From the NCBI GenBank assembly GCA_964505155.1, contig CAZDGL010000004.1, positions 4,110 to 68,109 of the forward strand: a stretch of 64,000 bases of DNA, written 5' to 3'. Numbering within the stretch: the first letter of the stretch is position 1; the number at the start of each line of letters is the position of its first letter. Below the pieces are notes generated by a model that worked only from the letters and a program-made list of their open reading frames with translations, was not told the origin of the DNA and made no database searches. The translations under genes were made by a program, and so were the position numbers. Of this stretch, positions 1 to 64,000 are shown one piece after another. Source of the stretch: an uncultured Candidatus Saccharibacteria bacterium (lineage in GTDB: Bacteria > Patescibacteriota > Minisyncoccia > Phycocordibacterales > UBA9973).

Positions 1-758
1 ACAAAAGTCAGTATGGTAAAAGTCCGCATGGTGTCGTTGGTTTTGGTAGAAAGGAGAGAGTCGTTGGTTCTTTGTAGTTCCACCAAGGCATCACGATTGC
101 TCTCTAGGAGAGAGTTTAGTTTGTTGAATTCTGAAGTGATAATCTCAGCGTAGTATCTATAATCTTCACCAAAGAGCTTGCTACTAGCATTTTCATAGGA
201 TCTCAAAATGTCTTGATGAAAACGAAGTGCTTGTTTGAAGTCTAGAAGCTTTTTGCCAGTGCTGGATATTTTCTTGACCATCATTTCTTCGTGGTTATTA
301 AAGATATAGTACTCTATCTCTTTGACTACTTTTGTTATTTCATCTAGTTTATGGAGTGAGTGTTGGTAAAAGCTTTTCATCATTTCTATAAACAAAAATC
401 CGCCATGACTTATCTTGCTCTCTAGTCCAAAGCTATTGTTTTTTTCAAAGTTTTTAGCAAATTGTTCTATCGGATATATAGACTCATAGTGTGTTGTTAT
501 CAAAAAGTTTTTTCCAATGATAAAGTCTATCTCTTGCTCTGTGCCATTAACTCCGTCACGATGTGATGGTGGAAAGTGAAGTATCATATAGATAAGAGCA
601 TCATAAAGTTCTACTTTTGCGTGTAGGGTACTAGTCATTGCTTCTTCTGTTACCAGGGGCGGTATAGAAAACTCCTCCATAATATGGACCATTTCTTCTT
701 TACTAGGGTTTTGCATGTCCACCCAGGTTATATTGTGGTATGTATAGCGAGAAATCAT
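1..758 (-). CDS. corA: CorA-family Mg/Co transporter, N-terminal cytoplasmic domain; gene runs off the window start
   Basis: Minus-strand ORF with no stop in the window, so it is absent from the ORF track. Own translation gives ...MISRYTYHNITWVDMQNPSKEEMVHIMEEFSIPPLV...NDTMRTFTILTF at the window edge. That is about 250 aa of soluble domain followed by the start of a CorA-type TM1. Alternative starts lie at 758, 716, 692 and 680. Confidence 0.45.
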   Translation of the reverse strand, partial: MISRYTYHNITWVDMQNPSKEEMVHIMEEFSIPPLVTEEAMTSTLHAKVELYDALIYMILHFPPSHRDGVNGTEQEIDFIIGKNFLITTHYESIYPIEQFAKNFEKNNSFGLESKISHGGFLFIEMMKSFYQHSLHKLDEITKVVKEIEYYIFNNHEEMMVKKISSTGKKLLDFKQALRFHQDILRSYENASSKLFGEDYRYYAEIITSEFNKLNSLLESNRDALVELQRTNDSLLSTKTNDTMRTFTILTF

Positions 759-835
759 CTTCTTTATTGTACCATTTATAGGGGAGTTGCAAAATATCTA
801 GTCTTAGGTATAATAGTCCGACAACAAAAACTAAT

Positions 836-1192
836 ATGGCAACAGCAAAAAAAACAACCAAAAAAGCCCCTTCTAGCGAATTCGCAGTTATCAAAACTGG
901 GGGTAAGCAATACCGCGTAGCAGTGGGAGAGTCTATCAAGATTGAGAAGCTAAAAGGCGAGTTCAAAAAGGGCGACAAAGTAACCTTTTCTGAAGTTCTC
1001 CTTACTGACGATGGCAAAAACACAGTTATCGGTACTCCTTTTATCGATGGATCAAAAGTAGAAGCTGAGATAGAAATGATAGGCCGAGCTCAAAAGGTGA
1101 TAGTCCTCAAATACAAACAAAAGTCTCGCTACATGAAGAAAAATGGTCACCGACAGCCATACTTCAAAGTTAAAATAACTTCTATAAAATAA
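836..1192 (+). CDS. rplU: 50S ribosomal protein L21
   Basis: AVIKTGGKQYRVAVGESIKIEKL...GRAQKVIVLKYKQKSRYMKKNGHRQPYFKVKI is a typical L21. A TTGCAA-16-TATAAT promoter lies at 787-817. No L27 gene follows. Confidence 0.9.
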   Translation: MATAKKTTKKAPSSEFAVIKTGGKQYRVAVGESIKIEKLKGEFKKGDKVTFSEVLLTDDGKNTVIGTPFIDGSKVEAEIEMIGRAQKVIVLKYKQKSRYMKKNGHRQPYFKVKITSIK

Positions 1193-1198
1193 AACAAA

Positions 1199-1235
1199 AA
1201 ATCCCTCAAATTATTTTCAAATGAGGGATTTTTTA
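1199..1235. terminator. bidirectional rho-independent terminator
   Basis: Stem atccctca / tgagggat with a T-run on the plus strand and an A-run before it. It serves rplU (+) and the pilin gene (-). Confidence 0.6.
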
Positions 1236-1745
1236 TGGATTTGAGTAACAACCAACTCCAGTCCAGTAGGGTGTTTGACTAGGAGTCTTGTCAGACATTC
1301 CGCTTGATCCAATACAAAGAAACTGTCCATTGGGCAGACTAGCTACTATAGAATATTTACTATCTAAATCAAATGCATTACCAGAATAAAATCTCCATCC
1401 ATCTCCCCAAATACTCGGTGCACTGTTGGCCACTATGACTTTACATATTTCTCTTGCTTTTTGCGCATAGTTTCCTGAAAAAGAAGAGTCGCAAGGAGTA
1501 TTTGGTATCCAAGCATAAAAAGGGCTTGGTCCTGAGTACTGGAGATTTCTGTAGCTTCCAGTATCAGAGAATTCAAACTCAAGTAGTTTTTGAAACTCTT
1601 TCATTGAAGATGTTATGGCTGATATTTGAGCTTTTTTTCTAGCTTCGCTTATCCCGGCGATAACAACGCCTACTATAGCTCCTATTAGGGTTACAACAAC
1701 CATAAGTTCTATTAGGGTAAAGCCAGATTTTTTATTTTTTGTCAT
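1233..1745 (-). CDS. type IV pilin / pseudopilin with a prepilin N-terminal cleavage-methylation motif
   Basis: N-terminus MTKNKKSGFTLIELMVVVTLIGAI carries a class III signal (G|FTLIE plus a hydrophobic helix). The C-terminal part is Cys-containing and variable. Confidence 0.75.
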   Translation of the reverse strand: MTKNKKSGFTLIELMVVVTLIGAIVGVVIAGISEARKKAQISAITSSMKEFQKLLEFEFSDTGSYRNLQYSGPSPFYAWIPNTPCDSSFSGNYAQKAREICKVIVANSAPSIWGDGWRFYSGNAFDLDSKYSIVASLPNGQFLCIGSSGMSDKTPSQTPYWTGVGCYSNP

Positions 1746-1758
1746 TGCTTTTATTGTA

Positions 1759-2349
1759 TCATTCCCGTTTCTTTAGTGAAGCCTCAAGAGAAGCTGGGTC
1801 TGCGTATTCGAGTTCGGTGCCAGTTGAGAGTCCGCGCCCTAGGCTATTTACTTCCACAGTGTATGGGGCTAGGAGTTCACGAATTACAGAGTCCGTGTGA
1901 TCTCCGTTTGGAGTGATAGGGAAGCCGAGAATTATTTCGCTTATATTCTTTTCATTTTTCACCCTTTCTATCAAGAGCTTGGCATTTGTCCCATCGATTA
2001 TATCTTTCTTTGTTATCGGGATAAGAGAGCCTAGAACAAAAAACACTCCAGAGTAATCTGTCTTCATAAAGGCTTCTATGTCAGAGCCTTTTTCTACGAC
2101 TATGATTTTATCTTGGTCACGTTTTTCATTAGAGCAAATATCACAAATCCCTGCACTTCCTTCGTATATCCTCAAACATTTTGTACAAGTTTGCGCTGAA
2201 GCTTTAGCGGTGAGCAAACTTGCTGAAAGACTTTTGACGTAACTATCTTGTTGGCTCATTATAAAATAAGCAAATCTTTTTGCTTGCCGAGCTCCGATGC
2301 CAGGGAATTTGAGAAAAAGTCTTGTAAGTTGTTCTATATGATCTTGCAC
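1759..2349 (-). CDS. recR: recombination protein RecR
   Basis: HhH motif LFLKFPGIGARQAKRFAYF, C4 zinc finger CTKC...CDICS, and Toprim motifs IIVVEKGSDIEAF...GVFFVLG. Confidence 0.9.
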   Translation of the reverse strand: MQDHIEQLTRLFLKFPGIGARQAKRFAYFIMSQQDSYVKSLSASLLTAKASAQTCTKCLRIYEGSAGICDICSNEKRDQDKIIVVEKGSDIEAFMKTDYSGVFFVLGSLIPITKKDIIDGTNAKLLIERVKNEKNISEIILGFPITPNGDHTDSVIRELLAPYTVEVNSLGRGLSTGTELEYADPASLEASLKKRE

Positions 2350-2366
2350 AATTTTAATATTTTACA

Positions 2367-3749
2367 CTAAAAATCATCAAGTGATTTAGCTTTTGGTGCC
2401 GGCATGTGACTTTTGTCTATAGATAGAAGTGTTGTAGTTTTGGCATCAAAGAGTAGATCAACTTTGCCCACAGCACCGTTACGGTGTTTTTCTATAAGGA
2501 CTTCGATGATATTGTCTTTTTCCGCAGCGTCTTTGTACCTATCTTCTCGGTGAAGAAACATCACAACATCAGCATCTTGCTCGATAGATCCTGAATCACG
2601 CAAGTCTGAGAGACGAGGTTTGCCACCACGAGCTTCCACGGCACGAGAGAGCTGAGAGAGGGCAAGCACAGGGACGTCGAGTTCACGAGCGAGTTGTTTG
2701 AGTGCGCGAGAGATCTCAGTGATTTGATTGACCATGTTGTCATAGTTTTTACTTGCATGAATGAGTTGCAAATAGTCGATGACAATGAGCGCAAGACCGT
2801 GCTCACTCTTTAGTCTTCTTGCGACTGCTCGCATTTTTACAATACTATTGCCTGCTTGATCATCGATATATATAGGAGCTTTTTGTAGTCTACTCGCTGC
2901 ATCTTGAAGGGTAGCAAAGTGAGTAGAGGAGAGTCCGTGACCAGTTCTTATAGACCAAGCATCGACACGACTCTCGGCAGAGAGCATTCTTTGGACGAGT
3001 TGGTTGGCAGACATTTCTAGAGAAAATATCCCGACAGCACGCCCAGAGAGAGCCACATTTCTGGCAATGTCGAGTGCAAATGTTGTCTTACCGATACTTG
3101 GTCTCGCCGCCAATATCACCAAGTCAGATTTTTGTAGTCCCGCCAAGATATTGTCGAGATCTGGGAAACCAGTCGGTACTCCGCGTACTTCATCTTTGTT
3201 TTCTCTGAGGTATTCTATTTGTTCGACTGTTTCCATAAGGCCTTGCTTGATAGAGACAAAGCCATTTTTAACATTCATATTTGATGATACTCGGAAAATG
3301 CTTTTTTCGGCGCTATCCAAAATATCAGAGACATCTTGATCGGCTTCAGCATAGGCTTGGCTAGCTATTTGCTCTGATGCATCTATCAAGCTTCTGAGGA
3401 TGTATTTTTTGTAAACAATATCAGCATAGTGTCTGATATTTACAGTCGAAGGTACGCTTGCCATGATTTCATTTAGATAACTATTGCCACCGACTTCATT
3501 TATTTGCTTTTTTTCTTTGAGCTTGGAAGCGACAGAGAGTACATCTATTGGCTCACTCTTGGCAGAGAGCTCAAGCATAGTTTGAAAAATAGTTGCATGT
3601 TTGCGAGCATAAAACATTTCCGGCAAAATCAAATCAGTAATCTCATGTATTGCAGAAGGGCGAAGCATGAGGGCACCAAGTACTGCTTGCTCACTTTCGA
3701 GGGAGTGGGGTGGTATACGTAGATCCGATAGATTTGCTTTTGCTGACAT
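2367..3749 (-). CDS. dnaB: replicative DNA helicase DnaB
   Basis: N-terminal DnaB domain (SEQAVLGALM), Walker A ARPSIGKTTFAL, Walker B LIVIDYLQL, and RecA-like motifs. Confidence 0.9.
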   Translation of the reverse strand: MSAKANLSDLRIPPHSLESEQAVLGALMLRPSAIHEITDLILPEMFYARKHATIFQTMLELSAKSEPIDVLSVASKLKEKKQINEVGGNSYLNEIMASVPSTVNIRHYADIVYKKYILRSLIDASEQIASQAYAEADQDVSDILDSAEKSIFRVSSNMNVKNGFVSIKQGLMETVEQIEYLRENKDEVRGVPTGFPDLDNILAGLQKSDLVILAARPSIGKTTFALDIARNVALSGRAVGIFSLEMSANQLVQRMLSAESRVDAWSIRTGHGLSSTHFATLQDAASRLQKAPIYIDDQAGNSIVKMRAVARRLKSEHGLALIVIDYLQLIHASKNYDNMVNQITEISRALKQLARELDVPVLALSQLSRAVEARGGKPRLSDLRDSGSIEQDADVVMFLHREDRYKDAAEKDNIIEVLIEKHRNGAVGKVDLLFDAKTTTLLSIDKSHMPAPKAKSLDDF

Positions 3750-3804
3750 GTGTTAATCTTAGCATCTTTGCCAAGTTTCAAAAATCCACGATTTTTGGTA
3801 CTAT

Positions 3805-4791
3805 ATGCACATGATATCCACTAATTCTGGCTCAAAAAAACGTTTACTCTCAGGTGTAAAACCAACAGGTCGACCTCACATTGGCAACTATTTTGGGGCT
3901 ATGAAGCAGTTTGTGGATTTGCAAGAAGAGTACGACACTTTTGTGATGGTTGCTGATTTGCATGCTCTGAACTTTATTCAAAATAAAGAAGAAATGAAAT
4001 CTTTGACTTATGAGCTGATACTAGACTACTTGGCCATCGGTCTTGATCCAAAAAAGATTACACTTTTTAAACAATCCGCTGTTACTGCTCACACTAGCCT
4101 TACTTGGATTTTTGATACTTTGGTGACAGTACCTTTTATGATGAGAGCACATGCTTATAAAGATGCTATCGCAAAGGGGGTAGAGCCAAGTATGGGACTT
4201 TTCAACTATCCAGTTCTTATGGCAAGCGACATACTTCTTTATGATCCAGAAATTGTTCCTGTCGGCAAGGACCAAAAGCAACACATAGAATATGCGCGAG
4301 ATATTGCTCTTAAATTCAACAATCAATATCAAGAGATATTTAAACTACCAGAAGAATTGATAGTAGAAGATGTCGAAACAGTTCCAGGTACTGACGGACA
4401 AAAGATGAGTAAGAGTTATGGCAACACTATCCCACTTTTTGGAACAGATAATGAAATAGAAAAAGCAGTTATGAGTATCGCAACTGACTCTCGAGGCAAA
4501 GATGAAGAGAAAAATCCAGATGACATGGTGCTCTACCAAATCCACAAACTCTTCAACCATTCGGCAGAATTAAAAGCACAGTATACAAAAGGCTTAGGAT
4601 ATGGAGACGCCAAGAAAATGCTGATCGCTGATATTATCTCTTTTATCACTCCAATGCGAGAGAGAAGAAAGCGCTATGAAGACGATCCAAAGCTCGTCGA
4701 AGAAATACTCCTTCAAGGTGCGATCAAAGCCAACGAAGTAGCAATGAAGAAATTACAAGAAGTTTATGAAGCAGTAGGGTTAACAAACTAA
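3805..4791 (+). CDS. trpS: tryptophanyl-tRNA synthetase
   Basis: Class I HIGH-type motif SGVKPTGRPHIGNY and KMSKSYGN. The length of about 328 aa is typical of TrpRS. Confidence 0.85.
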   Translation: MHMISTNSGSKKRLLSGVKPTGRPHIGNYFGAMKQFVDLQEEYDTFVMVADLHALNFIQNKEEMKSLTYELILDYLAIGLDPKKITLFKQSAVTAHTSLTWIFDTLVTVPFMMRAHAYKDAIAKGVEPSMGLFNYPVLMASDILLYDPEIVPVGKDQKQHIEYARDIALKFNNQYQEIFKLPEELIVEDVETVPGTDGQKMSKSYGNTIPLFGTDNEIEKAVMSIATDSRGKDEEKNPDDMVLYQIHKLFNHSAELKAQYTKGLGYGDAKKMLIADIISFITPMRERRKRYEDDPKLVEEILLQGAIKANEVAMKKLQEVYEAVGLTN

Positions 4792-4795
4792 AACT

Positions 4796-6616
4796 ATGGA
4801 AGAAAAAGAAACAAGAGATTCATTGAAGAGCATTTTCCAAACCTCAAAGAGAGCGTTTCTTTTTGGTTTTAAAAAAGAACCAGGTTTGATGACTATCAAC
4901 CTAGTGTTAAATATACTTTTAGCTGCACTCGTTTATGTACAGTTGTCGTCTTTCTCTAAGGTTGTTGATGAAATTATTTTTATAAAAGCTAATGGAGGAG
5001 TTTTAACAAAAGCCCTCCTTTATAATTCAATTATTCTTGGATTATCATTTTTAATTCCATCAGTATTACAAAATCTGCATAATAGATTTGCAGAAAATTT
5101 ACGTATGAAGTATGGGACACATGCTCAGTTACTCAGAGTAGATTCAATTTCAAAATTAGATGTAGGTACTATAGAAAGTACAGAATTTCAAACAAAAATA
5201 GAGAGAGCAGAACAGTGGGGTGTTGGCTGTCTCAACAACCTTACAATGCTTACTTTTAGTGTTATAAGAAATATAGCTTCAGTTATTACCTCCGCTGTTA
5301 TTCTGTATGTTATCAACCCTTGGCTTGTTTTACTGGCAGCTATTAGTGGTTTGCCTTTTTACTTCATACAAAAAAAATACGGTTTTCAGATTTATCGTTT
5401 GTATCATGATAGAACAGACGAGTCTAGAATTATGAGAGATAGAAACTCTTTTTTTAATGATAAGAAAAAAATAGTAGAAGTTATATTATTTAGCCTTGGT
5501 TTAAGATTTAGAAATGATATAGAACAAGCGAATGTATCGTTCGACAATAAAATACTCAATGTATTTCGTAAAAGATCAAATGTAACTTTTTTCTATGACT
5601 TTATAAGTGTTGCGTGTTTGTTGTTTGCTATCGCTCTTGTTACATTACAAACAATAAAAGGAGATATTTTGGTTGGTTCGCTTTTGCTTGCCTTCACTAC
5701 CTATAGGAGTTTTACTGCTGTTGTACAGGATTTTTATGCAAACATAACTCGTATGGAAGATCAATCTCGTTACTCTAAGAGATGGTTTGATGTCTTCGAT
5801 ACAAATCCTAAAATTTTAAATAGCAAAAATGCTATAAAACCAAATTGGCAGACTCCTCCAGTTATAGAATTTAAAAATGTTTCTTTTGCATACCCTGAAA
5901 CAGAAAAACAGGTTTTAAAAAATATTTCTTTCACTTTAAATACCGGAGAAAAACTCGCTGTTGTAGGAGAAAATGGCGCTGGAAAAACAACACTTATAAA
6001 ACTTTTATGCAGAGTATATGACCCAACAGAAGGAGAAATATTGATAGATGGTGTAAATCTTAAAGAAATAGATCTTGACCATTGGAGAAATTATTTAGGT
6101 GTTTTGTTTCAAGATTTTTCTAGTTTCCAAATGACAGTAAAAGAAGCTATTGCGATCTCTCGTCCAAATGAAAGGTTAGATGAAGAAAAAGTTAGATATG
6201 CGGCTGAAATGTCTGGAGCGGTAGACTTTATAGAAAATTTTCCTAAAAAATACGATCAACTTATTTGGAAAGGATTTCAAGATGGAGTAGAGCTTTCAAA
6301 AGGTCAGCACCAAAGAATGGCGGTGGCGCGTATCTTTTATCGTGATGCATTTATCTCTATACTCGACGAACCAACTTCTGCTATAGATGCAGTAGCAGAA
6401 GAGAAAATATTTGAAGTCCTTGAAAAGAAAATGGAAGGCAAAACAGTGATACTTATCTCGCACCGATTTAGTACAGTGAAAAATGCTGATCAAATAGCAG
6501 TCATAGAGCATGGAGAACTCAAAGAACTCGGTAGTCACAAGGATTTGATGGCAAAGAAGGGAAGATATGCAGAGCTCTATACTATGCAGGCGAGTAGGTA
6601 TTTGGAGAGTGAATAG
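4796..6616 (+). CDS. ABC transporter, fused permease and ATPase (exporter type)
   Basis: N-terminal 6-TM domain. Walker A GENGAGKTT, signature LSKGQHQR, Walker B ILDEPTSAID. No C39 peptidase domain. Confidence 0.8.
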   Translation: MEEKETRDSLKSIFQTSKRAFLFGFKKEPGLMTINLVLNILLAALVYVQLSSFSKVVDEIIFIKANGGVLTKALLYNSIILGLSFLIPSVLQNLHNRFAENLRMKYGTHAQLLRVDSISKLDVGTIESTEFQTKIERAEQWGVGCLNNLTMLTFSVIRNIASVITSAVILYVINPWLVLLAAISGLPFYFIQKKYGFQIYRLYHDRTDESRIMRDRNSFFNDKKKIVEVILFSLGLRFRNDIEQANVSFDNKILNVFRKRSNVTFFYDFISVACLLFAIALVTLQTIKGDILVGSLLLAFTTYRSFTAVVQDFYANITRMEDQSRYSKRWFDVFDTNPKILNSKNAIKPNWQTPPVIEFKNVSFAYPETEKQVLKNISFTLNTGEKLAVVGENGAGKTTLIKLLCRVYDPTEGEILIDGVNLKEIDLDHWRNYLGVLFQDFSSFQMTVKEAIAISRPNERLDEEKVRYAAEMSGAVDFIENFPKKYDQLIWKGFQDGVELSKGQHQRMAVARIFYRDAFISILDEPTSAIDAVAEEKIFEVLEKKMEGKTVILISHRFSTVKNADQIAVIEHGELKELGSHKDLMAKKGRYAELYTMQASRYLESE

Positions 6617-6686
6617 TACTTGCTTTTATACAAATTTATTGTACATTGTATTTGAAAATAAACTGTAAACAACAAAAAACTAAATA

Positions 6687-7295
6687 ATGAAAAAACAAGC
6701 TATTTCGCCTGCCTTTTTAAGGCAGAAACGCTCAGAGATTGAAACTCTTGATTTTACACAATTGAAATCAAAGCTCATGGATAAAGAAGAGGGTAAAGGC
6801 TGGACTGCCAAGATGTGCGATGCTGTAGAAGTGTTGTACAAGCAATTTTTACTCATCATTCTCAAATATCCTGACAGAGACATTGTGCCTACGAAACAGG
6901 TTGATGACTTCTGGCATGCTCATATTCTGGATACCAGGAGATACCACAGTGACTGCAAAAAGATTTTTGGTCACTATATTCATCACTATCCATATTTTGG
7001 ATTAAGAGGCGAAGAAGATGCACAAAACTTGAAGGATACTTTTTCTAAAACGAAAAAAATCTGGAAAGAGGAATTTGGTATAATGCCTACCATCAAAGGA
7101 GCTGTTTGTGGTGCTGGTGGAGGGAAATGTAAATCCTCTGTTTGTGGTTCTACTTGCGCAGGGCGGTGTCGTTCTAAAAGGATTAAATCATCATTTTGTT
7201 CTGCTGGCGGTGGAAACTGTGTTAGTTCTTGTGCGCAACAAGGTAATTGCGTTAGTTCCTGTAAAAGAGAAAAGCCTATTAAAAAAGCTGCTTAG
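6687..7295 (+). CDS. protein with a GRDP/DUF1399-like N-domain (tentative) and a Gly/Cys-rich repetitive C-terminal tail
   Basis: The motif DDFWHAHILDTRRYHSDCKKIFGHYIHHYPY was recalled from memory as resembling the glycine-rich-domain-protein family. The tail CGAGGGKCKSSVCGSTCAGRCRSKRIKSSFCSAGGGNCVSSCAQQGNCVSSCKRE has 10 Cys in about 55 aa with GGGxCxSSxC repeats. That the ORF is a real CDS is more certain than the family call. Confidence 0.4.
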   Translation: MKKQAISPAFLRQKRSEIETLDFTQLKSKLMDKEEGKGWTAKMCDAVEVLYKQFLLIILKYPDRDIVPTKQVDDFWHAHILDTRRYHSDCKKIFGHYIHHYPYFGLRGEEDAQNLKDTFSKTKKIWKEEFGIMPTIKGAVCGAGGGKCKSSVCGSTCAGRCRSKRIKSSFCSAGGGNCVSSCAQQGNCVSSCKREKPIKKAA

Positions 7296-7305
7296 TGACT
7301 ATAAG

Positions 7306-7334
7306 GCCCTGTAGTTAATACAGGGCTTTTCTTA
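7306..7334 (+). terminator. rho-independent terminator
   Basis: Stem gccctgt / acagggc followed by ttttctt. Confidence 0.55.
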
Positions 7335-7407
7335 TACTTGCTTTTATTTACAAAATATGTTATAATATAAAAAATAACAAAATTGTAAAACTTTAAAAAC
7401 AAAATAA

Positions 7408-8685
7408 ATGAAAAGAGTCTATTCGCTTGCTGATTTTGGTGTCAAAAAACATCAGATGGTACTTAAAAATGGTCTGAAAGTTATCTTTATTGAAAAGCCT
7501 TTTGCGCCTATATATGCCAAGATAGTTATGGCTGCTGGTTCTCTCTGGAATCCTTCCGATAACGGATTAGCTCATATGACAGAGCACTTACTCATGAACG
7601 GTTCTAAAAATATTTCAAAAGAAAACTTTTATGGAATTATGGAGTCCATTGGTGGACTTCGTAATGCTTTTACTGCAAAAGACTGGATGTCGGTGAATAC
7701 AGAAGTTGCTATTGTGGAGCATTTGCCAAAAGTACGAGAGTTTTTTACTCATGCACTTGAAAGTATTTATGTCACCGAAGAAATGCTTCAAAAAGAAAAA
7801 GAAGTGATTTTTTCTGAGCTTCAAAAAGCTCGTTCAAATCCACACTATGATTCTGGGGAGCAAATGAGAAAAATATTGGCACAAGACACCCCTTATAGTT
7901 ATTCAAATCTAGGAAAAATTGAAGGCATTAATGCTATTAGTGTTTCTGAAGTTGAAAAGTTTTTTGAAACTTATTGTGTTGTAGAAAACATGGTGCTAGT
8001 AATTGCTGGAGGTTGTACACTTTCCGATATTGAAAATACATTCTCTGATATTTCCTTTTTAAGAGGGGAAAAAGCAGTGTTACCTCAAAGTCCATTACCG
8101 GTCACCACTCCACAAAGATTTTTTTGTGAATTAGATTTACCACAAACAGATATTCTCGCTGGTTTTAATGGTCCACTTCCCGGAAGTCGAGATTCGTATG
8201 TATTAGGATTTGCTATGAATATTCTTCATAACGGTATGAATTCTCATTTCTATAGAAAAATACGAAATGAAAAAGCGCTCGCCTATAGTATTAGTAATAT
8301 CGCATTTCAGTATAATGAAATGAAATATATCGGTACTGAGATTGGTGTACCGCAACAAAAAGTAGACGAGGCAACAGATGTACTTATTGATACGTACAGA
8401 GAGTTGCTTGTTATGGGTATATCGCAAGAAGAACTTTCTAATAAAGCAGCAGCCTGGGGGTTCTCAGCAAAAAGAGTAGTTGAAAGATCTATCGATTGGG
8501 TAGAAAAATTTGATGACTGTTTGTTTGAAGAAATAGATCCTGTTGTTGGGGACTTTCCTGATATTCACAATTTTCGTCAAACAGTTACTGAAGAAGAGGT
8601 GAGAACGGTTTTTGATAAGTATATCCAGCTCGGCAATTTTCATTTATGTGTTTTTGGAAAACATGCACCTAAACAGTACTTTTGA
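7408..8685 (+). CDS. M16-family (pitrilysin/insulinase-like) zinc peptidase
   Basis: Inverted zinc motif HMTEHLLMNGS (HxxEH) near the N-terminus, with a downstream Glu-rich region. The 425-aa length fits an M16B active subunit. Confidence 0.8.
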   Translation: MKRVYSLADFGVKKHQMVLKNGLKVIFIEKPFAPIYAKIVMAAGSLWNPSDNGLAHMTEHLLMNGSKNISKENFYGIMESIGGLRNAFTAKDWMSVNTEVAIVEHLPKVREFFTHALESIYVTEEMLQKEKEVIFSELQKARSNPHYDSGEQMRKILAQDTPYSYSNLGKIEGINAISVSEVEKFFETYCVVENMVLVIAGGCTLSDIENTFSDISFLRGEKAVLPQSPLPVTTPQRFFCELDLPQTDILAGFNGPLPGSRDSYVLGFAMNILHNGMNSHFYRKIRNEKALAYSISNIAFQYNEMKYIGTEIGVPQQKVDEATDVLIDTYRELLVMGISQEELSNKAAAWGFSAKRVVERSIDWVEKFDDCLFEEIDPVVGDFPDIHNFRQTVTEEEVRTVFDKYIQLGNFHLCVFGKHAPKQYF

Positions 8686-8691
8686 TTTAGA

Positions 8692-8720
8692 AGCCCCCGC
8701 GCAGTGCGGGGCTTTTTTTT
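8692..8720 (+). terminator. rho-independent terminator
   Basis: GC stem gccccgc-gcagt-gcggggc followed by T8. Confidence 0.8.
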
Positions 8721-8747
8721 GTGGGAGGTTTTGGGTGTCCCGTTAGA

Positions 8748-8790
8748 GATGTATTTCTTGAGAAAAGTTGTTAATTGCGCTACAATCACA
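8748..8790 (+). promoter_or_regulatory. putative sigma70-type promoter for aspS (TTGAGA-17-TACAAT)
   Basis: Hexamers at correct spacing, read by eye. Confidence 0.4.
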
Positions 8791-8859
8791 ATGTAAATAT
8801 TGATTAATTTATTAAATAATTTGGATACGGACATCTTAGGATGTCCTATCTCTAACGGG

Positions 8860-10284
8860 ATGGATAGAACTTACATTGGAGATTTAGGAACAAAAGCAGG
8901 CGAGAGCGTTCTTATAAAAGGCTGGGTGGATGTGCGTCGTGATCAGGGCAAAATGGTGTTTTTCGATTTTCGGGATATGACTGGCACTATCCAAGGTGTA
9001 GTTCTGCCAAACCGTGCTGAAGTGATAGAGATAGCCAAGACTTGCCGACCAGAGAGCGTGCTAGAAGTACAAGGCATCGTCAACAAGCGCCCAGAGCGCA
9101 ATGTCGTCGCTGACAAAGTAAACGGTGATATTGAGCTTGAAGTGACTGCTATCACTATCCTCAACAACGCAGAACCACTTCCATTTGAAGTGAACATAGA
9201 TACCAAAGATGTGGGTGAAGAGACTCGTCTCAAGTATCGCTATCTCGATCTTCGTAGCGCTCGTATGCAACGCAACATCCGCACTCGTGATGCGGTGATT
9301 CACCATGTGCGAAGTTATCTTCATGATCAAAAGTTTATAGAAGTAGAAACTCCTATCCTTACGAAAAGTACTCCTGAAGGAGCGCGTGACTATGTGGTGC
9401 CATCTCGTTTGTATCCAGGACACTTCTATGCACTTCCGCAATCTCCGCAACAATACAAACAACTCCTTATGTCAGGTGGTATTGAAAGATATTTTCAAAT
9501 AGCAAAATGTATGCGCGATGAAGATGGGCGAGGAGACAGACAGCCAGAGTTTACTCAGCTCGATATGGAAATGTCTTTTGTAAAGCGTGATGATGTGATG
9601 GCACTCAACGAAGCTCTTCTTATAGATATAGTCACCAAGCTTTTCCCAGAAAAACGCATTCAGCAAATTCCATTTCCTCGTATTTCATACAAAGAATCAA
9701 TGGAAAAATACGGCAATGACCGACCAGATATTCGCACTGACAAGGAAGATCCAAACCTTTTGGCTTTTTGCTGGATCGTAGACTTTCCATTTTTTGAGCG
9801 CACCGACAAAAGCGACAACCCACAAGCAGAAGGCGAGTGGACATTTACTCACAACCCATTTTCTCGCCCTATCGAAGAGCACATGAGCGCTCTGATGGAA
9901 AAGAAAGACTTGGCAGATATTTTGACGACACAGTACGACATTTGTCTCAACGGTTATGAGATAGGTGGCGGATCTATCCGTAACCACACATATGAAGCTC
10001 TGGCAAAAGTATTTGAAATCCTTGGACACAAACAAGAAGATATAGAAAACAACTTCGGTCACATGCTTCACGCTTTCAAAACTGGTACTCCGCCACACGG
10101 AGGCATCGCTTGGGGTCTCGATAGATTTCTCATGCTACTTCTAAACGAACCAAACATTCGTGAAGTTATGGCATTTCCAAAGACTGGAGAAGGCAAGGAT
10201 CCGATGATGCAAGCACCTTCTATGATAGCTGACAAACAACTCGATGAGCTTCATTTAGTGCTTAAGAAAATAGATAAGAAATAG
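8860..10284 (+). CDS. aspS: aspartyl-tRNA synthetase, short form apparently lacking the GAD insertion
   Basis: OB-fold N-domain. Class II motifs FRDMTG, QSPQQYKQLLM, GSIRNH and GLDRFLM. The track ORF begins at a TTG at 8800. The ATG at 8860 (MDRTYIGDLG) is the more likely start. Confidence 0.85.
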   Translation: MDRTYIGDLGTKAGESVLIKGWVDVRRDQGKMVFFDFRDMTGTIQGVVLPNRAEVIEIAKTCRPESVLEVQGIVNKRPERNVVADKVNGDIELEVTAITILNNAEPLPFEVNIDTKDVGEETRLKYRYLDLRSARMQRNIRTRDAVIHHVRSYLHDQKFIEVETPILTKSTPEGARDYVVPSRLYPGHFYALPQSPQQYKQLLMSGGIERYFQIAKCMRDEDGRGDRQPEFTQLDMEMSFVKRDDVMALNEALLIDIVTKLFPEKRIQQIPFPRISYKESMEKYGNDRPDIRTDKEDPNLLAFCWIVDFPFFERTDKSDNPQAEGEWTFTHNPFSRPIEEHMSALMEKKDLADILTTQYDICLNGYEIGGGSIRNHTYEALAKVFEILGHKQEDIENNFGHMLHAFKTGTPPHGGIAWGLDRFLMLLLNEPNIREVMAFPKTGEGKDPMMQAPSMIADKQLDELHLVLKKIDKK

Positions 10285-10288
10285 ATCT

Positions 10289-11290
10289 ATGTCAGAGTAT
10301 TTTCCAGGAGTAAATCAAAAGATACAGGAATACGCGCTAAGAATTTTAAACGGTGAAAATCCAGATGATGTCCTTGAGGGAGCAGATGTATTTCGCCCTG
10401 CGGTAGAAGCAGCGGTGGCTGAGTACAGAGAGAAACAAAAACAAAATCTTGAATCACTAAACAATGAAGGCAAAGAACTCTCCATGGAGAATCCAGTAAT
10501 TTCTGAAGAAATAGTCGAACAAAGAGAAAAGGATGAGGAAGAAAAAATAGAAGCCTTAAGATCCGATTTGCAAAAAGAACTTAGTGCAGAACAAACAGAT
10601 CCTTTTGCTCATCAACAGGCATATGAAGGTGCGGGTGAGGACTATAAACAAGGCGTCCAAATATATAACACTTTTATGAATATAGGAAAAGGGATTAGTG
10701 AAGGATTAAAAGAGTCTTTTGATCCAAAGGTACAGCAGTACGTAAATGAAATACGTTCAGGAAAATCAAAAGAGTATGTTCTTGGTGGTGCCCCAAAGAG
10801 TATAGTTGATGCTGTAGAAAAAGAGTTAGCGAAAGATGTTATAAAAAACAGCACAGAAGAGAAAAAAGCATACATAGAAAATTTAGAAGAGTTAAATAAT
10901 AAGTTATCAGATTTATCTAAAGATTATTATTTTCTTACACACCAGACCTACGTTGATTTCGCTGAAAAAATAAATAAAGAAGATTTTTTGTTTCAAGGTG
11001 GAGGTCTTAATACTACTACTCTTGCGCAAGGTCCAGATGGTATTACACTTTCTTTAAAAAAGATGGAAGAAGGTGAGTCACATCGAAACTCTGACAGTAT
11101 GGTAATTTTTGCCATTCCTAAAGAAGAATTTAAGAAGTATTCTGGAGATAGACGATTTGGTCCTGATGAATTTGCTGAAATGTTAATAGACACAAAGTTA
11201 GAAGAGATTAATAAAACAGGGAAACTACGTATACCTCATGAATATGTTCTTGGCGTGTATGAAAAAGGTAAGGGTTTTTTGTTGAATTAA
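10289..11290 (+). CDS. hypothetical acidic protein
   Basis: ORF 4 nt after aspS. No recognisable motif. Confidence 0.45.
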   Translation: MSEYFPGVNQKIQEYALRILNGENPDDVLEGADVFRPAVEAAVAEYREKQKQNLESLNNEGKELSMENPVISEEIVEQREKDEEEKIEALRSDLQKELSAEQTDPFAHQQAYEGAGEDYKQGVQIYNTFMNIGKGISEGLKESFDPKVQQYVNEIRSGKSKEYVLGGAPKSIVDAVEKELAKDVIKNSTEEKKAYIENLEELNNKLSDLSKDYYFLTHQTYVDFAEKINKEDFLFQGGGLNTTTLAQGPDGITLSLKKMEEGESHRNSDSMVIFAIPKEEFKKYSGDRRFGPDEFAEMLIDTKLEEINKTGKLRIPHEYVLGVYEKGKGFLLN

Positions 11291-11335
11291 GTAGGTAGAT
11301 TCCGGACAGTTTTCTTTCGAAAACTGCATAGAAAA

Positions 11336-11360
11336 ACCCCGCAAGGTGCGGGGCTGGTTT
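11336..11360. terminator. terminator, mainly for the minus-strand gene
   Basis: Stem ccccgca / tgcgggg with a T-run on the minus strand. Confidence 0.5.
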
Positions 11361-11664
11361 AATTGGTTGAGTAAAATGAAAGGTGAGCTTCTTTAAGATA
11401 GCTTACTGCTTCTTCCAAACTATTCCCTTTGTAATTCTGAAATGGACTCTCTACTCTCAAAAGAGTTTTTTCTTCTGTTGTTTTTTCGCAAGAACCTTGG
11501 AAAAAAGTAGTTCCTTCAGATGAGTTATTCCGATCTTTGAAGCAGAGCTCTTCTGTTGCCACATTTTCTTTATACTCAATACCAAGTTCATCACAGGCTT
11601 TTTTAAAACCTGTAAAAATTTCTGAATGTCTCATATTGTTTTTTTGTGATTCTAGCACAGCCAT
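11359..11664 (-). CDS. hypothetical protein
   Basis: ORF with its own terminator. No motif recognised. Confidence 0.4.
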   Translation of the reverse strand: MAVLESQKNNMRHSEIFTGFKKACDELGIEYKENVATEELCFKDRNNSSEGTTFFQGSCEKTTEEKTLLRVESPFQNYKGNSLEEAVSYLKEAHLSFYSTN

Positions 11665-11721
11665 AAAAAGGTTGCCATAACCTCGAAAAAAGCTTAGAAA
11701 TCAGCTATAATTACAGAACAA

Positions 11722-12498
11722 ATGGAAACTGAAAGCTTACAATTTCAAGTGAAGCACGAAGTATTTGAAGGACCGATAGAGGTCCTCCTTGAGCTCATCG
11801 AAAAGCGTAAACTTTTTGTCAACGACATTTCTCTCGCTAGTGTTACTGATGACTTTATCTCTTATATCCAAAATCGTGGGATGCATCCAGAATATGTCGC
11901 GTCATTCTTATCTGTGGCAGCAACACTACTTCTTATCAAAGCTCGTTCACTTCTACCAAACCTCGAGCTTACAACCGAAGAGAGTGAGTCTATCACCGAA
12001 CTCGAGCGTCGTGTTGCTCTGTACCAAATAGTCTCTGAAGCTTCCAAGTGGCTCTCAGCAAAATACGGCAAAAAAATATGCTTCGAAGGATCTCCTAGAC
12101 TCTCTGGTGTAGTTTTTGCGCCAGATGCAAAGCTTTTGGCAAGTGATTTACCAGGACTTATCTTTGATGTGGCTCTCAAGGTTCCACCACCAAAACCCAA
12201 ACAAGTAGAAGCGCGGGTTTACAAAACTATCTCTATTTCTGAAGTTATCAATACTTTGCATGAGAGGATAGAGAGGGCGCTCAGTGTAAACTTTAGCGAC
12301 ATCGCTCTCCAAGCCGAAGGTACAGATCAAAAAGAAAAAAAGGTCTATGTCATAGTGTCTTTTCTTGGTATGCTAGAGCTAGTTCGTAGAGGATTTGTCG
12401 AGGCCGAGCAGGAGGGAAGTTTCCAAAACATTCGCCTCCAAAAACAAGAACAAAAGCCCTCAGAGAATCTTGAAAAAATAGAGGAGTCATATGAATAA
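11722..12498 (+). CDS. scpA: segregation and condensation protein A
   Basis: FEGPIEVLLELIEKRKLFVNDISLASVTDDFISYI is the ScpA N-terminus. The gene overlaps the start of scpB. Confidence 0.8.
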   Translation: METESLQFQVKHEVFEGPIEVLLELIEKRKLFVNDISLASVTDDFISYIQNRGMHPEYVASFLSVAATLLLIKARSLLPNLELTTEESESITELERRVALYQIVSEASKWLSAKYGKKICFEGSPRLSGVVFAPDAKLLASDLPGLIFDVALKVPPPKPKQVEARVYKTISISEVINTLHERIERALSVNFSDIALQAEGTDQKEKKVYVIVSFLGMLELVRRGFVEAEQEGSFQNIRLQKQEQKPSENLEKIEESYE

Positions 12499-13027
12499 TA
12501 AATTATCACAACAAATAGAAAGCTTACTTTTTGCGACTGCCGAAGCTCAGAGTTACAAGAGCTTGGCAGAGAGACTAAATGTCACTTTGGAGGAGGTCAA
12601 AAGCGCACTAGAGGAATTGGAAAAGTCTTTGGAAGGGCATGCTATGGCTCTCGTGCGTGATGGCGAAAGTGTGTCTATGGTCACGCGCAGTGAACACAGT
12701 GCTCTTATAGAAGCTATCCAAAAAGATGCTTTGTCCAAAGAGCTTTCCAAGGCCAGTGCTGAAACTCTCTCTATCATTTCTTACCAAGCTGGCATTTCCA
12801 AAGCGCAGATAGAGTTCATCCGCGGGGTCAATGTCTCTTACTCACTTAGAGCACTCTCTATGAGAGGGCTTATCGAGGCCCGTGGCTCTGGTAGGTCTGT
12901 CGGATATTATCCAACTCTTCAAATGCTTGAGCACTTTGGGGTCAGCAAGGTAGAGGAGTTGCCACAGTTCACTGAAACCTCAGAAAAAATCAAAAAATTA
13001 TTAACACAAGAGTCACAAGAAGAATAA
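12491..13027 (+). CDS. scpB: segregation and condensation protein B
   Basis: IESLLFATAEA...TLSIISYQAGISKAQIEFIRGV has ScpB winged-helix motifs. Confidence 0.8.
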   Translation: MNNKLSQQIESLLFATAEAQSYKSLAERLNVTLEEVKSALEELEKSLEGHAMALVRDGESVSMVTRSEHSALIEAIQKDALSKELSKASAETLSIISYQAGISKAQIEFIRGVNVSYSLRALSMRGLIEARGSGRSVGYYPTLQMLEHFGVSKVEELPQFTETSEKIKKLLTQESQEE

Positions 13028-13028
13028 T

Positions 13029-14087
13029 ATGCAAAGCATCCAAATCCTAAACGTTGTCAAAATTTTCTTACCTACTGCACTAACTTTTGCTATAGGTATT
13101 TTGCTTACGCCTAGACTTACTGCTTTGATGTACAAACATAAGCTTTGGAGAAAAAAGAAAAGAACTGAAGATTCTGAAATAACAAACAAAGACTTTGCAA
13201 AAGTAAATGACGGTATCGCTGAGACTTCTACTCCGCGGGTGGGAGGGGTAATCATTTGGCTTGCTGTTACTCTCTCTATATTTATAATGTGGTTTATTTC
13301 CAAAGCTTTTCCTTCAGATCTCTCTAGTAAGTTAGACTTTTTGAGTCGTGGACAAACTTTGGTACCGTTAGCTTCTTTGCTCCTTGGCGCTTTTGTTGGT
13401 CTAGTAGATGATTGGGCTCAGATTCGCGGAGTTGTAGAGAGTTTGAATCATCGCAGGGTTAAGATTTTGGTAGTTATGGTCATCGGAGCTTTGATAGGCG
13501 CTTGGTTTTATTTTAAGCTCGGTATCACTTCAGTAGCTATACCTTTTGCTGGTCATATCGCACTTGGCTGGTTATTTATACCGTTTTTTGTTGTTGTTAT
13601 GGTGGCGGTTTTCTCAGGTAGTGTCATAGACGGTATGGATGGTTTAGCTGGTGGGGTGCTAGCTATTATCTTTGCTTCTTATGCAGCGATAGCCTATGGC
13701 AAGAATTTGGTCGATATCGCTGCTCTTTGCGGAGTGATTTCTGGAGGGATACTAGCTTTTCTTTGGTTCAACATTCCACCAGCTCGGTTTTATATGGGGG
13801 AGACGGGGATACTTGGGCTTTTGGTTGTTTTGACTGTCGTGGCATTCCTCACTGATACTGTTTTTGTTTTGCCGATTATCGCTTTTCCTTTGGTGGCTAC
13901 AACTGCTTCAAATATTATTCAAATCACAAGTTATAAATACTTTGGAAAGCGTCGAGTTTTCAAGATTGCACCACTGCACCATCATTTTCATGCTCTTGGT
14001 TGGCCTCGAGAAAAGGTTGTGATGAGATACTGGGTGGTTTCTGTTGTTTGCGCTGTTTTGGGCATAGTAGTAGCTCTTATTGGTTAA
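13029..14087 (+). CDS. mraY: phospho-N-acetylmuramoyl-pentapeptide transferase
   Basis: Motifs TPRVGGVII, LVDDWAQIRG and DGMDGLAGG, with a polytopic membrane profile. Confidence 0.85.
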   Translation: MQSIQILNVVKIFLPTALTFAIGILLTPRLTALMYKHKLWRKKKRTEDSEITNKDFAKVNDGIAETSTPRVGGVIIWLAVTLSIFIMWFISKAFPSDLSSKLDFLSRGQTLVPLASLLLGAFVGLVDDWAQIRGVVESLNHRRVKILVVMVIGALIGAWFYFKLGITSVAIPFAGHIALGWLFIPFFVVVMVAVFSGSVIDGMDGLAGGVLAIIFASYAAIAYGKNLVDIAALCGVISGGILAFLWFNIPPARFYMGETGILGLLVVLTVVAFLTDTVFVLPIIAFPLVATTASNIIQITSYKYFGKRRVFKIAPLHHHFHALGWPREKVVMRYWVVSVVCAVLGIVVALIG

Positions 14088-14093
14088 GCTGTT

Positions 14094-15224
14094 ATGAATA
14101 TATTTAAAAATTCAATACAAAAACAAGAACCTTTTGATAAATACTTTTTTTGGATAGTTATGCTGATCTCGGGTCTTGGGCTTTTATCTTTTGTCTCGGC
14201 TTCTTTGGGGATACTCGCCAAAAGTGAAAGCAAGTTTTATGGAGTGCTCTTTAACCAAATAGTTTTAGGATTTATTTTGGGGTTTTTGGTTTTGTGGGTC
14301 TTTGCGCGGATACCATATACTTTTTGGCGTAAGTATTCTTTTTATATTTTTTTGGGAGCTGTCATTCTCACTCTTTGTGTTTTTGTCCCTGGACTTGGTT
14401 TTGAGCACGGTGGAGCAAGGCGCTGGATATCTATAGGTCCTATATCTTTTCAACCAGCAGAAGCACTCAAAATAGCTTTTGTGATTTATTTTTCTGCTTG
14501 GCTAGCTTGGACTCGGAAGCGCCAAGAAGATATAAAGTTTCGCATTATTCCTCTTTTTGTAATACTAGCAGTTGTAGCTTCTTCGCTTTTGTTTCAGCCG
14601 GATACCAAAAGTCTTATCCTCATCACCATCTCTGCTTGTGGCATGCTCTTTACTTCTGGAGTTTCTTGGAAAAAAATAATAATCATCGGAGTTATTGGTT
14701 TTGGGGCGATCACTGTGCTTGCCTTTGTCCGGCCTTATGTTATGGAACGTATCAAAACCTTCATCAATCCCGCTAGTGATCCTAGAGGCTCTTCCTATCA
14801 ACTCCAACAATCTTTGATAGCTATTGGCTCCGGCGGAGCCTTTGGCCGAGGATTGGGACAAAGTGTACAAAAATTCAACTATCTACCAGAGCCTCAAGGA
14901 GACTCTATCTTTGCGGTGATAGGAGAGGAGTTTGGGTTTTTGGGAACAACCCTTTTGCTCACCTTGTATGTATTTTTTGCAATTCGAGGATTTAAGATTG
15001 CTTTGCGAGCGCCTGATACATTTTCTCGTTATTTGGTAGTAGGGCTGGTCACTCTTTTGACTGCGCAATCATTTCTAAACATCACTTCATTAGTTGGGCT
15101 TTTCCCGCTCACTGGTGTACCTCTGGTCTTTATAAGTCACGGCGGGACTGCTTTGATGGTCGCTTTGGGGGCAGTAGGAATCATTTTAAACGTGTCTCGA
15201 TACAACAAAAAGACTGTAGTATAA
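14094..15224 (+). CDS. ftsW: SEDS-family peptidoglycan polymerase (FtsW/RodA), here in the FtsW position
   Basis: GARRWISIGPISFQPAEALKI. The gene sits between mraY and murG. Confidence 0.8.
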   Translation: MNIFKNSIQKQEPFDKYFFWIVMLISGLGLLSFVSASLGILAKSESKFYGVLFNQIVLGFILGFLVLWVFARIPYTFWRKYSFYIFLGAVILTLCVFVPGLGFEHGGARRWISIGPISFQPAEALKIAFVIYFSAWLAWTRKRQEDIKFRIIPLFVILAVVASSLLFQPDTKSLILITISACGMLFTSGVSWKKIIIIGVIGFGAITVLAFVRPYVMERIKTFINPASDPRGSSYQLQQSLIAIGSGGAFGRGLGQSVQKFNYLPEPQGDSIFAVIGEEFGFLGTTLLLTLYVFFAIRGFKIALRAPDTFSRYLVVGLVTLLTAQSFLNITSLVGLFPLTGVPLVFISHGGTALMVALGAVGIILNVSRYNKKTVV

Positions 15225-15234
15225 TGAAAGAACG

Positions 15235-16362
15235 ATGAAAATTTTACTTACAGGAGGCGGAACTGGCGGGCACATATATCCACTTTTTGCTATTGCAGAG
15301 GAGATCAACCGTATTGCTGACCAAGAGAGACTGCTCAATCTCAAGCTATATTTTGCTTCAGATGGCATTTATGACAAAGATGAACTCGAAAGACAGTTCA
15401 TAAAGTTTGTTCCTATCACCGCTGGTAAGCTCAGAGTCAAACCTTCCCTTAGAACTATTTGGGATATGTCTAAGATGGGCTTTGGAGTTATTAGAGCTTT
15501 ATTTACAATTTTTAGGATTTATCCTGATGTTGTGATCAGTAAGGGGGGCTATGTTAGTTTTCCAGTGCTATTTGCTGCGAGACTTTTGCGCATCCCAGTG
15601 ATAATCCATGAGTCAGATACTGTTCCAGGTAGAGTAAATATCTGGTCTGGTAAATTTGCCAAAAAGGTCGCTCTCTCTTTTTCTGAAGCTGCTAGCTACT
15701 TTGATCCAGCCAAAGTCTCAGTCACAGGTCAACCAGTGCGCAGATCCATCATCTCCGCTTCCAAAGAAAGTGGTGATCAGTTTTTTGACCTCGATCCCGA
15801 GCTACCAACTATCGGCATCTTTGCTGGTAGCCAAGGTGCCAAGGTGATAAATGATGTTATCTTGAGGATCTTGCCAGATCTTTTACAAAAATATCAAGTA
15901 CTTCACCAAACAGGCCCCAAAAACTTTGAAGAAGTCAAAACTGATGTTGGGGTGATCATGGGTGATGACATTCGCCGAGCCCGCTACAAACCTTTTGCCT
16001 TTTTAAGTGATGTTCAAACCAAGATGTTTGGTGGGTCAGCAGATATTATCATTGGTCGCTCTGGAAGCTCTCTCTTTGAGATTTCGGCTTGGGGCAAACC
16101 TTCTATCTTGGTTCCTTATGCGCTAGCTCATGGCGATCACCAAAGGAAAAATGCTTATCACTATGCTAGAAGCGGTGCTTGTATCGTAGTAGAAGAGGCC
16201 AACCTGACTCCTAGTGTCTTGACTCATGAAATAGAAAATCTTTTGGGCAATCCAGAAAAGTACAGCACTATGTCTAGTCGTGCCAAAGCTTTCTTCAAGC
16301 CTGATGCTGCCAGAGAAATAGCCATAGAAGCTATCAAGATAGGACTAGAGCACGAAAAATAA
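15235..16362 (+). CDS. murG: undecaprenyldiphospho-muramoylpentapeptide beta-N-acetylglucosaminyltransferase
   Basis: Opens MKILLTGGGTGGHIYPLFAI. GT28 C-terminal domain. Confidence 0.85.
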   Translation: MKILLTGGGTGGHIYPLFAIAEEINRIADQERLLNLKLYFASDGIYDKDELERQFIKFVPITAGKLRVKPSLRTIWDMSKMGFGVIRALFTIFRIYPDVVISKGGYVSFPVLFAARLLRIPVIIHESDTVPGRVNIWSGKFAKKVALSFSEAASYFDPAKVSVTGQPVRRSIISASKESGDQFFDLDPELPTIGIFAGSQGAKVINDVILRILPDLLQKYQVLHQTGPKNFEEVKTDVGVIMGDDIRRARYKPFAFLSDVQTKMFGGSADIIIGRSGSSLFEISAWGKPSILVPYALAHGDHQRKNAYHYARSGACIVVEEANLTPSVLTHEIENLLGNPEKYSTMSSRAKAFFKPDAAREIAIEAIKIGLEHEK

Positions 16363-16365
16363 AAA

Positions 16366-16406
16366 AAGACTCGACACATTTTGATTTTATAGTGTCGAGG
16401 CTTTTG
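16366..16406. terminator. bidirectional terminator
   Basis: Stem ctcgacac / gtgtcgag with T-runs on both strands. Confidence 0.55.
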
Positions 16407-16408
16407 AG

Positions 16409-16750
16409 TTACGCTTTTCTTTTAAATATCCATATTTTTTTGCCTGGAGTCATATAGCTTATAACCCACACAGTTAAAGGTATAAAAATTTTATACCCTC
16501 CAAATATTAAACTCATTCTTTTAGCAGTTTTAAAGTCAGCTAAAAATGATAGTCCTATAAAAAATAAAACAATAAGACCTATCCCTGAAGCAAAACTCCA
16601 ATAACGATCTTTCGCACGCTCTGTTTGAATATTAGGGCATGCTTTATATGTAGCGTATTGATCAGCGTGCTGAGCTATAAAAAGAAGGTTTATAATTGCA
16701 AATAATATACTAATTACGGCAAAGATTATAGATAAATATGTACTTATCAT
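16409..16750 (-). CDS. hypothetical small membrane protein
   Basis: The ORF was trimmed to an internal Met (MISTYLSIIF) because the longer track ORF would overlap the gltX start. It has 3-4 TM helices. Confidence 0.4.
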   Translation of the reverse strand: MISTYLSIIFAVISILFAIINLLFIAQHADQYATYKACPNIQTERAKDRYWSFASGIGLIVLFFIGLSFLADFKTAKRMSLIFGGYKIFIPLTVWVISYMTPGKKIWIFKRKA

Positions 16751-16825
16751 AATACAAAAGATTTCTTTAACTTTATACTTTTTTCTGTTTTTGTCAAAAA
16801 AGCCTTTATTTGCTAAAGTGTTTGT

Positions 16826-18163
16826 ATGGAAAACACTCAAAAAGTTGTCACTCGCTTTGCCCCAAGTCCGACAGGCCACATGCATGCAGGGAGCTATCGA
16901 ACTGCCTTTTTTGCTTATCTTTTTGCTAAGCGTCATGGGGGCAAGTTTATTTTGCGTATTGAAGACACTGACAAGGAACGCTCAAAGGATGAATATACAC
17001 AAGAGATATTTAGTGTTTTTGAAAAGATCGGCATCTCTTACGATGAAAAATATATTCAGTCTGAAAATCTAAATCGCCACAAAGAAGTCCTTCAAAAGCT
17101 TATCGCCGAAGACAAAGCCTACATTTCGCGTGAAGAAGCCAAAGACGGAAGTGGCACAATCAAAGATATTATTCGTTTTCGCAACCCAGGAAAGGTTGTG
17201 ACTTTTAATGATTTGATACGCGGACCTATATCTACCGACACTACCGATCTTGGAGATTTTGTTATCGCTAAAAACATAGATGAACCACTTTTTCATTTAG
17301 CTGTGGTAGTAGATGATCACGATGAAGGTGTCAATCATGTCATAAGAGCTGAAGAGCACATTGCCAACACTCCAAGACAGATATTGATTCATGAAGCGCT
17401 AGGGTTTGAGATTCCAAAGTACGCTCATTTGCCTCTTGTTTTGGCACCTGACAAAACAAAAATGTCCAAAAGAAAAGGAGCAATACCTGTTGTTGAATAC
17501 TTACAAATGGGTTATTTACCGGAAGCTCTTTTAAACGCTATTTGTTTGTGTGGATGGAATCCTGGAACTGAGCAAGAAATATTTTCTCGAGAAGAATTAG
17601 AAAAGATATTTGACTTAGACAAGGTTCAAAAGTCCGGAGCAGTCTTTGGTGAAGATAAACTCGCTTGGTTCAATAGGGAATACATCAAGAAGCTCTCCCA
17701 AGAAGAGTTTTGGTCTTATGCTCACCATGGGCTCTTTGGAAGTATCATTCAAAACGAACCATCGCATCATGAGATTTTGAAAAAAATAGAACCTCTCATT
17801 CGTGATCGCATGGTCAAGTTCTCTGATATGCAAACATTTTTTGGGCGTGCTGATGGTAGCACTGTTGGAGAATTTGATTATTTCTTCAAAGCGCCAAAAG
17901 TAGACGAGAAGATAGTGGCTTGGAAAGATTCAAGTTTGGAAAAAGCTCGTGAGTATTTGAAAGCGATAAAGTCACTCTTGGAACCTCTGGAAGCGTGGGA
18001 TTATGAAAGTATAAAAAATGCAGTTTGGTCTTATGCCGATCAAGAGGGTAGAGGTGCGGTCTTGTGGCCTATGCGGGTCGCTCTCTCCGGACGAGAAAAG
18101 TCTCCAGACCCATTTGAGATAGCAAGTATCTTGGGCAAAGAAGAGACATTGAAAAGATTATAA
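16826..18163 (+). CDS. gltX: glutamyl-tRNA synthetase (short form)
   Basis: Motifs PSPTGHMHAG and KMSKRKG. 445 aa. Confidence 0.9.
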   Translation: MENTQKVVTRFAPSPTGHMHAGSYRTAFFAYLFAKRHGGKFILRIEDTDKERSKDEYTQEIFSVFEKIGISYDEKYIQSENLNRHKEVLQKLIAEDKAYISREEAKDGSGTIKDIIRFRNPGKVVTFNDLIRGPISTDTTDLGDFVIAKNIDEPLFHLAVVVDDHDEGVNHVIRAEEHIANTPRQILIHEALGFEIPKYAHLPLVLAPDKTKMSKRKGAIPVVEYLQMGYLPEALLNAICLCGWNPGTEQEIFSREELEKIFDLDKVQKSGAVFGEDKLAWFNREYIKKLSQEEFWSYAHHGLFGSIIQNEPSHHEILKKIEPLIRDRMVKFSDMQTFFGRADGSTVGEFDYFFKAPKVDEKIVAWKDSSLEKAREYLKAIKSLLEPLEAWDYESIKNAVWSYADQEGRGAVLWPMRVALSGREKSPDPFEIASILGKEETLKRL

Positions 18164-18171
18164 AAATAAAT

Positions 18172-18205
18172 AACCCCCAACACTTTATGTTGGGGGCCTT
18201 TGATA
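18172..18205 (+). terminator. rho-independent terminator
   Basis: Stem cccccaaca / tgttggggg followed by a weak T-run. Confidence 0.5.
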
Positions 18206-18209
18206 GCTT

Positions 18210-18467
18210 TCAAATTGGCTCCATAGGGGGCCGAAAATTCCACCTTTTAGCAAACCACTTTTTCTTGGTTGCTTTTGTGGATTTGTTATACACAATGTAG
18301 TCATGGTCTAACTCCATACCCTGATTAGCAGGAATAGTTTTCGTGCTGTTGGCGGGGGTTATTGCGACCATAGAAAGTGGGGCAGATTCGCCCTTTATCA
18401 CCGGTATATCTTTTTCCAAGGCTACCAAAAATAATTTTGCAAAAATAAATAAGATTACTGTTTGCAT
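18210..18467 (-). CDS. hypothetical protein
   Basis: ORF with a plausible TTGACA-17-TACACT promoter on the minus strand around 18500-18530. Confidence 0.3.
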   Translation of the reverse strand: MQTVILFIFAKLFLVALEKDIPVIKGESAPLSMVAITPANSTKTIPANQGMELDHDYIVYNKSTKATKKKWFAKRWNFRPPMEPI

Positions 18468-18608
18468 AATTTTTGGTTTGAGGGTTAAACAACTGTTCTA
18501 AGTACAGTGTAGCATATAGCTAGTATTTTGTCAATAGCTGTTATTTTAGCTAATCTTTTGCTAGTATACGGACGATATTTCGTATTGTTCATTATTAAAT
18601 TTTAAGAG

Positions 18609-19247
18609 ATGCCGGAAGGATATATCTTCAACCAGGATGATTTTGATCGGTTCACAAAAGTAATGCTTGCCATCGGCTTTACTCCTATCAAGTATAAAAA
18701 GGGTATGCAGGAAGGCTTTGAGTATTTCAACAATGGTCTGAGAATCAAGGTTTGGACTACTTTTGATCGTGATCAAGGACGAACCAGAGAAAAAGGTACT
18801 GGTAAAGTTATCACTTTTGAAAGCAATAGGTTTGTATATATGGGGACTTGTAAAAAAAGAACAAAGTTCTTTTTCGAAAACCTCTTTATATATGCTCTGG
18901 CAGCTAAACAAAGAGTCGACAATAGGCCTACTTCAAAATGTGGTAAGCTGATGAACATTTATCAGGGGGAAGTAAAGCAGAAAGAAGGTAGCGAGGAGAA
19001 AAACACTTCCAAGCGCCGTTGTTTCTGGATTTGTCCTATCAAGACCCATCGTCACAAAGATGGCTGTCCAGCAAAACCATGGTCTCTGGGTCTCTCCAAT
19101 GAAGTTCTCTCTATCATGGTCAAGAAATGGGATAAAGCTGAAGCTTATTACAACAAGCTTCGCGCAGAAGACAAAGAAGTCAATGTCTTTTTGAAGATCC
19201 GCAGGTCTTGGCAAGAGAAGTATGGAGAGTTTGAAAAAGCTGCGTAA
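18609..19247 (+). CDS. hypothetical protein with a Cys/His cluster
   Basis: CGKLMN...CFWICP..HRHKDGCP. No family recognised. Has its own terminator. Confidence 0.5.
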   Translation: MPEGYIFNQDDFDRFTKVMLAIGFTPIKYKKGMQEGFEYFNNGLRIKVWTTFDRDQGRTREKGTGKVITFESNRFVYMGTCKKRTKFFFENLFIYALAAKQRVDNRPTSKCGKLMNIYQGEVKQKEGSEEKNTSKRRCFWICPIKTHRHKDGCPAKPWSLGLSNEVLSIMVKKWDKAEAYYNKLRAEDKEVNVFLKIRRSWQEKYGEFEKAA

Positions 19248-19252
19248 GTCAT

Positions 19253-19280
19253 AAGCCCGTTATCACGGGCTTTTTTATTT
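19253..19280 (+). terminator. rho-independent terminator
   Basis: gcccgt-tatc-acgggc followed by T6. Confidence 0.75.
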
Positions 19281-19316
19281 GGTTTTTAGGATTTATGGTG
19301 AGCTTGCCAAACTATT

Positions 19317-19346
19317 GACTTTTCAAGACGTTGGTGCTATAATATA
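19317..19346 (+). promoter_or_regulatory. consensus sigma70 promoter TTGACT-17-TATAAT
   Basis: ttgacttttcaagacgttggtgctataat upstream of the 19391 gene. Confidence 0.6.
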
Positions 19347-19390
19347 AGTCGAAATAACCCATTTTGTTCAAAATCCTTTAAAAATTAGGT

Positions 19391-19792
19391 ATGAAAAATA
19401 TTGCTTCTTTAAACCTTGGTTTTTTGCAAAAACTTGCGATATACCAGGTATTGTTCGGAATCTCTGAGGCAACAAGAGTTGATGTTTATCTCAACAACTC
19501 TTCTATTGAGGAAGTGAAAAGCTTTTTTCACAAATCCGGCCTCTTTTTCCGTGAACTTCGTAAAAGTCGTTCTAAAAATCATGTCGCAGGTTTTGTAATA
19601 TCTTTCTCTCCAAATGCCATAGAGTCTTTTGTTGAGGCTTTGGTAAGGAAAGATCATCAAAAACTGCTGAGGTTGATTGGTCCGCAGTTTACAACTGACC
19701 TGGGCTTTGAATTTCTTAAGAAGGTTCGGGATATGCATAGAAATGCTCCTGCACTTTTTGCAGAAATACAGCTTGTAAGTATTGCTGCATAA
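19391..19792 (+). CDS. hypothetical protein
   Basis: ORF with a dedicated promoter and terminator. Confidence 0.5.
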   Translation: MKNIASLNLGFLQKLAIYQVLFGISEATRVDVYLNNSSIEEVKSFFHKSGLFFRELRKSRSKNHVAGFVISFSPNAIESFVEALVRKDHQKLLRLIGPQFTTDLGFEFLKKVRDMHRNAPALFAEIQLVSIAA

Positions 19793-19796
19793 AATA

Positions 19797-19836
19797 AAGC
19801 GGTTTTGGTCATAGCCAAAACCGCTTTTTTGTTTTT
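19797..19836 (+). terminator. rho-independent terminator
   Basis: gcggttttgg / ccaaaaccgc followed by ttttttgttttt. Confidence 0.8.
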
Positions 19837-19855
19837 GAGGATATAAGATCAGCTA

Positions 19856-20113
19856 TTGACTTTTTATATAAAGCCTGACACAATAAATCCAAACTTAAAA
19901 CCCATTTTTATGTTAACTACCAAAACCATTATTTTGGCTGCCACAGTTACAGCCAAAGGCTTCAATGCGCACCTCACAGAAAAAAGGCTTGTCGAGATCA
20001 AAACCACAGAAATGATTTTCAACAATGGAAAGACCATTCCGCAAAGTCCTGAAGGTGTTAATCTGAGAAAGCCTAACCGTAACCAGGTACTGTACGGGAA
20101 ACAGACCAGGTAA
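19856..20113 (+). CDS. hypothetical small protein
   Basis: ORF with an alternative start at 19910. Has its own terminator. Confidence 0.35.
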   Translation: MTFYIKPDTINPNLKPIFMLTTKTIILAATVTAKGFNAHLTEKRLVEIKTTEMIFNNGKTIPQSPEGVNLRKPNRNQVLYGKQTR

Positions 20114-20120
20114 AACATTT

Positions 20121-20166
20121 TTGCAGGTATGTCACAGCTTTGTGTCATACCTGTTTTGTTTTTTGG
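20121..20166 (+). terminator. rho-independent terminator
   Basis: 12-bp stem caggtatgtcac / gtgtcatacctg with one mismatch, followed by a T-run. Confidence 0.75.
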
Positions 20167-20235
20167 ATTTTTTCTCTTGATTTGAGAATGCTAAGTGATT
20201 GTAAAAAGTTTGTAGTTATGGCAGTATAGATACAT

Positions 20236-20487
20236 ATGACACACGAACAATCATTCCAAAACGAACATTCACCAGCTTTTGAAGAAGCTCTAGCTGCTAT
20301 CTCAGCTGTTAACGCAGAACTTATCAGTTTCCAAGCTAGCGAGCAGGCTTTTGGTGAACTTGGCGCCCTCAAAGATCGTCTAGAAGCAGGCGAGTCAGCA
20401 CAAATCATAATGAAAGAGGCAGAAGACCTTCGCGATCTGGCACAGCAAGCCCACGAGTCCAAAGACAGTCTAGATATAGCTGCGTAA
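20236..20487 (+). CDS. hypothetical small acidic protein (locally GC-rich ORF)
   Basis: 83-aa ORF with clearly higher GC than its neighbours. Followed by a terminator. Confidence 0.45.
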   Translation: MTHEQSFQNEHSPAFEEALAAISAVNAELISFQASEQAFGELGALKDRLEAGESAQIIMKEAEDLRDLAQQAHESKDSLDIAA

Positions 20488-20495
20488 AATAAAAC

Positions 20496-20524
20496 AACGC
20501 CGGATAATCCGGCGTTTTTGTTTG
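20496..20524 (+). terminator. rho-independent terminator
   Basis: cgccgga-taa-tccggcg followed by tttttgtttg. Confidence 0.75.
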
Positions 20525-20547
20525 TAAAAACCCTCAAAATGTGGGAT
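20521..20547 (+). promoter_or_regulatory. 27-bp promoter/operator motif, copy 1 (tttgtaaaaaccctcaaaatgtgggat)
   Basis: Exact 27-mer repeated at 20983-21009. It contains TTGTAA-17-GATTAT and an imperfect palindrome CCCTCA-AAA-TGTGGG. Confidence 0.5.
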
Positions 20548-20556
20548 TATCTTTTT

Positions 20557-20958
20557 ATGGAACAAGACCCATCAAAACCAAAGATTGAAGTAACAGAAAT
20601 ACAAGAAGAGATGAAAAGTGCTGATAAAACAATCTCTGATATAGAGAAACAATTAAATTCTCTGATGGACGATCTAGAACACAATGCCAATCTCTTGGAA
20701 ACAAAGATATTATTTGCTGAAATTGAGGATTCAAATAAAGATTTTCAAGATGTTGGGGCTAGCTATTCACCAGAAAAAGCTGAAGAATTGAAACAAGATA
20801 TTATTAAGTCTTTGGCTACTATACATATTTTGCAAGAACAAATAATGAAATTACATAGTGACAGGGAAGATGTGGAAAATATCAAATTACGCCTCCAAAC
20901 TCTACAAGAAGACTACAAAAAACAGCTAGTTAGTATATCCGAAGGACAGCAAAATTAG
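20557..20958 (+). CDS. hypothetical coiled-coil protein, apparently leaderless
   Basis: The Met at 20557 lies about 8 nt after the putative -10. The track start at 20518 is inside the promoter motif. Confidence 0.45.
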   Translation: MEQDPSKPKIEVTEIQEEMKSADKTISDIEKQLNSLMDDLEHNANLLETKILFAEIEDSNKDFQDVGASYSPEKAEELKQDIIKSLATIHILQEQIMKLHSDREDVENIKLRLQTLQEDYKKQLVSISEGQQN

Positions 20959-20982
20959 AGCCCAAAACCATCTTTAAAATAG

Positions 20983-21009
20983 TTTGTAAAAACCCTCAAA
21001 ATGTGGGAT
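20983..21009 (+). promoter_or_regulatory. 27-bp promoter/operator motif, copy 2
   Basis: Identical to 20521-20547 and placed directly upstream of the MazG-like gene. Confidence 0.5.
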
Positions 21010-21020
21010 AGTTGTGTTGT

Positions 21021-21368
21021 ATGAAGGACTCAGAGAGGTTTGAATCTCTTGTAGCTCGAATAAAAAAATTTTCTGATGACCGAGATTGGTCTCAATTTCA
21101 TGATCCTAAAAATCTTGCTATTTCTCTAAATCTTGAAGCAACTGAAGTTCTAGAGCTTTATCAGTGGACAAAAGATAATCAACTTAAACCGGAACGGGCT
21201 GGGAAAATAAATGAAGAGCTTGCCGATGTGTTTTATTGGCTCATCCTCCTTTCAAATTATTACAGTATTGATATTGTTGAAGCTCTTGATAAAAAAATGG
21301 ATCAAAATGAAGAAAAATATCCAGTAGAAAAAGCAAAAGGAAAATCAGATAAATATAATGAACTCTAA
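21021..21368 (+). CDS. MazG-like nucleoside triphosphate pyrophosphohydrolase
   Basis: RDWSQFHDPKNLAISLNLEATEVLELYQW...EELADVFYWLILLSNYYSIDIVEALDKKMDQNEEKYP is a typical all-alpha MazG/dCTPase-like NTP-PPase. Confidence 0.7.
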   Translation: MKDSERFESLVARIKKFSDDRDWSQFHDPKNLAISLNLEATEVLELYQWTKDNQLKPERAGKINEELADVFYWLILLSNYYSIDIVEALDKKMDQNEEKYPVEKAKGKSDKYNEL

Positions 21369-23390
21369 ATGTCTGACATAAAAACATTTCCATTTAAAAA
21401 AGACTCTTTTGACCAAATAAAGAAATATAAATTTGGTAAAAATTGGCCAGTTGTTTATGTTCTTGAAGATAAGAAGGAGATTTATATTGGTCAAACAGTC
21501 AATGTGCATGCTAGAAGTAAACAGCACTATGAAAACCCAGAACGAGCAAAACTAAAACAAATTCATATTATTACAGATGAAGAGTTTAATATTTCAGCTG
21601 CTTTTGACATTGAAGCATGGTTAATACAGTATATTTCAGCTGATGAAAAATTTGTTTTACAAAATAGTAATGGTGGTTTAAAAAATCATAACTATTACGA
21701 CAAAGCAAAATACAAAGCAAAATTTGAAATTGCTTGGGATAACTTGCGACAAATGGGTATTGTAAAAAACACCTTAGAAGACCTTAAAAATAGTGACTTA
21801 TTTAAGTATTCTCCTTATAAGTCTTTAACAGAAGACCAATTCACAATATCTAGGCAAATCTTCAAAGATATAAAGAGAAATGAAGTTAATACTTTTATAG
21901 TAAATGGTAAACCAGGTACAGGAAAGACAATCTTAGCCACATATCTTTTTAAGTACTTGAAAGAGCAAGACGAAACAAAAAATATGAATATTGGCCTTGT
22001 TGTACCAATGGCGTCACTTCGAAAAACAATAGCTAGAGTCTTTTCAAAAATAAAAGGCTTAAAATCAAACATGGTTATTGGGCCAAATGATGTTGTAAAA
22101 GACACATATGATTTGCTGATAGTTGATGAATCCCATAGATTGCAAAGACGAAAGGGTATTATGGGTTATGGTGCATATGACAATGTAAATCGTGGGCTTG
22201 GCTTAGGTAATGAAGGCACACAACTTGATTGGATTATGAAGTCATCTAAGCACCAAATATTTTTCTATGATGAAAATCAAAGTGTAAAACCTGCCGACAT
22301 TAGGCCTGAGGATTTTAAAAAACTTAATTCTAAAAAATACGAATTAGTTTCGCAAATGCGCGTTGAGGCTGGTGAAGAATATATTAAATTCATCGAAGAT
22401 TTTTTTGATTTAAAAACTCTAAAAAATACAAATTTTTCAAATTATGATTTTAAAATATTTGATAATGCTAAAAAAATGGTAAACGAAATTAAAGAAAAAG
22501 ATAAAAAGCACAAACTTGCTCGTGTGGTTGCTGGATATGCTTGGCCTTGGCATACAGCACATGGTACCCGTGACTATGATATAGAAATAGGCGATTTAAA
22601 ACTTGTTTGGAACTCTACAGCCCAAGATTGGGTAAATTCGCCAAATGCTATAAATGAAGTTGGTTGTATTCACACTGTGCAGGGTTATGATTTGAATTAT
22701 GTTGGTGTAATTATTGGTCCCGAATTTTCATATGATATAGAAAATAGAAAATTCAAAGTTGATAAGGAAAAATATTTTGACACAAATGGCCGTAATGGTA
22801 TTACTGATCCAAATGAATTAGAAAGATACATAATAAACATTTATAAAACACTACTCACTCGAGGGATAAAAGGCACTTATGTTTATGTTGTCGATGAAAA
22901 TTTAAGAAATTATTTAAACCAAGTTGTAAATAAAACCCTGATCTCAGTTCAAAAAGAAAACACACCAAAAAGTATAAACTCGCCATATATTGGCGAAATG
23001 ATAGGTATTCCACTCGTTGGATCAGCACCATGTGGAGAGCCACTTTTGGGAGAAAGTAATATTGAGGAAATAATACAAGTCGAAAAAAATAAAATTAAAC
23101 CCGGGACAAAATATTTTATTGTTAGAGCTAGTGGAGATTCCATGAATAAAGCCGGGATAGATGACGGTGACCTTGTTCTTTGTCGGTATGCTGAAAAAGG
23201 GGAAACTGGTGACAGAGTTGTTGCACTGCTTGGTGGTGAAAATGTAACAATAAAATATTATGACAAAAAAGATGGGCGTAGAATTTTGTTACCTAAAAGT
23301 ACTAATCCTAATCACCAACCAATCACTCCAGAAGAAGGAGACGTGGTTCAAGGTATTGTCCAAGAGGTAATAAAAATATCAGAAAATTAA
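21369..23390 (+). CDS. fusion of a GIY-YIG nuclease, a DUF2075 P-loop ATPase/helicase-like domain and a LexA/UmuD-like S24 self-cleaving peptidase domain
   Basis: GIY-YIG motifs VVYVLEDKKEIYIGQT..R..QH..E. Walker A NGKPGTGKT and Walker B LLIVDESHRL. The C-terminus IPLVGSAPCGEPLL...VRASGDSMNKAGIDDGDLVL...DRVVALLGGENVTIKYY aligns to the LexA C-domain with the Ser and Lys dyad conserved and a Cys-Gly scissile site as in UmuD. The ATG is directly coupled to the MazG stop (TAAATG). Confidence 0.75.
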   Translation: MSDIKTFPFKKDSFDQIKKYKFGKNWPVVYVLEDKKEIYIGQTVNVHARSKQHYENPERAKLKQIHIITDEEFNISAAFDIEAWLIQYISADEKFVLQNSNGGLKNHNYYDKAKYKAKFEIAWDNLRQMGIVKNTLEDLKNSDLFKYSPYKSLTEDQFTISRQIFKDIKRNEVNTFIVNGKPGTGKTILATYLFKYLKEQDETKNMNIGLVVPMASLRKTIARVFSKIKGLKSNMVIGPNDVVKDTYDLLIVDESHRLQRRKGIMGYGAYDNVNRGLGLGNEGTQLDWIMKSSKHQIFFYDENQSVKPADIRPEDFKKLNSKKYELVSQMRVEAGEEYIKFIEDFFDLKTLKNTNFSNYDFKIFDNAKKMVNEIKEKDKKHKLARVVAGYAWPWHTAHGTRDYDIEIGDLKLVWNSTAQDWVNSPNAINEVGCIHTVQGYDLNYVGVIIGPEFSYDIENRKFKVDKEKYFDTNGRNGITDPNELERYIINIYKTLLTRGIKGTYVYVVDENLRNYLNQVVNKTLISVQKENTPKSINSPYIGEMIGIPLVGSAPCGEPLLGESNIEEIIQVEKNKIKPGTKYFIVRASGDSMNKAGIDDGDLVLCRYAEKGETGDRVVALLGGENVTIKYYDKKDGRRILLPKSTNPNHQPITPEEGDVVQGIVQEVIKISEN

Positions 23391-23402
23391 TTTATTAAAC
23401 AA

Positions 23403-23431
23403 AAAAGAACTTTACAGTTCTCTTTCCACTT
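23403..23431. terminator. bidirectional terminator
   Basis: agaact-ttac-agttct with T-runs on both strands. Confidence 0.55.
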
Positions 23432-23599
23432 TTATTTTTCTTTACGAACTCCTTTGAAAGGTTTGCCGTCTTCTTTTACGTCCATAAAACGACCGCCCGG
23501 TCCTCGTTTGACCCATTCGTCTGTTTTAGGATTAAAAACTTGCGTTCTGTCTTTTACTGCTCCTATGCGTCCGGAGCCCTTAGGGGGATTTTTTGCCAT
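23432..23599 (-). CDS. small basic protein, 56 aa (unannotated ORF)
   Basis: Own translation: MAKNPPKGSGRIGAVKDRTQVFNPKTDEWVKRGPGGRFMDVKEDGKPFKGVRKEK. Below the length cut-off of the ORF track. Has its own terminator. Confidence 0.35.
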   Translation of the reverse strand: MAKNPPKGSGRIGAVKDRTQVFNPKTDEWVKRGPGGRFMDVKEDGKPFKGVRKEK

Positions 23600-23728
23600 A
23601 GTTTTTAATAAATTATTTTATCGCTTCGACTAAGTCGATACTCTGAGTGTATTCCTGAAAATAAGTAGTGTCAAATTATCCACACACTAGATGTTGCATT
23701 ATTAGAACACTCGTTTTATAATAGAGGC

Positions 23729-24415
23729 ATGATTAATGATTATGTCAAATTTATCAAGACCCTTCGAGAAAAGAAGGGTATTTCACAGCTTCAGATCGCA
23801 AAACAGCTAGGCATTTCTCGTGCTTCGTATATTGCTATAGAGCAAGGGAAGCGAGAAATAACACTAGGGGAGCTAGAAAGGCTAGCAGAAATTCTCGGTG
23901 TTTCTATTCAAGACATCAAGCATGGCGAGATTCCAAAATATACAAAATACAAGCAGATGATCCATGCTTTTTTGCGGTTAAATACTAGCTTGCCAAAAAC
24001 AAAGCTCGCAAAGCTACTCTATTTCGCTGACTTTGCTTGGTATTACAAACACCTCGAGAGTATGAGTGGTATGCAGTATCGCAAAATTCAGTATGGACCA
24101 GTGGCTGATACGTATTTTCGTTTGATTGATGAAATGTTTGACGGCGGAGAGATCGTCATAGAAAAGAAGTCTACCCAAACAGGAAATGAAGCAATGCTTA
24201 TCTCAGAGACTCGTGCAGGAGCAAAGGGGGGCTTGTCAGATTTATCAAAAAGTGAGCTTTCTTTGATTCAAGATATAAACAAAAAATGGAAAGATAAGCC
24301 GACTAAAGATATTGTAAGTTTTACTCACAAGCAAATGCCTTATATCTTTGCAGAAGACAATGATATTGTCTCGTATGAGGTATTTGGTCAAGAAAATCCA
24401 GAAGATATTTATTAA
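23729..24415 (+). CDS. protein with an XRE-family HTH and a Panacea/DUF4065 (SocA-like) antitoxin domain
   Basis: N-terminal HTH ISQLQIAKQLGISRASYIAIEQG. C-terminal KLAKLLYFADFAWYYKHLESMSGMQYRKIQYGPV matches the Panacea domain signature. Confidence 0.65.
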   Translation: MINDYVKFIKTLREKKGISQLQIAKQLGISRASYIAIEQGKREITLGELERLAEILGVSIQDIKHGEIPKYTKYKQMIHAFLRLNTSLPKTKLAKLLYFADFAWYYKHLESMSGMQYRKIQYGPVADTYFRLIDEMFDGGEIVIEKKSTQTGNEAMLISETRAGAKGGLSDLSKSELSLIQDINKKWKDKPTKDIVSFTHKQMPYIFAEDNDIVSYEVFGQENPEDIY

Positions 24416-24418
24416 ACT

Positions 24419-24814
24419 ATGAAGTACTCGGTTATATTTGAGCCGTTTACAGATCGGCATTATATAAAAGGATTTGAAAAGAAATATAAAAATGCTTGGG
24501 ACAAGACCCTCAAGTCATTGTACATAGAGTTTACTTTTGCAGAGTTACTTTTTGAAAAGAGCATTGCTGAGACAATATCTAGATCAAGTGATAATACTGT
24601 AAGGATTTGTAAGACTGAATTTAAAATATTGGGGACTGAAAAATCTCGTCATTCTTCAGGAAATAGATGCATTATTGCCATAGATCAAAATATTGGGGTA
24701 GTACGGGTGCTTCTTGTTTATGCAAAAACAGATGTATCTACCTCAGGGAATGAAACCGAGTGGTGGAAAAAAGTTGTAAAGGAAAATTATCCAGAGTATA
24801 AAGAAATCTTATAA
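24419..24814 (+). CDS. putative RelE/ParE-superfamily toxin-like protein
   Basis: YSVIFEPFTDRHYIKGFEKKY...LKSL and ...RCIIAIDQNIGVVRVLLVYAKTD resemble the RelE/ParE fold motifs. Lies 4 nt downstream of the Panacea gene. Confidence 0.45.
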   Translation: MKYSVIFEPFTDRHYIKGFEKKYKNAWDKTLKSLYIEFTFAELLFEKSIAETISRSSDNTVRICKTEFKILGTEKSRHSSGNRCIIAIDQNIGVVRVLLVYAKTDVSTSGNETEWWKKVVKENYPEYKEIL

Positions 24815-24944
24815 AATTTAATTTTATGACCCAAGACGAAATATTTAAAAAGGAAATGGCGATAGCTGAGGAAATATTAGATAAAAAATAAACCCCTGTA
24901 GAAACAGGGGTCGTTGTTGTATTCTAATCGTGAAAAAAGTGACT

Positions 24945-25319
24945 TTATGCGGGCGATCCTTGTCTCACTCTATCGTAGATAGTCACGTAGTTTTCAGGTA
25001 AGGCCCTCGAAGATACTGTGAGTTCATTGAAATCAATGGCAATCTCTTTTGGTGTGCTCAGGATATGAGAGTAGTCAAAGTGCTCTCTGATAAAGATCTC
25101 TTTGAGCCATTTTGGTGGGTGTTGGTCGAGCCGCAAATGAAACGAGGTTCTTTTTTTGAAGCCGTCACTTTGCTCGATATGTTGGCTGATGCCAGAGATG
25201 ACACCTTCCAAAATATCTTGCTGGGCTTTGTTTTCAAACCATTTACTAAGCTGTTGTTCAGCTACTTCCAGCATTTTAGCCAGCACTTCAGTTCTTTTAC
25301 TTTTTCTTGTGAGGAACAT
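24945..25319 (-). CDS. hypothetical protein
   Basis: ORF with a minus-strand terminator at about 24888-24915. Confidence 0.4.
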   Translation of the reverse strand: MFLTRKSKRTEVLAKMLEVAEQQLSKWFENKAQQDILEGVISGISQHIEQSDGFKKRTSFHLRLDQHPPKWLKEIFIREHFDYSHILSTPKEIAIDFNELTVSSRALPENYVTIYDRVRQGSPA

Positions 25320-25429
25320 AGGTTTTGATTTTGTTTTGCCATGATAATAACCTAGTATTCATATTTTGTCAAAGTTAAGTGGCTTTGATCAGGTAGTAAG
25401 TATTTGAGCTTCTGTTATACTGAGCATTC

Positions 25430-26581
25430 ATGAAAACAAAGATTTTGCTCCTCACTACTATCTTTATAGACGTCATTGGTCTTGGGATTATCATCCCAGT
25501 ACTGCCTTTTTATGTCCAAGGCTTTGGGGTCTCTGATACCGTGGTGACTATACTTTTTGCTATATACGCACTGCTTTCGTTTCTTTCGGCACCACTTCTC
25601 GGATCGCTCTCTGATCGCATCGGTCGGCGTCCGATACTTGTGATCAGTATTGCTAGTAGTGCCATAGGCTGGCTCGTCTTTGCTTCAGCTAAAAGCATCG
25701 GTTTGCTTTTTCTTGGGAGGATCATCGATGGACTTGCTGCGGGGAATATCACCAGTGCCCAAAGCGCGCTCGCTGATATCGCCAAGACTGATAAAGAGCG
25801 CACGGTCAATATGGGTCTCTTTGGAGCGCTCTTTGGTATAGGATTTATCGTGGGTCCAGCGATAGGTGGAGCGCTCTCGCATATTAGTACCACCGCACCG
25901 TTTTATTTTGTTGGGATATTGGCGACACTGAACGCTATCTTTGCATTCTTTTTCCTTCCAGAAACACACAAAACAAAACAAGCTGACAAAAAGATTTCAT
26001 ACAATCCTTTTATTCCTATCCGTGATGGATTGGCTCTTCCTGAGATGCGCAAAATATTTGCGACATGGTTTATCTTTGGTATTGCGCTTTCACTTCAACA
26101 AAGTAGCTTCTCGCTTTATCTTGCAAATGCTTTTGGTATGAATGCTTCTACTATCGGCTTGATGTTTGGAGGTATAGGAATCCTGATCTTGATCAACCAG
26201 CTTGTTTTGCTTAGAAAAGTTTGGTTTAAGCTTGGTACTCCTAGGGCTATTGGTCAGATCATGTTTGTTGTCTTTGGTGTAGGGATGATACTTCAGGCTG
26301 TACCTTTTGGCTTGGCTTTGATTGTCGGACTTGTCGCTACGACTCTTAGTCAAGGAACTCTCAGGGCTATTTATGGCGGACTGATAGCTAGTGCTTCTCC
26401 AGAAAAGCGGGGAGAGTATATCGGGATTTCTTCTTCACTTATGTCTCTTTCGATGGTGTTGGGGCCAATGATTGCTACATTTTTTGTAGCGCGTCATCCA
26501 GGACTTTCTTTTGTGATTGCGGGAATACTCGGTTTTGTTGCTTACTCGATCAACATCAACTGGAAGAAATATTGCACATAA
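25430..26581 (+). CDS. MFS transporter (drug/H+ antiporter-like)
   Basis: 12-TM profile. Motif A-like GSLSDRIGRRPIL. Confidence 0.8.
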   Translation: MKTKILLLTTIFIDVIGLGIIIPVLPFYVQGFGVSDTVVTILFAIYALLSFLSAPLLGSLSDRIGRRPILVISIASSAIGWLVFASAKSIGLLFLGRIIDGLAAGNITSAQSALADIAKTDKERTVNMGLFGALFGIGFIVGPAIGGALSHISTTAPFYFVGILATLNAIFAFFFLPETHKTKQADKKISYNPFIPIRDGLALPEMRKIFATWFIFGIALSLQQSSFSLYLANAFGMNASTIGLMFGGIGILILINQLVLLRKVWFKLGTPRAIGQIMFVVFGVGMILQAVPFGLALIVGLVATTLSQGTLRAIYGGLIASASPEKRGEYIGISSSLMSLSMVLGPMIATFFVARHPGLSFVIAGILGFVAYSININWKKYCT

Positions 26582-26614
26582 ATATAGCTTACTCTTTGGT
26601 GCTATACTTCTACT

Positions 26615-27013
26615 ATGAACAATTACACCAACTATAGTGAACTCGTCAAACCATCATGGGCACCACCATCATGGATCTTTGGTCCAGTCTGGAGTGTACT
26701 TTATCTACTGATCGCTATATCTTTTGGATCAGTTGTCAAAATGTTTTTTGAAAAGAAAGTGCCTTTTGTAGTTTTGTTGCCATTTTTGCTCAACATTGTT
26801 TTCAATGCTCTCTTTACTTGGATACAGTTTGGGCTCAAAAACCTTCCTTTGGCTAGCATCGATATATTGCTTGTCCTCGGGACACTTATTTGGGCGATGA
26901 TTGCGATATACCCTTATGCCAAGTGGATAACATGGATGCAGATTCCTTATGTTTTGTGGGTCTCATTTGCGACAGTAGTGCAAATAACTATTACATATTT
27001 AAATACTAAATAA
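26615..27013 (+). CDS. TspO/MBR-family tryptophan-rich membrane protein
   Basis: KPSWAPPSWIFGPVWSVLY. Confidence 0.75.
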   Translation: MNNYTNYSELVKPSWAPPSWIFGPVWSVLYLLIAISFGSVVKMFFEKKVPFVVLLPFLLNIVFNALFTWIQFGLKNLPLASIDILLVLGTLIWAMIAIYPYAKWITWMQIPYVLWVSFATVVQITITYLNTK

Positions 27014-27222
27014 TGTTGATAAAAGTAAAAGTATTTCCTGAGAGCGGGGAAGATAGGATAGAAAAGATAGATGATGAAAACTATCGAGTGTTTGTAAAGG
27101 CTAGTGCTCAAAACGGCCATGCCAACAAAGTCGTGACTTACTTACTTTCAAAGTATTTTGGCAAAAGTGTAAAAATGGCTTCCGGAGGTACTCGCCCCAA
27201 CAAGATATTTGAAGTGTTATAA
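27013..27222 (+). CDS. DUF167/YggU-family protein
   Basis: VKVFPESGEDRIEKIDDENYRVFVKASAQNGHANKVV. Confidence 0.65.
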   Translation: MLIKVKVFPESGEDRIEKIDDENYRVFVKASAQNGHANKVVTYLLSKYFGKSVKMASGGTRPNKIFEVL

Positions 27223-27230
27223 TCATTTCT

Positions 27231-27581
27231 ATGAATCCGTTTAAAATATTGAAAATTAGAAAAACCATAAAAGAAGCTAGGGAAAACCCAAGTGCTTTGG
27301 CTGGGGAGGAGATAAGAGGTGTGCTTTGGGGGCTTTTTGTTATTCCGATAATTATCGGCGCTCTGGTAGTCGTGCTGTTTTTCTTGATAGGCTATACGGA
27401 TGTGCTGGGCTTTACTTGGGGATTTTTCAAGATACTGTTTTGGATCTCTTTGTTTGTTAGTTTGGCGATATTTTCTGTAGTCAAAAAGATAATCAAAGCA
27501 GTAGGCAAAGGTGCAACCGTGGCTACTAAAAAAGTAGTGGATGTTGTGGGACAAGAAGTAAACAATGAAAAAGGAGTTTAA
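27231..27581 (+). CDS. hypothetical membrane protein
   Basis: Three predicted TM helices. Confidence 0.4.
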   Translation: MNPFKILKIRKTIKEARENPSALAGEEIRGVLWGLFVIPIIIGALVVVLFFLIGYTDVLGFTWGFFKILFWISLFVSLAIFSVVKKIIKAVGKGATVATKKVVDVVGQEVNNEKGV

Positions 27582-27846
27582 AATAAAGGCAAAGGTCTGG
27601 CTTTATCCTGGTCTTGGGGGTTGGCATTTTGTGACACTAGAGAAAAGTCTCTCTGAAAAAATAAAAAAAGACTTTCCCAAAGGCTTTGTAAAAATACAAG
27701 CAAAACTAGGTAAAACAATTTGGAATACTTCTTTGTTTCCACATAAACTCTCCAAAAGCTATCTTCTTTGTATAAAAAATAATGTTCGTAAAGCAGAGGC
27801 AGTTATGGAAGGAGATGATATCAGTGTTTCTATAAAGATACTTTAG
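27565..27846 (+). CDS. DUF1905-family protein
   Basis: KIKAKVWLYPGLGGWHFVTL...TIWNTSLFP. Confidence 0.55.
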   Translation: MKKEFKIKAKVWLYPGLGGWHFVTLEKSLSEKIKKDFPKGFVKIQAKLGKTIWNTSLFPHKLSKSYLLCIKNNVRKAEAVMEGDDISVSIKIL

Positions 27847-27862
27847 ATAGTAAAATAAAGTC

Positions 27863-28513
27863 ATGTTAAGTTTCAATAAAAAAGAAATAGCTTTGCTCAA
27901 AAAGCTAAACACCCCTCTGAAGTTGCAAGACTTTATAAATAGCATTCCTTTTAATCACGAAATAAATGGTCCGACAGCCAAAAGTCCGATACGAGTTTTG
28001 AGAGAAAATAGCGCGCATTGTTTGGAAGGAGCTATCTTGGCGGCCTATGTACTTTCTCTACACGGTTACAAACCATTTATTCTTCATCTGCAAACTACTC
28101 CAAATGACTTTGAGCATGTTATTGCTCCATTTAAAAAAGGAGAGTTTTGGGGAGCAATATCCAAGACCAACCACAGTGTTCTGAGATACAGAGATCCGGT
28201 GTATCAAAGTCTAAGAGAGCTAGTGATGTCGTATTTCCACGAATACACTACAAATGACGGACAAAAGACTTTGAGGAAGTATTCTGAGGTTTTGGACCTG
28301 AGCAAGTTTGGTCAGGGTTGGGAGCTTGAGAAGCAGGATTTGTGGGGTATCGACCAAGAGCTTGGCAAAATAAAGCACTTCGATATTGTGCCAAAAGGGG
28401 TAAGGCTTAGAAAATCTGACCAGATAGAGCGCCTGGCGGGAGAGGTTGTAGAATGGCCTATTTTAAAGGCTAAAAGTAAGACTCTTGCCAAAAAATATAA
28501 ATCTGTGGTATAA
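27863..28513 (+). CDS. hypothetical protein, possibly with a transglutaminase-like Cys-His fold
   Basis: ENSAHCLEGAILAAYVLSLHGY followed by DFEHV. A weak call. Confidence 0.3.
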   Translation: MLSFNKKEIALLKKLNTPLKLQDFINSIPFNHEINGPTAKSPIRVLRENSAHCLEGAILAAYVLSLHGYKPFILHLQTTPNDFEHVIAPFKKGEFWGAISKTNHSVLRYRDPVYQSLRELVMSYFHEYTTNDGQKTLRKYSEVLDLSKFGQGWELEKQDLWGIDQELGKIKHFDIVPKGVRLRKSDQIERLAGEVVEWPILKAKSKTLAKKYKSVV

Positions 28514-28554
28514 TAGAGAGATACTAGTAATAATTTAAGTACTCAAACAAAAAT

Positions 28555-28740
28555 ATGCCAGAAATAAAAGCTCTATGTATGAAATGTCGCGATGCAAATA
28601 ACAAGCCAACAATGCAAGTTATGAAGGATATCGTGGTAGAAGAAAAGAACAATCGTTACTCAGCAAAAGGAAAGTGTTCTAATTGTGGAGGTAACATGTT
28701 CAAGTTCATGAACAAAGAGACTGCTGACAGTCTAAAATAA
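28555..28740 (+). CDS. small zinc-ribbon protein
   Basis: CMKC...CSNCGG. Confidence 0.4.
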   Translation: MPEIKALCMKCRDANNKPTMQVMKDIVVEEKNNRYSAKGKCSNCGGNMFKFMNKETADSLK

Positions 28741-28799
28741 TAAGACAAGAAGGTGCTCGCTATCATGGCGGGCATTTTCTTTTGTGGTAGTATCAAGAT

Positions 28800-29369
28800 A
28801 TGGAAATAAAATCTGCTGTTTTCAAAAAAGGAAGCCCAAGTATAAGTGGGGTTTTTGACGACGGACTACCGCACGTGGCTTTTATCGGTCGCTCAAATGT
28901 TGGTAAAAGTAGTACCATAAATGCTCTAACAAAATCCAAAAACTTAGCCAAAACAAGTAGTGCTCCAGGGGCGACAAAGCATATCAACATGTTTTTGATT
29001 AACAACAAGTTTTATATTGTGGATTTGCCGGGTTATGGTTTTGTCCGAGGATCAGTAGGAAAGCGTGATACTTTGCATAGTCTTATAGAGAGCTATCTAT
29101 CTTATCCTTATGACAAAGAGCAAAAGATAGTTTTGATACTCGATGCCAAGGTAGGACCAACAAAAGATGATCTCGACATCCTATCTTCACTTGAAAGACT
29201 GGGCAAAGATATAGTCGTAGCTATTAACAAAGTAGATCGCCTCAAAAACTCTGAAATCAAATCAGTGCAACAAAAAATCCTCTCTCTAGTTGGACCACAC
29301 AAAATAGTTTTTTATTCTGCGGAAAAAGGTGAAAGCGTCAAAGAGCTTTGGTTAAAAATAAATAGTTAG
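28800..29369 (+). CDS. engB: ribosome-biogenesis GTPase YihA/EngB
   Basis: Motifs GRSNVGKSS, DLPGYG and NKVD. Confidence 0.85.
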   Translation: MEIKSAVFKKGSPSISGVFDDGLPHVAFIGRSNVGKSSTINALTKSKNLAKTSSAPGATKHINMFLINNKFYIVDLPGYGFVRGSVGKRDTLHSLIESYLSYPYDKEQKIVLILDAKVGPTKDDLDILSSLERLGKDIVVAINKVDRLKNSEIKSVQQKILSLVGPHKIVFYSAEKGESVKELWLKINS

Positions 29370-29441
29370 TTTTGCACAGTTTTATTTTTGTAACAGGAGT
29401 ATAATATAAGAGGTCGTATTAATTTAAATAAAATATTTCAT

Positions 29442-29678
29442 ATGAAAGGTTTACACAAACTTACTTGGATCCTAGTAATCATCGGTGGACTTAACTGGCT
29501 ACTTGTTGGTCTTTTTGGTTGGGATGTTGGTGCTATCTTCGGAGGCATGTCAGCACCTATCTCAAAGATCATCTATGTACTAGTTGGTCTATCTGCTCTT
29601 GTGGAACTCTTCTCTCACAAGAAGAACTGCAAAGCTTGTTCTACTGGCTCTATGCCTAGTTCTACACCAAACATGTAA
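29442..29678 (+). CDS. DUF378-family small membrane protein
   Basis: GGLNWLLVGLFGWDV...IYVLVGLSAL. Confidence 0.6.
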   Translation: MKGLHKLTWILVIIGGLNWLLVGLFGWDVGAIFGGMSAPISKIIYVLVGLSALVELFSHKKNCKACSTGSMPSSTPNM

Positions 29679-29701
29679 CTTTGACAGGGCGCATGTTTTG
29701 C

Positions 29702-29735
29702 AAAAAAGCCTCAGAAGTTTCTGAGGCTTTTTTGA
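29702..29735. terminator. bidirectional terminator
   Basis: gcctcaga-agtt-tctgaggc flanked by an A-run and a T-run. Confidence 0.75.
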
Positions 29736-30518
29736 TTAGTTTTTCTTTAGTATTTCTATCTCTTTAGCGCTAATCCTTTTGACAAATCCTGGTTTCATGG
29801 ATCCTATCTTTAGTTGTCCTATACGTATACGAATCAAGCTCTCGATAGTCAGGTGACAAGCATCACACATCCGACGGATTTGGTGTTTGCGTCCCTCGGT
29901 CAGCACGATAGTAAAAGAGTTTTTGGAAACTTTTTTGGTTTTGGCTGGCTTGGTCTTTATCTTGTCGAGTACTATACCTTGTTCCATTTTTTGGAGAGCG
30001 CTTGGTTCTACTTGCTCTCTAACAAAAACCAAATACTCTTTTTCGATAGTTGAATTTTCTTTGGTCAGACTTCTCGCTAGAGAACCGTCATTTGATAGGA
30101 TTATCAAACCTTCTGAATCTTTATCAAGTCTGCCGATAGGCGCTAAGTGAGATAGGGTAGGTAAGCGATCATGAATGTCTTTGTTCTCTGGGGAGGTTTT
30201 GGTAGTTTCGATACCACGAGGTTTGTACACTAGTATAGCTTCTTTGTTTACAATGTTTTTGTCAGAAAGAGTTATGACATCTTTTTGTGGATCTATACCA
30301 AAACCTGTTTCTCTGACTGTTTTGCCGTTTACTTTGACTTCACCAGAGGAGATCAGTGTCTTGGCTTCGCGACGAGAGGCAAGTCCCATATGGGCGATAG
30401 CACGCTCAAGACGCTCTAGTCCGGGAGCTAGAGTTGAGACGTCTTTGGGCTTTTGTTTGGATAGAGGTTTTGGCCCTTTTGGGGTTTTGTAAAATCTCTT
30501 TTTTGCAAATTTTGCCAT
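29736..30518 (-). CDS. RsuA/RluB-family pseudouridine synthase with an S4 domain
   Basis: S4 domain (RLERAIAHMGLASRREAKTLI) and catalytic motif GRLDKDSEGLIILSNDG. The start was trimmed to MAKFAKK at 30518. Confidence 0.8.
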   Translation of the reverse strand: MAKFAKKRFYKTPKGPKPLSKQKPKDVSTLAPGLERLERAIAHMGLASRREAKTLISSGEVKVNGKTVRETGFGIDPQKDVITLSDKNIVNKEAILVYKPRGIETTKTSPENKDIHDRLPTLSHLAPIGRLDKDSEGLIILSNDGSLARSLTKENSTIEKEYLVFVREQVEPSALQKMEQGIVLDKIKTKPAKTKKVSKNSFTIVLTEGRKHQIRRMCDACHLTIESLIRIRIGQLKIGSMKPGFVKRISAKEIEILKKN

Positions 30519-30761
30519 AATAAATCCACTATAACATATATCTTTAAAAAGATTTTGTTGGTACAATTGTAAGCGTAAAAGAATTAATAAAAACATTTTA
30601 TGGCCAAAGGAAACGAAAGTAGAAAAAAAGAAACAAAGAAACCAAAAAAGGTAAAAGTAAAATAAACTAAAAGCCCCTAGAGTAGGGGCTTTTAGTTGGT
30701 ATTGCTTTTGTCAGTAAGTGTAGTATAATAGGAAGTGTATACTGTTTTATAGTAATCAGGT

Positions 30762-31145
30762 GTGCACACAAAGAGTACTACCATGACACTATCAAATATC
30801 ATTCTTATCTTGCTTAGGTCCGAAAAAGGCAGAGTCAGTGTTACTAAACTATTTTATTTGGTTGGCAGTTATTATAAAAACTACACCAAAGAACGTTCAC
30901 CAAGTCAGCCACAGATTCTTCATGCTGTAGATTTGATGGCAGAGGATGGCTTTGTCATCAAGACAATCACTGGGAATTTGGTTGAATTTCAAATCTCAAA
31001 CAAGGGCTATGGCAAACTCCGATCTTGGTACGCTCCAAAGAAAATGCTCTCAATCATAAGTAATGACTTTGCAAAAATGCTCTCAATAGTAGCCACAGCG
31101 CTTTCTATACTCGCTACATTTCTAAGTATTAAGGCTCGTTACTAG
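30762..31145 (+). CDS. hypothetical protein
   Basis: ORF only. Confidence 0.35.
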   Translation: MHTKSTTMTLSNIILILLRSEKGRVSVTKLFYLVGSYYKNYTKERSPSQPQILHAVDLMAEDGFVIKTITGNLVEFQISNKGYGKLRSWYAPKKMLSIISNDFAKMLSIVATALSILATFLSIKARY

Positions 31146-31200
31146 ATTGTTTGCTAAAGTAGGAGTACACTATAACCATAGTAGAATAAATTTATTTTTT

Positions 31201-31629
31201 ATGAATAAAACAATCACTGCTCTTTTGCGTATTTCACTTGGGTTTATCTTTCTTTGGGCTTTTGCTGACAAAACATTTGGACTTGGTTTTGCAACGACAT
31301 CAGCCAACGCTTGGATAAATGGCGGTTCGCCAACTTATGGATTTTTGACTTTTGCTACCAAGGGACCTTTTGCTGACTTCTTTAAATCTTTAGCCGGAAA
31401 TAATTTTGTCGACATTGTCTTTATGGTTGGACTTTTGTTTGTGGGACTTTCAATGCTTTTCAATAAATTTGTAAAATGGGGAAGTGCTGCTGGGTTTTTG
31501 ATGGTGGTGCTTATGTATCTAGCGGTTTTACCTCCAGAAAATAACCCTGTACTTGATGACCATATAGTTTATGCGCTTGTATTTCTAGGAATATTTAGTC
31601 TCTATAGAAGAAACAAGGAGCTGGTTTAA
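31201..31629 (+). CDS. DoxX-like small membrane protein
   Basis: LRISLGFIFLWAFADK followed by multiple TM helices. Lies upstream of msrA. Confidence 0.4.
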   Translation: MNKTITALLRISLGFIFLWAFADKTFGLGFATTSANAWINGGSPTYGFLTFATKGPFADFFKSLAGNNFVDIVFMVGLLFVGLSMLFNKFVKWGSAAGFLMVVLMYLAVLPPENNPVLDDHIVYALVFLGIFSLYRRNKELV

Positions 31630-31632
31630 ATC

Positions 31633-32157
31633 ATGCAAACTATATATTTAGCCGGAGGATGCTTTTGGTGTACTGAGGCAGTTTTCAAGAGCCTTCGGGG
31701 TGTTTCGGAGGTCATACCTGGATATATCGGAGGTACTGTGGTGAACCCTAGTTATGAACAAATATGCACCGGTGAGACAGGACATGCTGAAGCTGTGAAA
31801 GTAGTTTATGACGAAAGAGTTTTGTCTTTGACAGATTTACTTGAGATATTTTTTGCGACTCACAATCCGACAACTTTAAATAGACAGGGTAACGATGTCG
31901 GGACTCAATACCGAAGTGCTATTTTCTTTACAAACAGTCAACAAGAGATTGCTTCCCACGAAGCTTTCAAAGAAGCCCAGAAAAAGTTTTCTGACAAAAT
32001 AGTTACCGAAGTTGTAAGAGCGACTGCGTTTTATCCGGCAGAAGAATATCATCGGGATTATTATTTTGCCCACTCCAATCAGCCTTATTGTATGTTAGTT
32101 ATTGATCCTAAACTTGAGAAGCTCCAAAAGGATTTTGGTGATAAACTGGTTTCATAA
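31633..32157 (+). CDS. msrA: peptide methionine sulfoxide reductase A
   Basis: IYLAGGCFWCTEAVF...GHAEAVKVVYD. Confidence 0.9.
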   Translation: MQTIYLAGGCFWCTEAVFKSLRGVSEVIPGYIGGTVVNPSYEQICTGETGHAEAVKVVYDERVLSLTDLLEIFFATHNPTTLNRQGNDVGTQYRSAIFFTNSQQEIASHEAFKEAQKKFSDKIVTEVVRATAFYPAEEYHRDYYFAHSNQPYCMLVIDPKLEKLQKDFGDKLVS

Positions 32158-32855
32158 TGACCTATAAGGATATCCAAAAAGAGCTTCGTCGTTTGGCGAG
32201 CAAAGAAAGAGCAAAAACTAATGCTTGGTTTTTTAAGACTGGTAAAGGGCAGTATGGTGAGGGGGATAAGTTCATTGGCGTCAGTAACCCGGATGCTAGA
32301 GAAGTAGCTCTTAAATACAAAGATTTGGATTTTAAAGAAGTTAAAAGTTTACTTGATTCAAAGATTCATGAAGAACGTTTTGTAGCTCTCGAAATACTGG
32401 TAGCCAAATATGAAAAAGGCGATGTTAATCAAAAGAAAAAAGTAGCAAACTTTTATCTCAAAAACAAAAAACAAATAAACAACTGGGACTTGGTCGATAC
32501 TAGCGCCTCATATATATTGGGGGATTATCTTTTTGATAAAAATAGAAGCATTCTGTATAAGCTCGTCAAAAGCAAAAGTCTTTGGGATAGGAGGATAGCA
32601 GTTATCGCTACTCACTATTTTATAAAACAAAAGGATTTCCAAGACATTTTTGTATTTGCTGAGATGTTGATAGGTGACAAAGAGGATTTGATGCACAAGG
32701 CTGTGGGTTGGATGCTTCGTGAGGTGGGTAAAAAAGATGAAAAAGCTCTGACCAAGTTTCTAGATAGATTTGCTACAAAGCTACCACGCACAACTTTGCG
32801 TTATGCCATAGAGCGACTCTCGTCTGTACAGAAACAAAACTATATGAAAAAATAA
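32157..32855 (+). CDS. DNA alkylation repair (AlkD-like HEAT-repeat) protein
   Basis: NAWFFKTGKGQYGEGDKFIGV...LWDRRIAVIA. Confidence 0.65.
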   Translation: MTYKDIQKELRRLASKERAKTNAWFFKTGKGQYGEGDKFIGVSNPDAREVALKYKDLDFKEVKSLLDSKIHEERFVALEILVAKYEKGDVNQKKKVANFYLKNKKQINNWDLVDTSASYILGDYLFDKNRSILYKLVKSKSLWDRRIAVIATHYFIKQKDFQDIFVFAEMLIGDKEDLMHKAVGWMLREVGKKDEKALTKFLDRFATKLPRTTLRYAIERLSSVQKQNYMKK

Positions 32856-32860
32856 GCTTT

Positions 32861-33472
32861 ATGAAACAAGACAAAGAACTCGTACTGTATCAAATATTTT
32901 TTATCTTTATTTTGCCAGTAGCGCTTTTGGTTTTTGGAATTGTGCCGGTAGCTTGGCGGATGATTGCTTTGTGTGTGTCCATGCTCTTTATGTATGGAGT
33001 TATCCAAAACGAAAAGATTTCCGACGAAACTATGGGCTTGCGCAACAACTCTTTCAAACGCTCTCTGATACCGTATCTACTCTTTACTTTGGTCGGAGCA
33101 TTTGTGTTCGTTAGACTCTCTGATGTTTTGGCGATAAATCCAAACATCGTTTGGTGGCAACATGCACACTTCTTATTTCTTTTTTTGCCAGTATCACTCC
33201 TTCAAGAGATAGCTTATCGAGGTTTTCTTTTTCCAAAGCTTCGAGAGTTGTCTCAAAAGTGGTGGGTAGTGATAGGGGCCAATGCTGTTTTGTTTACGAT
33301 ACTCCATGCTATTTATCCTATGGCACAGCTCATGCTTCCAGTGGCATTTTTCTCAGGTCTTGCTTTGGCTATCATGTATCGATACTTTCCAAACTTACTA
33401 CTTATTTCTCTCGCGCATGCAGTTTTAAACTTCATCGCAGTCTTGCACGGTTTCTTTTATTTTCACGAGTAG
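32861..33472 (+). CDS. CPBP-family (CAAX/Abi) intramembrane metalloprotease
   Basis: Motifs EIAYRGFLF (EExxxR), FTILH and HAVLNF. Confidence 0.75.
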   Translation: MKQDKELVLYQIFFIFILPVALLVFGIVPVAWRMIALCVSMLFMYGVIQNEKISDETMGLRNNSFKRSLIPYLLFTLVGAFVFVRLSDVLAINPNIVWWQHAHFLFLFLPVSLLQEIAYRGFLFPKLRELSQKWWVVIGANAVLFTILHAIYPMAQLMLPVAFFSGLALAIMYRYFPNLLLISLAHAVLNFIAVLHGFFYFHE

Positions 33473-33517
33473 TTTTTTGTTGTAGTAGCTTTGACAAATT
33501 AGGAGTATACTAAGTGT

Positions 33518-34243
33518 ATGGAACAAAAACATCATCCACTCATAATACTAGGCTTTATTTTAGGAGGTAGCTTTTTGGTAGCTTCACTCGTTGGAGCGTT
33601 TACTGTATTTCGCTTAAGGTCTTTAAATGACGTCGTCTCTGTCACCGGTTCTGCTAAGGTGGAAGTCACTGCCGATCAAGGTAAATGGGTAAGTCAGATC
33701 AGTAGGACTGTTAGACAAAACTCTCTAAAATCCGGCTATGATCAAATGTCAAAAGATTTGGTAGTCGTAAAAGATTTTTTAAAACAAAATGCAGTAGAGG
33801 AGACAAGTATAACTGTAGCGCCGGTTTTTATGATGGAGGTTTACAACCAAAACGTAGAGGCTGAAAAACAATATACCCTAACTCAAAGTATAGAGGTTCA
33901 ATCTGCTGATGTTTACAAACTACAAAGCTTATCTCAAAAAGCTGGAGAACTTATAAATAAAGGCGTTTTGTACTCTAGTACTTCTCTAGAATTTTATTAT
34001 TCAAAACTACCAGAGACTCGCATAGCGCTTCTCTCTGATGCTATTGCTGATGCAAAAGCTAGAGCTGGAGAGTTGGCAAAGAACTCTGGCAAGAAGGTGG
34101 GTTCCCTCAAATCAGCAACAAGTGGAGTAGTGCAAGTCCAGTCTCGCAACTCAACAGACGTTTCTGATTATGGTTTTTATGATACTTCTAAAATAGAAAA
34201 ACAGGTGACAGTAACAGTTAAGGCCTCATTTACTCTAAAATAA
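33518..34243 (+). CDS. SIMPL/DUF541-domain protein
   Basis: N-terminal TM helix followed by VTGSAKVEVTAD..., a typical SIMPL domain. Confidence 0.7.
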   Translation: MEQKHHPLIILGFILGGSFLVASLVGAFTVFRLRSLNDVVSVTGSAKVEVTADQGKWVSQISRTVRQNSLKSGYDQMSKDLVVVKDFLKQNAVEETSITVAPVFMMEVYNQNVEAEKQYTLTQSIEVQSADVYKLQSLSQKAGELINKGVLYSSTSLEFYYSKLPETRIALLSDAIADAKARAGELAKNSGKKVGSLKSATSGVVQVQSRNSTDVSDYGFYDTSKIEKQVTVTVKASFTLK

Positions 34244-34247
34244 TTTT

Positions 34248-34733
34248 ATGAAAAGGTTTTTGTTTTTGATATTTATTTTAACAATCTTTGATCTTACTAA
34301 AATATCAGCACAAGAGAAGGTAGCGGTAGAGACTGAAATAGAAGTTAAACAAAATGCTTTAGATAAAGGAGAAGCCAAGCTCAAAGAAATATTTGTCCCT
34401 ATATACAAAAGCATCGAAGAGTTTCGGATAAAACAAGCTCAAATATTTGTTGCAACCAGAGATAGCTTAAAGGTAAAGCTCGGAATAGTCTTGACCCAAG
34501 AAGCAACTGACAAACTCAAAGACTTCCTCGCTCCACCTCAAGCCCCAAACCCTATACCTCAAAATGAACCTCAAGCATCGGAGGCAAAAAAGCTAGATAA
34601 TCCTGCTGATTATGCAAAGCTCATATTATTTATCGGCTTGGCAACACTTTTTTTGAGTGTTTGGATGTTTTATACAGTTTTGATTTTGCTTCTTTTGGCT
34701 ATTTTGAGGTTGATTTTTAGGTCATTTTTATAG
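34248..34733 (+). CDS. hypothetical secreted or membrane-anchored protein
   Basis: Signal peptide plus a C-terminal TM helix. Confidence 0.4.
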   Translation: MKRFLFLIFILTIFDLTKISAQEKVAVETEIEVKQNALDKGEAKLKEIFVPIYKSIEEFRIKQAQIFVATRDSLKVKLGIVLTQEATDKLKDFLAPPQAPNPIPQNEPQASEAKKLDNPADYAKLILFIGLATLFLSVWMFYTVLILLLLAILRLIFRSFL

Positions 34734-34759
34734 GGCATTACTGTGCTAAAATACCTCTG

Positions 34760-35041
34760 ATGATCCGTAGCTTAGGCTTTGTCGCTATTATATTTGTTTC
34801 AGCACTATTTTTACCTTTTTGGGTACAAGGTATTTTGTATATTTGGGCTATTTTGACAATCCAGCACAAGCCTTTGGTTTTGTTGCCAGCTATCTTCTCT
34901 GACATTTGGTATGCTCCATCTGAAAATTTTAACTTGGGAAATCTAAAGACTACACTTTTGGTTTTGGTAGGACTCGTAGTTTATTTTCTGATTATTAAAA
35001 ATACTAGGTTGTTACAAAATAATGGTTTGGCGAAGAAATAA
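34760..35041 (+). CDS. small membrane protein (reduced MreD-like?)
   Basis: Three TM helices, immediately upstream of and overlapping the PBP2 gene. Confidence 0.3.
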   Translation: MIRSLGFVAIIFVSALFLPFWVQGILYIWAILTIQHKPLVLLPAIFSDIWYAPSENFNLGNLKTTLLVLVGLVVYFLIIKNTRLLQNNGLAKK

Positions 35042-36698
35042 AAAAATAAAAGTAGATGAACTCAATCCAGATGAAATAATCATGGATGTCCACAACTTGC
35101 CGTCTTTTGATCGACAACAGTTTGAAGGTCAGATAGAAAAACCAATAAGCAAAAAGGCACTGTCAGCTCTTTCTGTTACTATCTTTGTAGTAGCTATTGC
35201 TTTTGCATTTCGACTCTCTTATATACAAATTATAAAGTCTGATTTTTATACTCAAAAAAGTGAACAAAATAGTTTTGACGCTCTACCTTTGTTTGCTGAC
35301 CGAGGGGTTATCTATGATAGATATGGAACAGAGCTTGTTTGGAATCGTAGAGATGAGCAAAATCAAATAACCAGACGTTCTTATACTGATGCTCATGGTT
35401 TTGCCTCTCTTTTGGGTTATGTTTCTTATCCAGCCAAAGATGAGAAAGGTAAGTTTTGGCAAGAAAAAACTATTGGTAAAGATGGTGTAGAGAAAGAGTT
35501 TGATCTTATGCTCTCAGGGAAAAACGGTAAAAAACTTGTCGAGAGTGATGTCGCTGGCAATATTGTTTCTGAAGGAGCTGTAGAGTTTCCTGTTAGAGGA
35601 GAGAACTTATACCTCTCTATAGATAGTCGTATTCAAGAAGCTCTTTATAGCGGTATAAAGAGCTTGGCTGAGCGCTCTGGTTATGTCGGTGGTACTGGTA
35701 TCGTTATAGACATATATACTGGGGAGCTTTATGCTATGACTAGTTATCCAGAATACAACGGAGAGATTATCTCTGAAGGAGTAGATAAGGCAACTATAAA
35801 CAATTATCTGAAAAGCTCCTCAAAACCACTTCTTAATCGAGCAATAGAAGGAGTTTATACTCCTGGGTCTATCGTCAAACCATTTTTTGCTCTTGGTGCT
35901 TTGCAAGAGGAGATAATTTCCCCAAACAAAGTTATTTATACAAATGGAAAACTTGAAATCCCAAACCCTTACAACCCTAAACTAAAAACCATCTTTCGAG
36001 ACAATGCCAACCACGGAGCGGTGGATATGAGAAAGGCCTTAGCTGTTTCTTCTAACGTTTACTTTTACCAGATAGGTGGAGGTTTTGGAGATCAAAAAGG
36101 TCTCGGTATCGCCAACTTAGAAAAGTATTCCAAGATGTTTGGTTTGGGGCAAAAAACAGGTATCAATCTAAGCGGTGAGAGAGAAGGTAATATCCCAAGT
36201 ATAGAATGGAAAGCCAAAAGGTTTCCAGGGGACCCTTGGCGAGTAGGAGATACTTACAACACCTCTATCGGTCAGTATGGATTCCAAGTGACGCCTATCC
36301 AAATGGCTAGAGCGGTAGGAGCTGTCGCTTCTCGTGGACTACTCCAAACTCCAACTATTTTAAAAAGTCAGAACAAAAAAGATGAAGTCGCTCTCAGTAT
36401 CAAAGATAGCGCCTTTGATGTTGTTCATGAGGGTATGAGGCGCGCTGTTTTGGAAGGGATCGCTACTGCGCTTAAGAGTGATGTGCTACATGTAGCTGCC
36501 AAGTCCGGTACTGCGCAGATAAGGAACAATACTAGAGTCAACTCCTGGATAGAAGGATTTTTCCCTTTTGAAGAGCCTAGATTTGCTTTTGTGGTTTTGA
36601 TGGATGACGGCCCCAAGGTTTCCTCTGGAGCAGTGCATGCTTTTCGTCCGGTTATTGATTTGTTTGTAAATGATCCTAGTCTTTTGACGCAAAATTAA
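35022..36698 (+). CDS. mrdA: penicillin-binding protein 2 (class B transpeptidase)
   Basis: DRGVIYDRYG, SIVKP (SxxK), SSN and KSGTA. Confidence 0.8.
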   Translation: MVWRRNKKIKVDELNPDEIIMDVHNLPSFDRQQFEGQIEKPISKKALSALSVTIFVVAIAFAFRLSYIQIIKSDFYTQKSEQNSFDALPLFADRGVIYDRYGTELVWNRRDEQNQITRRSYTDAHGFASLLGYVSYPAKDEKGKFWQEKTIGKDGVEKEFDLMLSGKNGKKLVESDVAGNIVSEGAVEFPVRGENLYLSIDSRIQEALYSGIKSLAERSGYVGGTGIVIDIYTGELYAMTSYPEYNGEIISEGVDKATINNYLKSSSKPLLNRAIEGVYTPGSIVKPFFALGALQEEIISPNKVIYTNGKLEIPNPYNPKLKTIFRDNANHGAVDMRKALAVSSNVYFYQIGGGFGDQKGLGIANLEKYSKMFGLGQKTGINLSGEREGNIPSIEWKAKRFPGDPWRVGDTYNTSIGQYGFQVTPIQMARAVGAVASRGLLQTPTILKSQNKKDEVALSIKDSAFDVVHEGMRRAVLEGIATALKSDVLHVAAKSGTAQIRNNTRVNSWIEGFFPFEEPRFAFVVLMDDGPKVSSGAVHAFRPVIDLFVNDPSLLTQN

Positions 36699-36726
36699 AA
36701 AAGCGCTATAGTACAAAATCAAATAT

Positions 36727-37185
36727 ATGAAAGAACTAATCACACAAGAAAACAAAGAAGCTCTCGAAGCAGAACTCAAGGAACTCTCTGGTCCAAAGCG
36801 TCAAGAGATTATTTCGGCTGTAGAGTATGCCAAGAGTTTGGGGGATTTATCTGAAAATGCTGAGTATCATGCTGCTAGAGATGCTCAAGGAAGGCTAGAA
36901 GATAGAATCAAACAGATAGAATACGTCCTAAAGCATGCGGAGGTGGTAGAGAAACCAAGCGATGGCAGCGTAGCTGTCGGATCTACTGTCGTTATCAAAA
37001 AAGAAGGCGAAACAAATACTCGCACTTTTGTAATTGTTGGCTCAGAAGATACAGATATGCTCTCAGGTAAGATTTCTTATAAGAGTCCTATCGGACAAGC
37101 ACTCCATGGTAAAAAGAAAGGCGACAAGGTGAGTGTCTCAACTCCAAAAGGAGATATAGAGTATGAGATAGTTTCAGTTTCTTAG
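36727..37185 (+). CDS. greA: transcription elongation factor GreA
   Basis: Coiled-coil N-terminus and FKBP-like C-domain. LGDLSENAEYHAARDAQ. Confidence 0.9.
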   Translation: MKELITQENKEALEAELKELSGPKRQEIISAVEYAKSLGDLSENAEYHAARDAQGRLEDRIKQIEYVLKHAEVVEKPSDGSVAVGSTVVIKKEGETNTRTFVIVGSEDTDMLSGKISYKSPIGQALHGKKKGDKVSVSTPKGDIEYEIVSVS

Positions 37186-37195
37186 AGTTGTAAAC

Positions 37196-37224
37196 AAAAA
37201 ACCCTCGACAAGAGGGTTTTTTGT
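37196..37224 (+). terminator. rho-independent terminator
   Basis: ccctc-gacaa-gaggg followed by T6. Confidence 0.75.
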
Positions 37225-37283
37225 TTTGTTGTGTTTAAAAGTATTGTTATCCACACCCCGACGATTTGCTAATAGGGAGCATA

Positions 37284-37319
37284 GTGGAGTAAAATGGTAT
37301 CAAGTGGTAAGAAGTGGTA
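37284..37319 (+). promoter_or_regulatory. MraZ-type operator: four direct repeats GTGGAG/TGGTA/GTGGTA/GTGGTA at 10-bp phasing
   Basis: The repeats begin at 37284, 37295, 37304 and 37314, just upstream of mraZ and downstream of a TTGTTA-17-TGCTAAT promoter. Confidence 0.5.
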
Positions 37320-37340
37320 AAAAGGAAAGTGAGTTAAAAA

Positions 37341-37775
37341 ATGTTAATCGGTGAATACAAACATACAATAGACGAAAAAAATCGAATGTCTTTTCCTATA
37401 AAGTTTCGCAAGGAAATGGGTAAAAGCGTTATCGTTACCCCGGGACTAGATAAGTGTTTGTTTATATTTACGACAAAAGAGTGGGCACGCATTTCTAGTA
37501 AGCTTGCGGAGAGTTCTATGCTCTCTGCTGACAACCGTAGTTTCAATAGATATCTCTTGGGAGGAGCGACAGAGGTCGGTGTAGATCCACAAGGGCGCAT
37601 CCTTATACCAGACTTTCTTAAAGACAGGGCAGGTTTGGGGGGTAAGGTCGCCATTGTGGGTGTACACACTCGAGTCGAACTCTGGGACGAAAAGTCTTGG
37701 GATATTTATAAGAAAGGAGTTGAAGCCAAAGCTGATGAGCTAGCTGAAAAACTCGGAAATGTAGGTGTACTCTAA
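37341..37775 (+). CDS. mraZ: transcriptional regulator MraZ
   Basis: Tandem MraZ/SpoVT-AbrB-like halves with DEKNRMSFP and DPQGRILIP. Confidence 0.9.
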   Translation: MLIGEYKHTIDEKNRMSFPIKFRKEMGKSVIVTPGLDKCLFIFTTKEWARISSKLAESSMLSADNRSFNRYLLGGATEVGVDPQGRILIPDFLKDRAGLGGKVAIVGVHTRVELWDEKSWDIYKKGVEAKADELAEKLGNVGVL

Positions 37776-38659
37776 TGGAACAAAAAAACTCACATGTCCC
37801 TGTACTTTTACATGAATCAATAACTGCGCTTGATCTGCACGAAGGTGAAGTGGTAGTGGACGGAACATTTGGTGGTGGAGGACACTCCAGAGCTATTTGG
37901 GAAGGCTTTAAGAGCAAAGGCACTCTTGTTTGTGTAGATTTAGATGAACAAGCCAAAGAAAGGTTTGAAAAATCTTTCTCCGACACCTCGGCTATCTTTG
38001 TACAAGACAACTACAAAAATGCCAAAGCAATCTTACAAAAAGCTGGTGTACAAAAAGTCGACAAAGTTTTACTTGATATCGGGACTAGTTCCTTTCAACT
38101 CGATGGCGACACTAGAGGATTTTCATTTCTAAGTGATGCGCCACTTCGGATGACTCTTTCTGAGGCTGGTTCTCACACAGGTTTCAATGCTTATGACATA
38201 GTCAACCAGTGGAGCGAGTCTTCTATAGCTGACATTATTTTTTATTATGGAGAGGAACCTTTTGCTCGAAAGATAGCCAAAGAAATAGTCGCAAGAAGAG
38301 AGATTGCTCCTATAAAAACATCCAAAGAACTAGGGGAGATTATCGCTTCAAAGATAAAAAGGAAAGGAAGACTCCATCCAGCCACCAAAACCTTTCAAGC
38401 TCTTCGTATAGCAGTTAATGATGAACTCAATGTTTTAAAAGAAGCCCTTGGCGCATGGTGGCAAGAACTCTCGCCCCAAGGTCGTCTGGCAGTTATATCC
38501 TTCCATAGTTTGGAAGACAGGATCGTTAAAAAGTGGATGAACGATTTGGAAGATACAAAACGCGTTATCACCAAAAAACCTATCGTACCCACAGAAGAAG
38601 AAACAAAATCAAACCCTCGCTCTAGAAGTGCCAAACTAAGAATTATAGAAAAACCATGA
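37775..38659 (+). CDS. rsmH: 16S rRNA (cytosine1402-N4)-methyltransferase RsmH
   Basis: HVPVLLHESI...VVDGTFGGGGHS. Confidence 0.9.
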   Translation: MEQKNSHVPVLLHESITALDLHEGEVVVDGTFGGGGHSRAIWEGFKSKGTLVCVDLDEQAKERFEKSFSDTSAIFVQDNYKNAKAILQKAGVQKVDKVLLDIGTSSFQLDGDTRGFSFLSDAPLRMTLSEAGSHTGFNAYDIVNQWSESSIADIIFYYGEEPFARKIAKEIVARREIAPIKTSKELGEIIASKIKRKGRLHPATKTFQALRIAVNDELNVLKEALGAWWQELSPQGRLAVISFHSLEDRIVKKWMNDLEDTKRVITKKPIVPTEEETKSNPRSRSAKLRIIEKP

Positions 38660-38988
38660 TAAACAAAATGAAAAATAAAATAGCTTCAATAGGAGAATAC
38701 AAAAGCCTACTCCAAAGGTCTACAAAATACTGTTTTTTGGCAAGCGGAGTACTTTTTGTTGGATATTTGTATGTTGTCGGAGCTATAACTTTTTCTGTTG
38801 TTGAGCGTAAGGGTTTAGAAGAATCTACCAAAACCTTGCTCTCAGATATAAGTAGAGAAGAGTTGAAATATCTTTCAAAAGAGAAAGAGCTAACAAAGGA
38901 TTTGGCTTTTCAAGAAGGGTTTATACCAGCTTCTTCTATAGCTTTTACCTTTGCTAAAAGAGCAGTTGCTTGGAATGCAGGACGCTAA
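38656..38988 (+). CDS. ftsL: FtsL-like cell-division protein
   Basis: Small single-TM coiled-coil protein between rsmH and ftsI. Confidence 0.5.
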   Translation: MINKMKNKIASIGEYKSLLQRSTKYCFLASGVLFVGYLYVVGAITFSVVERKGLEESTKTLLSDISREELKYLSKEKELTKDLAFQEGFIPASSIAFTFAKRAVAWNAGR

Positions 38989-40687
38989 AATACATCGCAG
39001 AAGAATAAGAGTAATGATGGGGCTTATAATTTTTCTAGGCCTTTTTGTTGTTGGGAGGCTGTTTGTTTTGCAAATCGTAAACCAAAAATCTTTCAAAGAA
39101 AGAGCCGAGAGGCAGTACCTAACTCCTGTTAGCGAAAGCTTTGATAGAGGAACTATTTATTTTAGTAAAAAAGACGGTACCACTATGGCAGCTGCCACTG
39201 TCTCTAGTGGATTTAAGGTGGCGATAGAACCAGATAAGTTAAAAGACATAGAGCAAACTTATTTGGCGATAAACTCTATAGCACCTATAGAAAAAGAATC
39301 TTTTGTAGCTAAAGCCAACAAAAAATCCGACCCTTATGAAGAAGTCGCCCTCAAACTAACCCAAGATCAGGCTGACCAAATAATAAAAGAAAAGTTACCC
39401 GGTGTAAGTCTATATCGACAAAAATGGAGATTTTATCCAGGGGGAGAGCTGGCTTCAAAGGCTATCGGCTTTGTTTCTTATAAAGAAAATGAGCTTCTGG
39501 GTCGTTACGGCCTAGAGCGTTACTACAATGATGTTTTATCGCGCGGAGAAAATAACTTTTATATAAACTTTTTTGCTGAGATTTTCACCAACATCCAGTC
39601 AACTCTTTTTAAAAACAAAACAGCTACGGGCGATATCGTTACTACCATAGAGCCAACAGTACAGTTACAGCTTGAAAATTTGATTTCTAAAATCGATCAA
39701 AAATGGGGTAGTGATGCTGTCGGTGGGCTCATCATGGACCCCAATACTGGGGAAATAATAGCGATGGCGCACGTGCCTACGTTTGACCTCAACGAATTTG
39801 GAAAAGAAACAAATGTCTCTGTTTATGGCAACCCATTTTCTCAAGACGTTTATGAGATGGGATCTATCGTTAAGCCTTTGGTCATGGCTGGTGCTCTTGA
39901 TGCCGATGTTGTAAAACCAGAAACAACCTATGTAGACAATGCTGGTTTTGTAAAAGTTCAAGATAGAACGTTTTATAACTTTGACAAGAAGGGTCGCGGT
40001 AAGGCTACAATGCAAGATGTTCTCAATCAGTCTTTAAACACAGGGATGGTTTTTGTACAACAAAAAATGGGCAAGGGAACATTTAGAAACTATCTACTTG
40101 ACCGCTATAAGCTAGGCGAAAAAACAGGAGTAGACCTCCCCGGAGAAGCCAGCGGTCTTGTCGGCGGGCTTAAAACTCCAAACGATGTGAACTATGCCGC
40201 AGCTTCTTTTGGTCAGGGTATAGCCACTTCACCTCTTGCTATTGTTCGGGCTTATGGCGCTCTTGCCAACGGTGGACATCTCGTGACTCCACACTTAGCC
40301 AAAGAAATAAAACAAGAAAATGGTCTTACAAAAACTCTCAAGTTCCCAGTAGGAGAGCCTATACTTTCGACAGAATCAACCAAGACTATTACAAATATGC
40401 TTGTGACTGTAGTAGACAAAGGCTACCAAAGAGGCTTGCCACACTATAGTGTCGCTGCCAAAACAGGTACTGCTCAAATGGCTAGACCAGATGGCTCAGG
40501 GTACTATGACGATCGCAACTTCCACTCTTTGATAGGCTATTTCCCAGCTTATGAGCCTAGATTTGTGCTTTATTTGTTCAACAATTTCCCTAAAGGAGCA
40601 TCTTTCTCATCTCAAACCCTTGCTGATCCCTTTTTCGAAATGGTACAATTCCTAACGAGTTATTATGAATTAACGCCGGATCGTTAG
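38951..40687 (+). CDS. ftsI: penicillin-binding protein FtsI/PBP3 (class B)
   Basis: SIVKP, SLNTG and KTGTAQ, in the dcw-cluster position. Confidence 0.8.
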   Translation: MLKEQLLGMQDAKIHRRRIRVMMGLIIFLGLFVVGRLFVLQIVNQKSFKERAERQYLTPVSESFDRGTIYFSKKDGTTMAAATVSSGFKVAIEPDKLKDIEQTYLAINSIAPIEKESFVAKANKKSDPYEEVALKLTQDQADQIIKEKLPGVSLYRQKWRFYPGGELASKAIGFVSYKENELLGRYGLERYYNDVLSRGENNFYINFFAEIFTNIQSTLFKNKTATGDIVTTIEPTVQLQLENLISKIDQKWGSDAVGGLIMDPNTGEIIAMAHVPTFDLNEFGKETNVSVYGNPFSQDVYEMGSIVKPLVMAGALDADVVKPETTYVDNAGFVKVQDRTFYNFDKKGRGKATMQDVLNQSLNTGMVFVQQKMGKGTFRNYLLDRYKLGEKTGVDLPGEASGLVGGLKTPNDVNYAAASFGQGIATSPLAIVRAYGALANGGHLVTPHLAKEIKQENGLTKTLKFPVGEPILSTESTKTITNMLVTVVDKGYQRGLPHYSVAAKTGTAQMARPDGSGYYDDRNFHSLIGYFPAYEPRFVLYLFNNFPKGASFSSQTLADPFFEMVQFLTSYYELTPDR

Positions 40688-40702
40688 ACCCCTGGCAAAT
40701 TA

Positions 40703-41413
40703 TTGTTAAATATTATGGAATTTACATTTTCGATTAGAAAAACATTACGAGAGTCTTGGGAGCTTTTTAAAAAACATGCTTGGTTTTTTGTTGGGCTTGC
40801 TGCTGTTAACGTGATTTTGAATTTTAGTGGTAACGGCAAACACACTCCGCTTGTTATTTCTATCATCTTGTTGATAGCTACTTTGATTTGGTCAATAGTT
40901 ATGATGAAGATTTCTCTTTTTGCCGCTGATGGTAGAGAGGATATGTTTCATTTTTCCAAAATCCAAAGCATGCTCCCTTCTTGGCGACAGGCTGTTGGTA
41001 TTGTCGGCGTAGGTATACTCTCTGGACTGCTATTTTTAGGAGGTCTTATACTTTTGATTATTCCAGGTATCTGGATTGCCTTTCGTTTGAGCATATCAAA
41101 CCTAGCTTACCTTGATAAAGGTGAGGGAGTTCGAAAATCTCTCAGAACTTCTTGGGAGCTAACCAAAGGCAATTCTTTTTGGACTGTTGTTTTGGTAGCT
41201 ATTGTTAGTATGCTACTTTATTTGGTGGGTATTATTCTCTTTGGTGTTGGTATCTTGGTAACTTATCCACTGGCTATGATATTTATGGCTAAGTTTTATC
41301 GAGCATTGACTCTTCACCATGCTGGCCTTGCTCCGGTAACTCCTCCCGCTGTTCAACCAGCTGAAATCCCAGCTCACACAGAGCCATCACCTGAACATCA
41401 TCACGAAAGTTAG
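40703..41413 (+). CDS. hypothetical polytopic membrane protein with a His-rich C-terminus
   Basis: ORF with a hydrophobicity pattern, ending PEHHHES. Confidence 0.45.
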   Translation: MLNIMEFTFSIRKTLRESWELFKKHAWFFVGLAAVNVILNFSGNGKHTPLVISIILLIATLIWSIVMMKISLFAADGREDMFHFSKIQSMLPSWRQAVGIVGVGILSGLLFLGGLILLIIPGIWIAFRLSISNLAYLDKGEGVRKSLRTSWELTKGNSFWTVVLVAIVSMLLYLVGIILFGVGILVTYPLAMIFMAKFYRALTLHHAGLAPVTPPAVQPAEIPAHTEPSPEHHHES

Positions 41414-41430
41414 ATTTTGAACCATTAAAT

Positions 41431-41470
41431 AAAAGTCAAAACCCTCTATTTTGAGAGGGTTTTGACTTTT
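41431..41470 (+). terminator. rho-independent terminator
   Basis: gtcaaaaccctc / gagggttttgac followed by tttt. Confidence 0.75.
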
Positions 41471-41508
41471 ACTATATTTTATTGTAATGTTTCAAAAAAC
41501 ATTTAACA

Positions 41509-42156
41509 ATGAAATATAAAAACTTAATTAAAAGCCTTGCCAGGAGAAATCCTGTTGTAATTCTTATTGGTCAATCTGGTGGTGGTAAGAACACACTAGC
41601 TAAACCATTAATTGATAGTAAGTTATTTTTTTATTCAGAAACAGGAGGATTGTTTAGAGAGAACATTCCAAATCTTACTGAAAAAAATAAAGGTATTTTA
41701 AAAAAGATTAATGATTCTGGTTCCAGACAGTCTTGGACAATCGCAACAGCTCTATGGGTCAAAAATTTTTTGTTTTCCTATGAGAGTGGGCCTATATTAA
41801 TTGATGGCTCTCCTCGTAGCAAAGGAGAAGCAAGAGCAATTATTGATTTCTTTGGAGATGGCTACCTCAAAAGGGAGATTATCTTATTTCATTTAGTTGT
41901 AAGCGATGCTGTAGCTGAACAAAGAATGATAAATAGAAACAAGGAAATTAAGAAAGCCGGCGGTACTTTAAGAAAGGATACAGCAACAAAAAAATCACGT
42001 CTGAAAAAACTCGCTTTTTTTCATACTGATGTTTTGCCGTCCATCAAGTATATGAAAAATAAAGGTGTGCCGGTATACAACATAAACTGTGAGGCTTCTA
42101 TAGAACAGGTCAGGGAACAATTCTTTTTGTTTGTACAAAAGCACTTAGAAAAGTAG
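41509..42156 (+). CDS. adenylate kinase-like nucleoside monophosphate kinase (divergent)
   Basis: P-loop IGQSGGGKNT and ILIDGSPRS (compare LDGFPRT). 215 aa. Confidence 0.5.
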   Translation: MKYKNLIKSLARRNPVVILIGQSGGGKNTLAKPLIDSKLFFYSETGGLFRENIPNLTEKNKGILKKINDSGSRQSWTIATALWVKNFLFSYESGPILIDGSPRSKGEARAIIDFFGDGYLKREIILFHLVVSDAVAEQRMINRNKEIKKAGGTLRKDTATKKSRLKKLAFFHTDVLPSIKYMKNKGVPVYNINCEASIEQVREQFFLFVQKHLEK

Positions 42157-42159
42157 TAG

Positions 42160-42187
42160 TAAATCCGCTATAATGGCGGATTTTTTC
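42160..42187 (+). terminator. rho-independent terminator
   Basis: tccgc-tataatg-gcgga followed by T6. Confidence 0.7.
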
Positions 42188-42229
42188 TTGAAATTTATTT
42201 AAAATATATGTATAGTAGTATCTCTAAAT

Positions 42230-42303
42230 GGCCCTATCGTCTATCGGTTAGGACACATCCTTCTCAAGGATGGAAGCGGAGTTCGATTCTCCGTAGGGTC
42301 ACC
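42230..42303 (+). tRNA. tRNA-Glu (anticodon CUC)
   Basis: Full cloverleaf folded by hand. Acceptor GGCCCTA/TAGGGTC, D-arm GTCT..GGAC, anticodon stem CATCC/GGATG with loop TTCTCAA, T-arm CGGAG-TTCGATT-CTCCG, discriminator A. The TCGTCTA..AGGACAC stretch matches bacterial tRNA-Glu. Confidence 0.85.
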
Positions 42304-42310
42304 GCAACAA

Positions 42311-42340
42311 AAAAGACTGAACTGCTTCAGTCTTTTTTGC
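42311..42340 (+). terminator. rho-independent terminator after the tRNA
   Basis: gactgaa-ctgc-ttcagtc followed by T6. Confidence 0.75.
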
Positions 42341-42508
42341 ATTGCGGTGAAGCCGCAGGTCATGTCTTTAGGCAGACCGAGGCGGGGTCGCGAACACTTA
42401 GCAGAATGTGAGTCTTGCGAAACATTATGCTTAGTGATTTGTGACCACAAAAACAAAAAACCTCTCACAAAAAGTGAAAGGTTTAAAAAAGTTTTTAGCT
42501 CAATTAAT

Positions 42509-42883
42509 TTACTTAATAAGCATATGATGAAATCTGTTTTTGTCTTGCAGGCGTAGTGCAATCTCAACTTCTTCGTCTTCTTTTTCAATAAGATTCCAAA
42601 CTTCAGTAATTTTTTTGATGTCGTCAGGGAATTCATCTTCCCATCTCTTCCAAAGGCTGTTAGAGATAGATATTATCTCTTTCACCGCTTTGATTTCGAT
42701 GTTGTTTAGGATAAATTTCCCCCATGCATCACGAATCTGGTATCCTGTCTCTATTTCTTTAAATTCCCAGGGGAGTTTATGGACTTGGATCATAGCTGCG
42801 ATGACAACAACTAAGTATTGAGATAGTTCTGAGGACTGTTTTGTGCTTAACGAGGCAATAACAGTATGTTTTTCTTTATTCAT
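42509..42883 (-). CDS. hypothetical protein
   Basis: ORF preceded on the minus strand by the duplicated 39-bp leader. Confidence 0.45.
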   Translation of the reverse strand: MNKEKHTVIASLSTKQSSELSQYLVVVIAAMIQVHKLPWEFKEIETGYQIRDAWGKFILNNIEIKAVKEIISISNSLWKRWEDEFPDDIKKITEVWNLIEKEDEEVEIALRLQDKNRFHHMLIK

Positions 42884-42917
42884 ATTTTAAATTTTTCTTT
42901 ACTCTACCACCTCATGA
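42879..42917 (-). repeat. 39-bp duplicated 5' leader/start region, copy 1
   Basis: ttcatattttaaatttttctttactctaccacctcatga is identical to 43399-43437. Similarity continues for about 12 more bp. Confidence 0.6.
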
Positions 42918-42959
42918 ATATTAGTCAATATAGGGTTCCAAAAATCACAACAAAGGATT

Positions 42960-42994
42960 AAAAAAGGCTTCGTTACTGTTCATAACGAAGCCTA
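42960..42994 (-). terminator. minus-strand rho-independent terminator
   Basis: aggcttcgtta / taacgaagcct with a T-run on the minus strand. Confidence 0.6.
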
Positions 42995-43002
42995 AAATTA
43001 GA

Positions 43003-43404
43003 TCAATTCAATTTTCTTAAAAACAATATTCCTCTTACTAAAAAGTATGTAATTAAGATTGCCGGGAAAATATATACAATAAAGAAATACCATTCATATC
43101 TAGGCCAGATATCTTTATTCAAATAAGAAATTAAGAAAGGCTTAGTTGTGGACATTGTTGCAAAAATACTTATGGCAATAGTTCCTAACATTGAGGAAAC
43201 TAGCAACACCATCCCGACATCTTCACCTACTTTTTCACTTATATCCTTTAGGAGAATGCCTGGATAATTGGAGCACCACCAAATACATGATATAAAAAAT
43301 GATATTCCAGCAAAGGCAATTGAAAACACGGAGCTATTTAGTAGAAAAGAAATTATTGAAAAGATCAGAGATAATCCAATCATGCGAAACTGATAAGTTT
43401 TCAT
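43003..43404 (-). CDS. hypothetical 4-TM membrane protein
   Basis: ORF with the same 5' leader as the 42509-42883 gene. Confidence 0.45.
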   Translation of the reverse strand: MKTYQFRMIGLSLIFSIISFLLNSSVFSIAFAGISFFISCIWWCSNYPGILLKDISEKVGEDVGMVLLVSSMLGTIAISIFATMSTTKPFLISYLNKDIWPRYEWYFFIVYIFPAILITYFLVRGILFLRKLN

Positions 43405-43437
43405 ATTTTAAATTTTTCTTTACTCTACCACCTCATG
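43399..43437 (-). repeat. 39-bp duplicated 5' leader/start region, copy 2
   Basis: See copy 1. Confidence 0.6.
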
Positions 43438-43489
43438 AGCATTAGTCAACAAAACCACACAAAGCTCTTTGGTGCTATACTTCATCTAT

Positions 43490-43972
43490 ATGAAAAAACG
43501 ATATTTGGTTATTTTCGCTCTTGTAGCATTTGCTCTTATATTTTGGGGACTGACCCGTGGCATTTCCAAGGCTCCAGTTTTGGAAAATCCAAACACTGAC
43601 TCACTAGCCCCAGAGGTTTTGCCAGCTCAAAAAGAAGGCAAGATAGTGGTTTCTTCGCCACTGCCAGAGTCGACAGTCTCTGCTTCTCCAATAGTTATAA
43701 AAGGTAAGGCAGTAGGCAACTGGTTTTTTGAAGCGACAGCGCCGGTAGATGTGGTCAATTGGGACGGGCTTATTATAGGGCAGGGTTATATCAAGGTAAA
43801 TGACGGCTATGACTGGATGACGACAGAGATGGTGCCTTTTACTGGAACTATTTCTTATGATGCTAGTCAGTTGGGGCCTTATAAATACGGCTGGATAATA
43901 ATGCGCAAAGACAATCCAAGCGGGGAGCCACAGTTTGACGATGCGTTAGAGTTTAAGATACTATTTCCTTAA
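43490..43972 (+). CDS. Gmad2-like immunoglobulin-like domain protein, N-terminally anchored
   Basis: IVVSSPLPESTVSASPIVIKGKAVGNWFFEATAPVDVVNWDG. Confidence 0.55.
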   Translation: MKKRYLVIFALVAFALIFWGLTRGISKAPVLENPNTDSLAPEVLPAQKEGKIVVSSPLPESTVSASPIVIKGKAVGNWFFEATAPVDVVNWDGLIIGQGYIKVNDGYDWMTTEMVPFTGTISYDASQLGPYKYGWIIMRKDNPSGEPQFDDALEFKILFP

Positions 43973-43976
43973 TACT

Positions 43977-44720
43977 ATGACCAAAAAACAAATCACTATT
44001 TTTATAATCTCGCTTTTGATACTTGGAGTCTTTGTTGCTATTGGTTTTAAAAAAAGTGAACAAGCACCAGCTCTTCCACTAGAGCCAAGAAACCAAATAG
44101 ACAACCCAGCTATAGAGGTAGACAGTGTTTCTATCTCTGACAAAAATCAGTACTACGAAATCTCAGCCAAATATCCTAAAGTCAAAAGTGAATCTATCTC
44201 ACAATACTTCAAAAGCTACGTAGAAGACCAGATAGTGCAGTTCAAAGAAGATACTAAATGGGTAGAGGAGCTAGGTGGATCACCAAACGGAGCTTCTGTA
44301 ACTCTCAGTATTGATTACAAAAATGTTTCTTCACAAAAGATCCAAAACTATATCTTCCAATCCTATTCATATACTGGTGGAGCACATGGAATGGCTGTTC
44401 GTAAAACTTACAACTTCAACAATCAAGGTCAACTCCTAACCATTTCAAATCTTTTTGAAAATGGGCTAGATGGACTGGGTGCTTTTGCCAAGCTAGTGCA
44501 AGCTGAGCTTTTGAAAAGAGAAAATGCTCAAGCAGACTGGATAACAGATGGTGCTGGACCAAAACAAGAAAACTACCAAGCTTTTGTGGTGACTGATACT
44601 GGTGTGATAGTACTCTTTGATCAATACCAAGTCGCGCCATACTCAGACGGACAGATAGATATCACTATACCTTTTGAAGCTTTCAAAACTTTTGCCAACA
44701 AAGATATTGTTAATCAATAG
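43977..44720 (+). CDS. DUF3298/DUF4163-domain protein (RsiV/PdaC N-domain-like)
   Basis: Hallmark YTGGAHGM. N-terminal TM helix. Confidence 0.6.
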   Translation: MTKKQITIFIISLLILGVFVAIGFKKSEQAPALPLEPRNQIDNPAIEVDSVSISDKNQYYEISAKYPKVKSESISQYFKSYVEDQIVQFKEDTKWVEELGGSPNGASVTLSIDYKNVSSQKIQNYIFQSYSYTGGAHGMAVRKTYNFNNQGQLLTISNLFENGLDGLGAFAKLVQAELLKRENAQADWITDGAGPKQENYQAFVVTDTGVIVLFDQYQVAPYSDGQIDITIPFEAFKTFANKDIVNQ

Positions 44721-45768
44721 ACTTCTCGATAGTGCTTTCTATAAGTAGTGGATCGATACCAGCACTTTCTCCTGAGATGCGCATTACATCCTTGTCTACC
44801 TTTTTGAGCTCTTTACCAGAGGCGTTGTAGTGGTTGGCGACTGTCTGAAGGGAAGTGCCGAGTTTGTTGTGATATTCCTCATAAGCTTTCAAGTGTTTGC
44901 CGAGCTCTTCGACACGCTTGATGATGTCTTTGGCGCTTTCTTCTATTTGCATAGCTCGTAGTCCTTGTAAGACAGTTTGAAGATATGCCAAGAAAGATGT
45001 CGGAGAGACAATGATAACCTTTTTTTCAAAAGCATATTGTACCAAGTCTTGAGTATTAACTTTGATACTACCAACTTCGGCAACTAGTAGATCATAATAA
45101 ATGGATTCATGTGGTATGAACATAAAGGCGAAGTCGAGAGTTTCTTCTGCTGGCTTGATATATTTAGATGTTTCGTCGATACGCTTTTTGATATCTTTTT
45201 TAAACTCGGCGATAAAAGGCTCAGGATCATTGCCACCTTTGTGTGCATCGATGATGCGGTTGTAGTTTTCTAGAGAAAACTTGGAATCTATAGGGATGAT
45301 CTTCTTGCCTACAAAGACAACAGCATCAGCAGTGTCACCGTTTTTAAATTGATACTGTACTTGAAATGTTTTTGGAGGCAATACTTTTGACAGTATAGTT
45401 TCCAAATAATATTCACCCAAGATAGTGCCACGTTGTTTTGGATTTTTCAAAATGTCTTGGAGCTGGGCCAAACTCTCAGTAAAGCCGAGGACTTGTTTGT
45501 TGCCTTCATCGAGGCGAGTGAGGCGCTCAGTGATGTCGGAAATGATTTTATTGCTCTGGGTGCTTTGAAACTGCAAGCTCTCGCGCATGCTTTTTTCGTT
45601 TTCGCCGAGTTTGTGATCGACAGTCTTTTGGAGCTCGCTCATTTGCTGGAGTAGGAGAGTGAGGCTGGTACTTTGGTCAGTATTAGAAGAATCCTTTTTT
45701 TTGGCTAGTAAAATATAAGCCACAAAAGCCCCGATAGCTACTCCAATGATGCTGTAAGTAAATTGCAT
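44710..45768 (-). CDS. rmuC: DNA recombination protein RmuC
   Basis: N-terminal TM helix and coiled coil. RGTILGEYYLE...IPIDSKFSLENY. Confidence 0.8.
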   Translation of the reverse strand: MQFTYSIIGVAIGAFVAYILLAKKKDSSNTDQSTSLTLLLQQMSELQKTVDHKLGENEKSMRESLQFQSTQSNKIISDITERLTRLDEGNKQVLGFTESLAQLQDILKNPKQRGTILGEYYLETILSKVLPPKTFQVQYQFKNGDTADAVVFVGKKIIPIDSKFSLENYNRIIDAHKGGNDPEPFIAEFKKDIKKRIDETSKYIKPAEETLDFAFMFIPHESIYYDLLVAEVGSIKVNTQDLVQYAFEKKVIIVSPTSFLAYLQTVLQGLRAMQIEESAKDIIKRVEELGKHLKAYEEYHNKLGTSLQTVANHYNASGKELKKVDKDVMRISGESAGIDPLLIESTIEKSID

Positions 45769-45789
45769 ATTTATTATTGTAACATGAGC

Positions 45790-46509
45790 TTATTTGGTGA
45801 GATATTTCTGCAAAGTAAAAATCCAGTCTTCTTCACCTATAGGGTTTTTGAGTTTTTCAGAAAGTAGCCATGAGAGGTATCCAGGGTCTATTTTGGCGAC
45901 TTCTTCGACACGCATGCCTTTGTGCTTGCCAAAAGAGAACTCTCGCATAAAAGCCGGCTCTTTGGTTACGTTCATCATTTCTTCGAGGGCTTCGTCTTCA
46001 TTTTTACCAGTAGATTTTATTTTCTCAAGTAAGTATTCAAATAGTTTTTCTAGGACTATCACATCTGCCATAGCATCATGCGCGCCGACGTCGAGCTCCA
46101 TATCGAGAGCATAGCGGAGGTATTGGAGTTTGTAGTTGGTAAATTGTGTTTCAACATCTATGTGACGCACTGTTTTGTAAGTACAGATGACGTTGGTCGG
46201 ATGGATACCTTCAGCAGTAAGCATAGTGACATCAAAGGCGCTATTGTGAGCCACAACTATAGTCTCAGGATTTTCAAATAGAGCTTTTATTTCCAAATAC
46301 TTCGGATGCTCTTGAAAAGCGGGCTTGTTGGCAACCATATGATTGGATATATGATGAACGGCACTAGACTCAAAAGGGATAGGGAAAGGAGGTTTGAAAA
46401 GTTCGTTGATAAGGGGAGTAGGGTTGCCACGCTCTTTTATAGCAAGCTGAACTATGCGGTCATCGTGAGTGTTGCCGGTGGTTTCTGTGTCGAAAAATAG
46501 TATTCTCAT
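45790..46509 (-). CDS. DEDDh 3'-5' exonuclease (DnaQ/ExoX-like) with a C-terminal KHKG...YLSWL (DUF3820-like) module
   Basis: Exo motifs FFDTETTG, HNSAFD and HDAMAD. C-terminal FGKHKGMRVEEVAKIDPGYLSWLL. Confidence 0.8.
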   Translation of the reverse strand: MRILFFDTETTGNTHDDRIVQLAIKERGNPTPLINELFKPPFPIPFESSAVHHISNHMVANKPAFQEHPKYLEIKALFENPETIVVAHNSAFDVTMLTAEGIHPTNVICTYKTVRHIDVETQFTNYKLQYLRYALDMELDVGAHDAMADVIVLEKLFEYLLEKIKSTGKNEDEALEEMMNVTKEPAFMREFSFGKHKGMRVEEVAKIDPGYLSWLLSEKLKNPIGEEDWIFTLQKYLTK

Positions 46510-46617
46510 AACTACAAGTATAGCATTTACTTAGAGGTTGGCATTTATAGATATTGACATTTAGCAAAGTAAGATGTATTTTATAAAAAATCTTTCACAA
46601 TAAAAAAGGAGGTAAAA

Positions 46618-48462
46618 ATGAAATATTTACTAGTTCCATTACTGATAATTAGCTTGATAAAAGTTGATTTTTCAGTCATCCCCGCGTGGGAGCCATGGAG
46701 TATGCAACGGGTAGAATACGATCCGCAGAAAAACGTATTTGTTGATTACAACAAGGTATGGGATAACTGGATGTTTTCCTTAAATCTTGAAGAACGGAAG
46801 AAGCTCATGGAGCCGACCGAAATCCCTGCTAAGAAAAAGACGAAGTTCTGCTTCAGGCAGGATTTATTTACCGATGACAAACGTTATCTCACTGCCAGTG
46901 CATTTGCTACTGGATTTGCAAAGAAAGATCAACGTCGTCGCTTTGTGCTGATTAACGTTGAGGAAACAATTCTCGACAAAACAAAAGAAGGTGACCGTCA
47001 GTATCGTGCATGGCCACATCTTGGAATTCTTTTTGTCGGTACTGCCGCACATGAAGAAGAATGGGATGTAGTACTCTGGGACGAATTAGTACAGGGTCAT
47101 GTTGACCTTGAAAAACTTGTTCAACCTGGAGACGTTGTTGGCTTCAGTTTGGTTGTTACAGGTATTGAGCGTGGTGTAGGGCTGGCTCGCAAAGCAAAAA
47201 CACTTGGAGCTCAATATGTAATTACTGGGAACGATTCTGCGATTTTTCGTGTGAATCAACTTCTCGCATTACCTGGTAAACCAATTGATGCTGTATTTAC
47301 AACAAACAGTGTTATGGCGGTTCGGTCATTCTTTCGGCAAATTAGTAATGTGCCTATCGAATCAATTCGTATTCCTGGATTCGAAACAAACGCAGGAGTA
47401 TATCAACGTTCAAATGAACGAGACTGGCTGATAGCTGAAATGTCAGAACGTAAGAAAGGATTTGATGCAGATGATGTGTTTATCGTGCCAAAGCTCGATC
47501 TGTATCCGCAATCCTATTGGGATGAGGTATGGGGTAATTATCGCAATCAATTTGGGCATAAACATCCAAATCCTGAGACGGTAAAGAACGCATTGGCACT
47601 ATTTGCTCAAGGGTGCACACGTACCCAGGGACATGATGTTTGTAGCTACTGCACCATTGCAGGAGTCGCAGATATCCGTATCCCGTCCCGTGAGTACATC
47701 GTAAAAACCGCCGAGTTGTACAAAAACTTCGGCATTGACATGGTGTTTAATGTAACCGATTCGGTGTTTGAAATGACACCAGTGGTGCATGCATTGCGGG
47801 AAGAGAACATTCACTTCAATGCAATGACCATTTACGGTCGTGCTCAAGGCCTTACAAAAATGCCCCAACAAATTGAAAAATGGTTGTCTGTTGTAAAAGA
47901 CAGATTACTCATTAATGTTGGAATGGATTCGGGAGATGACAATTCGCTTAAACAAGGGGTTGTGAAGTCTTCTATCACACAAGGTTCACGAGTTAGTGAA
48001 AACAGAACTGCCGTTGAGAATATTAAGAAAACGGGAGCACACCTTCATTACTCGCTAATCTTCGGTTCACCTGGAGAATCCAAAGAATCATGTGACAGGA
48101 GCATTGAGTTCCTGGAGTGGACGATTCAAACGTTAGGTAGTCAGCTTGATATCTGCGAAACGGACATCTTCTGGTTGAACTTTGGCTCACCAGCAGGAAG
48201 AATATTTCATGATTATCCGCACGCAGTGTACCTCTCAAGTTTAGCTGGGAAGTTCATTACCCCTGAAGAGTGGAAGAAACATTTTGTCGCTTTCAAAGAC
48301 AACCTATTTGTTCCATTGGAAGTTGAACAATCCTGGTATCAGTATTTTACAAATATAGATCTTGATACTGCTCAGGAGTACAACAAGAAGTGTACTGAAC
48401 TTATGGCAAAGCACACAGGCAGTATCCGTGGTAGAGCATTCAAGCCTTCTTTAGATAGTTAG
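46618..48462 (+). CDS. B12-binding-domain radical SAM protein with non-canonical Cx8CxxC spacing, function unknown
   Basis: Cobalamin-binding-like segment HLGILFVGTAAHEEEWDVVLWDEL...VVGFSLVVTG. Cys cluster CTRTQGHDVCSYC. Radical-SAM barrel motifs VGMDSGDDNSLKQ and LIFGSPGESKES. Preceded by a canonical AAGGAGG ribosome-binding site. Confidence 0.55.
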   Translation: MKYLLVPLLIISLIKVDFSVIPAWEPWSMQRVEYDPQKNVFVDYNKVWDNWMFSLNLEERKKLMEPTEIPAKKKTKFCFRQDLFTDDKRYLTASAFATGFAKKDQRRRFVLINVEETILDKTKEGDRQYRAWPHLGILFVGTAAHEEEWDVVLWDELVQGHVDLEKLVQPGDVVGFSLVVTGIERGVGLARKAKTLGAQYVITGNDSAIFRVNQLLALPGKPIDAVFTTNSVMAVRSFFRQISNVPIESIRIPGFETNAGVYQRSNERDWLIAEMSERKKGFDADDVFIVPKLDLYPQSYWDEVWGNYRNQFGHKHPNPETVKNALALFAQGCTRTQGHDVCSYCTIAGVADIRIPSREYIVKTAELYKNFGIDMVFNVTDSVFEMTPVVHALREENIHFNAMTIYGRAQGLTKMPQQIEKWLSVVKDRLLINVGMDSGDDNSLKQGVVKSSITQGSRVSENRTAVENIKKTGAHLHYSLIFGSPGESKESCDRSIEFLEWTIQTLGSQLDICETDIFWLNFGSPAGRIFHDYPHAVYLSSLAGKFITPEEWKKHFVAFKDNLFVPLEVEQSWYQYFTNIDLDTAQEYNKKCTELMAKHTGSIRGRAFKPSLDS

Positions 48463-48476
48463 TACATTGTGTATTT

Positions 48477-48508
48477 TAAAAGCCCTTCAATTGAAGGGCT
48501 TTTTATTG
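48477..48508 (+). terminator. rho-independent terminator
   Basis: Perfect palindrome agcccttcaa / ttgaagggct followed by a T-run. Confidence 0.8.
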
Positions 48509-48537
48509 TAATAATAAACAATGCTATAATTTGGTAT

Positions 48538-48990
48538 ATGACACTTCAAACCCAAATACGAGAAAAGCTAAAGGTAGCAATGAAAGAAAAGGACCAAGTT
48601 GGTCTTGATACTTTGCGTGCAGTTTTGGCAGGATGTACCAACGAGCTAGTGGCTTCTGGAAAGACTCCACAAGACGATCTAGATGATGCCGGTGTTATCA
48701 AGGTCATCACTCGACTTATCAAGCAACGCAAAGATTCTATGGAGCAGTTTACTACAGCAGGGCGTGCTGATTTGGTAGCAGGAGAGCAGGCTCAGCTTTG
48801 GGTACTAGAGCAGTTTATGCCTGAGCAGATGAGTGAAGAAAAAGTGCGAGCTATAACAGTAGCCAAGCAAACAGAGCTCGGACACACTGACAAAAGCAAG
48901 ATGGGTATTCTCATCGGAGCTGTGATGAAAGAGGTGGGCTCACAAGCAGATGGCGCACTGGTCAAAAAGGTTGTTGAATCTTTATTCTAA
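48538..48990 (+). CDS. GatB/YqeY-domain protein
   Basis: LKVAMKEKDQVGLDTLRAVLAG...TAGRADLVAGEQAQLWVLEQFMPEQMSEE. Confidence 0.7.
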   Translation: MTLQTQIREKLKVAMKEKDQVGLDTLRAVLAGCTNELVASGKTPQDDLDDAGVIKVITRLIKQRKDSMEQFTTAGRADLVAGEQAQLWVLEQFMPEQMSEEKVRAITVAKQTELGHTDKSKMGILIGAVMKEVGSQADGALVKKVVESLF

Positions 48991-49005
48991 ATATATAATT
49001 TAAAA

Positions 49006-49347
49006 ATGATATTACTCAGGTGGTTTATAACAGTTCTCGCAATATTTGCTTTGCCATATTTTGTGGCAGGCATAGGAGTCAATAGTATCTTGACTGCTAT
49101 CGTGGTCGCAGCTTGTTTGGTATTTCTAAACATGGTTATCAAGCCATTTGTTACTATGCTGACCTTACCACTAAATATCCTGACTCTGGGACTATTTTCT
49201 CTTGTCATCAACGGCGCATTCTTTTGGTTTGTGGGACAAATCATCCAAGGTTTTTCAGTAAGCTCTTTTCAAGCAGCTATTATCGGCGCTTTTGTCATCT
49301 CGGTCATCAACTGGATTATTGGTAAGTTTGTAAAGCATGATGAGTAA
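49006..49347 (+). CDS. PF04020-like (phage-holin-4-like / YvlD) membrane protein
   Basis: Four TM helices. VIKPFVTMLTLPLNILTLGLFSLVINGAFFWFV. Confidence 0.55.
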   Translation: MILLRWFITVLAIFALPYFVAGIGVNSILTAIVVAACLVFLNMVIKPFVTMLTLPLNILTLGLFSLVINGAFFWFVGQIIQGFSVSSFQAAIIGAFVISVINWIIGKFVKHDE

Positions 49348-50239
49348 AGTTTATACAATAGTTACTCATGACAACCTTTTTCACTTAGATGATCTTTTTG
49401 CCTGTACAATAATTCAAATCTATTTAGATAGTATCAATCAAGAATATAAAATTATCAGAACTAGAGAAAAGGAAATTATTGCAAGTGGTGATTACGTTGT
49501 TGATGTGGGTGATATATATGATAATTCAACAAAAAGATTTGATCATCACCAAAAAGGAGGGGCAGGTATTCGATCAAACAACATCCCTTATGCTTCTGCT
49601 GGTTTGGTTTGGAAAGAGTATGGTGAAATAATTTCTGGATCAAAAATAGTTTCTAATATTTTAGATGAAAAACTGTTTCAAGTTCTAGACGCTGATGATA
49701 ATGGCATTGAGTATTATAAAAATATTTTAACTGATTTAGATACTGTTACTATTCATAAGTTTTTTTATACTTTTCGCCCTACATGGAAAGAGGATCCAGA
49801 AAACTTTAATTTTGTTTTTGAAGATTTGTTGCCATTTGTTAAAAAGTATATTTTAAGAAAAATTAAGGTAGAGCAAGATAAACTCGAAGCTTTAGAAAAA
49901 GTAGAAGAAGCTTACAACAATTCAAAAGATAAAAGAGTTGTTTTCATGGACAAGCCATACCCAGGAGATGAGTTTCTTATGTCAAAAAAAGAAGTTCTTT
50001 ACAAAATAAGTCCAAATGCAAATGGAACAGCCTGGGGAGTTAAGACAATAAAAGATTCAGATGAGTCTTTTGAAAACAGGAAAGATCTACCAAAAGAGTG
50101 GGCAGGTCTTCGTGATGAAGAGATTCAAAGAGTTACAGGAGTTAAGGATGCAATTTTTTGTCACAATGCATTATTTTTAGCAACAGCGAAATCCAAAGAA
50201 GGCGCTTTGGAATTGGCGAGAATTGCTGTAGAGTATTAG
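49337..50239 (+). CDS. MYG1/UPF0160-family metal-dependent hydrolase
   Basis: THDNLFHLDDLFA...DVGDIYD...FDHHQ. Confidence 0.75.
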   Translation: MMSKVYTIVTHDNLFHLDDLFACTIIQIYLDSINQEYKIIRTREKEIIASGDYVVDVGDIYDNSTKRFDHHQKGGAGIRSNNIPYASAGLVWKEYGEIISGSKIVSNILDEKLFQVLDADDNGIEYYKNILTDLDTVTIHKFFYTFRPTWKEDPENFNFVFEDLLPFVKKYILRKIKVEQDKLEALEKVEEAYNNSKDKRVVFMDKPYPGDEFLMSKKEVLYKISPNANGTAWGVKTIKDSDESFENRKDLPKEWAGLRDEEIQRVTGVKDAIFCHNALFLATAKSKEGALELARIAVEY

Positions 50240-50243
50240 AACT

Positions 50244-51227
50244 ATGGCATTTCTTGATGAAATCACAATACATGCAAAGGCGGGCAAGGGAGGCAACGGA
50301 GTTGTCTCTTGGCGTCGTGAGAAATTTATCGCCAAGGGTGGACCAAATGGGGGAGATGGAGGTCAGGGTGGCGATGTCTTTATAAAGGCTATACGAAGTT
50401 TGCGAGTACTTGATCAATACAGAAGCAAAAAGGAGTTTTTGGCTCCAAATGGTGTACATGGTGGATCCCGCTCTTTCAAAGGTGCTAACGGTGAAGATCT
50501 TTATATAGAGTTTCCAATAGGATCAAAGATTACAAAAGTCGCAACTGGAGAAGTTTTTGAACTTTCTCATGAAGGTCAAGAAATCAGAATACTTCGTGGT
50601 GGAGCAGGGGGGCATGGCAATGAGCATTTCAAAAGTTCTACAAATCAGGCGCCAAAAGAAGCTACTCCCGGCAAAGACGGTGAAGAGTCTGATTTGCATA
50701 TAGAAGTCTCTTTGATTGCTGACGTCGGACTAGTCGGTTTTCCAAATGCAGGAAAAAGTAGTTTGTTGAACGCTCTCACAAATGCCACAGCCAAAGTCGG
50801 AGAATATCCTTTTACCACCATTGACCCAAACCTTGGAGATTTGTACGGATATATCATCGCTGACATCCCAGGACTTATCGAAGGTGCTAGTAGTGGCAAG
50901 GGGCTTGGATTTACTTTTCTTCGCCATATCACCAAGACCAAGATAATTCTTCATCTTGTTTCTTTGGAGCAATCAGACTGTATGAAAGCCTATGAGACTA
51001 TTCGAGGGGAGCTGGAGAAGTTTGGACAAGGCCTAACAGAAAAAGAAGAAGTCATACTCTTGACCAAGACAGATGTCACAACTCCAGATGTGGTAGAAAA
51101 AACAAAAAAAGAGTTTGAATCCTTAAATAAAAAAGTTTTTGCTGTTACTCTTTTTGATGACGAAAATGTCAAAGCCTTTCAAGATGAATTTGTCCACTAT
51201 CTCAAAACAAAAACTTCCTCTGTTTAG
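50244..51227 (+). CDS. obg: GTPase Obg
   Basis: Obg fold with a Gly-rich N-domain (GKGGNGVVSWRREKF...GGDGGQGGDV). G-domain motifs GFPNAGKSSLL and DIPGLIEGA. Confidence 0.9.
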   Translation: MAFLDEITIHAKAGKGGNGVVSWRREKFIAKGGPNGGDGGQGGDVFIKAIRSLRVLDQYRSKKEFLAPNGVHGGSRSFKGANGEDLYIEFPIGSKITKVATGEVFELSHEGQEIRILRGGAGGHGNEHFKSSTNQAPKEATPGKDGEESDLHIEVSLIADVGLVGFPNAGKSSLLNALTNATAKVGEYPFTTIDPNLGDLYGYIIADIPGLIEGASSGKGLGFTFLRHITKTKIILHLVSLEQSDCMKAYETIRGELEKFGQGLTEKEEVILLTKTDVTTPDVVEKTKKEFESLNKKVFAVTLFDDENVKAFQDEFVHYLKTKTSSV

Positions 51228-51569
51228 GAGGAAGGCTTGAGGACAGTCTTTGGGTAGTTGTTTTATTTCTGACCACTTTTTTGTTTTGAGGACAAAGATT
51301 AAGATCTTTGTTTTATCAAAACTTTGCAAAATAATGTCTTCTGTTGTTTTACAAATAACATTGAAACGAATACTGCTTTGAGGAAGCGCAACGATAAAGC
51401 GCTCCTCGCTGGTCCGGACTCGTAGTGAGTCGTTGCCGTTTTTTGAGTATTTTATGGAAGCCCCAATGTTTTTGCTGGAACCTCCACTGAAATGATATTT
51501 ATCTGTAGAACCAAACTTTATATTGCAAGAGACCAGAGCCAGAAAAAGTACAATAGGTAAGATTTTCAT
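51123..51569 (-). CDS. putative lipoprotein; 3' extent uncertain
   Basis: MKILPIVLFLALVSC has a lipobox. The ORF's 3' third overlaps the obg 3' end and a terminator-like hairpin at about 51289-51312, so the true stop may lie earlier. Confidence 0.35.
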   Translation of the reverse strand: MKILPIVLFLALVSCNIKFGSTDKYHFSGGSSKNIGASIKYSKNGNDSLRVRTSEERFIVALPQSSIRFNVICKTTEDIILQSFDKTKILIFVLKTKKWSEIKQLPKDCPQAFLLNRGSFCFEIVDKFILKGFDIFVIKKSNSKNFFI

Positions 51570-51607
51570 TTGGTAAGCATTTTTATAAGTCTACACGTTA
51601 TCTACAA

Positions 51608-51642
51608 AAAGAAAAGCCCCGCGATTGCGGGGCAGTTTTTTG
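51608..51642. terminator. bidirectional terminator
   Basis: gccccgc-gattg-gcggggc with T-runs on both strands. Confidence 0.7.
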
Positions 51643-51643
51643 G

Positions 51644-51898
51644 TTAAGCACTTGGTTCCAAGTTTTCATAGTGTTGTCTGTAGAATCCTTCGTGTGGATT
51701 CTGTTCATTTTCATTTAAAATACTACTGGTGCCGTTGAGGTGGGTAAGATCTCCAGAAGGGATAGTTTTTAACCTTTTTACTGGTTTTCGATCAGCGACC
51801 CTTTGATTTCTGGATTTTTGGCACATAGTTATTAATTGCTTACATAGTGACCCAAATCTTCTCAGTGGATCTACTTGGTTTTGATTTTCTCCAGACAT
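51644..51898 (-). CDS. hypothetical small protein
   Basis: ORF trimmed to the Met at 51898. No motif recognised. Confidence 0.3.
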   Translation of the reverse strand: MSGENQNQVDPLRRFGSLCKQLITMCQKSRNQRVADRKPVKRLKTIPSGDLTHLNGTSSILNENEQNPHEGFYRQHYENLEPSA

Positions 51899-51993
51899 AA
51901 CAACTAGATTTTGAGGGTTAAAGAAAGTTCTATTGCAGTATACAACTATTGTATTTATTGTCAAAGAGTTAGCCTTTGAGGTATACTCCACAA

Positions 51994-53409
51994 ATGGAAA
52001 AAACCTACTACATTACTATCGGGCTTGAAATACACGCCGAACTCTCTACAGAGAGTAAGATGTTTTGTGCTTGCAAAAACGATCCAAATGAAGAGCGACA
52101 AAATACAAATATTTGTCCTATCTGTATGGGGCATCCTGGAACTTTGCCAGTACCCAACAAAAAGGCGATAGAGAGTGTCATCAAAGTAGGTCTGGCACTT
52201 GGATCAAATATTGCAGGCTTCACTGAGTTTGATAGAAAAAACTATTTTTACCCCGACATTCCAAAGGGTTACCAGATTTCTCAATACAAATATCCTATAG
52301 TTACAGGAGGAGAGCTAAATGGCAAGGCTATTACTCGTATTCATCTGGAAGAAGACACAGGTCTTTCAAAACACGACAGAGGAGATTTCACTCTTGTAGA
52401 TTTCAATCGTGCTGGAGTGCCACTGATGGAGTTAGTAACAGAACCTGTCATTCACAGCGCCAAAGAAGCTGGAGACTTTGCTCGTGAACTTCAGTTGCTT
52501 TTGCGGACTCTGGGAGTATCAGAAGCTAACATGGAAAAAGGTGAGATGCGTGTCGAACCCAACATTTCTCTCTCTCCAAACCCTGATAAATTTGGAACAA
52601 AAGTAGAGGTCAAAAACTTAAACTCTTTTAAAGCAGTGGAAAAAGCTATCGAATACGAACTTGCTCGTATGCAGGCCCTATATGAAGCTGGAAGGGAAGA
52701 TGAAATAGTCCAAGAGACACGTGGTTGGGATGAAAACAAACAGACTACATTTTCACAACGCTCCAAAGAAAATGCCAACGACTACCGATATTTTCCAGAC
52801 CCTGACATTCCAAAGTTTATGCTCAGCGAGCTCTTTGATATGGATGCACTCAAGCTCTCTCTGCCAGAGCTTCCTTGGCAAAAGCGAGATAGATACAAAA
52901 AAGACTTTGGTCTTGGCGAAGAGTCCGAGACTTTTGTGATAGATACTGAGCTTGCAAAGTATTTTGAAACTGTTGCTCGAAATTTACAAAATACTGACCA
53001 GATAAAAACAGCTTCAAACTATATACTCTCTGATATGCTCGGAAATTTGAAAAAGGATAGTAGTTTGCAAATGCCTTCACCGGAGAATTTTGTAAATCTT
53101 GTTCTTATGATTTCTGGCAGTGAAATAACTTCTCGCGGAGCCAAGGATATACTCTTAGCGATGATGAAGGTAGATCAAGACCCAAAAGCTTTAGCTGAAA
53201 AAGAAGGGTTACTACAACAAAATGATGAAGAGTCTCTCAGAACAATGGTTCAGAAAATAATTTCTGAAAATGAAAATTTGGTTGCTCAGTTCAAATCTGG
53301 TAAGGAATCCATACTCCAAGCGCTCGTTGGTCTCATGATGAAAGAAACCAAAGGTAGTGCCAATCCACAAATAGCCATGAAGCTTTTGAAAGAAGAGCTT
53401 TCCAGATAG
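51994..53409 (+). CDS. gatB: aspartyl/glutamyl-tRNA amidotransferase subunit B
   Basis: YYITIGLEIHAEL...CPICMGHPGTLP plus the GatB/YqeY C-domain. The start was trimmed to MEKTYY. Confidence 0.9.
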   Translation: MEKTYYITIGLEIHAELSTESKMFCACKNDPNEERQNTNICPICMGHPGTLPVPNKKAIESVIKVGLALGSNIAGFTEFDRKNYFYPDIPKGYQISQYKYPIVTGGELNGKAITRIHLEEDTGLSKHDRGDFTLVDFNRAGVPLMELVTEPVIHSAKEAGDFARELQLLLRTLGVSEANMEKGEMRVEPNISLSPNPDKFGTKVEVKNLNSFKAVEKAIEYELARMQALYEAGREDEIVQETRGWDENKQTTFSQRSKENANDYRYFPDPDIPKFMLSELFDMDALKLSLPELPWQKRDRYKKDFGLGEESETFVIDTELAKYFETVARNLQNTDQIKTASNYILSDMLGNLKKDSSLQMPSPENFVNLVLMISGSEITSRGAKDILLAMMKVDQDPKALAEKEGLLQQNDEESLRTMVQKIISENENLVAQFKSGKESILQALVGLMMKETKGSANPQIAMKLLKEELSR

Positions 53410-53423
53410 CGTATACTATAGAT

Positions 53424-53846
53424 ATGGAAACAAATAAAAATAATTCAAAGTTAGTAATTGTTGGAGTAGTTGCTTTAGTTTTGGGCTATCTTGTTTATCC
53501 TCAAATAAACAAGCAAAAGGTACCTATTGGTATGCACCAAATGCCAGATGGCTCTATGATGATGGATGTAAACAACCAAATGCACACCAGCATGACTATG
53601 GACTCGATGATGGAGGCTATGACTGCAAGTCTTAAAGATAAAACAGGGCAAGAGTTTGACAGTGCTTTTCTAGAAGAAATGATCCCTCACCACCAGGGAG
53701 CTATCGAGATGGCTCAGATGGTACTCAAAACTTCCAAAAAGCCTGAACTTATCAAGCTTGCCAACGATATTATCTCAGCTCAACAAAAAGAGATAAACAT
53801 GATGAGAGACTGGCAGAGGCAGTGGTTTGGTATACAACCAGAATAA
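53424..53846 (+). CDS. DUF305-family protein
   Basis: FDSAFLEEMIPHHQGAIEMAQ. Confidence 0.7.
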   Translation: METNKNNSKLVIVGVVALVLGYLVYPQINKQKVPIGMHQMPDGSMMMDVNNQMHTSMTMDSMMEAMTASLKDKTGQEFDSAFLEEMIPHHQGAIEMAQMVLKTSKKPELIKLANDIISAQQKEINMMRDWQRQWFGIQPE

Positions 53847-53860
53847 AGACACAAAATAAC

Positions 53861-53890
53861 AAAAATCCATATCATATGGATTTTTGTTTT
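53861..53890 (+). terminator. rho-independent terminator
   Basis: atccata-tca-tatggat followed by ttttgtttt. Confidence 0.7.
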
Positions 53891-53922
53891 GCCTGCCTGC
53901 GCAGACAGGGTATAATATATCA

Positions 53923-54945
53923 ATGAGTAAAATAAAAGTAGCAATAAATGGTTTTGGTCGTATAGGAAGAGCATTTCTAAAGGTAGCTTGGGAGCGACCT
54001 GAGATAGAGGTAGTGGCAGTGAATGATCTCGGTTCTATCGAGTCTCTCGCGTACTTACTACGTCATGATACTGTTTATAGAGCGTGGGGCAAAGATGTAA
54101 AGATAGACGGAGCAAACTTGGTAATAGATGCAAAGACAATTAAGTTTATTTCTGAGAAAGATACTACCAAGCTTCCATGGGGAGACCTTGGCGTAGATGT
54201 AGTTGTGGAGTCTACTGGACTTTTTACTTCTTTTGAAAAAGCTAAGTTTCATCTCGACTGTGGTGCAAAGAAGGTTGTGATCTCAGCACCAAGTAAGGGC
54301 GACGGGTCTTTCCCTGGAGAAACTATCCTTCTCGGAGTAAATGAAGAAAAGTTTGGCACATGCGACATCACATCGAACGCTTCATGTACTACCAATGCTT
54401 CTAGTCCTCTCATTGCTATCTTAGATGAAGTGCTCGGTATTGAAAAGGCTATTTTAAACACTGTTCATGGGTACACTGCTTCGCAAGCGCTCGTAGACGG
54501 TCCAAGCAAAAAGGATTTGAGAGAGGGAAGAGCGGCCGCACAAAACATAGTACCAAGCTCGACCGGTGCAGCTATCGCCGTCACCAAAGCATTTCCAGCT
54601 CTCGAAGGTCTCTTTGATGGCATCTCTATCCGCGTGCCAGTACCAGCAGGATCGATAGTAGACATTACGTTTATTGCCAAGCGAGATACAACTAGAGAGG
54701 AGGTAAATGAAATACTTATAAAGGCATCCAAAGATTCACGCTGGGCAAATATCTTTGCTGTTACTGATGAACCTCTTGTTTCAAGTGATATCCTTGGCAA
54801 CAGTCATGCTTCTATTGCTGACCTTGAAATGACTCGAGTAGTCGGTGGCAACTTGGTAAAAGTCCTTGGTTGGTACGACAATGAAATGGGGTATACCTAC
54901 ACACTTGTGGACCATGTTATTAAGACAGGGAAGACAATAAAATAA
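53923..54945 (+). CDS. gap: glyceraldehyde-3-phosphate dehydrogenase
   Basis: KVAINGFGRIGR, an active-site SxASCTTN region, and a C-terminal WYDNEMGY. The ATG at 53923 lies 7 nt after a TATAAT, so the mRNA is probably leaderless. Confidence 0.9.
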   Translation: MSKIKVAINGFGRIGRAFLKVAWERPEIEVVAVNDLGSIESLAYLLRHDTVYRAWGKDVKIDGANLVIDAKTIKFISEKDTTKLPWGDLGVDVVVESTGLFTSFEKAKFHLDCGAKKVVISAPSKGDGSFPGETILLGVNEEKFGTCDITSNASCTTNASSPLIAILDEVLGIEKAILNTVHGYTASQALVDGPSKKDLREGRAAAQNIVPSSTGAAIAVTKAFPALEGLFDGISIRVPVPAGSIVDITFIAKRDTTREEVNEILIKASKDSRWANIFAVTDEPLVSSDILGNSHASIADLEMTRVVGGNLVKVLGWYDNEMGYTYTLVDHVIKTGKTIK

Positions 54946-54951
54946 GAAAAC

Positions 54952-55269
54952 ATGATTACTTACTTTCAAATTTTAAAGGCGATAATTACTGCATTAATCT
55001 TCCCAGCTTTATTGATTTTTGGTTTGGCGGTTGTTTCTAAACCGATGAGCTCTATTAATACAAGAAATAAAGTTGTGTTGCACTTATATCTTAATTTAGC
55101 TCTATGCATAATAGGATTTTCAGGCATTATTTTAATACTTTTTAATCCATCTATTGCTATTTTTTCTTTTGGGCTAGCTCCTTTGTTCGCTATAATCTTT
55201 GTATTGGTTTCTTTGTCTAAGTTTAGGAAGCTAATAAATTATATACTTGATAAAAAAGATTTATTATGA
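54952..55269 (+). CDS. hypothetical membrane protein
   Basis: Three TM helices. Confidence 0.4.
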   Translation: MITYFQILKAIITALIFPALLIFGLAVVSKPMSSINTRNKVVLHLYLNLALCIIGFSGIILILFNPSIAIFSFGLAPLFAIIFVLVSLSKFRKLINYILDKKDLL

Positions 55270-55700
55270 AAATTCATTTAGCTACAGATCATGCAGGGTT
55301 TGAACACAAAGAAGTTTTGAAGTCTCATCTTTTAGAAAAAGGGTACGAGGTTGTTGATCATGGACCAGACAAGCTCGATGAGAACGACGATTATCCAGAC
55401 TTTATCACTCCGTGTGCGCAGGCTATAGCCTCTTTGCCAAGCGACAAGGCTATTATCTTTGGTGGGTCAGGAGAAGGGGAGGCTATGTGCGCCAACCGTA
55501 TCAAAGGAGTGAGAGCTGTGGTCTACTACGGTGGCAACACTGACATAATCACCTTTTCTCGTGATCACAATGATGCCAACATCCTTTCTATCGGAGCACG
55601 TTTTATGACTGAAGAAGAAGTCACACCTATTGTACAAATGTGGCTCGACACACCGTTTTCTGGTAACGAAAGACATGTTAGAAGATTAGCGAAGTTTTAA
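55266..55700 (+). CDS. rpiB: ribose-5-phosphate isomerase B
   Basis: MKIHLATDHAGFEHK, the RpiB/LacAB fold. Confidence 0.85.
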   Translation: MKIHLATDHAGFEHKEVLKSHLLEKGYEVVDHGPDKLDENDDYPDFITPCAQAIASLPSDKAIIFGGSGEGEAMCANRIKGVRAVVYYGGNTDIITFSRDHNDANILSIGARFMTEEEVTPIVQMWLDTPFSGNERHVRRLAKF

Positions 55701-55701
55701 A

Positions 55702-56346
55702 ATGATATCTATTACTTTCGATGATGGCTGGAAAAATCAATTCACAAGAGCTTTGCCTGTACTTGAAAAGTATGATTTGAAAGGTACTTTTTATATTATT
55801 TCTAGGATGCCAAACTACATGCTTCATGAAGGTGAGGGTAGAATGTCTCAAGAAGAAATACTTGATCTGCAAAACAGGGGGCACGAGATAGGTGCTCATT
55901 CTCAAACACATCCACACCTGCAGATATCTATGCCATGGAAAGTTCGTAAAGAAGTTAGGGGCTCAAAGAAAGATTTGGAAAATAGAGGATTAAAAATAGA
56001 AACATTTTGCTATCCTTATGGTAGAAGAAACTGGTTTGTTGATAGGGTAGTAGCGAGTTCAGGATTTGCGGGAGCTAGACTGGCGGATGGAAAGTACAAT
56101 ACAAAGGCAACTGATAGATTTCATTTGGAAGCTAAATGCCTAAGAGATTTTACAACATTTGAAGAAGCAAAAATGTGGATAGACAATACTTACAATAAAT
56201 GGCTGATTTTAGTATTTCACCAGATTGAGCCAAATCCAGGAGGTTGGGGTACGGAACCTGTTTTGTTTGAAAAGATTTGTGCTTATATAAAAGAGAAAAA
56301 TTTAGAAGTTGTAACAGTTAGAGAAGGTTTAAAAAAGATATTATGA
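55702..56346 (+). CDS. polysaccharide deacetylase (NodB/CE4 domain)
   Basis: ISITFDDGWKNQ...HSQTHPHL. Confidence 0.75.
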   Translation: MISITFDDGWKNQFTRALPVLEKYDLKGTFYIISRMPNYMLHEGEGRMSQEEILDLQNRGHEIGAHSQTHPHLQISMPWKVRKEVRGSKKDLENRGLKIETFCYPYGRRNWFVDRVVASSGFAGARLADGKYNTKATDRFHLEAKCLRDFTTFEEAKMWIDNTYNKWLILVFHQIEPNPGGWGTEPVLFEKICAYIKEKNLEVVTVREGLKKIL

Positions 56347-57041
56347 TAGAAATAATCCCAGCGGTTTTACCAAAAAGTTTTAGAGATATAGAAGAAGCAG
56401 TCGAAAAGGTGCGCTCTATTGCACCGACTATTCAGATAGATTTTTGCGATGGCAAGTTTGTGGAGAACAAGTCTTGGTGGTGGACAGGCAAAGAGCTTGC
56501 GCGCAAGGAGTCCATAATAGCTGAAGAAGAAGGTTTGCCATACTGGGACAGCGTAAACTATGAGTTTGATTTGATGGTCACAGACCCACTCTCGCACATG
56601 GATACTTTCATTGCGCTTGGTCCGTCAAAAATAATTTTCCACAAAAAAAGTGTCAGTGTTGAAGACTTGCTTAAATACTTTGAAAATTTACCAGAAGTTA
56701 CTAGACAAATCATTTCTTTTGGTATCGCTCTTGAGCTCGATGATGATCCTACAGAGATAGCGCCTCTTGTCCCATATCTACGCCGTGTACAGTGTATGGG
56801 CATAGAGCACATAGGTGTACAAGGAGAACCTTTTGCTGATAAATGTGTAGACTTGGTAAAGAGAGTATATGATCTTTATGGAGACAAGATTCGCATCAGT
56901 GTAGATGGTGGAGTAAATGCAAATCATATCCCAGCACTAGTAAAAGCTGGAGCTCGTAGACTAGTCGTGGGTTCAGCAGTATTTCAAAGTATCGATCCGC
57001 ACGGTACAATAGAAGAGTTACAAAACATTGCCAACTCATAA
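56343..57041 (+). CDS. ribulose-phosphate 3-epimerase-like TIM-barrel protein
   Basis: IQIDFCDGKFV...ISVDGGVN...VVGSAVF. Confidence 0.55.
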   Translation: MIEIIPAVLPKSFRDIEEAVEKVRSIAPTIQIDFCDGKFVENKSWWWTGKELARKESIIAEEEGLPYWDSVNYEFDLMVTDPLSHMDTFIALGPSKIIFHKKSVSVEDLLKYFENLPEVTRQIISFGIALELDDDPTEIAPLVPYLRRVQCMGIEHIGVQGEPFADKCVDLVKRVYDLYGDKIRISVDGGVNANHIPALVKAGARRLVVGSAVFQSIDPHGTIEELQNIANS

Positions 57042-57044
57042 ACG

Positions 57045-57917
57045 ATGAAAAATAAAATCGGCACTTATACAACTAGAGAGCTCGCTATCAAAGCCAATGA
57101 AATCCGTGAGAGCATCATAGAAATGCTTTTGGAAGCTGGTTCAGGGCATACTGCGGGACCTCTCGGAATGGCAGATGTTTTCACTGCACTTTATTTTGAT
57201 TTGCTTCGCCATGATCCAGAGCGTCCAGATTGGGCAGAGCGCGATAGACTAGTGCTTTCAAATGGACATATCAACCCTGTGCTTTACGCTACTATGGCGC
57301 ACGTCGGTTATTTTCCTATAGAAGAACTCAAAACTCTTCGCAAATTTGGAACACGACTTCAAGGGCACCCTCATCGAGAGTTTTTGCCATATCTTGAAAA
57401 CTCTTCTGGACCTCTCGGTTCGGGTCTTTCGCAGGCAGTCGGTATGGCGCTTGCAGATAGGATAGATAATGGAGTCACAACACAGAAATACTTTTATTGT
57501 TTACTTGGAGACGGAGAGCTCAATGAAGGCAACAACTGGGAAGCTGTCATGCTCGCTGGCAAAGAAAAACTGCGCAACCTCATAGCGATAGTAGATAGAA
57601 ACAACATTCAGATAGACGGTTATACTGAAGATGTGATGCCACTAGACTCTCTGACTTCCAAATGGGAAGCGTTCAACTGGCATGTACAAGAAATAGACGG
57701 TCACAATATTGAAGCTATAATCGATGCGGTTCACAAAGCCAAAGCCGTGTTTGAAAAGCCTTCTGTCATCATCGCCCGCACTATTCCTGGCAAAGGCGTT
57801 CGAGAGTTTGAACGTAAGTTTGAATGGCACGGCAAGGCTCCAAACAAAGAAGAAGCAAATATGGCGCTTCAGGAACTGAGAACATTGGGAGGTAAAATTA
57901 AGAGTGAGCATAACTAA
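57045..57917 (+). CDS. transketolase, N-terminal (TPP-binding) subunit
   Basis: GSGHTAGPLGMADVF...GDGELNEGNNWEA. Ends LGGKIKSEHN. Confidence 0.85.
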   Translation: MKNKIGTYTTRELAIKANEIRESIIEMLLEAGSGHTAGPLGMADVFTALYFDLLRHDPERPDWAERDRLVLSNGHINPVLYATMAHVGYFPIEELKTLRKFGTRLQGHPHREFLPYLENSSGPLGSGLSQAVGMALADRIDNGVTTQKYFYCLLGDGELNEGNNWEAVMLAGKEKLRNLIAIVDRNNIQIDGYTEDVMPLDSLTSKWEAFNWHVQEIDGHNIEAIIDAVHKAKAVFEKPSVIIARTIPGKGVREFERKFEWHGKAPNKEEANMALQELRTLGGKIKSEHN

Positions 57918-57919
57918 AC

Positions 57920-58117
57920 ATGACTAAAATAATATTTGCTTTTATAATTGGGCTACTTCTCATATTTTTTGGTTATCGTACATATAGCATGTCTTATACT
58001 AGTAAATTTTTTACGTCTTTTACTAAAAAATTTCTTAGCGTAGTAATGTTTTTTGTAGGGTTATTAATTCTTGTGGTGATTTACTATGGATATAAATTAT
58101 TAAGCGGATTTGCATAA
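57920..58117 (+). CDS. tiny 2-TM membrane protein (65 aa), AT-rich islet gene 1
   Basis: Hydrophobic ORF about 25-30 percent GC, placed 2 nt after the tkt N-subunit stop. Confidence 0.4.
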   Translation: MTKIIFAFIIGLLLIFFGYRTYSMSYTSKFFTSFTKKFLSVVMFFVGLLILVVIYYGYKLLSGFA

Positions 58118-58122
58118 TTAGT

Positions 58123-58392
58123 ATGAAAAATATAGATTGGGCAAAAACAATAGGTAGATTAGTAATAGTAGTGTTTGGACTAGCCACCATCTTTTTTGGC
58201 GTAGGAATCTATGCCTTTGGTGTTACTTTTGGGAGTGTAAGTAATTTAAAAATTTTTCTTACTCTAGTCCCACTATTCTTATCTGGCTGTGTAATGATCT
58301 TTTTAAATAATATCTCTAAAGGAAAGAATTGGATTTGGGTAACAATAAGTTTTTTTGTTTTATTAGCATATTTTATTATGTTTAATAATTAA
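58123..58392 (+). CDS. tiny 3-TM membrane protein (89 aa), islet gene 2
   Basis: Hydrophobic ORF tightly packed after gene 1. Confidence 0.4.
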   Translation: MKNIDWAKTIGRLVIVVFGLATIFFGVGIYAFGVTFGSVSNLKIFLTLVPLFLSGCVMIFLNNISKGKNWIWVTISFFVLLAYFIMFNN

Positions 58393-58395
58393 TAT

Positions 58396-58686
58396 ATGAG
58401 AAATAGACCTAGCATTTTCTTCTTAACTGTCACAGCTATTAGTCTTTTTGTATATATTAAATATTTATCAGCCTCTTTTTCTTTTCCTGCTCGTGCAGTT
58501 GGATTTTTAGGATTTTTTGGCTTACCCGCATCCTTTTTTTGGTTGGGAATAAGTTTATTTATACAAGGTAAGAAGATGCAAAACCGTAAAAATCAGTCTA
58601 TTGGGGTAGGACTAATTGTTATTGGGCTAATCACTTCAATGATTGTAGTCGGATGGACAATTCTTGCTTTTAGTGATTGGCAGTAA
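58396..58686 (+). CDS. tiny 3-TM membrane protein (96 aa), islet gene 3
   Basis: Hydrophobic ORF. Confidence 0.4.
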   Translation: MRNRPSIFFLTVTAISLFVYIKYLSASFSFPARAVGFLGFFGLPASFFWLGISLFIQGKKMQNRKNQSIGVGLIVIGLITSMIVVGWTILAFSDWQ

Positions 58687-58693
58687 TAAATAT

Positions 58694-58789
58694 ATGTTAA
58701 ATCCTAATTTAAAACTAAATAACAAAATTTTCTCAGACGATTGCGAATTAATAGTATTAGGAGGTAAAATTAAGAGTGAACATAATTAG
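58694..58789 (+). repeat. duplicated transketolase junction: copy of the tktC 5' end (54 bp) fused in frame to a copy of the tktN 3' end (about 33 bp)
   Basis: 58694-58747 matches 59014-59067 with 2 synonymous mismatches. 58757-58789 matches 57885-57917 with 3 synonymous mismatches. The fusion reads as a 31-codon chimeric ORF MLNPNLKLNNKIFSDDCE-LIV-LGGKIKSEHN. Confidence 0.7.
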
Positions 58790-58790
58790 T

Positions 58791-59021
58791 ATGAAATATT
58801 TAAAGATATCTTTACAAATAGTTCTTGGGTTAGCAATTGTTATTTTTTCTGTAAAAGAAAGCGCTTATACAATGAAAGCTTTTTCTCTTATTTGGGGTAC
58901 TCAACATACTGGGTTTTTTATTATATATCTAGTCCTCATTCCTATTTATTGGATAATCGGTTTATTTCTTATTAATCTTGGTATGAGAAATTTATCTAAA
59001 ATAAAAAAACAAAATGCTTAA
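58791..59021 (+). CDS. tiny membrane protein (76 aa), islet gene 4
   Basis: Hydrophobic ORF. Its stop overlaps the tkt C-subunit ATG. Confidence 0.4.
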   Translation: MKYLKISLQIVLGLAIVIFSVKESAYTMKAFSLIWGTQHTGFFIIYLVLIPIYWIIGLFLINLGMRNLSKIKKQNA

Positions 59022-60006
59022 TCCTAATTTAAAACTAAATAACAAAATTTTCTCAGACGACTGCGAACAAGCACCGATCCGCAAAGGCTTTGGTGAGGGC
59101 TTGGTGGAAGCGGGGGAAAGTAATAAAGACATCGTTGCTCTTTCGGCAGATCTGACAGAAAGTACGCAAATGCATTTATTCAAAAATCGTTTTCCAGAGA
59201 GGTTTGTCGAGATCGGTGTAGCAGAACAAAATCTTGCAACAGTTGCGAGCGGTATGAGTGCTATGGGTAAGTATCCATTTTTCTCTTCCTATGCGATGTT
59301 CTCTCCAGGTCGCAACTGGGAGCAAATCCGCACCACTCTTGCATACAACGATAGAAAGGCAGTTATCGTGGGCTCTCATGCTGGTGTATCTGTAGGACCA
59401 GATGGCGGTACACACCAAGCCATAGAAGACATCGCTCTTATGAGGGTTATCCCGCGCATGATGGTACTTTCACCTTGCGATAGCCTACAAGCCAAGAAAA
59501 TGACCCTAGCACTTGCGCAGGCTCCAGAGCTGGCATATCTACGACTCGCTAGAGAAAAGACGCCTATCATCACCAGTTATGATACCCCTCTTGAACTCGG
59601 AAAGGGGCAAGTTCTCTACAGACCAGAAGGTGTGGCACATGTGGCTATCATTGCTACTGGTGCATTGGTAGCCAATGCTCTTCGCGTTGCCAAAGACTTG
59701 GAAAAGAAACATATCAAGGTAGTGGTAGTAAATATTCACACCATTAAACCACTAGATGAAGAGCTCATCATCAAAGTTGCCAAAGAAACAAAAGCAGTCG
59801 TAACTGTAGAGGAACATCAAGTAGTGGGTGGACTTGGAGGAGCAGTAGCTGAATGTTTGGCAAAAAGTTGTCCAACACCGATAGAGTTTGTAGGAGTTCA
59901 AGACCTCTTTGGTCAGTCTGGTACACCACGTGAACTCATTGAGCATTATGGAATGGGACGAGATGGGATTGAGAAGGCGATTTTAAAAGTTATAGATAGA
60001 AAGTAG
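59014..60006 (+). CDS. transketolase, C-terminal (pyrimidine-binding) subunit
   Basis: IGVAEQNLATVASGMSAMGKYPFFSSYAMF. Confidence 0.85.
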   Translation: MLNPNLKLNNKIFSDDCEQAPIRKGFGEGLVEAGESNKDIVALSADLTESTQMHLFKNRFPERFVEIGVAEQNLATVASGMSAMGKYPFFSSYAMFSPGRNWEQIRTTLAYNDRKAVIVGSHAGVSVGPDGGTHQAIEDIALMRVIPRMMVLSPCDSLQAKKMTLALAQAPELAYLRLAREKTPIITSYDTPLELGKGQVLYRPEGVAHVAIIATGALVANALRVAKDLEKKHIKVVVVNIHTIKPLDEELIIKVAKETKAVVTVEEHQVVGGLGGAVAECLAKSCPTPIEFVGVQDLFGQSGTPRELIEHYGMGRDGIEKAILKVIDRK

Positions 60007-60017
60007 ATAGATAAAAT

Positions 60018-60122
60018 AAAAAATACACATATCATTTTAAAGTCGCGTATTCGCCTGATGGCGAATCGCTGATACTCAGACCAGTCGTCTTGCGTAACAC
60101 CCTAAAATGATATGTGTATTTT
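60018..60122. terminator. long inverted-repeat structure (23-bp perfect arms around a 57-nt GC-richer, internally structured spacer); probably a bidirectional terminator, possibly a structured RNA
   Basis: aaaaaatacacatatcattttaa ... ttaaaatgatatgtgtatttttt, with an inner hairpin gcgtattcgcc-tgat-ggcgaatcgc. Lies between convergent genes. Confidence 0.5.
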
Positions 60123-60134
60123 TTTTATTACCTT

Positions 60135-61130
60135 TTAAAAAAGAGGTTTTGGTTCGTAGTCTTTTGGCGCTTCAGACAGATGCTTTTCTAGTTGCGCCAT
60201 AGTGAGAAGTCCTTTTTGTGCGCCGACAAATTGCACAACACTCATAGAGTTTACTGGTCCCCATTTGAGGGCTTCTTTGATATCTTTACCAAGGAGGAGC
60301 GCCACAGATACGGTCGAAGCAAATGCATCTCCTGCGCCTGTTCTCTCGTATGGCTCATGAGGATATATCGGCATGAAGTAGCTTTCAGTGCCATCAGAAG
60401 CATAAGCGCCTTTGATACCATCAGTGATAAATATTATCTTGGGCCCCAAAGCATGTAGTCCAGCAAAAAGGTCTTGGATTTTATCACTTTGTGTTTTTAG
60501 TATTCTTTGTGCTTCTTCTACGTTACAGAAAAAAGCATAAGTGTGGGTGTAGATGTCTTTGAGTGCTTCCAGCCCCATTTTCATTTGAAAAGTTCCAGGT
60601 TGAAAAATGAGCTTGGTTTCTGGATGAGAGATAACATATTTTGCAATCTGTGCGTGGTACTCCTCTGTACCTTCTCCGAGAGAAGAAAGATAAATCATTT
60701 TTGGCGCTGACATATCAGAAGGGAAAGATGTAGGGAAGTGAGCATGTTTTACAAGTATTGTGCGATCGACATCATACCAAAGGACATAGTGATAGTTGGT
60801 AGGGATGTCTTCGTGGACGCCAACGTATTTTGTGGAGACATTGTTTTTGATAAGTTCGTCTAGACAGTTTTGTCCGTGAGCGTCTTTACCAACATGAGCT
60901 ATAAGAGCACTAGAGACACCAAGTCTTGAAGCAGAGACAGCGGCATTGGCACTGTTACCAACAGCTCTTATTTCCTCTACGGATTCATATGGGACTTTGT
61001 CTCCAAATCTTAGAGAAATCTTGCAGTTGTGTTCGTCTATATCACAAGACACTTGTGCGTCTTTGATCTTGATAAAAGCATCGGTCACGAGATCTCCGAT
61101 AGCCAAAAAGTCTATTTGTTCATTTTGCAT
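60135..61130 (-). CDS. PfkB-family carbohydrate kinase (ribokinase-like)
   Basis: LAIGDLVTD... and TGAGDAF. Confidence 0.8.
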   Translation of the reverse strand: MQNEQIDFLAIGDLVTDAFIKIKDAQVSCDIDEHNCKISLRFGDKVPYESVEEIRAVGNSANAAVSASRLGVSSALIAHVGKDAHGQNCLDELIKNNVSTKYVGVHEDIPTNYHYVLWYDVDRTILVKHAHFPTSFPSDMSAPKMIYLSSLGEGTEEYHAQIAKYVISHPETKLIFQPGTFQMKMGLEALKDIYTHTYAFFCNVEEAQRILKTQSDKIQDLFAGLHALGPKIIFITDGIKGAYASDGTESYFMPIYPHEPYERTGAGDAFASTVSVALLLGKDIKEALKWGPVNSMSVVQFVGAQKGLLTMAQLEKHLSEAPKDYEPKPLF

Positions 61131-61172
61131 ATTTACATTATAGCTAGTTTCTCCTTATGGTACAATTGTTTT

Positions 61173-62033
61173 ATGAAAACTCTCCGAGCCTATATAGCAG
61201 AAGCCAAAAGAGACAAAAAAGCGATAGGGCATTTTAATTTTTCAAACATCGAAGGGCTTTGGGCTATAGCACACGGCGCGCAAAAAGTTGGATTGCCAGT
61301 TATCGTCGGAGTCTCAGAAGGAGAAGAGCGAGCCATAGGTATACATGAAGCTGTGGCATTGGTTAAGAGCATCAGAAGCAACCTCAAGATCCCTATTTTT
61401 CTAAATGCTGATCATCACTATAGTGTCGAGGCAGTTAAGGCTTGCATTGATGCAGGTTACGATAGTGTGATATTTGACGGGGCCAAGCTTTCTATGGAGG
61501 AGAACATTGCACAGGCCAAAGAGTGTGTAGAATATGCTCGCAAAAGTATGCACGATGTAGTAGTAGAGGTAGAGCTTGGTTATATCGGACAGTCTTCAAA
61601 GGTGCTCGATGGTGTGCCAGAAGGAGTTTCGCTCGAGAACCTCACTAAAGTAGAAGATGCGCAAAGACTGATGAAAGAGTCAGGCGCCGATATGCTTGCT
61701 CCAGCAGTTGGCAACATTCACGGCATGTTTAAAGGCGGGGTAGATCCAAGACTTGATATCGCTCGCATCAAAGAAATCTCAAAAGCCACAAATGCTCCAC
61801 TTGTTCTTCACGGTGGCTCAGGCAATGATGCTGATTTTGAAGAGGCGATACTCTCTGGCATAACCGTAGTCCATATCAACACCGAACTTCGCAAAGCTTA
61901 TACAGAGGGAGTCAAAAAATACATGGAGGAGTATCCAGATGATGTTGCTCCATACAAATACGGCGAAGCCGGCAAATTGGCTATGCAAAAGGTAGTAGAG
62001 GAAAAGTTAAAAGTTTTTAGTAGAATAAAATAA
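61173..62033 (+). CDS. fba: class II fructose-bisphosphate aldolase
   Basis: KAIGHFNFSNIEGLWAIAHGAQKVGLPVIVGVSEG plus a metal-binding H..H pattern. The start was trimmed to MKTLRAY at 61173. The longer track ORF would overlap pfkB. Confidence 0.85.
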   Translation: MKTLRAYIAEAKRDKKAIGHFNFSNIEGLWAIAHGAQKVGLPVIVGVSEGEERAIGIHEAVALVKSIRSNLKIPIFLNADHHYSVEAVKACIDAGYDSVIFDGAKLSMEENIAQAKECVEYARKSMHDVVVEVELGYIGQSSKVLDGVPEGVSLENLTKVEDAQRLMKESGADMLAPAVGNIHGMFKGGVDPRLDIARIKEISKATNAPLVLHGGSGNDADFEEAILSGITVVHINTELRKAYTEGVKKYMEEYPDDVAPYKYGEAGKLAMQKVVEEKLKVFSRIK

Positions 62034-62034
62034 T

Positions 62035-63696
62035 ATGAATTTAGAATTACTCAAAAAGTCTTTTAGGGGAGATGTAGAAGGGGATGAGAAGACGCTTGAA
62101 AAGTACAGTCACGATGCTTCGCTTTTTGAGGTGGTGCCAGAAGTAGTTGTTTTTCCCAAGGATGCTAGTGACGTTGAGGCTCTTGTGAAGTTTGTATCTG
62201 AGAACAAAAAGTCTGACCCCAAGCTTTCTCTAACAGCGCGCAGTGCTGGGACATGTATGTCTGGCGGACCGCTTAACGAATCTATCATTTTAGATACTAC
62301 AAGATATTTAAATAAAATCATTTCTGTAGATAAGGAAAAGGCGGTAGCAGAGCCAGGAGTGTATTATCGAGATTTTGAAAAAGAAACTTTGAAGCTCGAC
62401 TGCATCATGCCTACTTATACTGCTTCCAAAGATCTCTGTGCTATAGGAGGGATGGTGAACAACAATTGCGCCGGAGAAAAGACTATCAAATACGGCAAGA
62501 TTGAGCGCTATGTCAGAAAACAAAACATTGTGTTCTCTGACGGCAAAAGTTATGAAGTCAAACCACTATCCAAGACAGAGCTTTTGGCCAAGATTGCTCG
62601 AGAAGACTTTGAAGGTAGGATTTACAAACAAGTTTTTGATCTTGTCGAAAACAACTATGAAGCTTTGCAAAATGCCAAACCAAAGGTGAGTAAAAACAGC
62701 GCCGGCTACTATCTCTGGAATGTTTGGAATAGAGAGACGGGTATCTTTGACCTCAACAAGCTCCTTGTAGGCTCTCAAGGGACACTCGGAGTAACAACAC
62801 AAGTAGAGCTTGGTCTTGTGCCAGTACCGAAGTATTCAAAAATGGTAGTTATCTATATGCCAAAGATCGATCGCCTCGGTGAAGTAGTAGATACTGTGAT
62901 GCGTTATGAGCCCGAGAGCTTTGAATCATTTGATGATTACAGTATGAAGCTGGCTATTAGGTTTATTTGGGACTTTTTCAAGAGACTTGGATTTTGGGGT
63001 GCTATCAAGCTTGGACTTCAGTTCATACCAGATATGTTTTTGGTACTTCGTGGTGGTGTACCAAAGATGATACTGATGGCAGAAGTCACAGGGGATGATG
63101 AGGAGGCGTTAGAAGCGAGAGCTAGAGAAATCCTCGAAGCCGTCAAGCCATTTGGTTTTGAAACTAAGATAGCAAGATCAAAAGGAGAGATAGAAAAGTA
63201 TTGGAAAATTCGCCGAGAGAGTTTTGCTCTGCTTCGCAACCATGCAGGTGGCAAGCGTACTGCGCCATTTATCGATGACATCATCGTTAGTCCTCATGAT
63301 ATGCCAAAGTTTTTACCAGAACTCCAAGGGATACTTTCTCATTACAAACTCGACTATACTATTGCGGGACATGCGGGGAACGGTAACTTCCACATCATTC
63401 CTCTTATGGATCTCGACAACCCATTTTCTTCAGATATTATTTTGGATTTGTCACAAAAAGTTTATACACTTGTCACCAAATACGGAGGTTCTATCACTGC
63501 TGAGCACAACGATGGTATCATCCGCACACCATACCTCTCTTATATGTACAAACCAGAGATTTTGGAATTGTTCAAAAAGGTCAAAGAAATATTTGATCCA
63601 CTCTATATCTTCAACCCCGGCAAAAAGGTAGGAGGATCGTTCAAATACATCACTGATCATCTCATCAGGAAACATGACCAAAAACATAGCTCATAA
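62035..63696 (+). CDS. FAD-linked oxidase (GlcD/D-lactate dehydrogenase-like)
   Basis: FAD-binding PCMH region VVFPKDASDVEALVKF...RSAGTCMSGG. Confidence 0.75.
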   Translation: MNLELLKKSFRGDVEGDEKTLEKYSHDASLFEVVPEVVVFPKDASDVEALVKFVSENKKSDPKLSLTARSAGTCMSGGPLNESIILDTTRYLNKIISVDKEKAVAEPGVYYRDFEKETLKLDCIMPTYTASKDLCAIGGMVNNNCAGEKTIKYGKIERYVRKQNIVFSDGKSYEVKPLSKTELLAKIAREDFEGRIYKQVFDLVENNYEALQNAKPKVSKNSAGYYLWNVWNRETGIFDLNKLLVGSQGTLGVTTQVELGLVPVPKYSKMVVIYMPKIDRLGEVVDTVMRYEPESFESFDDYSMKLAIRFIWDFFKRLGFWGAIKLGLQFIPDMFLVLRGGVPKMILMAEVTGDDEEALEARAREILEAVKPFGFETKIARSKGEIEKYWKIRRESFALLRNHAGGKRTAPFIDDIIVSPHDMPKFLPELQGILSHYKLDYTIAGHAGNGNFHIIPLMDLDNPFSSDIILDLSQKVYTLVTKYGGSITAEHNDGIIRTPYLSYMYKPEILELFKKVKEIFDPLYIFNPGKKVGGSFKYITDHLIRKHDQKHSS

Positions 63697-63734
63697 TTTG
63701 CATTTTTAGGCTTTTCCCGTATAATAAAGCCCTA

Positions 63735-64000
63735 TGTTAATACTAAAAGCAACAAAAAGACAAAGTGAGAAACCAGAAGACCTTAGAAGAGGAGACCAAA
63801 TCCCAGCTGTGTTTTATGGTTTTGGCAAGGAATCAACAGCTATTTCTGTTCCAAAGGTAGACTTTATCAAGCTCTTTAGAGAGGCTGGAGAGACTACTGC
63901 TATCACACTTGATATGGGTGGAGAGAAGATTTCTGCTTTGGTTCACGATATCCAAAGAGACCCAGTACGAGGAGAGCCAACACATGTGGACTTTCTAGTT
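63735..64000 (+). CDS. rplY: 50S ribosomal protein L25/general stress protein Ctc, N-terminal part; runs off the window end
   Basis: Own translation: MLILKATKRQSEKPEDLRRGDQIPAVFYGFGKESTAISVP...HVDFLV. Confidence 0.7.

Follow-up and report, generated by a model that had tools for sequence, protein, structure and literature searches.

The window, the 64,000-nucleotide stretch of DNA analysed here, carries genes for an ABC exporter, a Cys-rich protein and an M16 peptidase, each with its own promoter, at a variable slot within a conserved block of housekeeping genes from a Paceibacterota-like bacterium (Table 1). The exporter and the peptidase are residents of this block, and the Cys-rich gene is one of several that are present in the slot in some relatives and missing in others. 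Its product is a member of PF27765 (UCP032817-like), a very large and uncharacterised family that is distantly related to GRDP/DUF1399 proteins. Across this family a Cys-bearing peptide is nearly always fused to the conserved domain or encoded next to it, and such a pattern, fused or split, is suggestive of a RiPP-like system that pairs a maturase with its substrate. We give about an even chance to the combined reading, in which the genes are slot residents rather than a dedicated three-gene system and the domain acts on an attached or adjacent Cys peptide.

Table 1. Coordinates of the features discussed, numbered from the first nucleotide of the window
Feature	Position	Strand	Basis
Half-size ABC exporter (TMD+NBD, 606 aa), MsbA-like	4796..6616	+	Pfam, hydrophobicity, relatives
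Promoter-leader of Cys-rich gene	6617..6686	+	alignment, conservation; promoter elements inferred from sequence
Cys-rich gene promoter: -35 TTGCTT; -10 TG-TACATT	6620-6625; 6640-6647	+	read from sequence
N-terminal UCP032817-like / GRDP-like domain, aa 1-135	6687..7091	+	Pfam, conservation, AF2
Gly/Ser/Cys-rich tail, aa 136-202 plus stop codon	7092..7295	+	sequence, AF2
Intrinsic terminator 3' of Cys-rich gene	7303..7329	+	folding
Promoter-leader of M16 gene	7335..7407	+	alignment, conservation
M16 promoter: -35 TTGCTT; 17-nt spacer; extended -10 TGtTATAAT	7338-7343; 7358-7366	+	read from sequence
M16B-type zinc peptidase, 425 aa, HMTEH at 56-60	7408..8685	+	Pfam, motif
Intrinsic terminator 3' of M16 gene	8695..8711	+	7-bp stem, 6 GC pairs, T-run

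A variable slot in a conserved block

The block runs from DnaB through TrpRS-ABC-slot-AspRS-ScpA-ScpB-MraY, and comparison of related genomes shows that the gene content of the slot differs between relatives. The ABC gene starts 4 nt past the TrpRS stop codon and adjoins TrpRS in all related genomes compared, whether the Cys-rich gene is present or absent. Its product was correctly identified as an exporter in the initial annotation: it matches PF00005 (ABC_tran, 108 bits) and has four N-terminal hydrophobic blocks. Domain searches found no C39 peptidase domain in it. The assignment of the third gene to the HxxEH M16 peptidases also holds, with the HMTEH motif, a Glu at 137 and matches to both PF00675 (52.8 bits) and PF05193 (91.6 bits). 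No signal peptide was found in this protein, which is the only M16 copy in the window. Members of its subfamily (~40 clusters at >=42% identity) lie before AspRS, both where the Cys-rich gene is present and where it is missing.

The three genes had been proposed to form a functional unit in which the ABC protein exports a Cys-rich precursor whose tail is cut by the M16 enzyme, with co-regulation through duplicated promoters. Several observations favour this proposal. The trio is co-localised again in L005, L008 and L183, and an exporter lies upstream of the Cys-rich gene, directly or one to two genes away, in 8/8 lineages of the clade to which the window belongs. In most CPR loci the family gene adjoins a peptidase gene (M16, ClpP or S9), including S9 in seven loci and ClpP in L091. 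Together the upstream exporter and the adjoining peptidase make a local functional link possible, and an exporter-like gene also occurs in the split systems described below. However, the Cys-rich and M16 genes also occur separately. M16 stands without the Cys-rich gene in six related genomes, before AspRS in L088, L089, L090, L184 and L185 and in a different context in L087; four related lineages (L007, L001-4, L091 and L093) have the Cys-rich gene but no M16, and the two occur together in four. Among 79 genome loci other than L008, no M16 gene lies within 10 kb of a family member. The exporter's fixed place beside TrpRS and its lack of a C39 domain likewise speak against a dedicated unit.

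Known M16 systems weigh on both sides. In certain RiPP pathways the leader is removed by M16 enzymes, which act as heteromers (PMC10885120). The window M16 resembles PqqF/G, AlbE/F and PttP1/PttP2 in that the two M16 domains are present and the HxxEH motif is intact, but the window encodes one such enzyme and not a heteromeric pair, its score with the PqqF model is 38.7 bits (cut-off 320), and its orthologues are anchored at AspRS independently of the Cys-rich gene. We consider a dedicated module of exporter, precursor and M16 peptidase rather improbable.

Promoter-leader modules and terminators

The reported resemblance of the regions upstream of the Cys-rich and M16 genes, including the same -35 and differing -10 elements, was borne out. 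Both begin with an exact 13-nt word, TACTTGCTTTTAT, at 6617 and 7335 (70 and 73 nt from the respective ATGs), which has two exact copies and no others in the 64 kb. A MAFFT alignment of the two regions has 58 invariant columns in ~100, and their local alignment score of 22.5 ranks second of 465 upstream-region pairs in the window (mean 9.4, sd 2.5). The first-ranked pair belongs to divergent genes with one common intergenic region. After the -10 element, the Cys-rich leader carries AAACTGTAAAC and AAAAACTAAATA and the M16 leader carries AAAATTGTAAAAC and TTTAAAAACAAAATAA, in each case immediately 5' of the ATG. RNA folding and an Rfam search revealed no structure and no Rfam match in the Cys-rich leader.

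The likeness is also conserved in relatives, which would favour co-regulation of a dedicated module, but the genes that it serves vary. The promoter-leader of the Cys-rich gene is kept in L183, L007, L001 and L091, and the module at the M16 position precedes M16 in L183 and L184, ClpP in L091 and a 159-aa ORF in L001. The promoter-leader common to the two genes is a conserved module of the slot that serves whichever gene fills the M16 position. Each gene has its own promoter. The Cys-rich gene also has its own strong terminator (dG -16.8 kcal/mol, z -4.87; 0/200 shuffles fold as well), which separates it from M16; none was found between the ABC and Cys-rich genes.

A conserved domain with a fused or split Cys peptide

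The Cys-rich gene encodes a 202-aa protein carrying DDFWHAHILDTRRYHSDC...HHYPYFG. Its N-domain had been likened to GRDP/DUF1399, and this likeness is real, since a PF07173 search returns 23.5 bits (gathering score 22.7), but it is marginal and partial (aa 51-89, covering only model positions 101-143 of 143). PF27765, precomputed on the identical database protein, fits better. The domain has six helices, with P68, D73, W76, H77, H79 and P102 invariant and D82, T83, Y86, D89, C90, H99, H100, Y103, F104 and G105 nearly so. The AF2 model has block-mean pLDDT values of 94-98 over residues 11-130 and predicts a disordered tail. No signal peptide or hydrophobic segment was found in the protein. The tail does contain the ten cysteines and the GGGxCxSSxC-type repeats noted before (GGGKCKSSVC, GGGNCVSSC and QGNCVSSC), but the cysteines span 52 residues (141-192) and not 55. 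Its modules are KSSVCGSTCAGRC and GGGNCVSSC / QGNCVSSC, with a KPIKKAA motif at the end. Where tails of the window's clade can be aligned, their positions are conserved to the same degree as the domain, but whole modules are gained or lost.

A profile search recovered 15,309 cluster representatives of the family at E<=1e-3. PF27765 has no known function and no solved fold. Its six-helix domain of ~130 aa bears an invariant Asp/Trp/His/His...His-His-x-Pro-Tyr-Phe-Gly signature, and the invariant His, Asp and Trp are kept across phyla and kingdoms. Among 214 representatives, 193 (90%) have at least two cysteines in the tail, and Cys makes up 8.0% of tail residues versus 1.5% of domain residues. 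The Cys-bearing peptide is mostly a fused, disordered C-terminal tail (disordered in two AF2 models, that of the window protein included); it takes the form of N-terminal repeats in a few members and of a separate upstream ORF in others. Tandem repeats that pair an aromatic residue with Cys, such as AAYCGAA, AAWCGAA and AAFCIKA, make up many of the tails. Many of the non-repeat tails are metallothionein-like, with CxC, CxxC and His beside Cys.

The split form was found in 22 loci, including Pseudomonas savastanoi and Halomonas plasmids, where the gene of a tail-less member directly follows a small ORF whose product ends in HCQG[G/D]G (mostly HCQGGG[G/S]W). Wherever enough downstream sequence could be read, a polytopic membrane protein of 433-466 aa follows 3', and the Halomonas copy gives a weak MatE match. 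Elsewhere, tail-less members are preceded by small ORFs whose Cys-bearing ends differ from this one. The Halomonas unit adjoins LuxR/LuxI genes, and one plasmid split copy lies beside a TonB-dependent receptor gene.

Recurrent neighbours of family genes are TauD, a methyltransferase, a UvrA-like ATPase and an S9 peptidase. A TauD-type dioxygenase adjoins the family gene in at least 11 loci and is fused to the domain in P0121, P0148 and P0197, and these fusions point to chemistry. Most fused members have no conserved neighbour, which fits self-sufficiency; a simple metal-binding protein fits this equally well.

Maturase, metal site or partner

We favour a scenario in which the domain is probably a metal-dependent enzyme, or at least a specific binding module, that would act on the cysteines of its own tail or of a neighbouring peptide. 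This putative role rests on the conserved His and Asp residues and on gene architecture. A sequence search of the PDB and a Foldseek search with the N-domain both returned no match, which leaves the domain with no catalytic precedent. A RiPP-like precursor had been one of the speculative readings of the window gene; the fused and split architectures give it independent support at the level of the family, from which we infer it.

Alternatively, the domain's His/Asp/Cys site and the thiol-rich tail could bind, buffer or deliver Zn, Cu, Fe or Ni. Such a protein would resemble metallochaperones with variable His/Cys-rich tails, or a carrier domain joined to a metallothionein, and we regard this reading as unlikely. 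The density of cysteines in the window tail is consistent with this idea, as are family tails with CxC, CxxC, CxxxC or His beside Cys (for example CWHDCxxRCWHAC and HACHAPSSCAC), the prevalence of standalone genes among members and the lack of a signal peptide or hydrophobic segment in the window protein. Variable length and occasional absence are features of the family's tails and of metallochaperone tails alike. On the other hand, a single Cys per 10-15 residues after an invariant aromatic residue, as in the tandem repeats, is atypical of metal sites, and Ser replaces every Cys in one repeat variant (P0193). The split form, with its HCQGGGGW small ORF and MATE-like protein, resembles a system for an exported product. 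No metal-homeostasis gene is found among the recurrent neighbours, and the tail is not docked on the domain in AF2.

A non-catalytic partner is also conceivable, although we judge it very doubtful: the domain could be a chaperone, carrier or immunity protein for a small Cys peptide, a bacteriocin-like toxin or signal, which would be held in cis or in trans until export. The split unit of peptide, domain and membrane protein is reminiscent of a bacteriocin/immunity/export cluster, and in Halomonas this unit lies beside LuxR/LuxI genes. Yet the invariance of His, Asp and Trp across phyla and kingdoms is unusual for immunity proteins, covalent fusion of a toxin and its cognate immunity protein in 90% of members would be difficult to explain, and the TauD fusions again suggest chemistry.

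Known systems offer partial parallels. Plant GRDP1/GRDP2 (DUF1399, PF07173) have a homologous domain with a common WHxHxLDT...HHxPYFG signature, followed by a low-complexity Gly-rich region as in the window protein, but bacterial tails are Cys-rich and the PF07173 match is confined to the last 43 of 143 positions. Work on plant GRDPs describes phenotypes only, in stress, auxin response and seed size (PMC4299439, PMC8585784, PMC13001069), and neither PF07173 nor PF27765 has a known biochemical function. NHLP/Nif11 RiPP precursors similarly place a large conserved N-domain before a hypervariable Cys-rich C-terminus, and the window gene has an ABC exporter next door. However, this exporter lacks the C39 peptidase and scores far below the family cut-off (TIGR03796, 209 bits against 853), no maturase of a known class was found near the window gene, an exporter is absent near most PF27765 members, and the window N-domain keeps its invariant His and Asp, unlike a degenerate leader. 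Methanobactin operons encode a small Cys peptide, an iron enzyme, the MATE exporter MbnM and a TonB receptor. The split relatives, rather than the window gene, recall this arrangement in their small Cys ORF, conserved His-rich protein and MATE-like membrane protein, and in the TonB-dependent receptor beside one plasmid copy; they differ in having no MbnB/MNIO (DUF692) or MbnC homologue and a small helical domain instead of a TIM barrel.

In the fungal borosin omphalotin, release of the peptide is carried out by S9 prolyl oligopeptidase-type enzymes, and S9 genes lie beside CPR members of PF27765. Borosins of the OphMA type, which also have split bacterial forms, and plant BURP cyclases likewise combine a conserved domain and a variable, often repeated core in one polypeptide, and have relatives with a separately encoded peptide. 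Accounts exist of split and fused borosins (PMC10549244) and of BURP-domain peptide cyclases (PMC12186524, PMC11253845). The PF27765 domain is unrelated in sequence and fold to methyltransferases and BURP domains, and the apparent target of its candidate modification is Cys rather than backbone amides or Tyr/Trp. By analogy, the window protein would be a fused maturase-substrate, like fused borosins or BURP-domain proteins but built on an unrelated domain. Should the modified tail be cut free and exported, peptidases and exporters already resident, the M16 and ABC proteins among them, could serve opportunistically.

Gene content of the slot

The three genes under study, encoding an ABC exporter, a protein with a Cys-rich tail and an M16 peptidase, lie between the genes for TrpRS and AspRS. 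DnaB and RecR, both on the minus strand, are on the 5' side of TrpRS, and ScpA, ScpB, MraY, FtsW and MurG lie downstream (names from annotated relatives). G+C content is 34-42%, and its nearest relatives in databases bear the label Candidatus Paceibacterota, which places the window in a CPR/Patescibacteria genome. Genomic contexts were assembled in three ways: relatives of the Cys-rich protein were located through exact-protein look-ups, a profile-guided scan covered one genome per species (more than 591 loci, 80 kept), and M16 orthologues were looked up as well; a metagenome scan with the single M16 protein gave no matches, and the M16 contexts came from the exact-protein look-ups. Among close relatives with the same block, which we call the window's clade, the frame DnaB / TrpRS-ABC-slot-AspRS-ScpA-ScpB-MraY is constant and only the slot, the stretch between the ABC and AspRS genes, varies.

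Coordinates of the features discussed (window positions unless a locus is named)
Feature	Location	Strand	Source
TrpRS gene	3805-4791	+	ORF calling
ABC protein gene (606 aa)	4796-6616	+	ORF calling
Cys-rich protein gene (202 aa)	6687-7295	+	ORF calling
M16 peptidase gene (425 aa)	7408-8685	+	ORF calling
AspRS gene	8800-10284	+	ORF calling
TACTTGCTTTTAT upstream of Cys-rich gene	6617		
TACTTGCTTTTAT upstream of M16 gene	7335		
M16 promoter-leader	7335-7407		
Terminator	7303-7329		
Glu/Lys-rich ORF (333 aa)	10289-11290	+	
Type IV pilin-like protein gene (170 aa)	1233-1745	-	
ORF-free spacer (463 nt)	16363-16825		
ORF-free spacer (338 nt)	23391-23728		
tRNA-Glu(CTC) gene	42230-42303		
ABC-methyltransferase ORF (853 aa)	L007 7371-9932		
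Membrane-anchored variant, Ralstonia solanacearum megaplasmid	L101 2869-3567		
Methyltransferase-TauD-UvrA-like operon	L049 9686-16353		
Methyltransferase-TauD-UvrA-like operon	L031		
Methyltransferase-TauD-UvrA-like operon, Azospirillum plasmid	L097 4962-10354		
HCQGGG(G/S)W three-gene unit	L094 4763-6751		
HCQGGG(G/S)W three-gene unit	L095 4719-6700		
HCQGGG(G/S)W three-gene unit	L098 2503-4595		
HCQGGG(G/S)W three-gene units	L103-L115, L118-L120, L122, L130		

Contents of the slot in the loci compared
Slot contents	Loci
Cys-rich gene + M16	window, L005, L183
Cys-rich gene + 363-aa ORF + M16	L008
114-aa ORF + Cys-rich gene + ClpP	L091
methyltransferase + 274-aa ORF + Cys-rich gene + 159-aa ORF	L001-4
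methyltransferase + Cys-rich gene	L007
second ABC + Cys-rich gene	L093
methyltransferase + M16, without Cys-rich gene	L088, L089, L090
second ABC + M16	L184
other genes + M16	L185

Counted by lineage, both genes occur together in four, M16 alone in six and the Cys-rich gene alone in four; in one of the six with M16 alone (L087) it sits in an unrelated context. By tblastn, the window M16 found no counterpart within 10 kb at any of 79 genome loci other than L008, and the window ABC protein gave few matches outside the clade, weak or incidental. The idea that exporter, Cys-rich protein and M16 peptidase, grouped in the initial annotation, make up a conserved three-gene module is at odds with this tally and with the 79 loci. 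We conclude that the ABC and M16 genes are residents of the block, whereas the slot has gained or lost several genes, the Cys-rich gene among them. The locus architecture, and the gene trio itself, is ordinary.

The annotation of the two flanking products stands. The ABC protein is a half-size exporter of MsbA-like architecture (a single ABC ATPase domain C-terminal to the transmembrane domain), with four N-terminal hydrophobic blocks and a C-terminal ABC_tran match of 108 bits. It scores 263.5 bits against a cut-off of 602 for the MsbA equivalog model, and every NCBIfam equivalog cut-off is far above its score. Unlike bacteriocin/NHLP-type C39 peptide exporters, it contains no Peptidase_C39 domain in a Pfam scan and falls below their cut-offs (TIGR03796, 209 bits against 853, with the match beginning at model position 159; TIGR01193, 174.5 bits against 523.85). 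The gap between TrpRS and its gene measures 3-14 nt in most clade genomes, with or without the Cys-rich gene, and 48-176 nt in L091 and L185. The closest relative of the ABC protein, at 94% identity, is that of L007, a locus without M16; there the ABC and downstream methyltransferase genes read as one ORF, which reflects either a true fusion or an artefact of assembly or of a frameshift. The peptidase has both M16 domains above gathering score (PF00675, 52.8 bits; PF05193, 91.6 bits), the zinc motif HMTEH at residues 56-60 and Glu at 137, as expected of an HxxEH enzyme of M16B type. It scores 38.7 bits against the cut-off of 320 for the PqqF equivalog TIGR02110. The heteromeric M16 proteases that cut RiPP leaders, PttP1/P2 and AlbE/F, are encoded by two paired subunit genes, whereas tblastn found just one M16 gene across the 64 kb of the window.

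A module built on the initial annotation would have a Cys-rich precursor whose tail is cut off by the M16 enzyme and exported by the ABC protein, its gene being co-regulated with that of M16 through duplicated promoters. The pattern of presence and absence of M16 speaks against such dedication and makes this dedicated processing and export module improbable. We do not set its likelihood lower because the Cys-rich gene lies downstream of an ABC exporter in 8 of 8 clade lineages (directly or at a distance of one to two genes), most CPR loci have a neighbouring peptidase of one family or another and the split systems described below carry an exporter-like gene. Known-class RiPP maturases (radical SAM, YcaO, LanB/M/KC, MNIO and similar) are absent from the identifiable neighbours between 836 and 19792, namely ribosomal protein L21, the pilin-like protein, RecR, DnaB, TrpRS, ABC, M16, AspRS, ScpA/B, MraY, FtsW, MurG and GluRS; the few remaining ORFs of this stretch had no Pfam match. 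Searches with PADLOC and PHROGs returned nothing relevant.

Several other features of the window deserve mention. A Glu/Lys-rich ORF without a Pfam match lies between AspRS and ScpA, a position at which L001, L005 and L183 have no such ORF. The protein encoded next to RecR bears a prepilin-type N-terminal methylation motif. Two ORF-free spacers are unusually long for a compact genome, and Rfam gave nothing at gathering threshold in either. Apart from the tRNA-Glu(CTC) gene, no RNA gene was detected in the window.

A promoter-leader shared by genes of the slot

The sequence TACTTGCTTTTAT occurs exactly twice in the 64 kb, 70 and 73 nt 5' of the start codons of the Cys-rich and M16 genes. The upstream regions of these genes rank second among 465 pairs, with a score of 22.5 (mean 9.4, s.d. 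2.5); the top-ranked pair is an artefact, a single spacer common to two divergent genes. They have the same TTGCTT and differing -10 elements, TTGCTT-17-TGtTATAAT for M16 and TTGCTT-16-TACATT, with TG before TACATT, for the Cys-rich gene. The likeness described in the initial annotation is thus confirmed. A strong terminator separates the Cys-rich gene from M16, and none intervenes between the end of the ABC gene and the first promoter.

Comparison across loci resolves a module that runs from a terminator hairpin and a T-run through (TA)CTTGCTTTT, a TG-extended -10 and AAAnTTGTAAA to TTAAAAACnAAATA, which precedes the ATG. The AAAnTTGTAAA element thus lies between the -10 and the start codon. 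The module precedes the Cys-rich gene in L183, L007, L001 and L091, and it stands before M16 in L183 and also in L184, a locus lacking the Cys-rich gene; it also precedes the genes that occupy M16's place in L091 (ClpP) and L001 (the 159-aa ORF). Orthologous upstream regions resemble each other far more than they do the paralogous copy: between the window and L183 the score is 64.5 for M16 and 34 for the Cys-rich gene, against 19 and 27.5 for the paralogous cross comparisons. Distant M16 orthologues have TTGACA as their -35 and keep the leader TTTAAAAACnAAATAAATG.

The M16 promoter-leader and its orthologous regions in L183 and L184 are conserved at least as well as M16 coding DNA. In one gap-lenient aligner the upstream region reaches approximately 87% and the coding DNA 71-75%, figures meaningful only in comparison with each other since this aligner inflates identity in A+T-rich sequence. 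This conservation suggests strong regulatory constraint.

Three other accounts of these sequences were considered and rejected. Neither leader matches a known RNA in Rfam and both fold no better than shuffles, which argues against a shared riboswitch or attenuator. Nor is TTGCTTTTA a genome-wide promoter word, its other copies in the window lying in coding sequence or on the wrong strand, with the exception of a related -35 upstream of 30762. Integron-like cassettes were discarded because every gene in the slot comes with a promoter and a terminator of its own and attC-like inverted repeats were not observed.

The resemblance between the two promoters is genuine and predates this genome. The module is best read as the slot's conserved promoter-leader, under selection, which may have been copied or retained as genes were inserted or replaced and could permit co-regulation of whichever gene fills the slot. 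By itself, the promoter-leader makes no link between M16 and the Cys-rich protein.

The UCP032817-like family and its tails

The Cys-rich gene encodes a bona fide member of PF27765 (UCP032817-like), a family already in Pfam but uncharacterised. Of the 74 proteins recovered by the first homology search, which span many phyla, nearly all are PF27765; this precomputed assignment covers P0001, whose sequence matches the window protein at 100% identity, and 72 of the other 73 homologues. The family signature, D-x2-W-H-x-H-I-L-D-T ... D-C ... F-G-x3-H-H-x-P-Y-F-G, is complete in the window protein in an alignment of these 74 sequences, in which P68, D73, W76, H77, H79 and P102 are invariant and D82, T83, Y86, D89, C90, H99, H100, Y103, F104 and G105 nearly so. 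The earlier description of the N-terminal domain as GRDP/DUF1399-like holds in part: hmmscan places residues 51-89 in PF07173 by a small margin (23.5 bits against a gathering score of 22.7, E=1e-4), and the match, as in other bacterial members, covers only the last 43 model positions (101-143 of 143). A profile search of 1.84 billion representatives recovered 15,309 cluster representatives at E<=1e-3 and 8,061 at E<=1e-10, and the family takes in minimal CPR bacteria, plasmids of plant pathogens and plants themselves. A search outside subscription journals for DUF1399, GRDP, UCP032817 and PF27765 yielded papers on plant GRDP phenotypes and nothing bacterial.

For both the window protein and a short-tail member, AlphaFold predicts a confident six-helix domain (block-mean pLDDT 94-98) and a disordered tail (pLDDT ~45-55). 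Foldseek against the PDB detected no structural relative of the domain, a sequence-profile search of the PDB gave one chance match only, and NCBIfam holds no model that matches any family member. The HxH motif is not that of a JAMM protease (HxHx7Sx2D), the spacing being wrong and the fold all-alpha.

Two sets of variant members are worth recording. In eukaryote-like members (P0074, P0124, L178 and L181) the domain is fused to a ubiquitin/SUMO-like domain, which in P0074, L178 and L181 closes the protein with Gly-Cys (...RLVGC, ...RLTGC, ...ALRGC), not Gly-Gly. A Ralstonia solanacearum megaplasmid gene and the protein P0120 combine a transmembrane helix, a divergent domain and a near-pure Gly/Cys tail (GDGCGGGCCGDGCGGGCGGD), a membrane-anchored variant found in ~22 Ralstonia records.

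The tail of the window protein has ten Cys in the 52 residues from 141 to 192, and such enrichment is general: across 214 representatives Cys makes up 8.0% of tail residues against 1.5% of domain residues, with at least two Cys after the domain in 193 and at least four in 134. Tails fall into discrete classes, each kept across genera, including CKAPKCRTQCKPMKCK, DCWHDCxxRCWHACS, RCxDHACHAPSSCACR, STCAGRC and GSGTGCGQGC. Others are tandem repeats of 4 to 14 copies around an invariant aromatic-Cys pair (AAYCGAA, AAWCGAA, AAFCIKA, SFCTAPEA, AYCMKA), and in one repeat variant every Cys is replaced by Ser. At least 56 tails have an RP[T/S][L/F]-like motif in their last 25 residues, a position equivalent to KPIKKAA in the window tail. 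A few actinobacterial-type members instead have N-terminal Cys repeats (PARCDSDEAAE).

In the window's clade, NCVSSC modules and a 22-24-aa insert are gained or lost whole, and among close relatives 76-82% of aligned tail residues are conserved against 74-84% in the domain. Since the tail is as conserved as the domain at aligned positions, it is functional sequence and not drift. TRF detected no DNA-level tandem repeat in the window tail; its repeats exist at the protein level only. A folded Cys/His minidomain found no support in AF2, where the four-Cys tail of P0014 stays at pLDDT ~50 and does not dock on the His site.

Peptides in trans and a candidate function

Plasmid matches to the family include members in Pseudomonas savastanoi and Halomonas that consist of the domain alone. 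These tail-less genes are preceded by an ORF of 42-44 aa ending GGGGHCQGGGGW or GGGHCQGGGSW and followed by a gene for a polytopic membrane protein of ~440 aa, with one weak MatE match. A metagenome scan seeded with the plasmid tail-less proteins, followed by a six-frame search of all fetched loci, uncovered a peptide ending HCQG[G/D]G (mostly HCQGGG[G/S]W) at 22 loci, always directly 5' of a tail-less member. The N-terminal part of the peptide is variable and partner identity is 46 to 63%. In the HCQGGG(G/S)W units the small ORFs are 26-60 aa long, and a membrane protein of 433-466 aa lies downstream wherever enough sequence was read. The units are found on P. savastanoi plasmids, among them that of 1448A, whose small ORF is WP_011282443.1, on a Halomonas plasmid, where the unit adjoins LuxR/LuxI genes, and in many metagenomes. 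Small ORFs upstream of other tail-less members end ...CMANCSGNCQS (Piscirickettsia plasmid), ...QHCEGRW, ...GHCMPAPPW, ...PACCN or ...SNCG; beside two tail-less members of an earlier 86-locus set, no convincing Cys/Gly small ORF was found.

The family couples a conserved His/Asp-rich helical domain of ~130 aa with short Cys-bearing peptides, both fused and split. Its members display generic RiPP features, a conserved recognition part with a hypervariable Cys/Ser-rich core, and split loci add a separate ORF and a MATE-like gene. Candidate tailoring genes recur beside family members or fused to them. In P0121, P0148 and P0197 a TauD/TfdA-type Fe/2OG dioxygenase makes up the N-terminal part of a fusion with the domain and a CWHDC-type tail, and a TauD gene lies directly upstream at six loci of the DCWHDCxxRCWHACS class (L035, L039, L068, L073, L077, L086); L039 also has a radical-SAM gene two genes further upstream. 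In Myxococcota, Acidobacteriota and on an Azospirillum plasmid, short-tailed members (..SCRPQRCP in L049, ..GCKSQNCP in L097) are followed by an operon for a class I SAM methyltransferase, a TauD-like dioxygenase and a ~1440-aa UvrA-like ATPase. The Azospirillum operon adjoins Dcm, DUF2357 and Vsr genes, a defence-island-like setting. At seven CPR loci (L010, L015, L055, L057, L060, L069, L085), whose tails are very unlike each other, an S9 peptidase gene (prolyl-oligopeptidase family alpha/beta-hydrolase, ~300 aa) adjoins the member, mostly convergently. The largest tail class has no conserved neighbour at all.

That the window protein simply binds metal is unlikely. The density of Cys in its tail is compatible with such a role and many non-repeat tails resemble metal-binding sequences, but we recognised no metal transporter or regulator among the recurrent neighbours; those annotated are TauD, methyltransferase, UvrA-like ATPase and S9 peptidase, and others recognisable by sequence are sensor kinases, GGDEF proteins and housekeeping genes. 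From the conserved His/Asp residues and the gene architecture we infer that the domain may act on peptide cysteines, most simply as a metal-dependent enzyme. In the split systems it could conceivably serve as a non-catalytic carrier or immunity protein. We tentatively favor, at rather less than even odds, a reading of the window protein as a fused maturase and substrate, so that a minimal CPR genome would encode enzyme and substrate together in one self-contained protein. The extension to the whole family is proposed at similar odds: the UCP032817/GRDP-like domain could be the single maturase of an unrecognised and extremely widespread class of ribosomal Cys-peptides. The peptide would be fused to the domain in about 90% of members, including the window protein and, more distantly, plant GRDPs, or else be a small upstream ORF of the HCQGGGGW type exported by the MATE-like protein.

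Fused and split borosins and BURP-domain cyclases (PMC10549244, PMC12186524) offer a likeness in working principle only, having no homology to the domain; the window protein has no Pfam match to methyltransferase or BURP catalytic domains, and Foldseek gave no PDB match. A search outside subscription journals found no literature on the HCQGGGGW small ORFs, the TauD fusions or the fused-or-split pairing with Cys-peptides.

The middle gene matters more than the trio, since it opens a family of ~15,000 clusters without an assigned function or a solved fold. The fused-or-split pairing is testable in a tractable organism, as one three-gene unit is carried by the large plasmid of strain 1448A of Pseudomonas savastanoi pv. 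phaseolicola. If the domain is a Cys-directed peptide maturase, it would represent a new enzyme class for ribosomal peptide biosynthesis and a new class among ribosomal peptide maturation systems, present even in minimal CPR genomes, and would provide a biochemical handle on the plant GRDPs, so far known from phenotypes only.

Follow-up and report, generated by a model that had tools for sequence, protein, structure and literature searches.

A Patescibacteria-restricted family of radical-SAM proteins with a CX8CX2C cysteine loop and a conserved Shine-Dalgarno sequence

Does a lone Shine-Dalgarno (SD) sequence betray a foreign gene, or can it be an old trait of the gene that carries it? The question is raised by a single locus within a 64,000-nucleotide stretch of DNA, referred to here as the window, in which an earlier note had described a B12-binding radical-SAM gene bearing the only canonical ribosome-binding site and possibly acquired by horizontal transfer. 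The predicted product raises a second question, namely which chemistry such an enzyme would carry out and whether cobalamin would take part in it.

The coding sequence (46618..48462; this and all following features lie on the + strand) starts with ATG, comprises 614 codons plus a stop and encodes a radical-SAM enzyme of a family restricted to Patescibacteria. From its flanking signals the gene is predicted to form a separate transcription unit: it has a promoter of its own, its leader is unstructured and bears a perfect SD, and an intrinsic terminator closes it. The sigma-70-type promoter (46554..46582) consists of TTGACA, a 17-nt spacer and TATTTT (10/12 matches), and by eye the five closest orthologues display TTGACn -35 boxes and -10-like boxes at a similar distance 5' of the ATG; the leadered promoter layout is thus shared by the closest relatives. 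The A-rich leader of ~35 nt (46583..46617) is unstructured (MFE -4.3 kcal/mol, z +1.07), and its initial segment, AAAATCTTTCACAAT, recurs at locus L006 and, as a near variant, at L008. Riboswitches and other RNA elements were looked for in the leader and none was found, nor does any Rfam family match it at E<=1. The intrinsic terminator (48478..48507) was overlooked by a simple scan and detected by folding against shuffled sequences: its hairpin (48478-48503) has an 11-bp stem with the GC core GCCCUUC/GAAGGGC and the loop AAUU, precedes a U-tract, and reaches -17.6 kcal/mol (z -4.83), with 0/200 shuffles folding equally well. The end coordinate given in the earlier note, 48508, includes this hairpin and the U-tract beyond the stop codon. 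The gap 5' of the gene measures 108 nt, and the 3' gap contains the terminator alone.

That the product is a radical-SAM protein with a B12-binding-like Rossmann segment, as first proposed, is borne out by fold matches and by Pfam profiles at the level of the family, whereas the window sequence taken singly matches weakly. The protein scores 23.7 bits (E = 6e-5) against Radical_SAM (PF04055), whose gathering score is 29.5, and by itself has no match to the B12-binding model (PF02310). Among 35 family members, PF04055 matches 32 at E<=0.01 (best 1.3e-8) and PF02310 matches 20 at the same threshold. Foldseek returns AprD4, TsrM, QCMT/MgmA, TokK, CysS and MiaB/RimO at a probability of 1.0, while sequence searches of the PDB, with the single protein or with a profile of 104 sequences, gave no meaningful match to a solved chain. 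The cysteine cluster also stands as described: solved radical-SAM members with a B12-binding domain carry the canonical CX3CX2C (the CXXXCXXC motif described in a review of solved B12-radical-SAM structures; PMC12931638), whereas the family has CX8CX2C, which is invariant in 104 homologues. Non-canonical CXnCX2C spacings have been catalogued in RadicalSAM.org (PMC9477430). As part of the native-gene explanation developed below, we consider it somewhat more probable than not that the protein belongs to the B12-binding-domain radical-SAM superfamily as a divergent member.

Several narrower identities were considered and set aside. Named B12-radical-SAM equivalogs do not apply, given that all NCBIfam scores fall far below the curated cut-offs: HpnJ, HpnR, ladderane rSAM, PhpK, MJ_1487 and MgmA/MJ_0865 score 12.7-25.3 bits, against cut-offs of 251-650. 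BchE is not among the NCBIfam matches of the window protein at E<=1; for each of ten outgroup proteins tested it is the strongest or second-strongest match, likewise far below its cut-off. An identity as YgiQ/UPF0313 was rejected, as the N- and C-terminal domains specific to YgiQ do not appear: the sole Pfam match of the protein is Radical_SAM, and PF04055 and PF02310 are the only models that recur in the 35 members. Several homologues are labelled YgiQ/UPF0313 by JGI, a name that is a generic COG label. A RiPP-maturing role was dismissed on three counts, namely that no precursor gene is adjacent, that no neighbour is conserved over 33 loci, and that no known fold matches the N-terminal domain. 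An anti-phage defence protein, for example of the type of the prokaryotic viperins, was discarded after no PADLOC family matched at E<=0.001. A literature search returned no description of the family.

In its predicted structure (AlphaFold2 model of the full protein, pLDDT 91.6) the protein is built of five parts: an N-terminal helix and a domain of ~75 residues, then a Rossmann domain, the radical-SAM barrel and, at the C-terminus, a helical domain. The small alpha/beta domain (residues 14-87; 46657..46878) is specific to the family and modelled alone reaches a pLDDT of 82.6; P22 and W51 are conserved in it and P70 is invariant. Residues 1-106, modelled alone, have no fold match in the PDB (best E = 2.4), and the small domain is missing from the short forms of the family and from the outgroup. 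Three fragments whose similarity is limited to the N-terminal domain (P0263, P0210 and P0230) were examined as possible new fusions and look instead like truncated or frameshifted copies. A linker (residues 88-107; 46879..46938; pLDDT 47-55, mean column conservation 0.28) ends in the basic cluster KKDQRRR and leads to the Rossmann-type, B12-binding-like domain (residues 108-260; 46939..47397), which is assigned by the PF02310 matches of the family and by Foldseek matches to TsrM, TokK, QCMT and AprD4; the folds of TsrM, TokK, CysS and QCMT match over the Rossmann domain and the barrel alike. With a mean column conservation of 0.71 and the motifs GNDSAIFR and PIDAVFTSNS it is the best-conserved part of the protein, and the N-terminal region of HpnR matches its residues 135-260 weakly. 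The radical-SAM partial TIM barrel (residues 326-510; 47593..48147) is supported by PF04055 over residues 330-499 and by the fold match; its motifs NVGMDSGD and SLIFGSPGE are conserved, GMDSGD and FGSPGE being invariant. Within the barrel lie the predicted [4Fe-4S] ligands C333-x8-C342-x2-C345 (47614..47652), with the aromatic Y344 directly before the last of them; the conserved cysteines are these three and C492 only, the latter also invariant. The helical C-terminal domain (residues 511-614; 48148..48459) ends in the conserved tail GSIRGRAF, in which R606 is invariant. Altogether the family has 50 invariant positions, which span many candidate classes.

The extreme N-terminus deserves separate attention. 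Residues 2-13 (46621..46656; MK followed by YLLVPLLIISLI) form a signal-anchor-like hydrophobic helix, modelled by AlphaFold2 at residues 2-12. Among 104 long forms of the protein, K or R occurs within residues 2-7 in 101 and a stretch of 11 or more uncharged residues in 93, while lipoboxes are found in 0 and a Tat-like motif in 1. Under the positive-inside rule this helix resembles a signal anchor and would thereby place the enzyme outside the cell. An Fe-S/SAM enzyme is implausible there, and the helix may therefore serve another role. Tentatively, and with somewhat more doubt than confidence, we propose that the hydrophobic N-terminus would tether the enzyme to the membrane; with such a tether, the substrate would be expected to be a membrane protein, a lipid or part of the envelope.

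Read from the conserved residues, C333, C342 and C345 would hold a [4Fe-4S] cluster, which would reductively cleave SAM to yield a 5'-deoxyadenosyl radical. The substrate would sit between barrel and Rossmann domain and lose a hydrogen to this radical, and the Rossmann domain would hold either a cofactor or the substrate itself. We regard it as an even question whether that domain holds a scavenged cobamide; the protein would then be of the class-B type, whose members are most often C-methyltransferases. The closest fold matches include both the cobalamin-free AprD4 and the cobalamin-dependent TsrM, QCMT and TokK, and the label 'B12-dependent' is premature for this enzyme.

The alternative is a cobalamin-independent enzyme, whose Rossmann domain would serve to bind substrate or a partner and whose radical would drive a rearrangement, an elimination or a cross-link in place of a methylation. 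B12-radical-SAM proteins commonly have a GGxH motif, at the position of which the family reads (A/T)GNDS and the outgroup GNDH. Neither a cobalamin-related gene, among roughly 40 annotated open reading frames (ORFs), nor a cobalamin riboswitch was seen in the 64-kb window, and to our knowledge Patescibacteria lack cofactor biosynthesis. The top structural match is AprD4 (E = 8e-15), and AprD4 and ArsL are precedents for Rossmann-bearing radical-SAM enzymes that lie inside the B12-radical-SAM sequence network yet bind no cobalamin (PMC12931638). However, the cobalamin enzymes TsrM, QCMT, TokK and CysS match almost equally well, PF02310 is found in more than half of the members searched, the high conservation of the Rossmann domain would fit a cofactor site just as readily, and cobamides can be scavenged. 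An enzyme that works without cobalamin is thus a credible reading, to which we assign a clearly minor share of the probability.

The origin of the gene was approached through the distribution of its family, which is small, rare and patchy. It comprises about 200 clusters at 90% identity, and the gene occurs in 38 of 185,579 GTDB species representatives, spread over many candidate classes; nearly all of these 38 loci belong to Patescibacteria, as do, among the matches listed, the close homologues with an organism name (41-89% identity). In the gene tree the family forms a single clade, with the window gene inside a Paceibacteria/Parcubacteria subclade. The tree agrees only in part with taxon labels and with DnaK: sequences of Doudnabacteria and of Uhrbacteria are each placed at two positions, one metagenome-assembled genome (MAG) has two copies, and the rank orders of relatedness by the radical-SAM protein and by DnaK disagree. 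For the same genome pairs, identity amounts to 48-57% for the radical-SAM protein, 60-76% for DnaK and 51-54% for DnaJ; a value below DnaK and equal to DnaJ accords with long-standing, constrained descent and not with a recent spread. We therefore lean, by a modest degree, towards a native accessory gene of a Patescibacterium of the Paceibacteria/Parcubacteria type.

The surroundings of the gene vary throughout. When the five genes on each side were clustered over 33 loci, generic ABC ATPases recurred at 8 loci, TrmB at 4, DnaK at 4, DnaJ at 3 and ParB at 3; apart from the ABC ATPases no neighbour family was present at more than 4 of these loci, and no conserved partner emerged. Most neighbours are housekeeping genes, the flanks differ at every locus, and in four further long contigs nothing recurrent was found around the gene. 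In tblastx comparisons of the window with its closest relatives the gene itself is the sole shared segment, and at locus L005 (89% identity) similarity is confined to 46582-48499, from the last base of the -10 box to just beyond the stop. A serine recombinase lies near the gene at L005.

Similarity so confined would be in keeping with a mobile accessory cassette that passes from one lineage of Patescibacteria to another and keeps its promoter, SD and terminator for expression in any recipient, its patchiness reflecting repeated gain and not loss. The rarity of the gene across so many candidate classes, the ever-changing flanks, the recombinase at L005, the double tree positions of Doudnabacteria and Uhrbacteria with the two-copy MAG, and the conflict with DnaK would all accord with such movement. 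Against it, between-class identity is no higher than that of DnaJ and lower than that of DnaK, there is no compositional anomaly, viral contigs carrying the gene were searched for and none was found, and the neighbours are mostly housekeeping genes; ancient duplication followed by differential loss, moreover, explains the same pattern. We hold a mobile cassette to be unlikely, though the patchy distribution and the partly congruent tree mean that an older transfer or paralogy within Patescibacteria may apply.

For the SD itself, the contrast with the rest of the window is strong. The segment AAAAAGGAGGTAAAAATG, quoted by the earlier note and located at 46603-46620, contains the core AGGAGG (46607..46612), 5 nt before the ATG. 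Its predicted duplex with the anti-SD (-13.1 kcal/mol) is the strongest among the 79 ORFs of the window, in which SD use is at background level: only 6 of the 79 reach -6 kcal/mol or lower, which equals the rate at random positions (7.2%), and 0.65% of random positions reach -10 kcal/mol. A second AGGAGG before a start, at 58759, is badly spaced and was not accepted as a real ribosome-binding site, since it sits in a duplicated fragment of the 3' end of a transketolase gene. A TATAAT box (at least 5/6) ends 5-12 nt before the start in 26 of the 79 ORFs, as compared to 3.2 +/- 1.8 at random positions, an excess that supports the remark that other genes are leaderless. On both points the first description holds: AGGAGG is the sole convincing SD of the window, and leaderless starts look common among the other genes.

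The same contrast is repeated across the family. An SD of -8 kcal/mol or lower precedes 23 of 40 orthologues and 30 of 363 neighbouring genes (8%; Mann-Whitney p = 1e-9), and the SDs of the orthologues have the canonical spacing of 4-8 nt in many lineages. The SD is an old, conserved trait of the gene family rather than a foreign signature. The earlier note had reasoned that orthologues of equal SD and codon usage in all close relatives would mean a native gene; most orthologues do have an SD of this kind and their neighbours lack one, and the gene is native by that reasoning.

It may be asked whether AGGAGG acts as a ribosome-binding site at all. In a lineage without a usable anti-SD the box could be a regulator site or a conditional switch for a subset of ribosomes, a reading in line with the background level of SD use in the window and with the TrmB or MarR regulators that adjoin the gene at several loci. 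A Parcubacteria subgroup is reported to have no anti-SD, and no more than 48% of Parcubacteria 16S genes were found to have the motif (PMC9297842); the 3' end of the 16S rRNA is absent from every orthologue locus examined. In SD-blind Bacteroidia the one gene with a strong SD, rpsU, uses it for regulation (PMC13000453; PMC9976891). The canonical sequence and spacing in many lineages, together with the unstructured leader and its lack of an Rfam element, nonetheless speak for an ordinary binding site, and we judge the alternative to be rather improbable.

For the native gene that we favour, translation of the mRNA would start in an SD-dependent manner, in a genome that otherwise has leaderless or SD-less genes, and this dependence would mean privileged or conditional translation, comparable to that of rpsU. 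We speculate further, and consider the combination distinctly improbable, that the conserved SD marks the mRNA, among Patescibacteria with ribosomes that otherwise ignore or lack SD pairing, for conditional SD-dependent translation of a lineage-specific, membrane-tethered radical-SAM enzyme which, with its new N-terminal domain and a scavenged cobamide, modifies a host-derived lipid, an envelope component or a ribosomal component. If true, a rare enzyme would be tied to a specialised translation switch, and cobamide scavenging would extend to ultra-reduced bacteria.

Composition bears on the remaining reading. The earlier note had pointed to a different codon choice, exemplified by CGT CGT CGC (46933-46941, encoding R106-R108), which found no confirmation: the gene ranks 8th of 70 in codon atypicality, with z = +0.6 for GC3 and z = +0.84 for GC, within the range of the window. 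CGN codons make up 0.81 of its arginine codons and 0.54 of those in the window, and clearly native genes are similarly rich in them (RmuC 1.0, Obg 0.80, a class II aminoacyl-tRNA synthetase 0.88). Recent acquisition from an SD-using donor lineage, with SD and codon choice as leftovers of that origin, could draw on the only strong SD of the window, the somewhat raised CGN share, the self-contained unit with predicted promoter and terminator, and flanks not common to the closest relatives, but it is highly improbable in view of the ordinary composition, the failure to find close homologues outside Patescibacteria (the nearest being about 20% identical), the nesting with Paceibacteria/Parcubacteria, the absence from viral contigs and an SD that orthologues have in common across many lineages of Patescibacteria, where the genes next to them have none. 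The proposal of horizontal acquisition thus gives way to that of a native accessory gene.

Patescibacteria account for much of bacterial diversity, yet a role is known for few of the enzymes specific to their lineages. The present family joins a known catalytic scaffold to three unusual features, namely the CX8CX2C loop, a new N-terminal domain and a signal-anchor-like helix, and offers a defined target for radical-SAM enzymology that would test the dependence of reduced symbionts on scavenged cobamides. A textbook SD in many relatives, amid neighbours that mostly have none, is also a natural handle on translation initiation in Patescibacteria. As a practical matter of genome annotation, an isolated SD should not be taken as a sign of a foreign gene.

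Several known systems help to place the gene and its product. With rpsU of Flavobacteriia it shares the retention of one strong, conserved SD in genomes that barely use such sites (PMC13000453; PMC9976891). The product of rpsU is the ribosomal protein bS21 and its SD is regulatory in SD-blind Bacteroidia, whereas the window gene encodes an enzyme and has no known autoregulatory logic. MiaB/RimO resemble the window protein in placing a flavodoxin-like domain at the N-terminus, ahead of the radical-SAM barrel (Foldseek E 4e-9 to 1e-7). Their N-terminal auxiliary cluster of three cysteines is missing in the window protein, which has no conserved cysteine before residue 333, no Pfam match to TRAM or UPF0004 and no MiaB/RimO model among its NCBIfam matches at E<=1; an identity as a methylthiotransferase was rejected, the resemblance being at the level of the fold only.

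The nearest sequence relatives outside the family are the uncharacterised 'B12-binding domain-containing radical SAM proteins' of ~500 residues that belong to the outgroup (P0142, P0152, P0278, P0292 and P0296, from Streptomyces, Tenacibaculum, Salegentibacter and Thermoleophilaceae). Over positions 110-608 they are 19-24% identical and share the extended CX6-8CX2C loop, GND(H/S)A, VNxGLDSGD, GxPGET and a C-terminal FTH, while their (F/Y)(F/Y)E(V/A)xDS corresponds to FNVTDS in the window protein. In contrast to the family, they have no N-terminal helix and domain and pass both Pfam domains, and a long branch parts them from the Patescibacteria proteins. Their genes adjoin LysE exporters or sit in mobile-element or defence-type neighbourhoods (in the Streptomyces, Tenacibaculum and Salegentibacter contexts, LysE occurs twice), and at only about 20% identity they are too distant for function to be transferred.

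AprD4, a radical-SAM 1,2-diol dehydratase (PDB 6FD2), is the best structural match (E = 8.3e-15, TM-score 0.67 on target) and likewise joins a Rossmann-like N-terminal domain to a radical-SAM barrel, at 14% identity and with a different cysteine spacing. It works within an aminoglycoside biosynthetic cluster; the window gene, unlike AprD4, has no biosynthetic cluster around it. The class I B12-dependent enzymes TsrM, TokK, CysS, QCMT/MgmA and OxsB, finally, show the same order of Rossmann domain, partial TIM barrel and helical C-terminal domain (Foldseek E from 1e-14 to 3e-9), and their GxESG-like and GxPGE motifs are found in the barrel of the window protein as well, at an identity of about 13-16%. 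Whereas these enzymes have CX3CX2C, the window family has its CX8CX2C loop, is confined to Patescibacteria, with cobalamin binding that is putative, and adds to the common plan an N-terminal extension of ~105 residues composed of the hydrophobic helix and a domain without counterpart among known folds.

The radical-SAM gene (46618-48462, plus strand; 614 aa) is, as judged from its predicted promoter, leader and terminator, a self-contained, monocistronic, leadered unit. A sigma-70-type promoter, TTGACA-17-TATTTT, lies at 46554-46582 on the same strand and is followed by a leader of about 35 nt that is predicted to be unstructured. The upstream sequence AAAAAGGAGGTAAAAATG (46603-46620, plus strand), quoted in the earlier note, contains an AGGAGG core (46607-46612) 5 nt before the ATG. 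This start codon is supported by the homologues, which align from residue 1 onwards and conserve P22 and a PxWxLWGNP stretch N-terminal to the next in-frame Met. Downstream, a strong intrinsic terminator is predicted at 48478-48507 on the plus strand (11-bp hairpin, then U-tract; dG -17.6 kcal/mol, z -4.8; no shuffle folds equally well), and the span first assigned to the gene runs from the start codon to this terminator inclusive. The leaderless geometry of the divergent ExoX-like exonuclease gene (45790..46509) contrasts with its leadered neighbour: an extended -10 promoter, TG-TATACT, ends 7 nt before the ATG (promoter region 46517-46544, minus strand).

For each of the 79 ORFs called in the window, the duplex energy with the 16S anti-Shine-Dalgarno (anti-SD) sequence was computed. 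Only six reach -6 kcal/mol or lower, the same rate as at random positions (7.2%), and SD motifs are thus present at background frequency only; the radical-SAM gene has the strongest SD of all (-13.1 kcal/mol). TATAAT boxes matching at least 5/6 positions and ending 5-12 nt before the start accompany 26 of the 79 ORFs, against 3.2 +/- 1.8 at random positions, which suggests that leaderless initiation is common in this genome. Both initial impressions, that this SD is unique in the window and that nearly all other genes are SD-less or leaderless, are therefore confirmed. Just one further AGGAGG precedes a start (58759), and it was not counted as a ribosome-binding site; it encodes LGGK inside the duplicated 3' end of the transketolase-N gene, with a GTG at 11 nt distance and the ATG at 26 nt. 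It is accounted for by a chimeric transketolase remnant (58685-58788), in which a copy of the C-part 5' end (89% identical to 59005-59067) is fused to a copy of the N-part 3' end (82% identical to 57873-57916). The transketolase gene is split into these N (57045..57917) and C (59014..60006) parts, separated by about 1.1 kb with four small hydrophobic ORFs (65, 89, 96 and about 80 aa), and the stretch 57873-59067 resembles a scar left by duplication or insertion.

Comparison with relatives indicates that the SD is characteristic of the radical-SAM gene family. When orthologues and neighbouring genes alike are scored at their best candidate start among the first 30 codons, an SD of -8 kcal/mol or lower precedes 23 of 40 orthologues and 30 of 363 neighbours, with median energies of -8.35 and -3.1 kcal/mol, respectively (Mann-Whitney p 1e-9, indicative only, since the sequences are phylogenetically related). 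SD spacing in the orthologues is 4-8 nt. In all five closest relatives a TTGACn promoter lies about as far upstream as in the window gene, and the leader is about as long or a little longer; two of them have lost the SD yet keep this layout. Just downstream of the -10 box (window 46590-46604), a leader motif, AAAATCTTTCA(C/T)AAT, is common to three of the six sequences (window gene included), namely the window gene and loci L006 and L008, the proteins of these two relatives being just 75-78% identical; it may represent a start-site or operator element. The SD that much of the family keeps in SD-poor genomes is the most intriguing aspect of this locus, with pairing between AGGAGG and the ribosome being putative here. 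An anti-SD motif was detected in just 48% of Parcubacteria 16S genes (PMC9297842), and in SD-blind Bacteroidia the lone strong SD belongs to rpsU, which is autoregulated through it (PMC13000453, PMC9976891).

The earlier note took the lone SD and an apparently different codon choice as signs of possible horizontal acquisition. The observation is real, but the headline is not supported. Orthologues in relatives mostly share the SD, which the earlier note itself had named as a mark of a native gene, and composition is ordinary: GC is 0.423 (z +0.84), GC3 0.381 (z +0.6), the gene takes rank 8 of 70 by codon log-likelihood, and the CGN share of 0.81 follows a bias also found in RmuC, Obg and other native genes. 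Compositional outliers of the window lie away from the gene, around 4-8 kb and around 20-24 kb. The stretch 20000-24500, which has the lowest GC of the window (0.31-0.35), encodes a 673-aa Schlafen-type helicase and S24 peptidase fusion (21369..23390) matching the PADLOC Nhi and AbiO models, as well as an HTH plus SocA/Panacea antitoxin-like protein (23729..24415); as an acquired defence or toxin-antitoxin islet it is a more plausible import than the radical-SAM gene.

The distribution of the family is confined to Patescibacteria. Among 226 homologues from a first search, the best 120 share 47-89% identity at query coverage of at least 73%, are mostly 600-637 aa long, are unnamed, 'hypothetical' or generically labelled YgiQ, and, where a taxon is given, always belong to Patescibacteria (Parcubacteria, Microgenomates, Berkelbacteria, Buchananbacteria). 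A GTDB scan with one genome per species found at least 38 loci among 185,579 species, a lower bound because the scan rests on two conserved peptides. Locus labels comprise Paceibacteria, Parcubacteria, Zambryskiibacteria, Microgenomates, Uhrbacteria, Kerfeldbacteria, Buchananbacteria, Doudnabacteria and Moranbacteria, together with some untrusted automatic ones ('Saccharibacteria', 'Gammaproteobacteria', 'Kapaibacterium'). Even with 38 as a lower bound, this is clearly an accessory gene of rare and patchy occurrence, as opposed to a housekeeping gene of the whole phylum. Beyond the tight family, an exhaustive profile search showed a gap and then proteins of about 500 aa at 19-24% identity. This outgroup is sporadic (Streptomyces, Tenacibaculum, Salegentibacter, Thermoleophilaceae) and itself uncharacterised, and its genes adjoin LysE exporters or occupy mobile or defence-type neighbourhoods. 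A LysE-family exporter is adjacent in both Streptomyces and Tenacibaculum, the Tenacibaculum and Salegentibacter genes lie amid integrase, conjugation and restriction-type genes, and one Patescibacteria member (L048) has a LysE gene about 3 kb away.

Neighbour-joining groups the Patescibacteria family as a monophyletic clade with a long stem, inside which the window gene falls among Paceibacteria/Parcubacteria sequences. Transfer between members of the Patescibacteria, or an ancient paralogy followed by loss, may nevertheless have occurred, since flanking genes differ at every locus, some taxa occupy two positions in the tree, and the relatedness orders of the radical-SAM protein and DnaK disagree. 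Moreover, one Paceibacteria MAG (MAG_MBR_H10.111) carries two copies on different contigs and in different subclades (L011, L040), a sign of old paralogy or of transfer inside the phylum. In the four genomes with DnaK in the flanks, radical-SAM identity is 48-57% versus 60-76% for DnaK (DnaJ, nearby in three of them, 51-54%), values that indicate no excess similarity of the sort recent spread would give. A recent acquisition, or one from outside the phylum, is not supported, given the ordinary composition, the Patescibacteria-only family, the SD shared by orthologues and a search of viral contigs that found no carrier.

The genomic context offers few functional cues. No operon partner is conserved among the neighbours of 33 loci, no small ORF for a precursor peptide adjoins the gene in the window, no riboswitch was found at the gene, and a defence-model search with the protein gave no match. 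A TrmB-family regulator flanks the gene in 4 of the 33 loci, mostly beside short forms, and a MarR regulator at one further locus. Short forms (about 500-545 aa) lack the N-terminal extension of about 105 residues, which is family-specific; five of about 505-545 aa (L030, L032, L038, L027, L044) are without its helix and domain, the first three standing head-to-head with the TrmB-family gene, and in one long form (L007) a TrmB gene lies just downstream. Residues 2-13 form a hydrophobic helix; K/R occurs at positions 2-7 in 101 of the 104 long forms, 93 of the 104 contain an uncharged stretch of 11 residues or more, and no lipobox and only a single Tat-like motif were found in these N-termini. 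Such an N-terminus hints at a membrane anchor and thus at a substrate close to the membrane. Of the functional proposals this is the weakest, and the positive-inside rule counts against it, as the anchor would then face the opposite way from what a cytoplasmic Fe-S enzyme requires. Residues 14-87 form a small alpha/beta domain (pLDDT 82.6 when modelled alone) without a match in a PDB fold search (best E 2.4).

Sequence searches with the window protein gave faint signals: Radical_SAM was the sole Pfam match (23.7 bits, below the 29.5-bit threshold), NCBIfam B12-radical-SAM families scored 12.7-25 bits against cut-offs of 251-650, and a PDB sequence search, also as a profile, gave no match. At the family level, PF04055 is found in 32 of 35 members and PF02310 in 20 of 35. 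An AlphaFold2 model built on 104 homologues (pLDDT 91.6) has as best Foldseek matches, all at about 10-16% identity, AprD4 (E 8e-15), TsrM (E 1e-14), QCMT/MgmA (E 5e-14), TokK (E 2e-10), CysS (E 3e-9) and MiaB/RimO (E 4e-9 to 1e-7). Together these bear out the radical-SAM and B12-binding-like architecture proposed at first reading. C333, C342 and C345 are invariant in the family with CX8CX2C spacing, as is C492; no further Cys is conserved, so an auxiliary cluster is absent. The barrel motifs NVGMDSGD and SLIFGSPGE are also conserved. By analogy with family and fold, a [4Fe-4S] cluster on C333, C342 and C345 would cleave SAM to a 5'-deoxyadenosyl radical, which would then attack a substrate held between barrel and Rossmann domain. 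The enzyme may or may not use cobalamin. A cofactor site would fit the domain layout and the high conservation of the Rossmann domain, which exceeds that of every other region (mean column conservation 0.71 versus 0.69 for the barrel). However, the best structural match, AprD4, binds no cobalamin (PMC12931638), no cobalamin gene was found among the roughly 40 annotated ORFs of the window, and no cobalamin riboswitch was found in the window.

Altogether, the gene is a new, Patescibacteria-restricted variant within the B12-binding-domain radical-SAM superfamily, set apart by its conserved SD, its novel N-terminal module and the non-canonical spacing of its cluster loop. Many radical-SAM subfamilies are uncharacterised, but this one is a good target for experiments on account of its phylum restriction and of the SD conserved in genomes that are otherwise SD-poor. 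The outgroup proteins share the extended CX6-8CX2C loop (CX6CX2C at L045, L046 and L047) and the GNDHA motif but lack the N-terminal extension. Non-canonical spacings, CX8CX2C included, have been catalogued for uncharacterised radical-SAM clusters (PMC9477430), whereas all solved B12-radical-SAM enzymes carry CXXXCXXC (PMC12931638) in place of the CX8CX2C of this family.

Follow-up and report, generated by a model that had tools for sequence, protein, structure and literature searches.

Polymorphic-toxin loci can carry arrays of orphan modules that arose by displacement, among them the strings of orphan toxin/immunity genes of Rhs and CDI loci. The genomes of CPR bacteria are tiny, and a large unexplained part of them consists of small hypothetical membrane proteins that vary between strains. 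In Vibrio cholerae, arrays of orphan T6SS effector-immunity genes are formed by displacement (Kirchberger et al. 2017, PMC5361080). [quoted passage not shown] 2002; both as cited in PMC5361080), and hotspots of horizontal gene transfer are known between core genes without mobile-element genes (Oliveira et al. 2017, Nat Commun, PMC5635113). In the literature, we found no description of a hotspot at the transketolase (tkt) junction in CPR; a paper on 'hypervariation' in Gracilibacteria concerns a repeat protein and is unrelated.

Here we analysed a 64-kb stretch of DNA (the window) from a tiny, uncultured bacterium of the Paceibacteria (CPR). Coordinates are window positions, and all features given lie on the plus strand. 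Between its two transketolase subunit genes lies a recombination hotspot, in which small passenger genes are swapped and stacked among related strains. This locus is a clear example of known genome plasticity, not a new kind of system.

Results

Small genes between the two subunit genes of transketolase

Transketolase is encoded in the window by two adjacent, separate genes, tktN (57045-57917) for the thiamine-diphosphate binding N-terminal subunit (Pfam Transketolase_N PF00456, 1e-64) and tktC (59014-60006) for the C-terminal subunit (Transket_pyr PF02779, 1e-35; Transketolase_C PF02780, 3e-28). This arrangement is common to 80 of 80 relatives, and the tktN tail ELRTLGGKIKSEH is likewise conserved in 80/80. 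The split is ancestral. At empty sites, the tktN stop and the tktC ATG are separated by 1 nt.

The initial annotation had described about 1.1 kb of AT-rich DNA between the two genes, with four small ORFs of 65-96 aa and 2-3 transmembrane helices each, and this description was confirmed. The spacer (57918-59013) is 1096 bp long with a GC content of 28% overall (25-33%) vs 40-50% in the flanks. It contains four tightly packed plus-strand ORFs (65, 89, 96 and 76 aa), with gaps of 1-7 nt or an overlap between neighbours, plus a 96-nt scar. Based on hydropathy, g1 (57920-58117, 65 aa) and g4 (58791-59021, 76 aa) each encode two hydrophobic segments, and g2 (58123-58392, 89 aa) and g3 (58396-58686, 96 aa) three each. 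The 3' end of g1 overlaps a decayed remnant of the tktN tail; g4 starts 1 nt past the stop of the scar, and its 3' end overlaps the start of tktC by 8 nt. With Rfam, only one tRNA was found in the window, and the islet was without any match.

Two of the four genes are orphans. A search for g1 among 5.8 billion proteins returned g1 itself as the sole match; the gene is identical in the same-species contigs L084 and L086. For g4, a search of the protein database likewise returned only g4 itself. Looking for exact protein matches to g4 (as 76 aa and as 81 aa) and to the scar ORF gave no other contig, and a scan of viral contigs for the scar joint gave no match; the source assembly has the sole record of g4 and its scar. 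The sole homologue of g2 (66% identity) lies at the same tkt junction of another species (L087-L092). Besides its own cluster representative, g3 had one credible homologue (48% identity, 92 aa) among 1.84 billion representatives; the search also gave a 474-aa repetitive match. In L087, a 92-aa ORF that is 45% identical to g3 lies between tktN and the g2-like gene, so the order of g2 and g3 is swapped there. The dN/dS ratios (0.38 for g2, 0.35 for g3) point to purifying selection on these diverged homologues at the same slot in another species.

Gene content of the junction in related species

We surveyed the tkt junction in 78 related species representatives. The gap ranged from 1 to 1896 nt: it measured 1-5 nt in ~30 of the 78 species, and 45 carried inserts of 200-1900 bp composed of lower-GC, same-strand small genes. 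It exceeded 150 nt in 58% and was 30 nt or less in 38%; the figure for rpe|tktN was 8%. In the 45 inserts, ORFs covered 0.92 of the plus strand vs 0.34 of the minus strand, and GC was 0.333 vs 0.450, being lower in 45/45. In 36/44, the distance between the stop of the last cassette and the tktC ATG was -20 to +11 nt.

Among the insert families were DUF1653, NUDIX, 23S_rRNA_IVP, PemK, RelB+YafQ, MazG, HD_3 and a pyrophosphatase, together with a coiled-coil family and many orphan membrane proteins; toxin-antitoxin genes are included. The closest relatives (93% tktN identity) carry wholly different inserts and have no cassette in common with the window. Two adjacencies, of DUF1653 to tktC and of the coiled-coil gene to tktC, occur widely in the clade and have an ancestral look.

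Gene turnover is therefore high between syntenic core genes, and cassette content varies both across the 78 species and among four alleles of the window's own species, as a comparison of relatives was expected to show if the junction is a hotspot. The proposal of a hotspot for small membrane-protein cassettes stands as to the hotspot but not as to membrane proteins specifically, in view of the DUF1653, NUDIX, MazG, HD, PemK and RelB/YafQ genes. Nor is the junction unique: tktC|pfkB and the junction of a gatB-like gene with GAPDH are as variable as tktN|tktC, so the tkt junction is one of several slots in this gene row. The same cassette families occur at different junctions in different genomes.

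The scar and other copies of the tkt gene ends

The scar (58694-58789) is a 96-nt in-frame chimeric ORF of 31 aa. It consists of a 54-nt head copy (58694-58747) of the first 54 nt of tktC (59014-59067), a 9-nt linker (58748-58756, TTAATAGTA) and a 33-nt tail copy (58757-58789) of the last 33 nt of tktN (57885-57917). The in-frame fusion had been noticed before, and alignments against shuffles upheld it (z = 29 and z = 18). The two head copies share a 41-nt identical core (58700-58740 = 59020-59060).

Between the scar and the real junction copies, 7 nt differ in 6 codons (CTT/TTA, GAC/GAT, TTG/TTA, GAG/GAA, AAC/AAT and TAA/TAG), all synonymously; the initial annotation, which listed five mismatches, was right about their synonymous nature but not about their number. 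Random substitutions in these copies would be synonymous ~18% of the time, giving P ~ 3e-5 for an all-synonymous set. When the tail copy was lengthened to 45 nt, two non-synonymous codons appeared (RT to IV); RT is kept in all relatives. Since the differences are synonymous only, the inner copies diverged while functional. The tail variant of the scar (...CATAATTAG T ATG) is the real tktN end in the same-species contig L085. Complete synonymy and this real counterpart show that the duplicated junction copies came from a diverged functional allele, foreign to the resident gene pair, rather than from duplication in situ. The head copies show a reciprocal pattern: other alleles have ATGTTA..GAC and xTGCTT..GAT, whereas the window has ATGTTA..GAT in the inner and ATGCTT..GAC in the outer head. 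This is the pattern expected from one crossover within the 41-nt head core.

A second copy of the tktN tail, decayed, lies at the g1/g2 junction (58088-58125). The remnant, the scar and the real tail of L085 all end CATAATTAG T ATG. Gapped local alignment of the remnant scored 34-37, a level reached by 0/300 shuffles, and its 16-mer CATAATTAGTATGAAA matches the scar/g4 junction (58781-58796) exactly, with ~0.01 such matches expected by chance in the window. Stubs were also found in other species: in L012, 22 nt of a foreign tktC head are joined in frame to DUF1653, and L065 has a foreign tktC head remnant of 60 nt. Both were noticed only on visual inspection and were checked afterwards. In scans of 80 species loci for self-junction duplications, at the nucleotide and the peptide level, none was seen outside the window's own species. 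At the nucleotide level, the window alone among the 78 species representatives shows duplication of its own junction, so stacking with scars is rare.

Four alleles in one species

In the window's species (strains of 95-97% nucleotide identity), we found four alleles. The window carries g1-g3, the scar and g4, followed by tktC; in L081, g2-g3 run straight into tktC; L084 and L086 carry g1-g3, a second 96-nt scar, g5 and a coiled-coil gene; L085 carries TMx and then the coiled-coil gene. Unequal recombination between two alleles, one with g1-g3 and the other with g4, had been suggested for the origin of the array. A diverged functional allele is indeed indicated and a g2-g3-tktC allele exists (L081), but no g4-alone allele (tktN-g4-tktC) was found.

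The second scar lies directly after g3, is homologous to that of the window and is identical to it in length (96 nt) and register, and the two differ at 7/12 central nucleotides. They may share one old origin or may have arisen independently under an in-frame constraint. Because the L086 scar matches the window scar in both respects, the joint may date from earlier and have been inherited, the downstream cassette being exchanged later, rather than having been made when g4 arrived. As L084 and L086 are 100% identical and may share one sample, they possibly amount to one independent witness of the second scar.

Divergence along the locus is not uniform. Between the window and L086, g1-g3 differ by 5 SNPs in 743 nt and the flanks by 98 in 2480 nt (Poisson P = 4e-8). 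The g1-g3 block, being about six times less diverged between strains than the flanks, was exchanged recently. The coiled-coil gene plus tktC, compared between L085 and L086 (96% identity), are as diverged as the flanks.

These data bear on an origin without transfer, in which the junction would have been duplicated locally in tandem and then diverged, and the hydrophobic ORFs would have arisen de novo from the AT-rich spacer. Such an origin would suit the lack of homologues of g1 and g4, the ease with which T-rich DNA codes for hydrophobic peptides, the C-terminus of g1, which is made from the decayed tail remnant, and the N-terminus of the L012 DUF1653 protein, which comes from the tktC head stub. 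We consider it improbable: besides the all-synonymous differences between the copies, the inner tail and head variants are functional ends in other alleles of the same species, g2 and g3 have homologues under purifying selection at the same slot in another species, many cassettes in relatives belong to established domain families, and the flanks are much older than the g1-g3 block.

Very little likelihood is left, too, for a purely vertical history in which a long ancestral array was differentially lost with no horizontal exchange. The ancestral-looking adjacency of tktC to DUF1653 and coiled-coil genes, and the flank-like divergence of the coiled-coil gene and tktC between L085 and L086, would be expected from it; the low divergence of g1-g3 within a non-uniformly diverged locus would not. 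Stubs from allele types unlike the resident gene, the inverted g2/g3 order in L087, the occurrence of the same families at different junctions and the absence of any window cassette from the closest relatives also speak against it.

Searches for mobile elements and functions

No integrase or transposase was found within ~5 kb of the junction, and the ~10 kb local region is free of integrase, transposase and prophage genes. The neighbours encode GAPDH, RpiB, a deacetylase, Rpe, Tkt, PfkB, FBA and an FAD oxidase. No IntI recombinase is encoded beside the array and no attI adjoins it, and attC-like single-stranded DNA folding at five cassette ends gave no signal (z from -1.95 to +0.77 vs shuffles). 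Terminal inverted repeats bounding the islet or its units were looked for, and only weak AT-rich inverted repeats were seen. The islet does not resemble an insertion sequence, MITE or transposon: it has no transposase ORF, and its direct repeats are copies, 33-54 nt long, of coding sequences. In a promoter and terminator scan, sites occurred at chance level. The ancestral split and the ~30 species with an empty junction led us to reject an intron, intein or IS interrupting tkt; a prophage remnant was also rejected, there being no phage genes.

It is very unlikely that an integron-like site-specific system is at work, with a recombinase encoded at a distance, the head/tail joint serving as an att-like site, and [tail-ORF-head] circles moving in and out. 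Co-oriented, tightly packed cassettes with no evident promoter of their own would fit such a system, as would two scars identical in length and register, reciprocal head SNPs of the kind left by single-crossover integration of a circle, and a unit that lies between 54-nt direct repeats and is missing in L081. However, beyond the lack of a nearby integrase or transposase and of structured attC-like elements at the cassette ends, most occupied junctions in other species are wholly without scars, and the extents of the stubs differ (22 nt in L012, 60 nt in L065, 54-57 nt at the present locus). A RecA-type crossover in the 41-nt identical core suffices.

There is hardly any chance that the contig is an artefactual chimera of two strains joined through the 41-nt head core, with g1-g3 and scar-g4 not in cis, as might be suggested by two Logan contigs (L082 and L083) that end inside the repeat core at the equivalent of window position 58729, by the skipping of g4 in L081 (a k=31 Logan contig crossing the 41-nt exact repeat, where graph simplification is a possible reason for the missing g4) and by the single record of g4 and its joint: the head-linker-tail joint must exist in reads because it has sequence present in neither tkt gene, a scar after g3 is real in the species because L084/L086 also assemble a homologous one there, the inner head ATGTTA SNPs are contiguous with g3 in all records, and a 41-nt repeat is shorter than a typical read and than the large k of modern metagenome assemblers.

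In Pfam, all matches of g1-g4, g5, TMx, TM105 and the coiled-coil protein were below threshold; in PHROGs, the cassette proteins gave only a 'holin' match (0.005) for the coiled-coil protein, and in PADLOC nothing. No toxin or immunity family was matched by g1-g4 in these three collections, which lend no support to the immunity-like, holin-like or membrane stress functions proposed earlier. Holins, superinfection-exclusion proteins or bacteriocin-immunity proteins are not indicated either, since g1-g4 match no family and no lysin or toxin gene is adjacent. Our best guess, in which we place low confidence, would be that g1-g4 are strain-specific envelope proteins for the exclusion of phages or competitors or for contact with a host.

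Discussion

The tktN|tktC junction is probably a recombination-driven slot for accessory genes in a conserved sugar-phosphate operon of Paceibacteria (CPR), with the ends of the tkt genes as homology anchors. The passengers are small, AT-richer, always co-oriented and abut tktC, with no evident promoter or terminator of their own. We infer that they are transcribed from the operon promoter, together with tkt, and that a chain of coupled translation would let ribosomes still reach tktC. Content would be exchanged mainly via ordinary homologous recombination in the conserved 3' end of tktN and 5' end of tktC. Occasionally, illegitimate or unequal joining at one end would place two alleles in tandem and leave an in-frame head-tail scar. 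The duplicated gene ends in the window are the footprint of one such stacking event.

Read in this manner, the array of the window would comprise at least three layers: g1; the tail remnant followed by g2-g3; and the head-tail scar followed by g4. Through a crossover in the head core, either a [tail-g4-head] unit would have been integrated or two scar-bearing arrays would have swapped parts, and the direct repeats would allow the unit to be lost again, giving the g2-g3-tktC allele. DNA probably entered by natural transformation.

A bolder version of the accessory-slot model, which we think distinctly unlikely, would be a recombinase-independent, integron-like cassette economy in CPR/Paceibacteria, with the slots also acting as cradles of genes and the scar as a functional adaptor. 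Modules of the form [tktN-tail - small ORF - tktC-head] would circulate in populations, and ordinary recombination would stack and drop them at translationally coupled slots in essential core operons. Small membrane proteins might be newly born at the slots from scars and AT-rich filler, an idea suggested by the C-terminus of g1, built on a decayed tkt tail, and by the N-terminus of the L012 DUF1653 protein, derived from a tktC head. On this view the in-frame scar, with its constant length of 96 nt, would preserve the coupling chain and be more than a mere footprint.

The locus displays at nucleotide resolution the gain, stacking, swap and loss of small hypothetical membrane-protein genes without mobile-element machinery. 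The passengers ride in an operon of central metabolism, where recombination takes hold of the conserved ends of an essential gene pair. Amplification from tktN to tktC could provide a marker for strain typing. The junction also lends itself, as a natural experiment, to the study of polarity and of translational coupling between the subunits of an enzyme, and it offers a defined set of fast-turnover passengers in which roles in phage defence or host interaction can be tested.

Like the hotspots described in PMC5635113, the tkt interval is bounded by two conserved core genes, and its gene content changes rapidly from one related genome to another; its inserts have a GC content below that of the flanks, there is no integrase, and homologous recombination in the flanks explains the exchange. 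Unlike those hotspots, the tkt slot is miniature (0.2-1.9 kb) and sits within an operon, where the genes on its two sides encode the subunits of a single enzyme. Without exception its passengers share one orientation, and they adjoin the downstream subunit gene; the array retains footprints of the flanking genes in the form of head and tail stubs.

In T6SS, Rhs and CDI arrays, new modules enter via a conserved gene segment as an anchor and older ones are pushed along, so that stubs of the conserved gene precede the displaced modules. Stubs of this kind are present at tkt, namely the scar (58694-58789), the remnant (58088-58125), the L086 scar and the heads in L012 and L065. At tkt, however, housekeeping genes rather than a toxin gene supply the anchors, by way of their ends (tktN tail and tktC head), the scar fuses stubs of both flanking genes in frame, and g1-g4 show no evident pairing of toxin and immunity genes.

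As in integron arrays, the tkt slot contains short, co-oriented and mostly promoterless ORFs expressed, it would seem, from an upstream promoter; cassettes are polymorphic in presence and absence, and direct repeats on both sides of a unit could let it leave in circular form. Unlike integrons, the slot has no IntI nearby and no attC hairpins or attI, and its repeats are copies of flanking coding sequences.

Homology-facilitated illegitimate recombination, as reported in the studies cited in PMC5361080, combines one homologous anchor with one illegitimate joint that has little or no microhomology, and its insertions can duplicate short target segments. On that description it is similar to what may have happened at tkt, and fits the joint of L086 (~1 nt of microhomology) and the fusion of L012 (AAAC microhomology). 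Unlike these joints, the reciprocal heads of the window fit a homologous crossover in the repeat better than an illegitimate joint newly made.

Results

The transketolase of the window is split into two subunit genes, tktN (57045-57917, plus strand; Pfam Transketolase_N, 1e-64) and tktC (59014-60006, plus strand; Transket_pyr, 1e-35, and Transketolase_C, 3e-28). The gap between them, hereafter the slot, is 1096 bp long with a GC content of 25-33%, compared to 40-50% in the flanks. Sequence reading and ORF listing confirmed that it is an AT-rich islet with four tiny membrane-protein ORFs, all on the plus strand: g1 (57920-58117; 65 aa, 2 hydrophobic segments), g2 (58123-58392; 89 aa, 3 segments), g3 (58396-58686; 96 aa, 3 segments) and g4 (58791-59021; 76 aa, 2 segments). 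Slot genes are spaced by 1-7 nt throughout, and g4 overlaps the start of tktC by 8 nt. A promoter/terminator scan gave sites at chance level only. g1-g4 showed no match supporting any role in Pfam, PHROGs or PADLOC, and g1 and g4 were orphans in homologue searches. dN/dS values of 0.38 for g2 and 0.35 for g3 indicate that these two are real coding genes, though fast-evolving.

Between g3 and g4 lies an in-frame chimeric ORF, the scar (58694-58789, plus strand; 96 nt), composed of a 54-nt copy of the tktC head (identical over a 41-nt core), a 9-nt linker and a 33-nt copy of the tktN tail. The initial annotation had counted five mismatches to the real gene ends, all synonymous; we found 7 nucleotide differences in 6 codons, every one indeed synonymous, where random substitutions would give a synonymous share of ~18% (P ~3e-5). 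Because the differences are synonymous only, we infer that the inner copies (those in the scar) still belonged to functional genes when they diverged. With the tail copy lengthened to 45 nt, two codons differed non-synonymously (RT to IV), both at residues invariant in relatives, which places the joint at or near the linker.

Alleles of the slot within the species

Same-species records came from look-ups of exact proteins and from a single metagenome scan that used the head core as query; their flanks were 95-100% identical to the window. Contigs L082 and L083 match the window exactly and end inside the 41-nt core. L081 (a Logan contig, 99.9% identical) has g2-g3 and then immediately tktC, whose head is a hybrid (ATGTTA...GAC); it lacks the 320-bp tail-g4-head unit. 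The left end of L081 corresponds to window 58084, 4 nt ahead of a decayed tktN-tail remnant at the g1/g2 junction; it may represent a further branch in that sample (e.g., an allele without g1) or merely low coverage. L084 and L086, identical in sequence, contain tktN-g1-g2-g3, a different scar (MLNPNLKLNNKIFSDDCEQ joined to RTSGGKINGEYN and a stop), g5 (a 115-aa membrane protein), a coiled-coil gene and tktC. By eye, g5 resembles a gene at the same slot of another species (L012). L085 contains tktN, TMx (a 67-aa membrane protein), the coiled-coil gene and tktC.

The inner tail of the window (...GAACATAATTAG T ATG) and the genuine end of tktN in L085 (...GAGCATAATTAG T ATG) differ at a single base, and the inner tail is unlike the window's own tktN tail (...AACTAA AC ATG). 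Heads in other alleles are of the types ATGTTA-core-GAC (L081, L086 inner) and xTGCTT-core-GAT (L085, L086 outer); those of the window are ATGTTA-core-GAT (inner) and ATGCTT-core-GAC (outer). By these end types, the window's two heads appear to be reciprocal products of a crossover inside the 41-nt core.

Compared to L086, the g1-g3 block of the window showed 5 SNPs in 743 nt, whereas the flanks showed 51 in 1575 nt (rpe/tktN) and 47 in 905 nt (tktC) (Poisson P = 4e-8); synonymous-site divergence was 1.8% in the block and 13% in the flanks. Since SNPs are far fewer than in the flanks, the block was recently exchanged or homogenised, with predicted breakpoints near the tktN tail and within the 3' end of g3. 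At that 3' end (window 58668-58692), adjoining the nearly identical block, we observed 6 SNPs in 25 nt (AFSDWQ-stop versus AFNDSY-stop), a density far above the ~4% flank divergence; here, older and already diverged allele ends were probably joined at a recombination breakpoint.

The window and L086 scars are each exactly 96 nt, in the same register and directly 3' of g3; 7 of their central 12 positions differ, and the tail of the L086 scar has four amino-acid changes. Possibly, both alleles inherited one old joint, and later recombination within the stubs (head and tail) exchanged the cassette downstream and renewed the window's stubs. It is also possible that the two scars are independent in-frame joints. 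An assembly chimera is unlikely, because the joint includes sequence found in neither tkt gene, a scar behind g3 was assembled independently in L084/L086, and the repeat spans only 41-54 nt.

Exchange between alleles, as initially proposed, was supported, but the proposed history of one g1-g3 allele and one g4 allele was too specific: look-ups found no allele with g4 alone, and g4 with its joint is on record solely in the source assembly.

The slot in other species

A one-genome-per-species scan with TktN yielded 80 loci, all from Paceibacteria MAGs (Parcubacteria, Nomurabacteria-like CPR), in which gene order is conserved (gatB-like, GAPDH, ..., rpe, tktN, tktC, pfkB in reverse, fba, FAD oxidase). 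tktN and tktC are 1-5 nt apart in ~30 genomes, typically TAR-N-ATG, and >150 nt apart in 45, with a maximum of 1896 nt. In these 45 inserts, ORF coverage is 0.92 on the plus strand and 0.34 on the minus strand, and GC is 0.333 versus 0.450 (lower in 45/45). In 36/44 inserts, the stop codon of the last cassette falls between -20 and +11 nt relative to the tktC ATG. The slot contains DUF1653 (about 18 loci), a coiled-coil family of roughly 90 aa (9 loci), NUDIX, 23S_rRNA_IVP four-helix-bundle proteins, PemK/MazF, a RelB+YafQ pair, three MazG-like proteins, HD_3, a pyrophosphatase and many singleton membrane proteins. In the nearest species (TktN identity 93%) it holds a NUDIX or DUF1653 gene and none of g1-g4.

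Extra DNA of >150 nt was present in 8% of genomes at rpe/tktN, 20% at fba/fad, 25% at pfkB/fba, 51% at gatB-like/GAPDH, 58% at tktN/tktC and 79% at tktC/pfkB, and the junction occupied by DUF1653, IVP and PemK genes varies from genome to genome. The tkt junction is therefore variable but not unique, and its content extends beyond membrane proteins; the initial interpretation, largely right overall, was too narrow in this respect.

The only relatives detected for g2 (about 67% identity) and g3 (45%) occur at the same slot of L087, from another species. There (L087 2315-3084; also L088-L092; TktN 90.6% identical), a g3-like and a g2-like gene precede DUF1653, in inverted order relative to the window. 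Amino-acid identities between window and L087 are 67% and 45% for g2 and g3, versus 91% and 86% for TktN and TktC.

Besides the tail remnant at the g1/g2 junction, further footprints of recombination were found at two related-species loci: in L012, a foreign tktC head of 22 nt is joined in frame to DUF1653, and L065 contains a 60-nt foreign tktC-head remnant. After that remnant (L065 7565-7740), ~115 nt are unusually GC-rich (GCCGGAGCGCGACGGCGCGAGGTGGGGTCGC...) in an insert otherwise of 27% GC.

Other variable sites in the gene row

A 105-aa ORF, AT-rich and with several hydrophobic stretches, lies between GAPDH and rpiB (window 54952-55266). It is missing from L086, in which rpiB comes directly after GAPDH, and a homologue (52% identical) is present at the same junction of L002, a related-species locus; this junction looks like another strain-variable small-gene slot. 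Between rpiB and rpe, a polysaccharide deacetylase gene (55702-56346) is absent from L085 and L086, in which the gap is 4 nt. The deacetylase gene and the rpe that it displaced share ATGATA as their first six bases, possibly a microhomology at the edge of the insertion. L085 has an extra 139-aa ORF between tktC and pfkB (5869-6288) that the window lacks. In the window these two genes are convergent, and the DNA between them (60019-60128) contains a perfect inverted repeat with 22-bp arms (AAAAAATACACATATCATTTTA / TAAAATGATATGTGTATTTTTT); the ~66 nt between the arms hold two further hairpins (RNA fold -44.2 kcal/mol, z = -9.2). No credible match was found in Rfam, where the best hits fell well short of gathering scores, and the arm is absent from the rest of the window. 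The element could act as a bidirectional terminator, or it could be a small palindromic element.

Discussion

The window array is a recombination hotspot and displacement array. In the best-supported picture, a slot for passenger genes sits in a constitutively needed operon, and selection would hold passengers co-oriented and tightly abutted, preserving tktC expression. Exchange would proceed chiefly by double crossovers in the conserved ends of the tkt genes, which leave no scar. Occasionally, an illegitimate or unequal joint would place two alleles in tandem, with a head-tail scar as its trace, and the direct repeats so created would allow a unit to be lost again, as in L081. CPR bacteria commonly have competence and type IV pilus genes, and judging from this general gene content, DNA entry through natural transformation would be plausible.

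Our literature searches found no description of a hotspot at the tktN/tktC locus. The layout is similar to that of an integron, but the array lacks what defines one. No integrase was found among the local flanking genes, no attC-like structure at the cassette ends and no transposon features at the islet. Among the closest in concept are horizontal-transfer hotspots between core genes without mobile elements (PMC5635113). Also close are the stub-containing orphan arrays of T6SS, Rhs and CDI, for which the same two processes have been proposed together, homologous replacement as the frequent one and homology-facilitated illegitimate stacking as the rare one (PMC5361080). Unlike those systems, the tkt slot has no evident toxin/immunity logic; it is anchored by housekeeping subunit genes, stubs from both flanks are joined in frame, and the array lies between two subunits of one enzyme.
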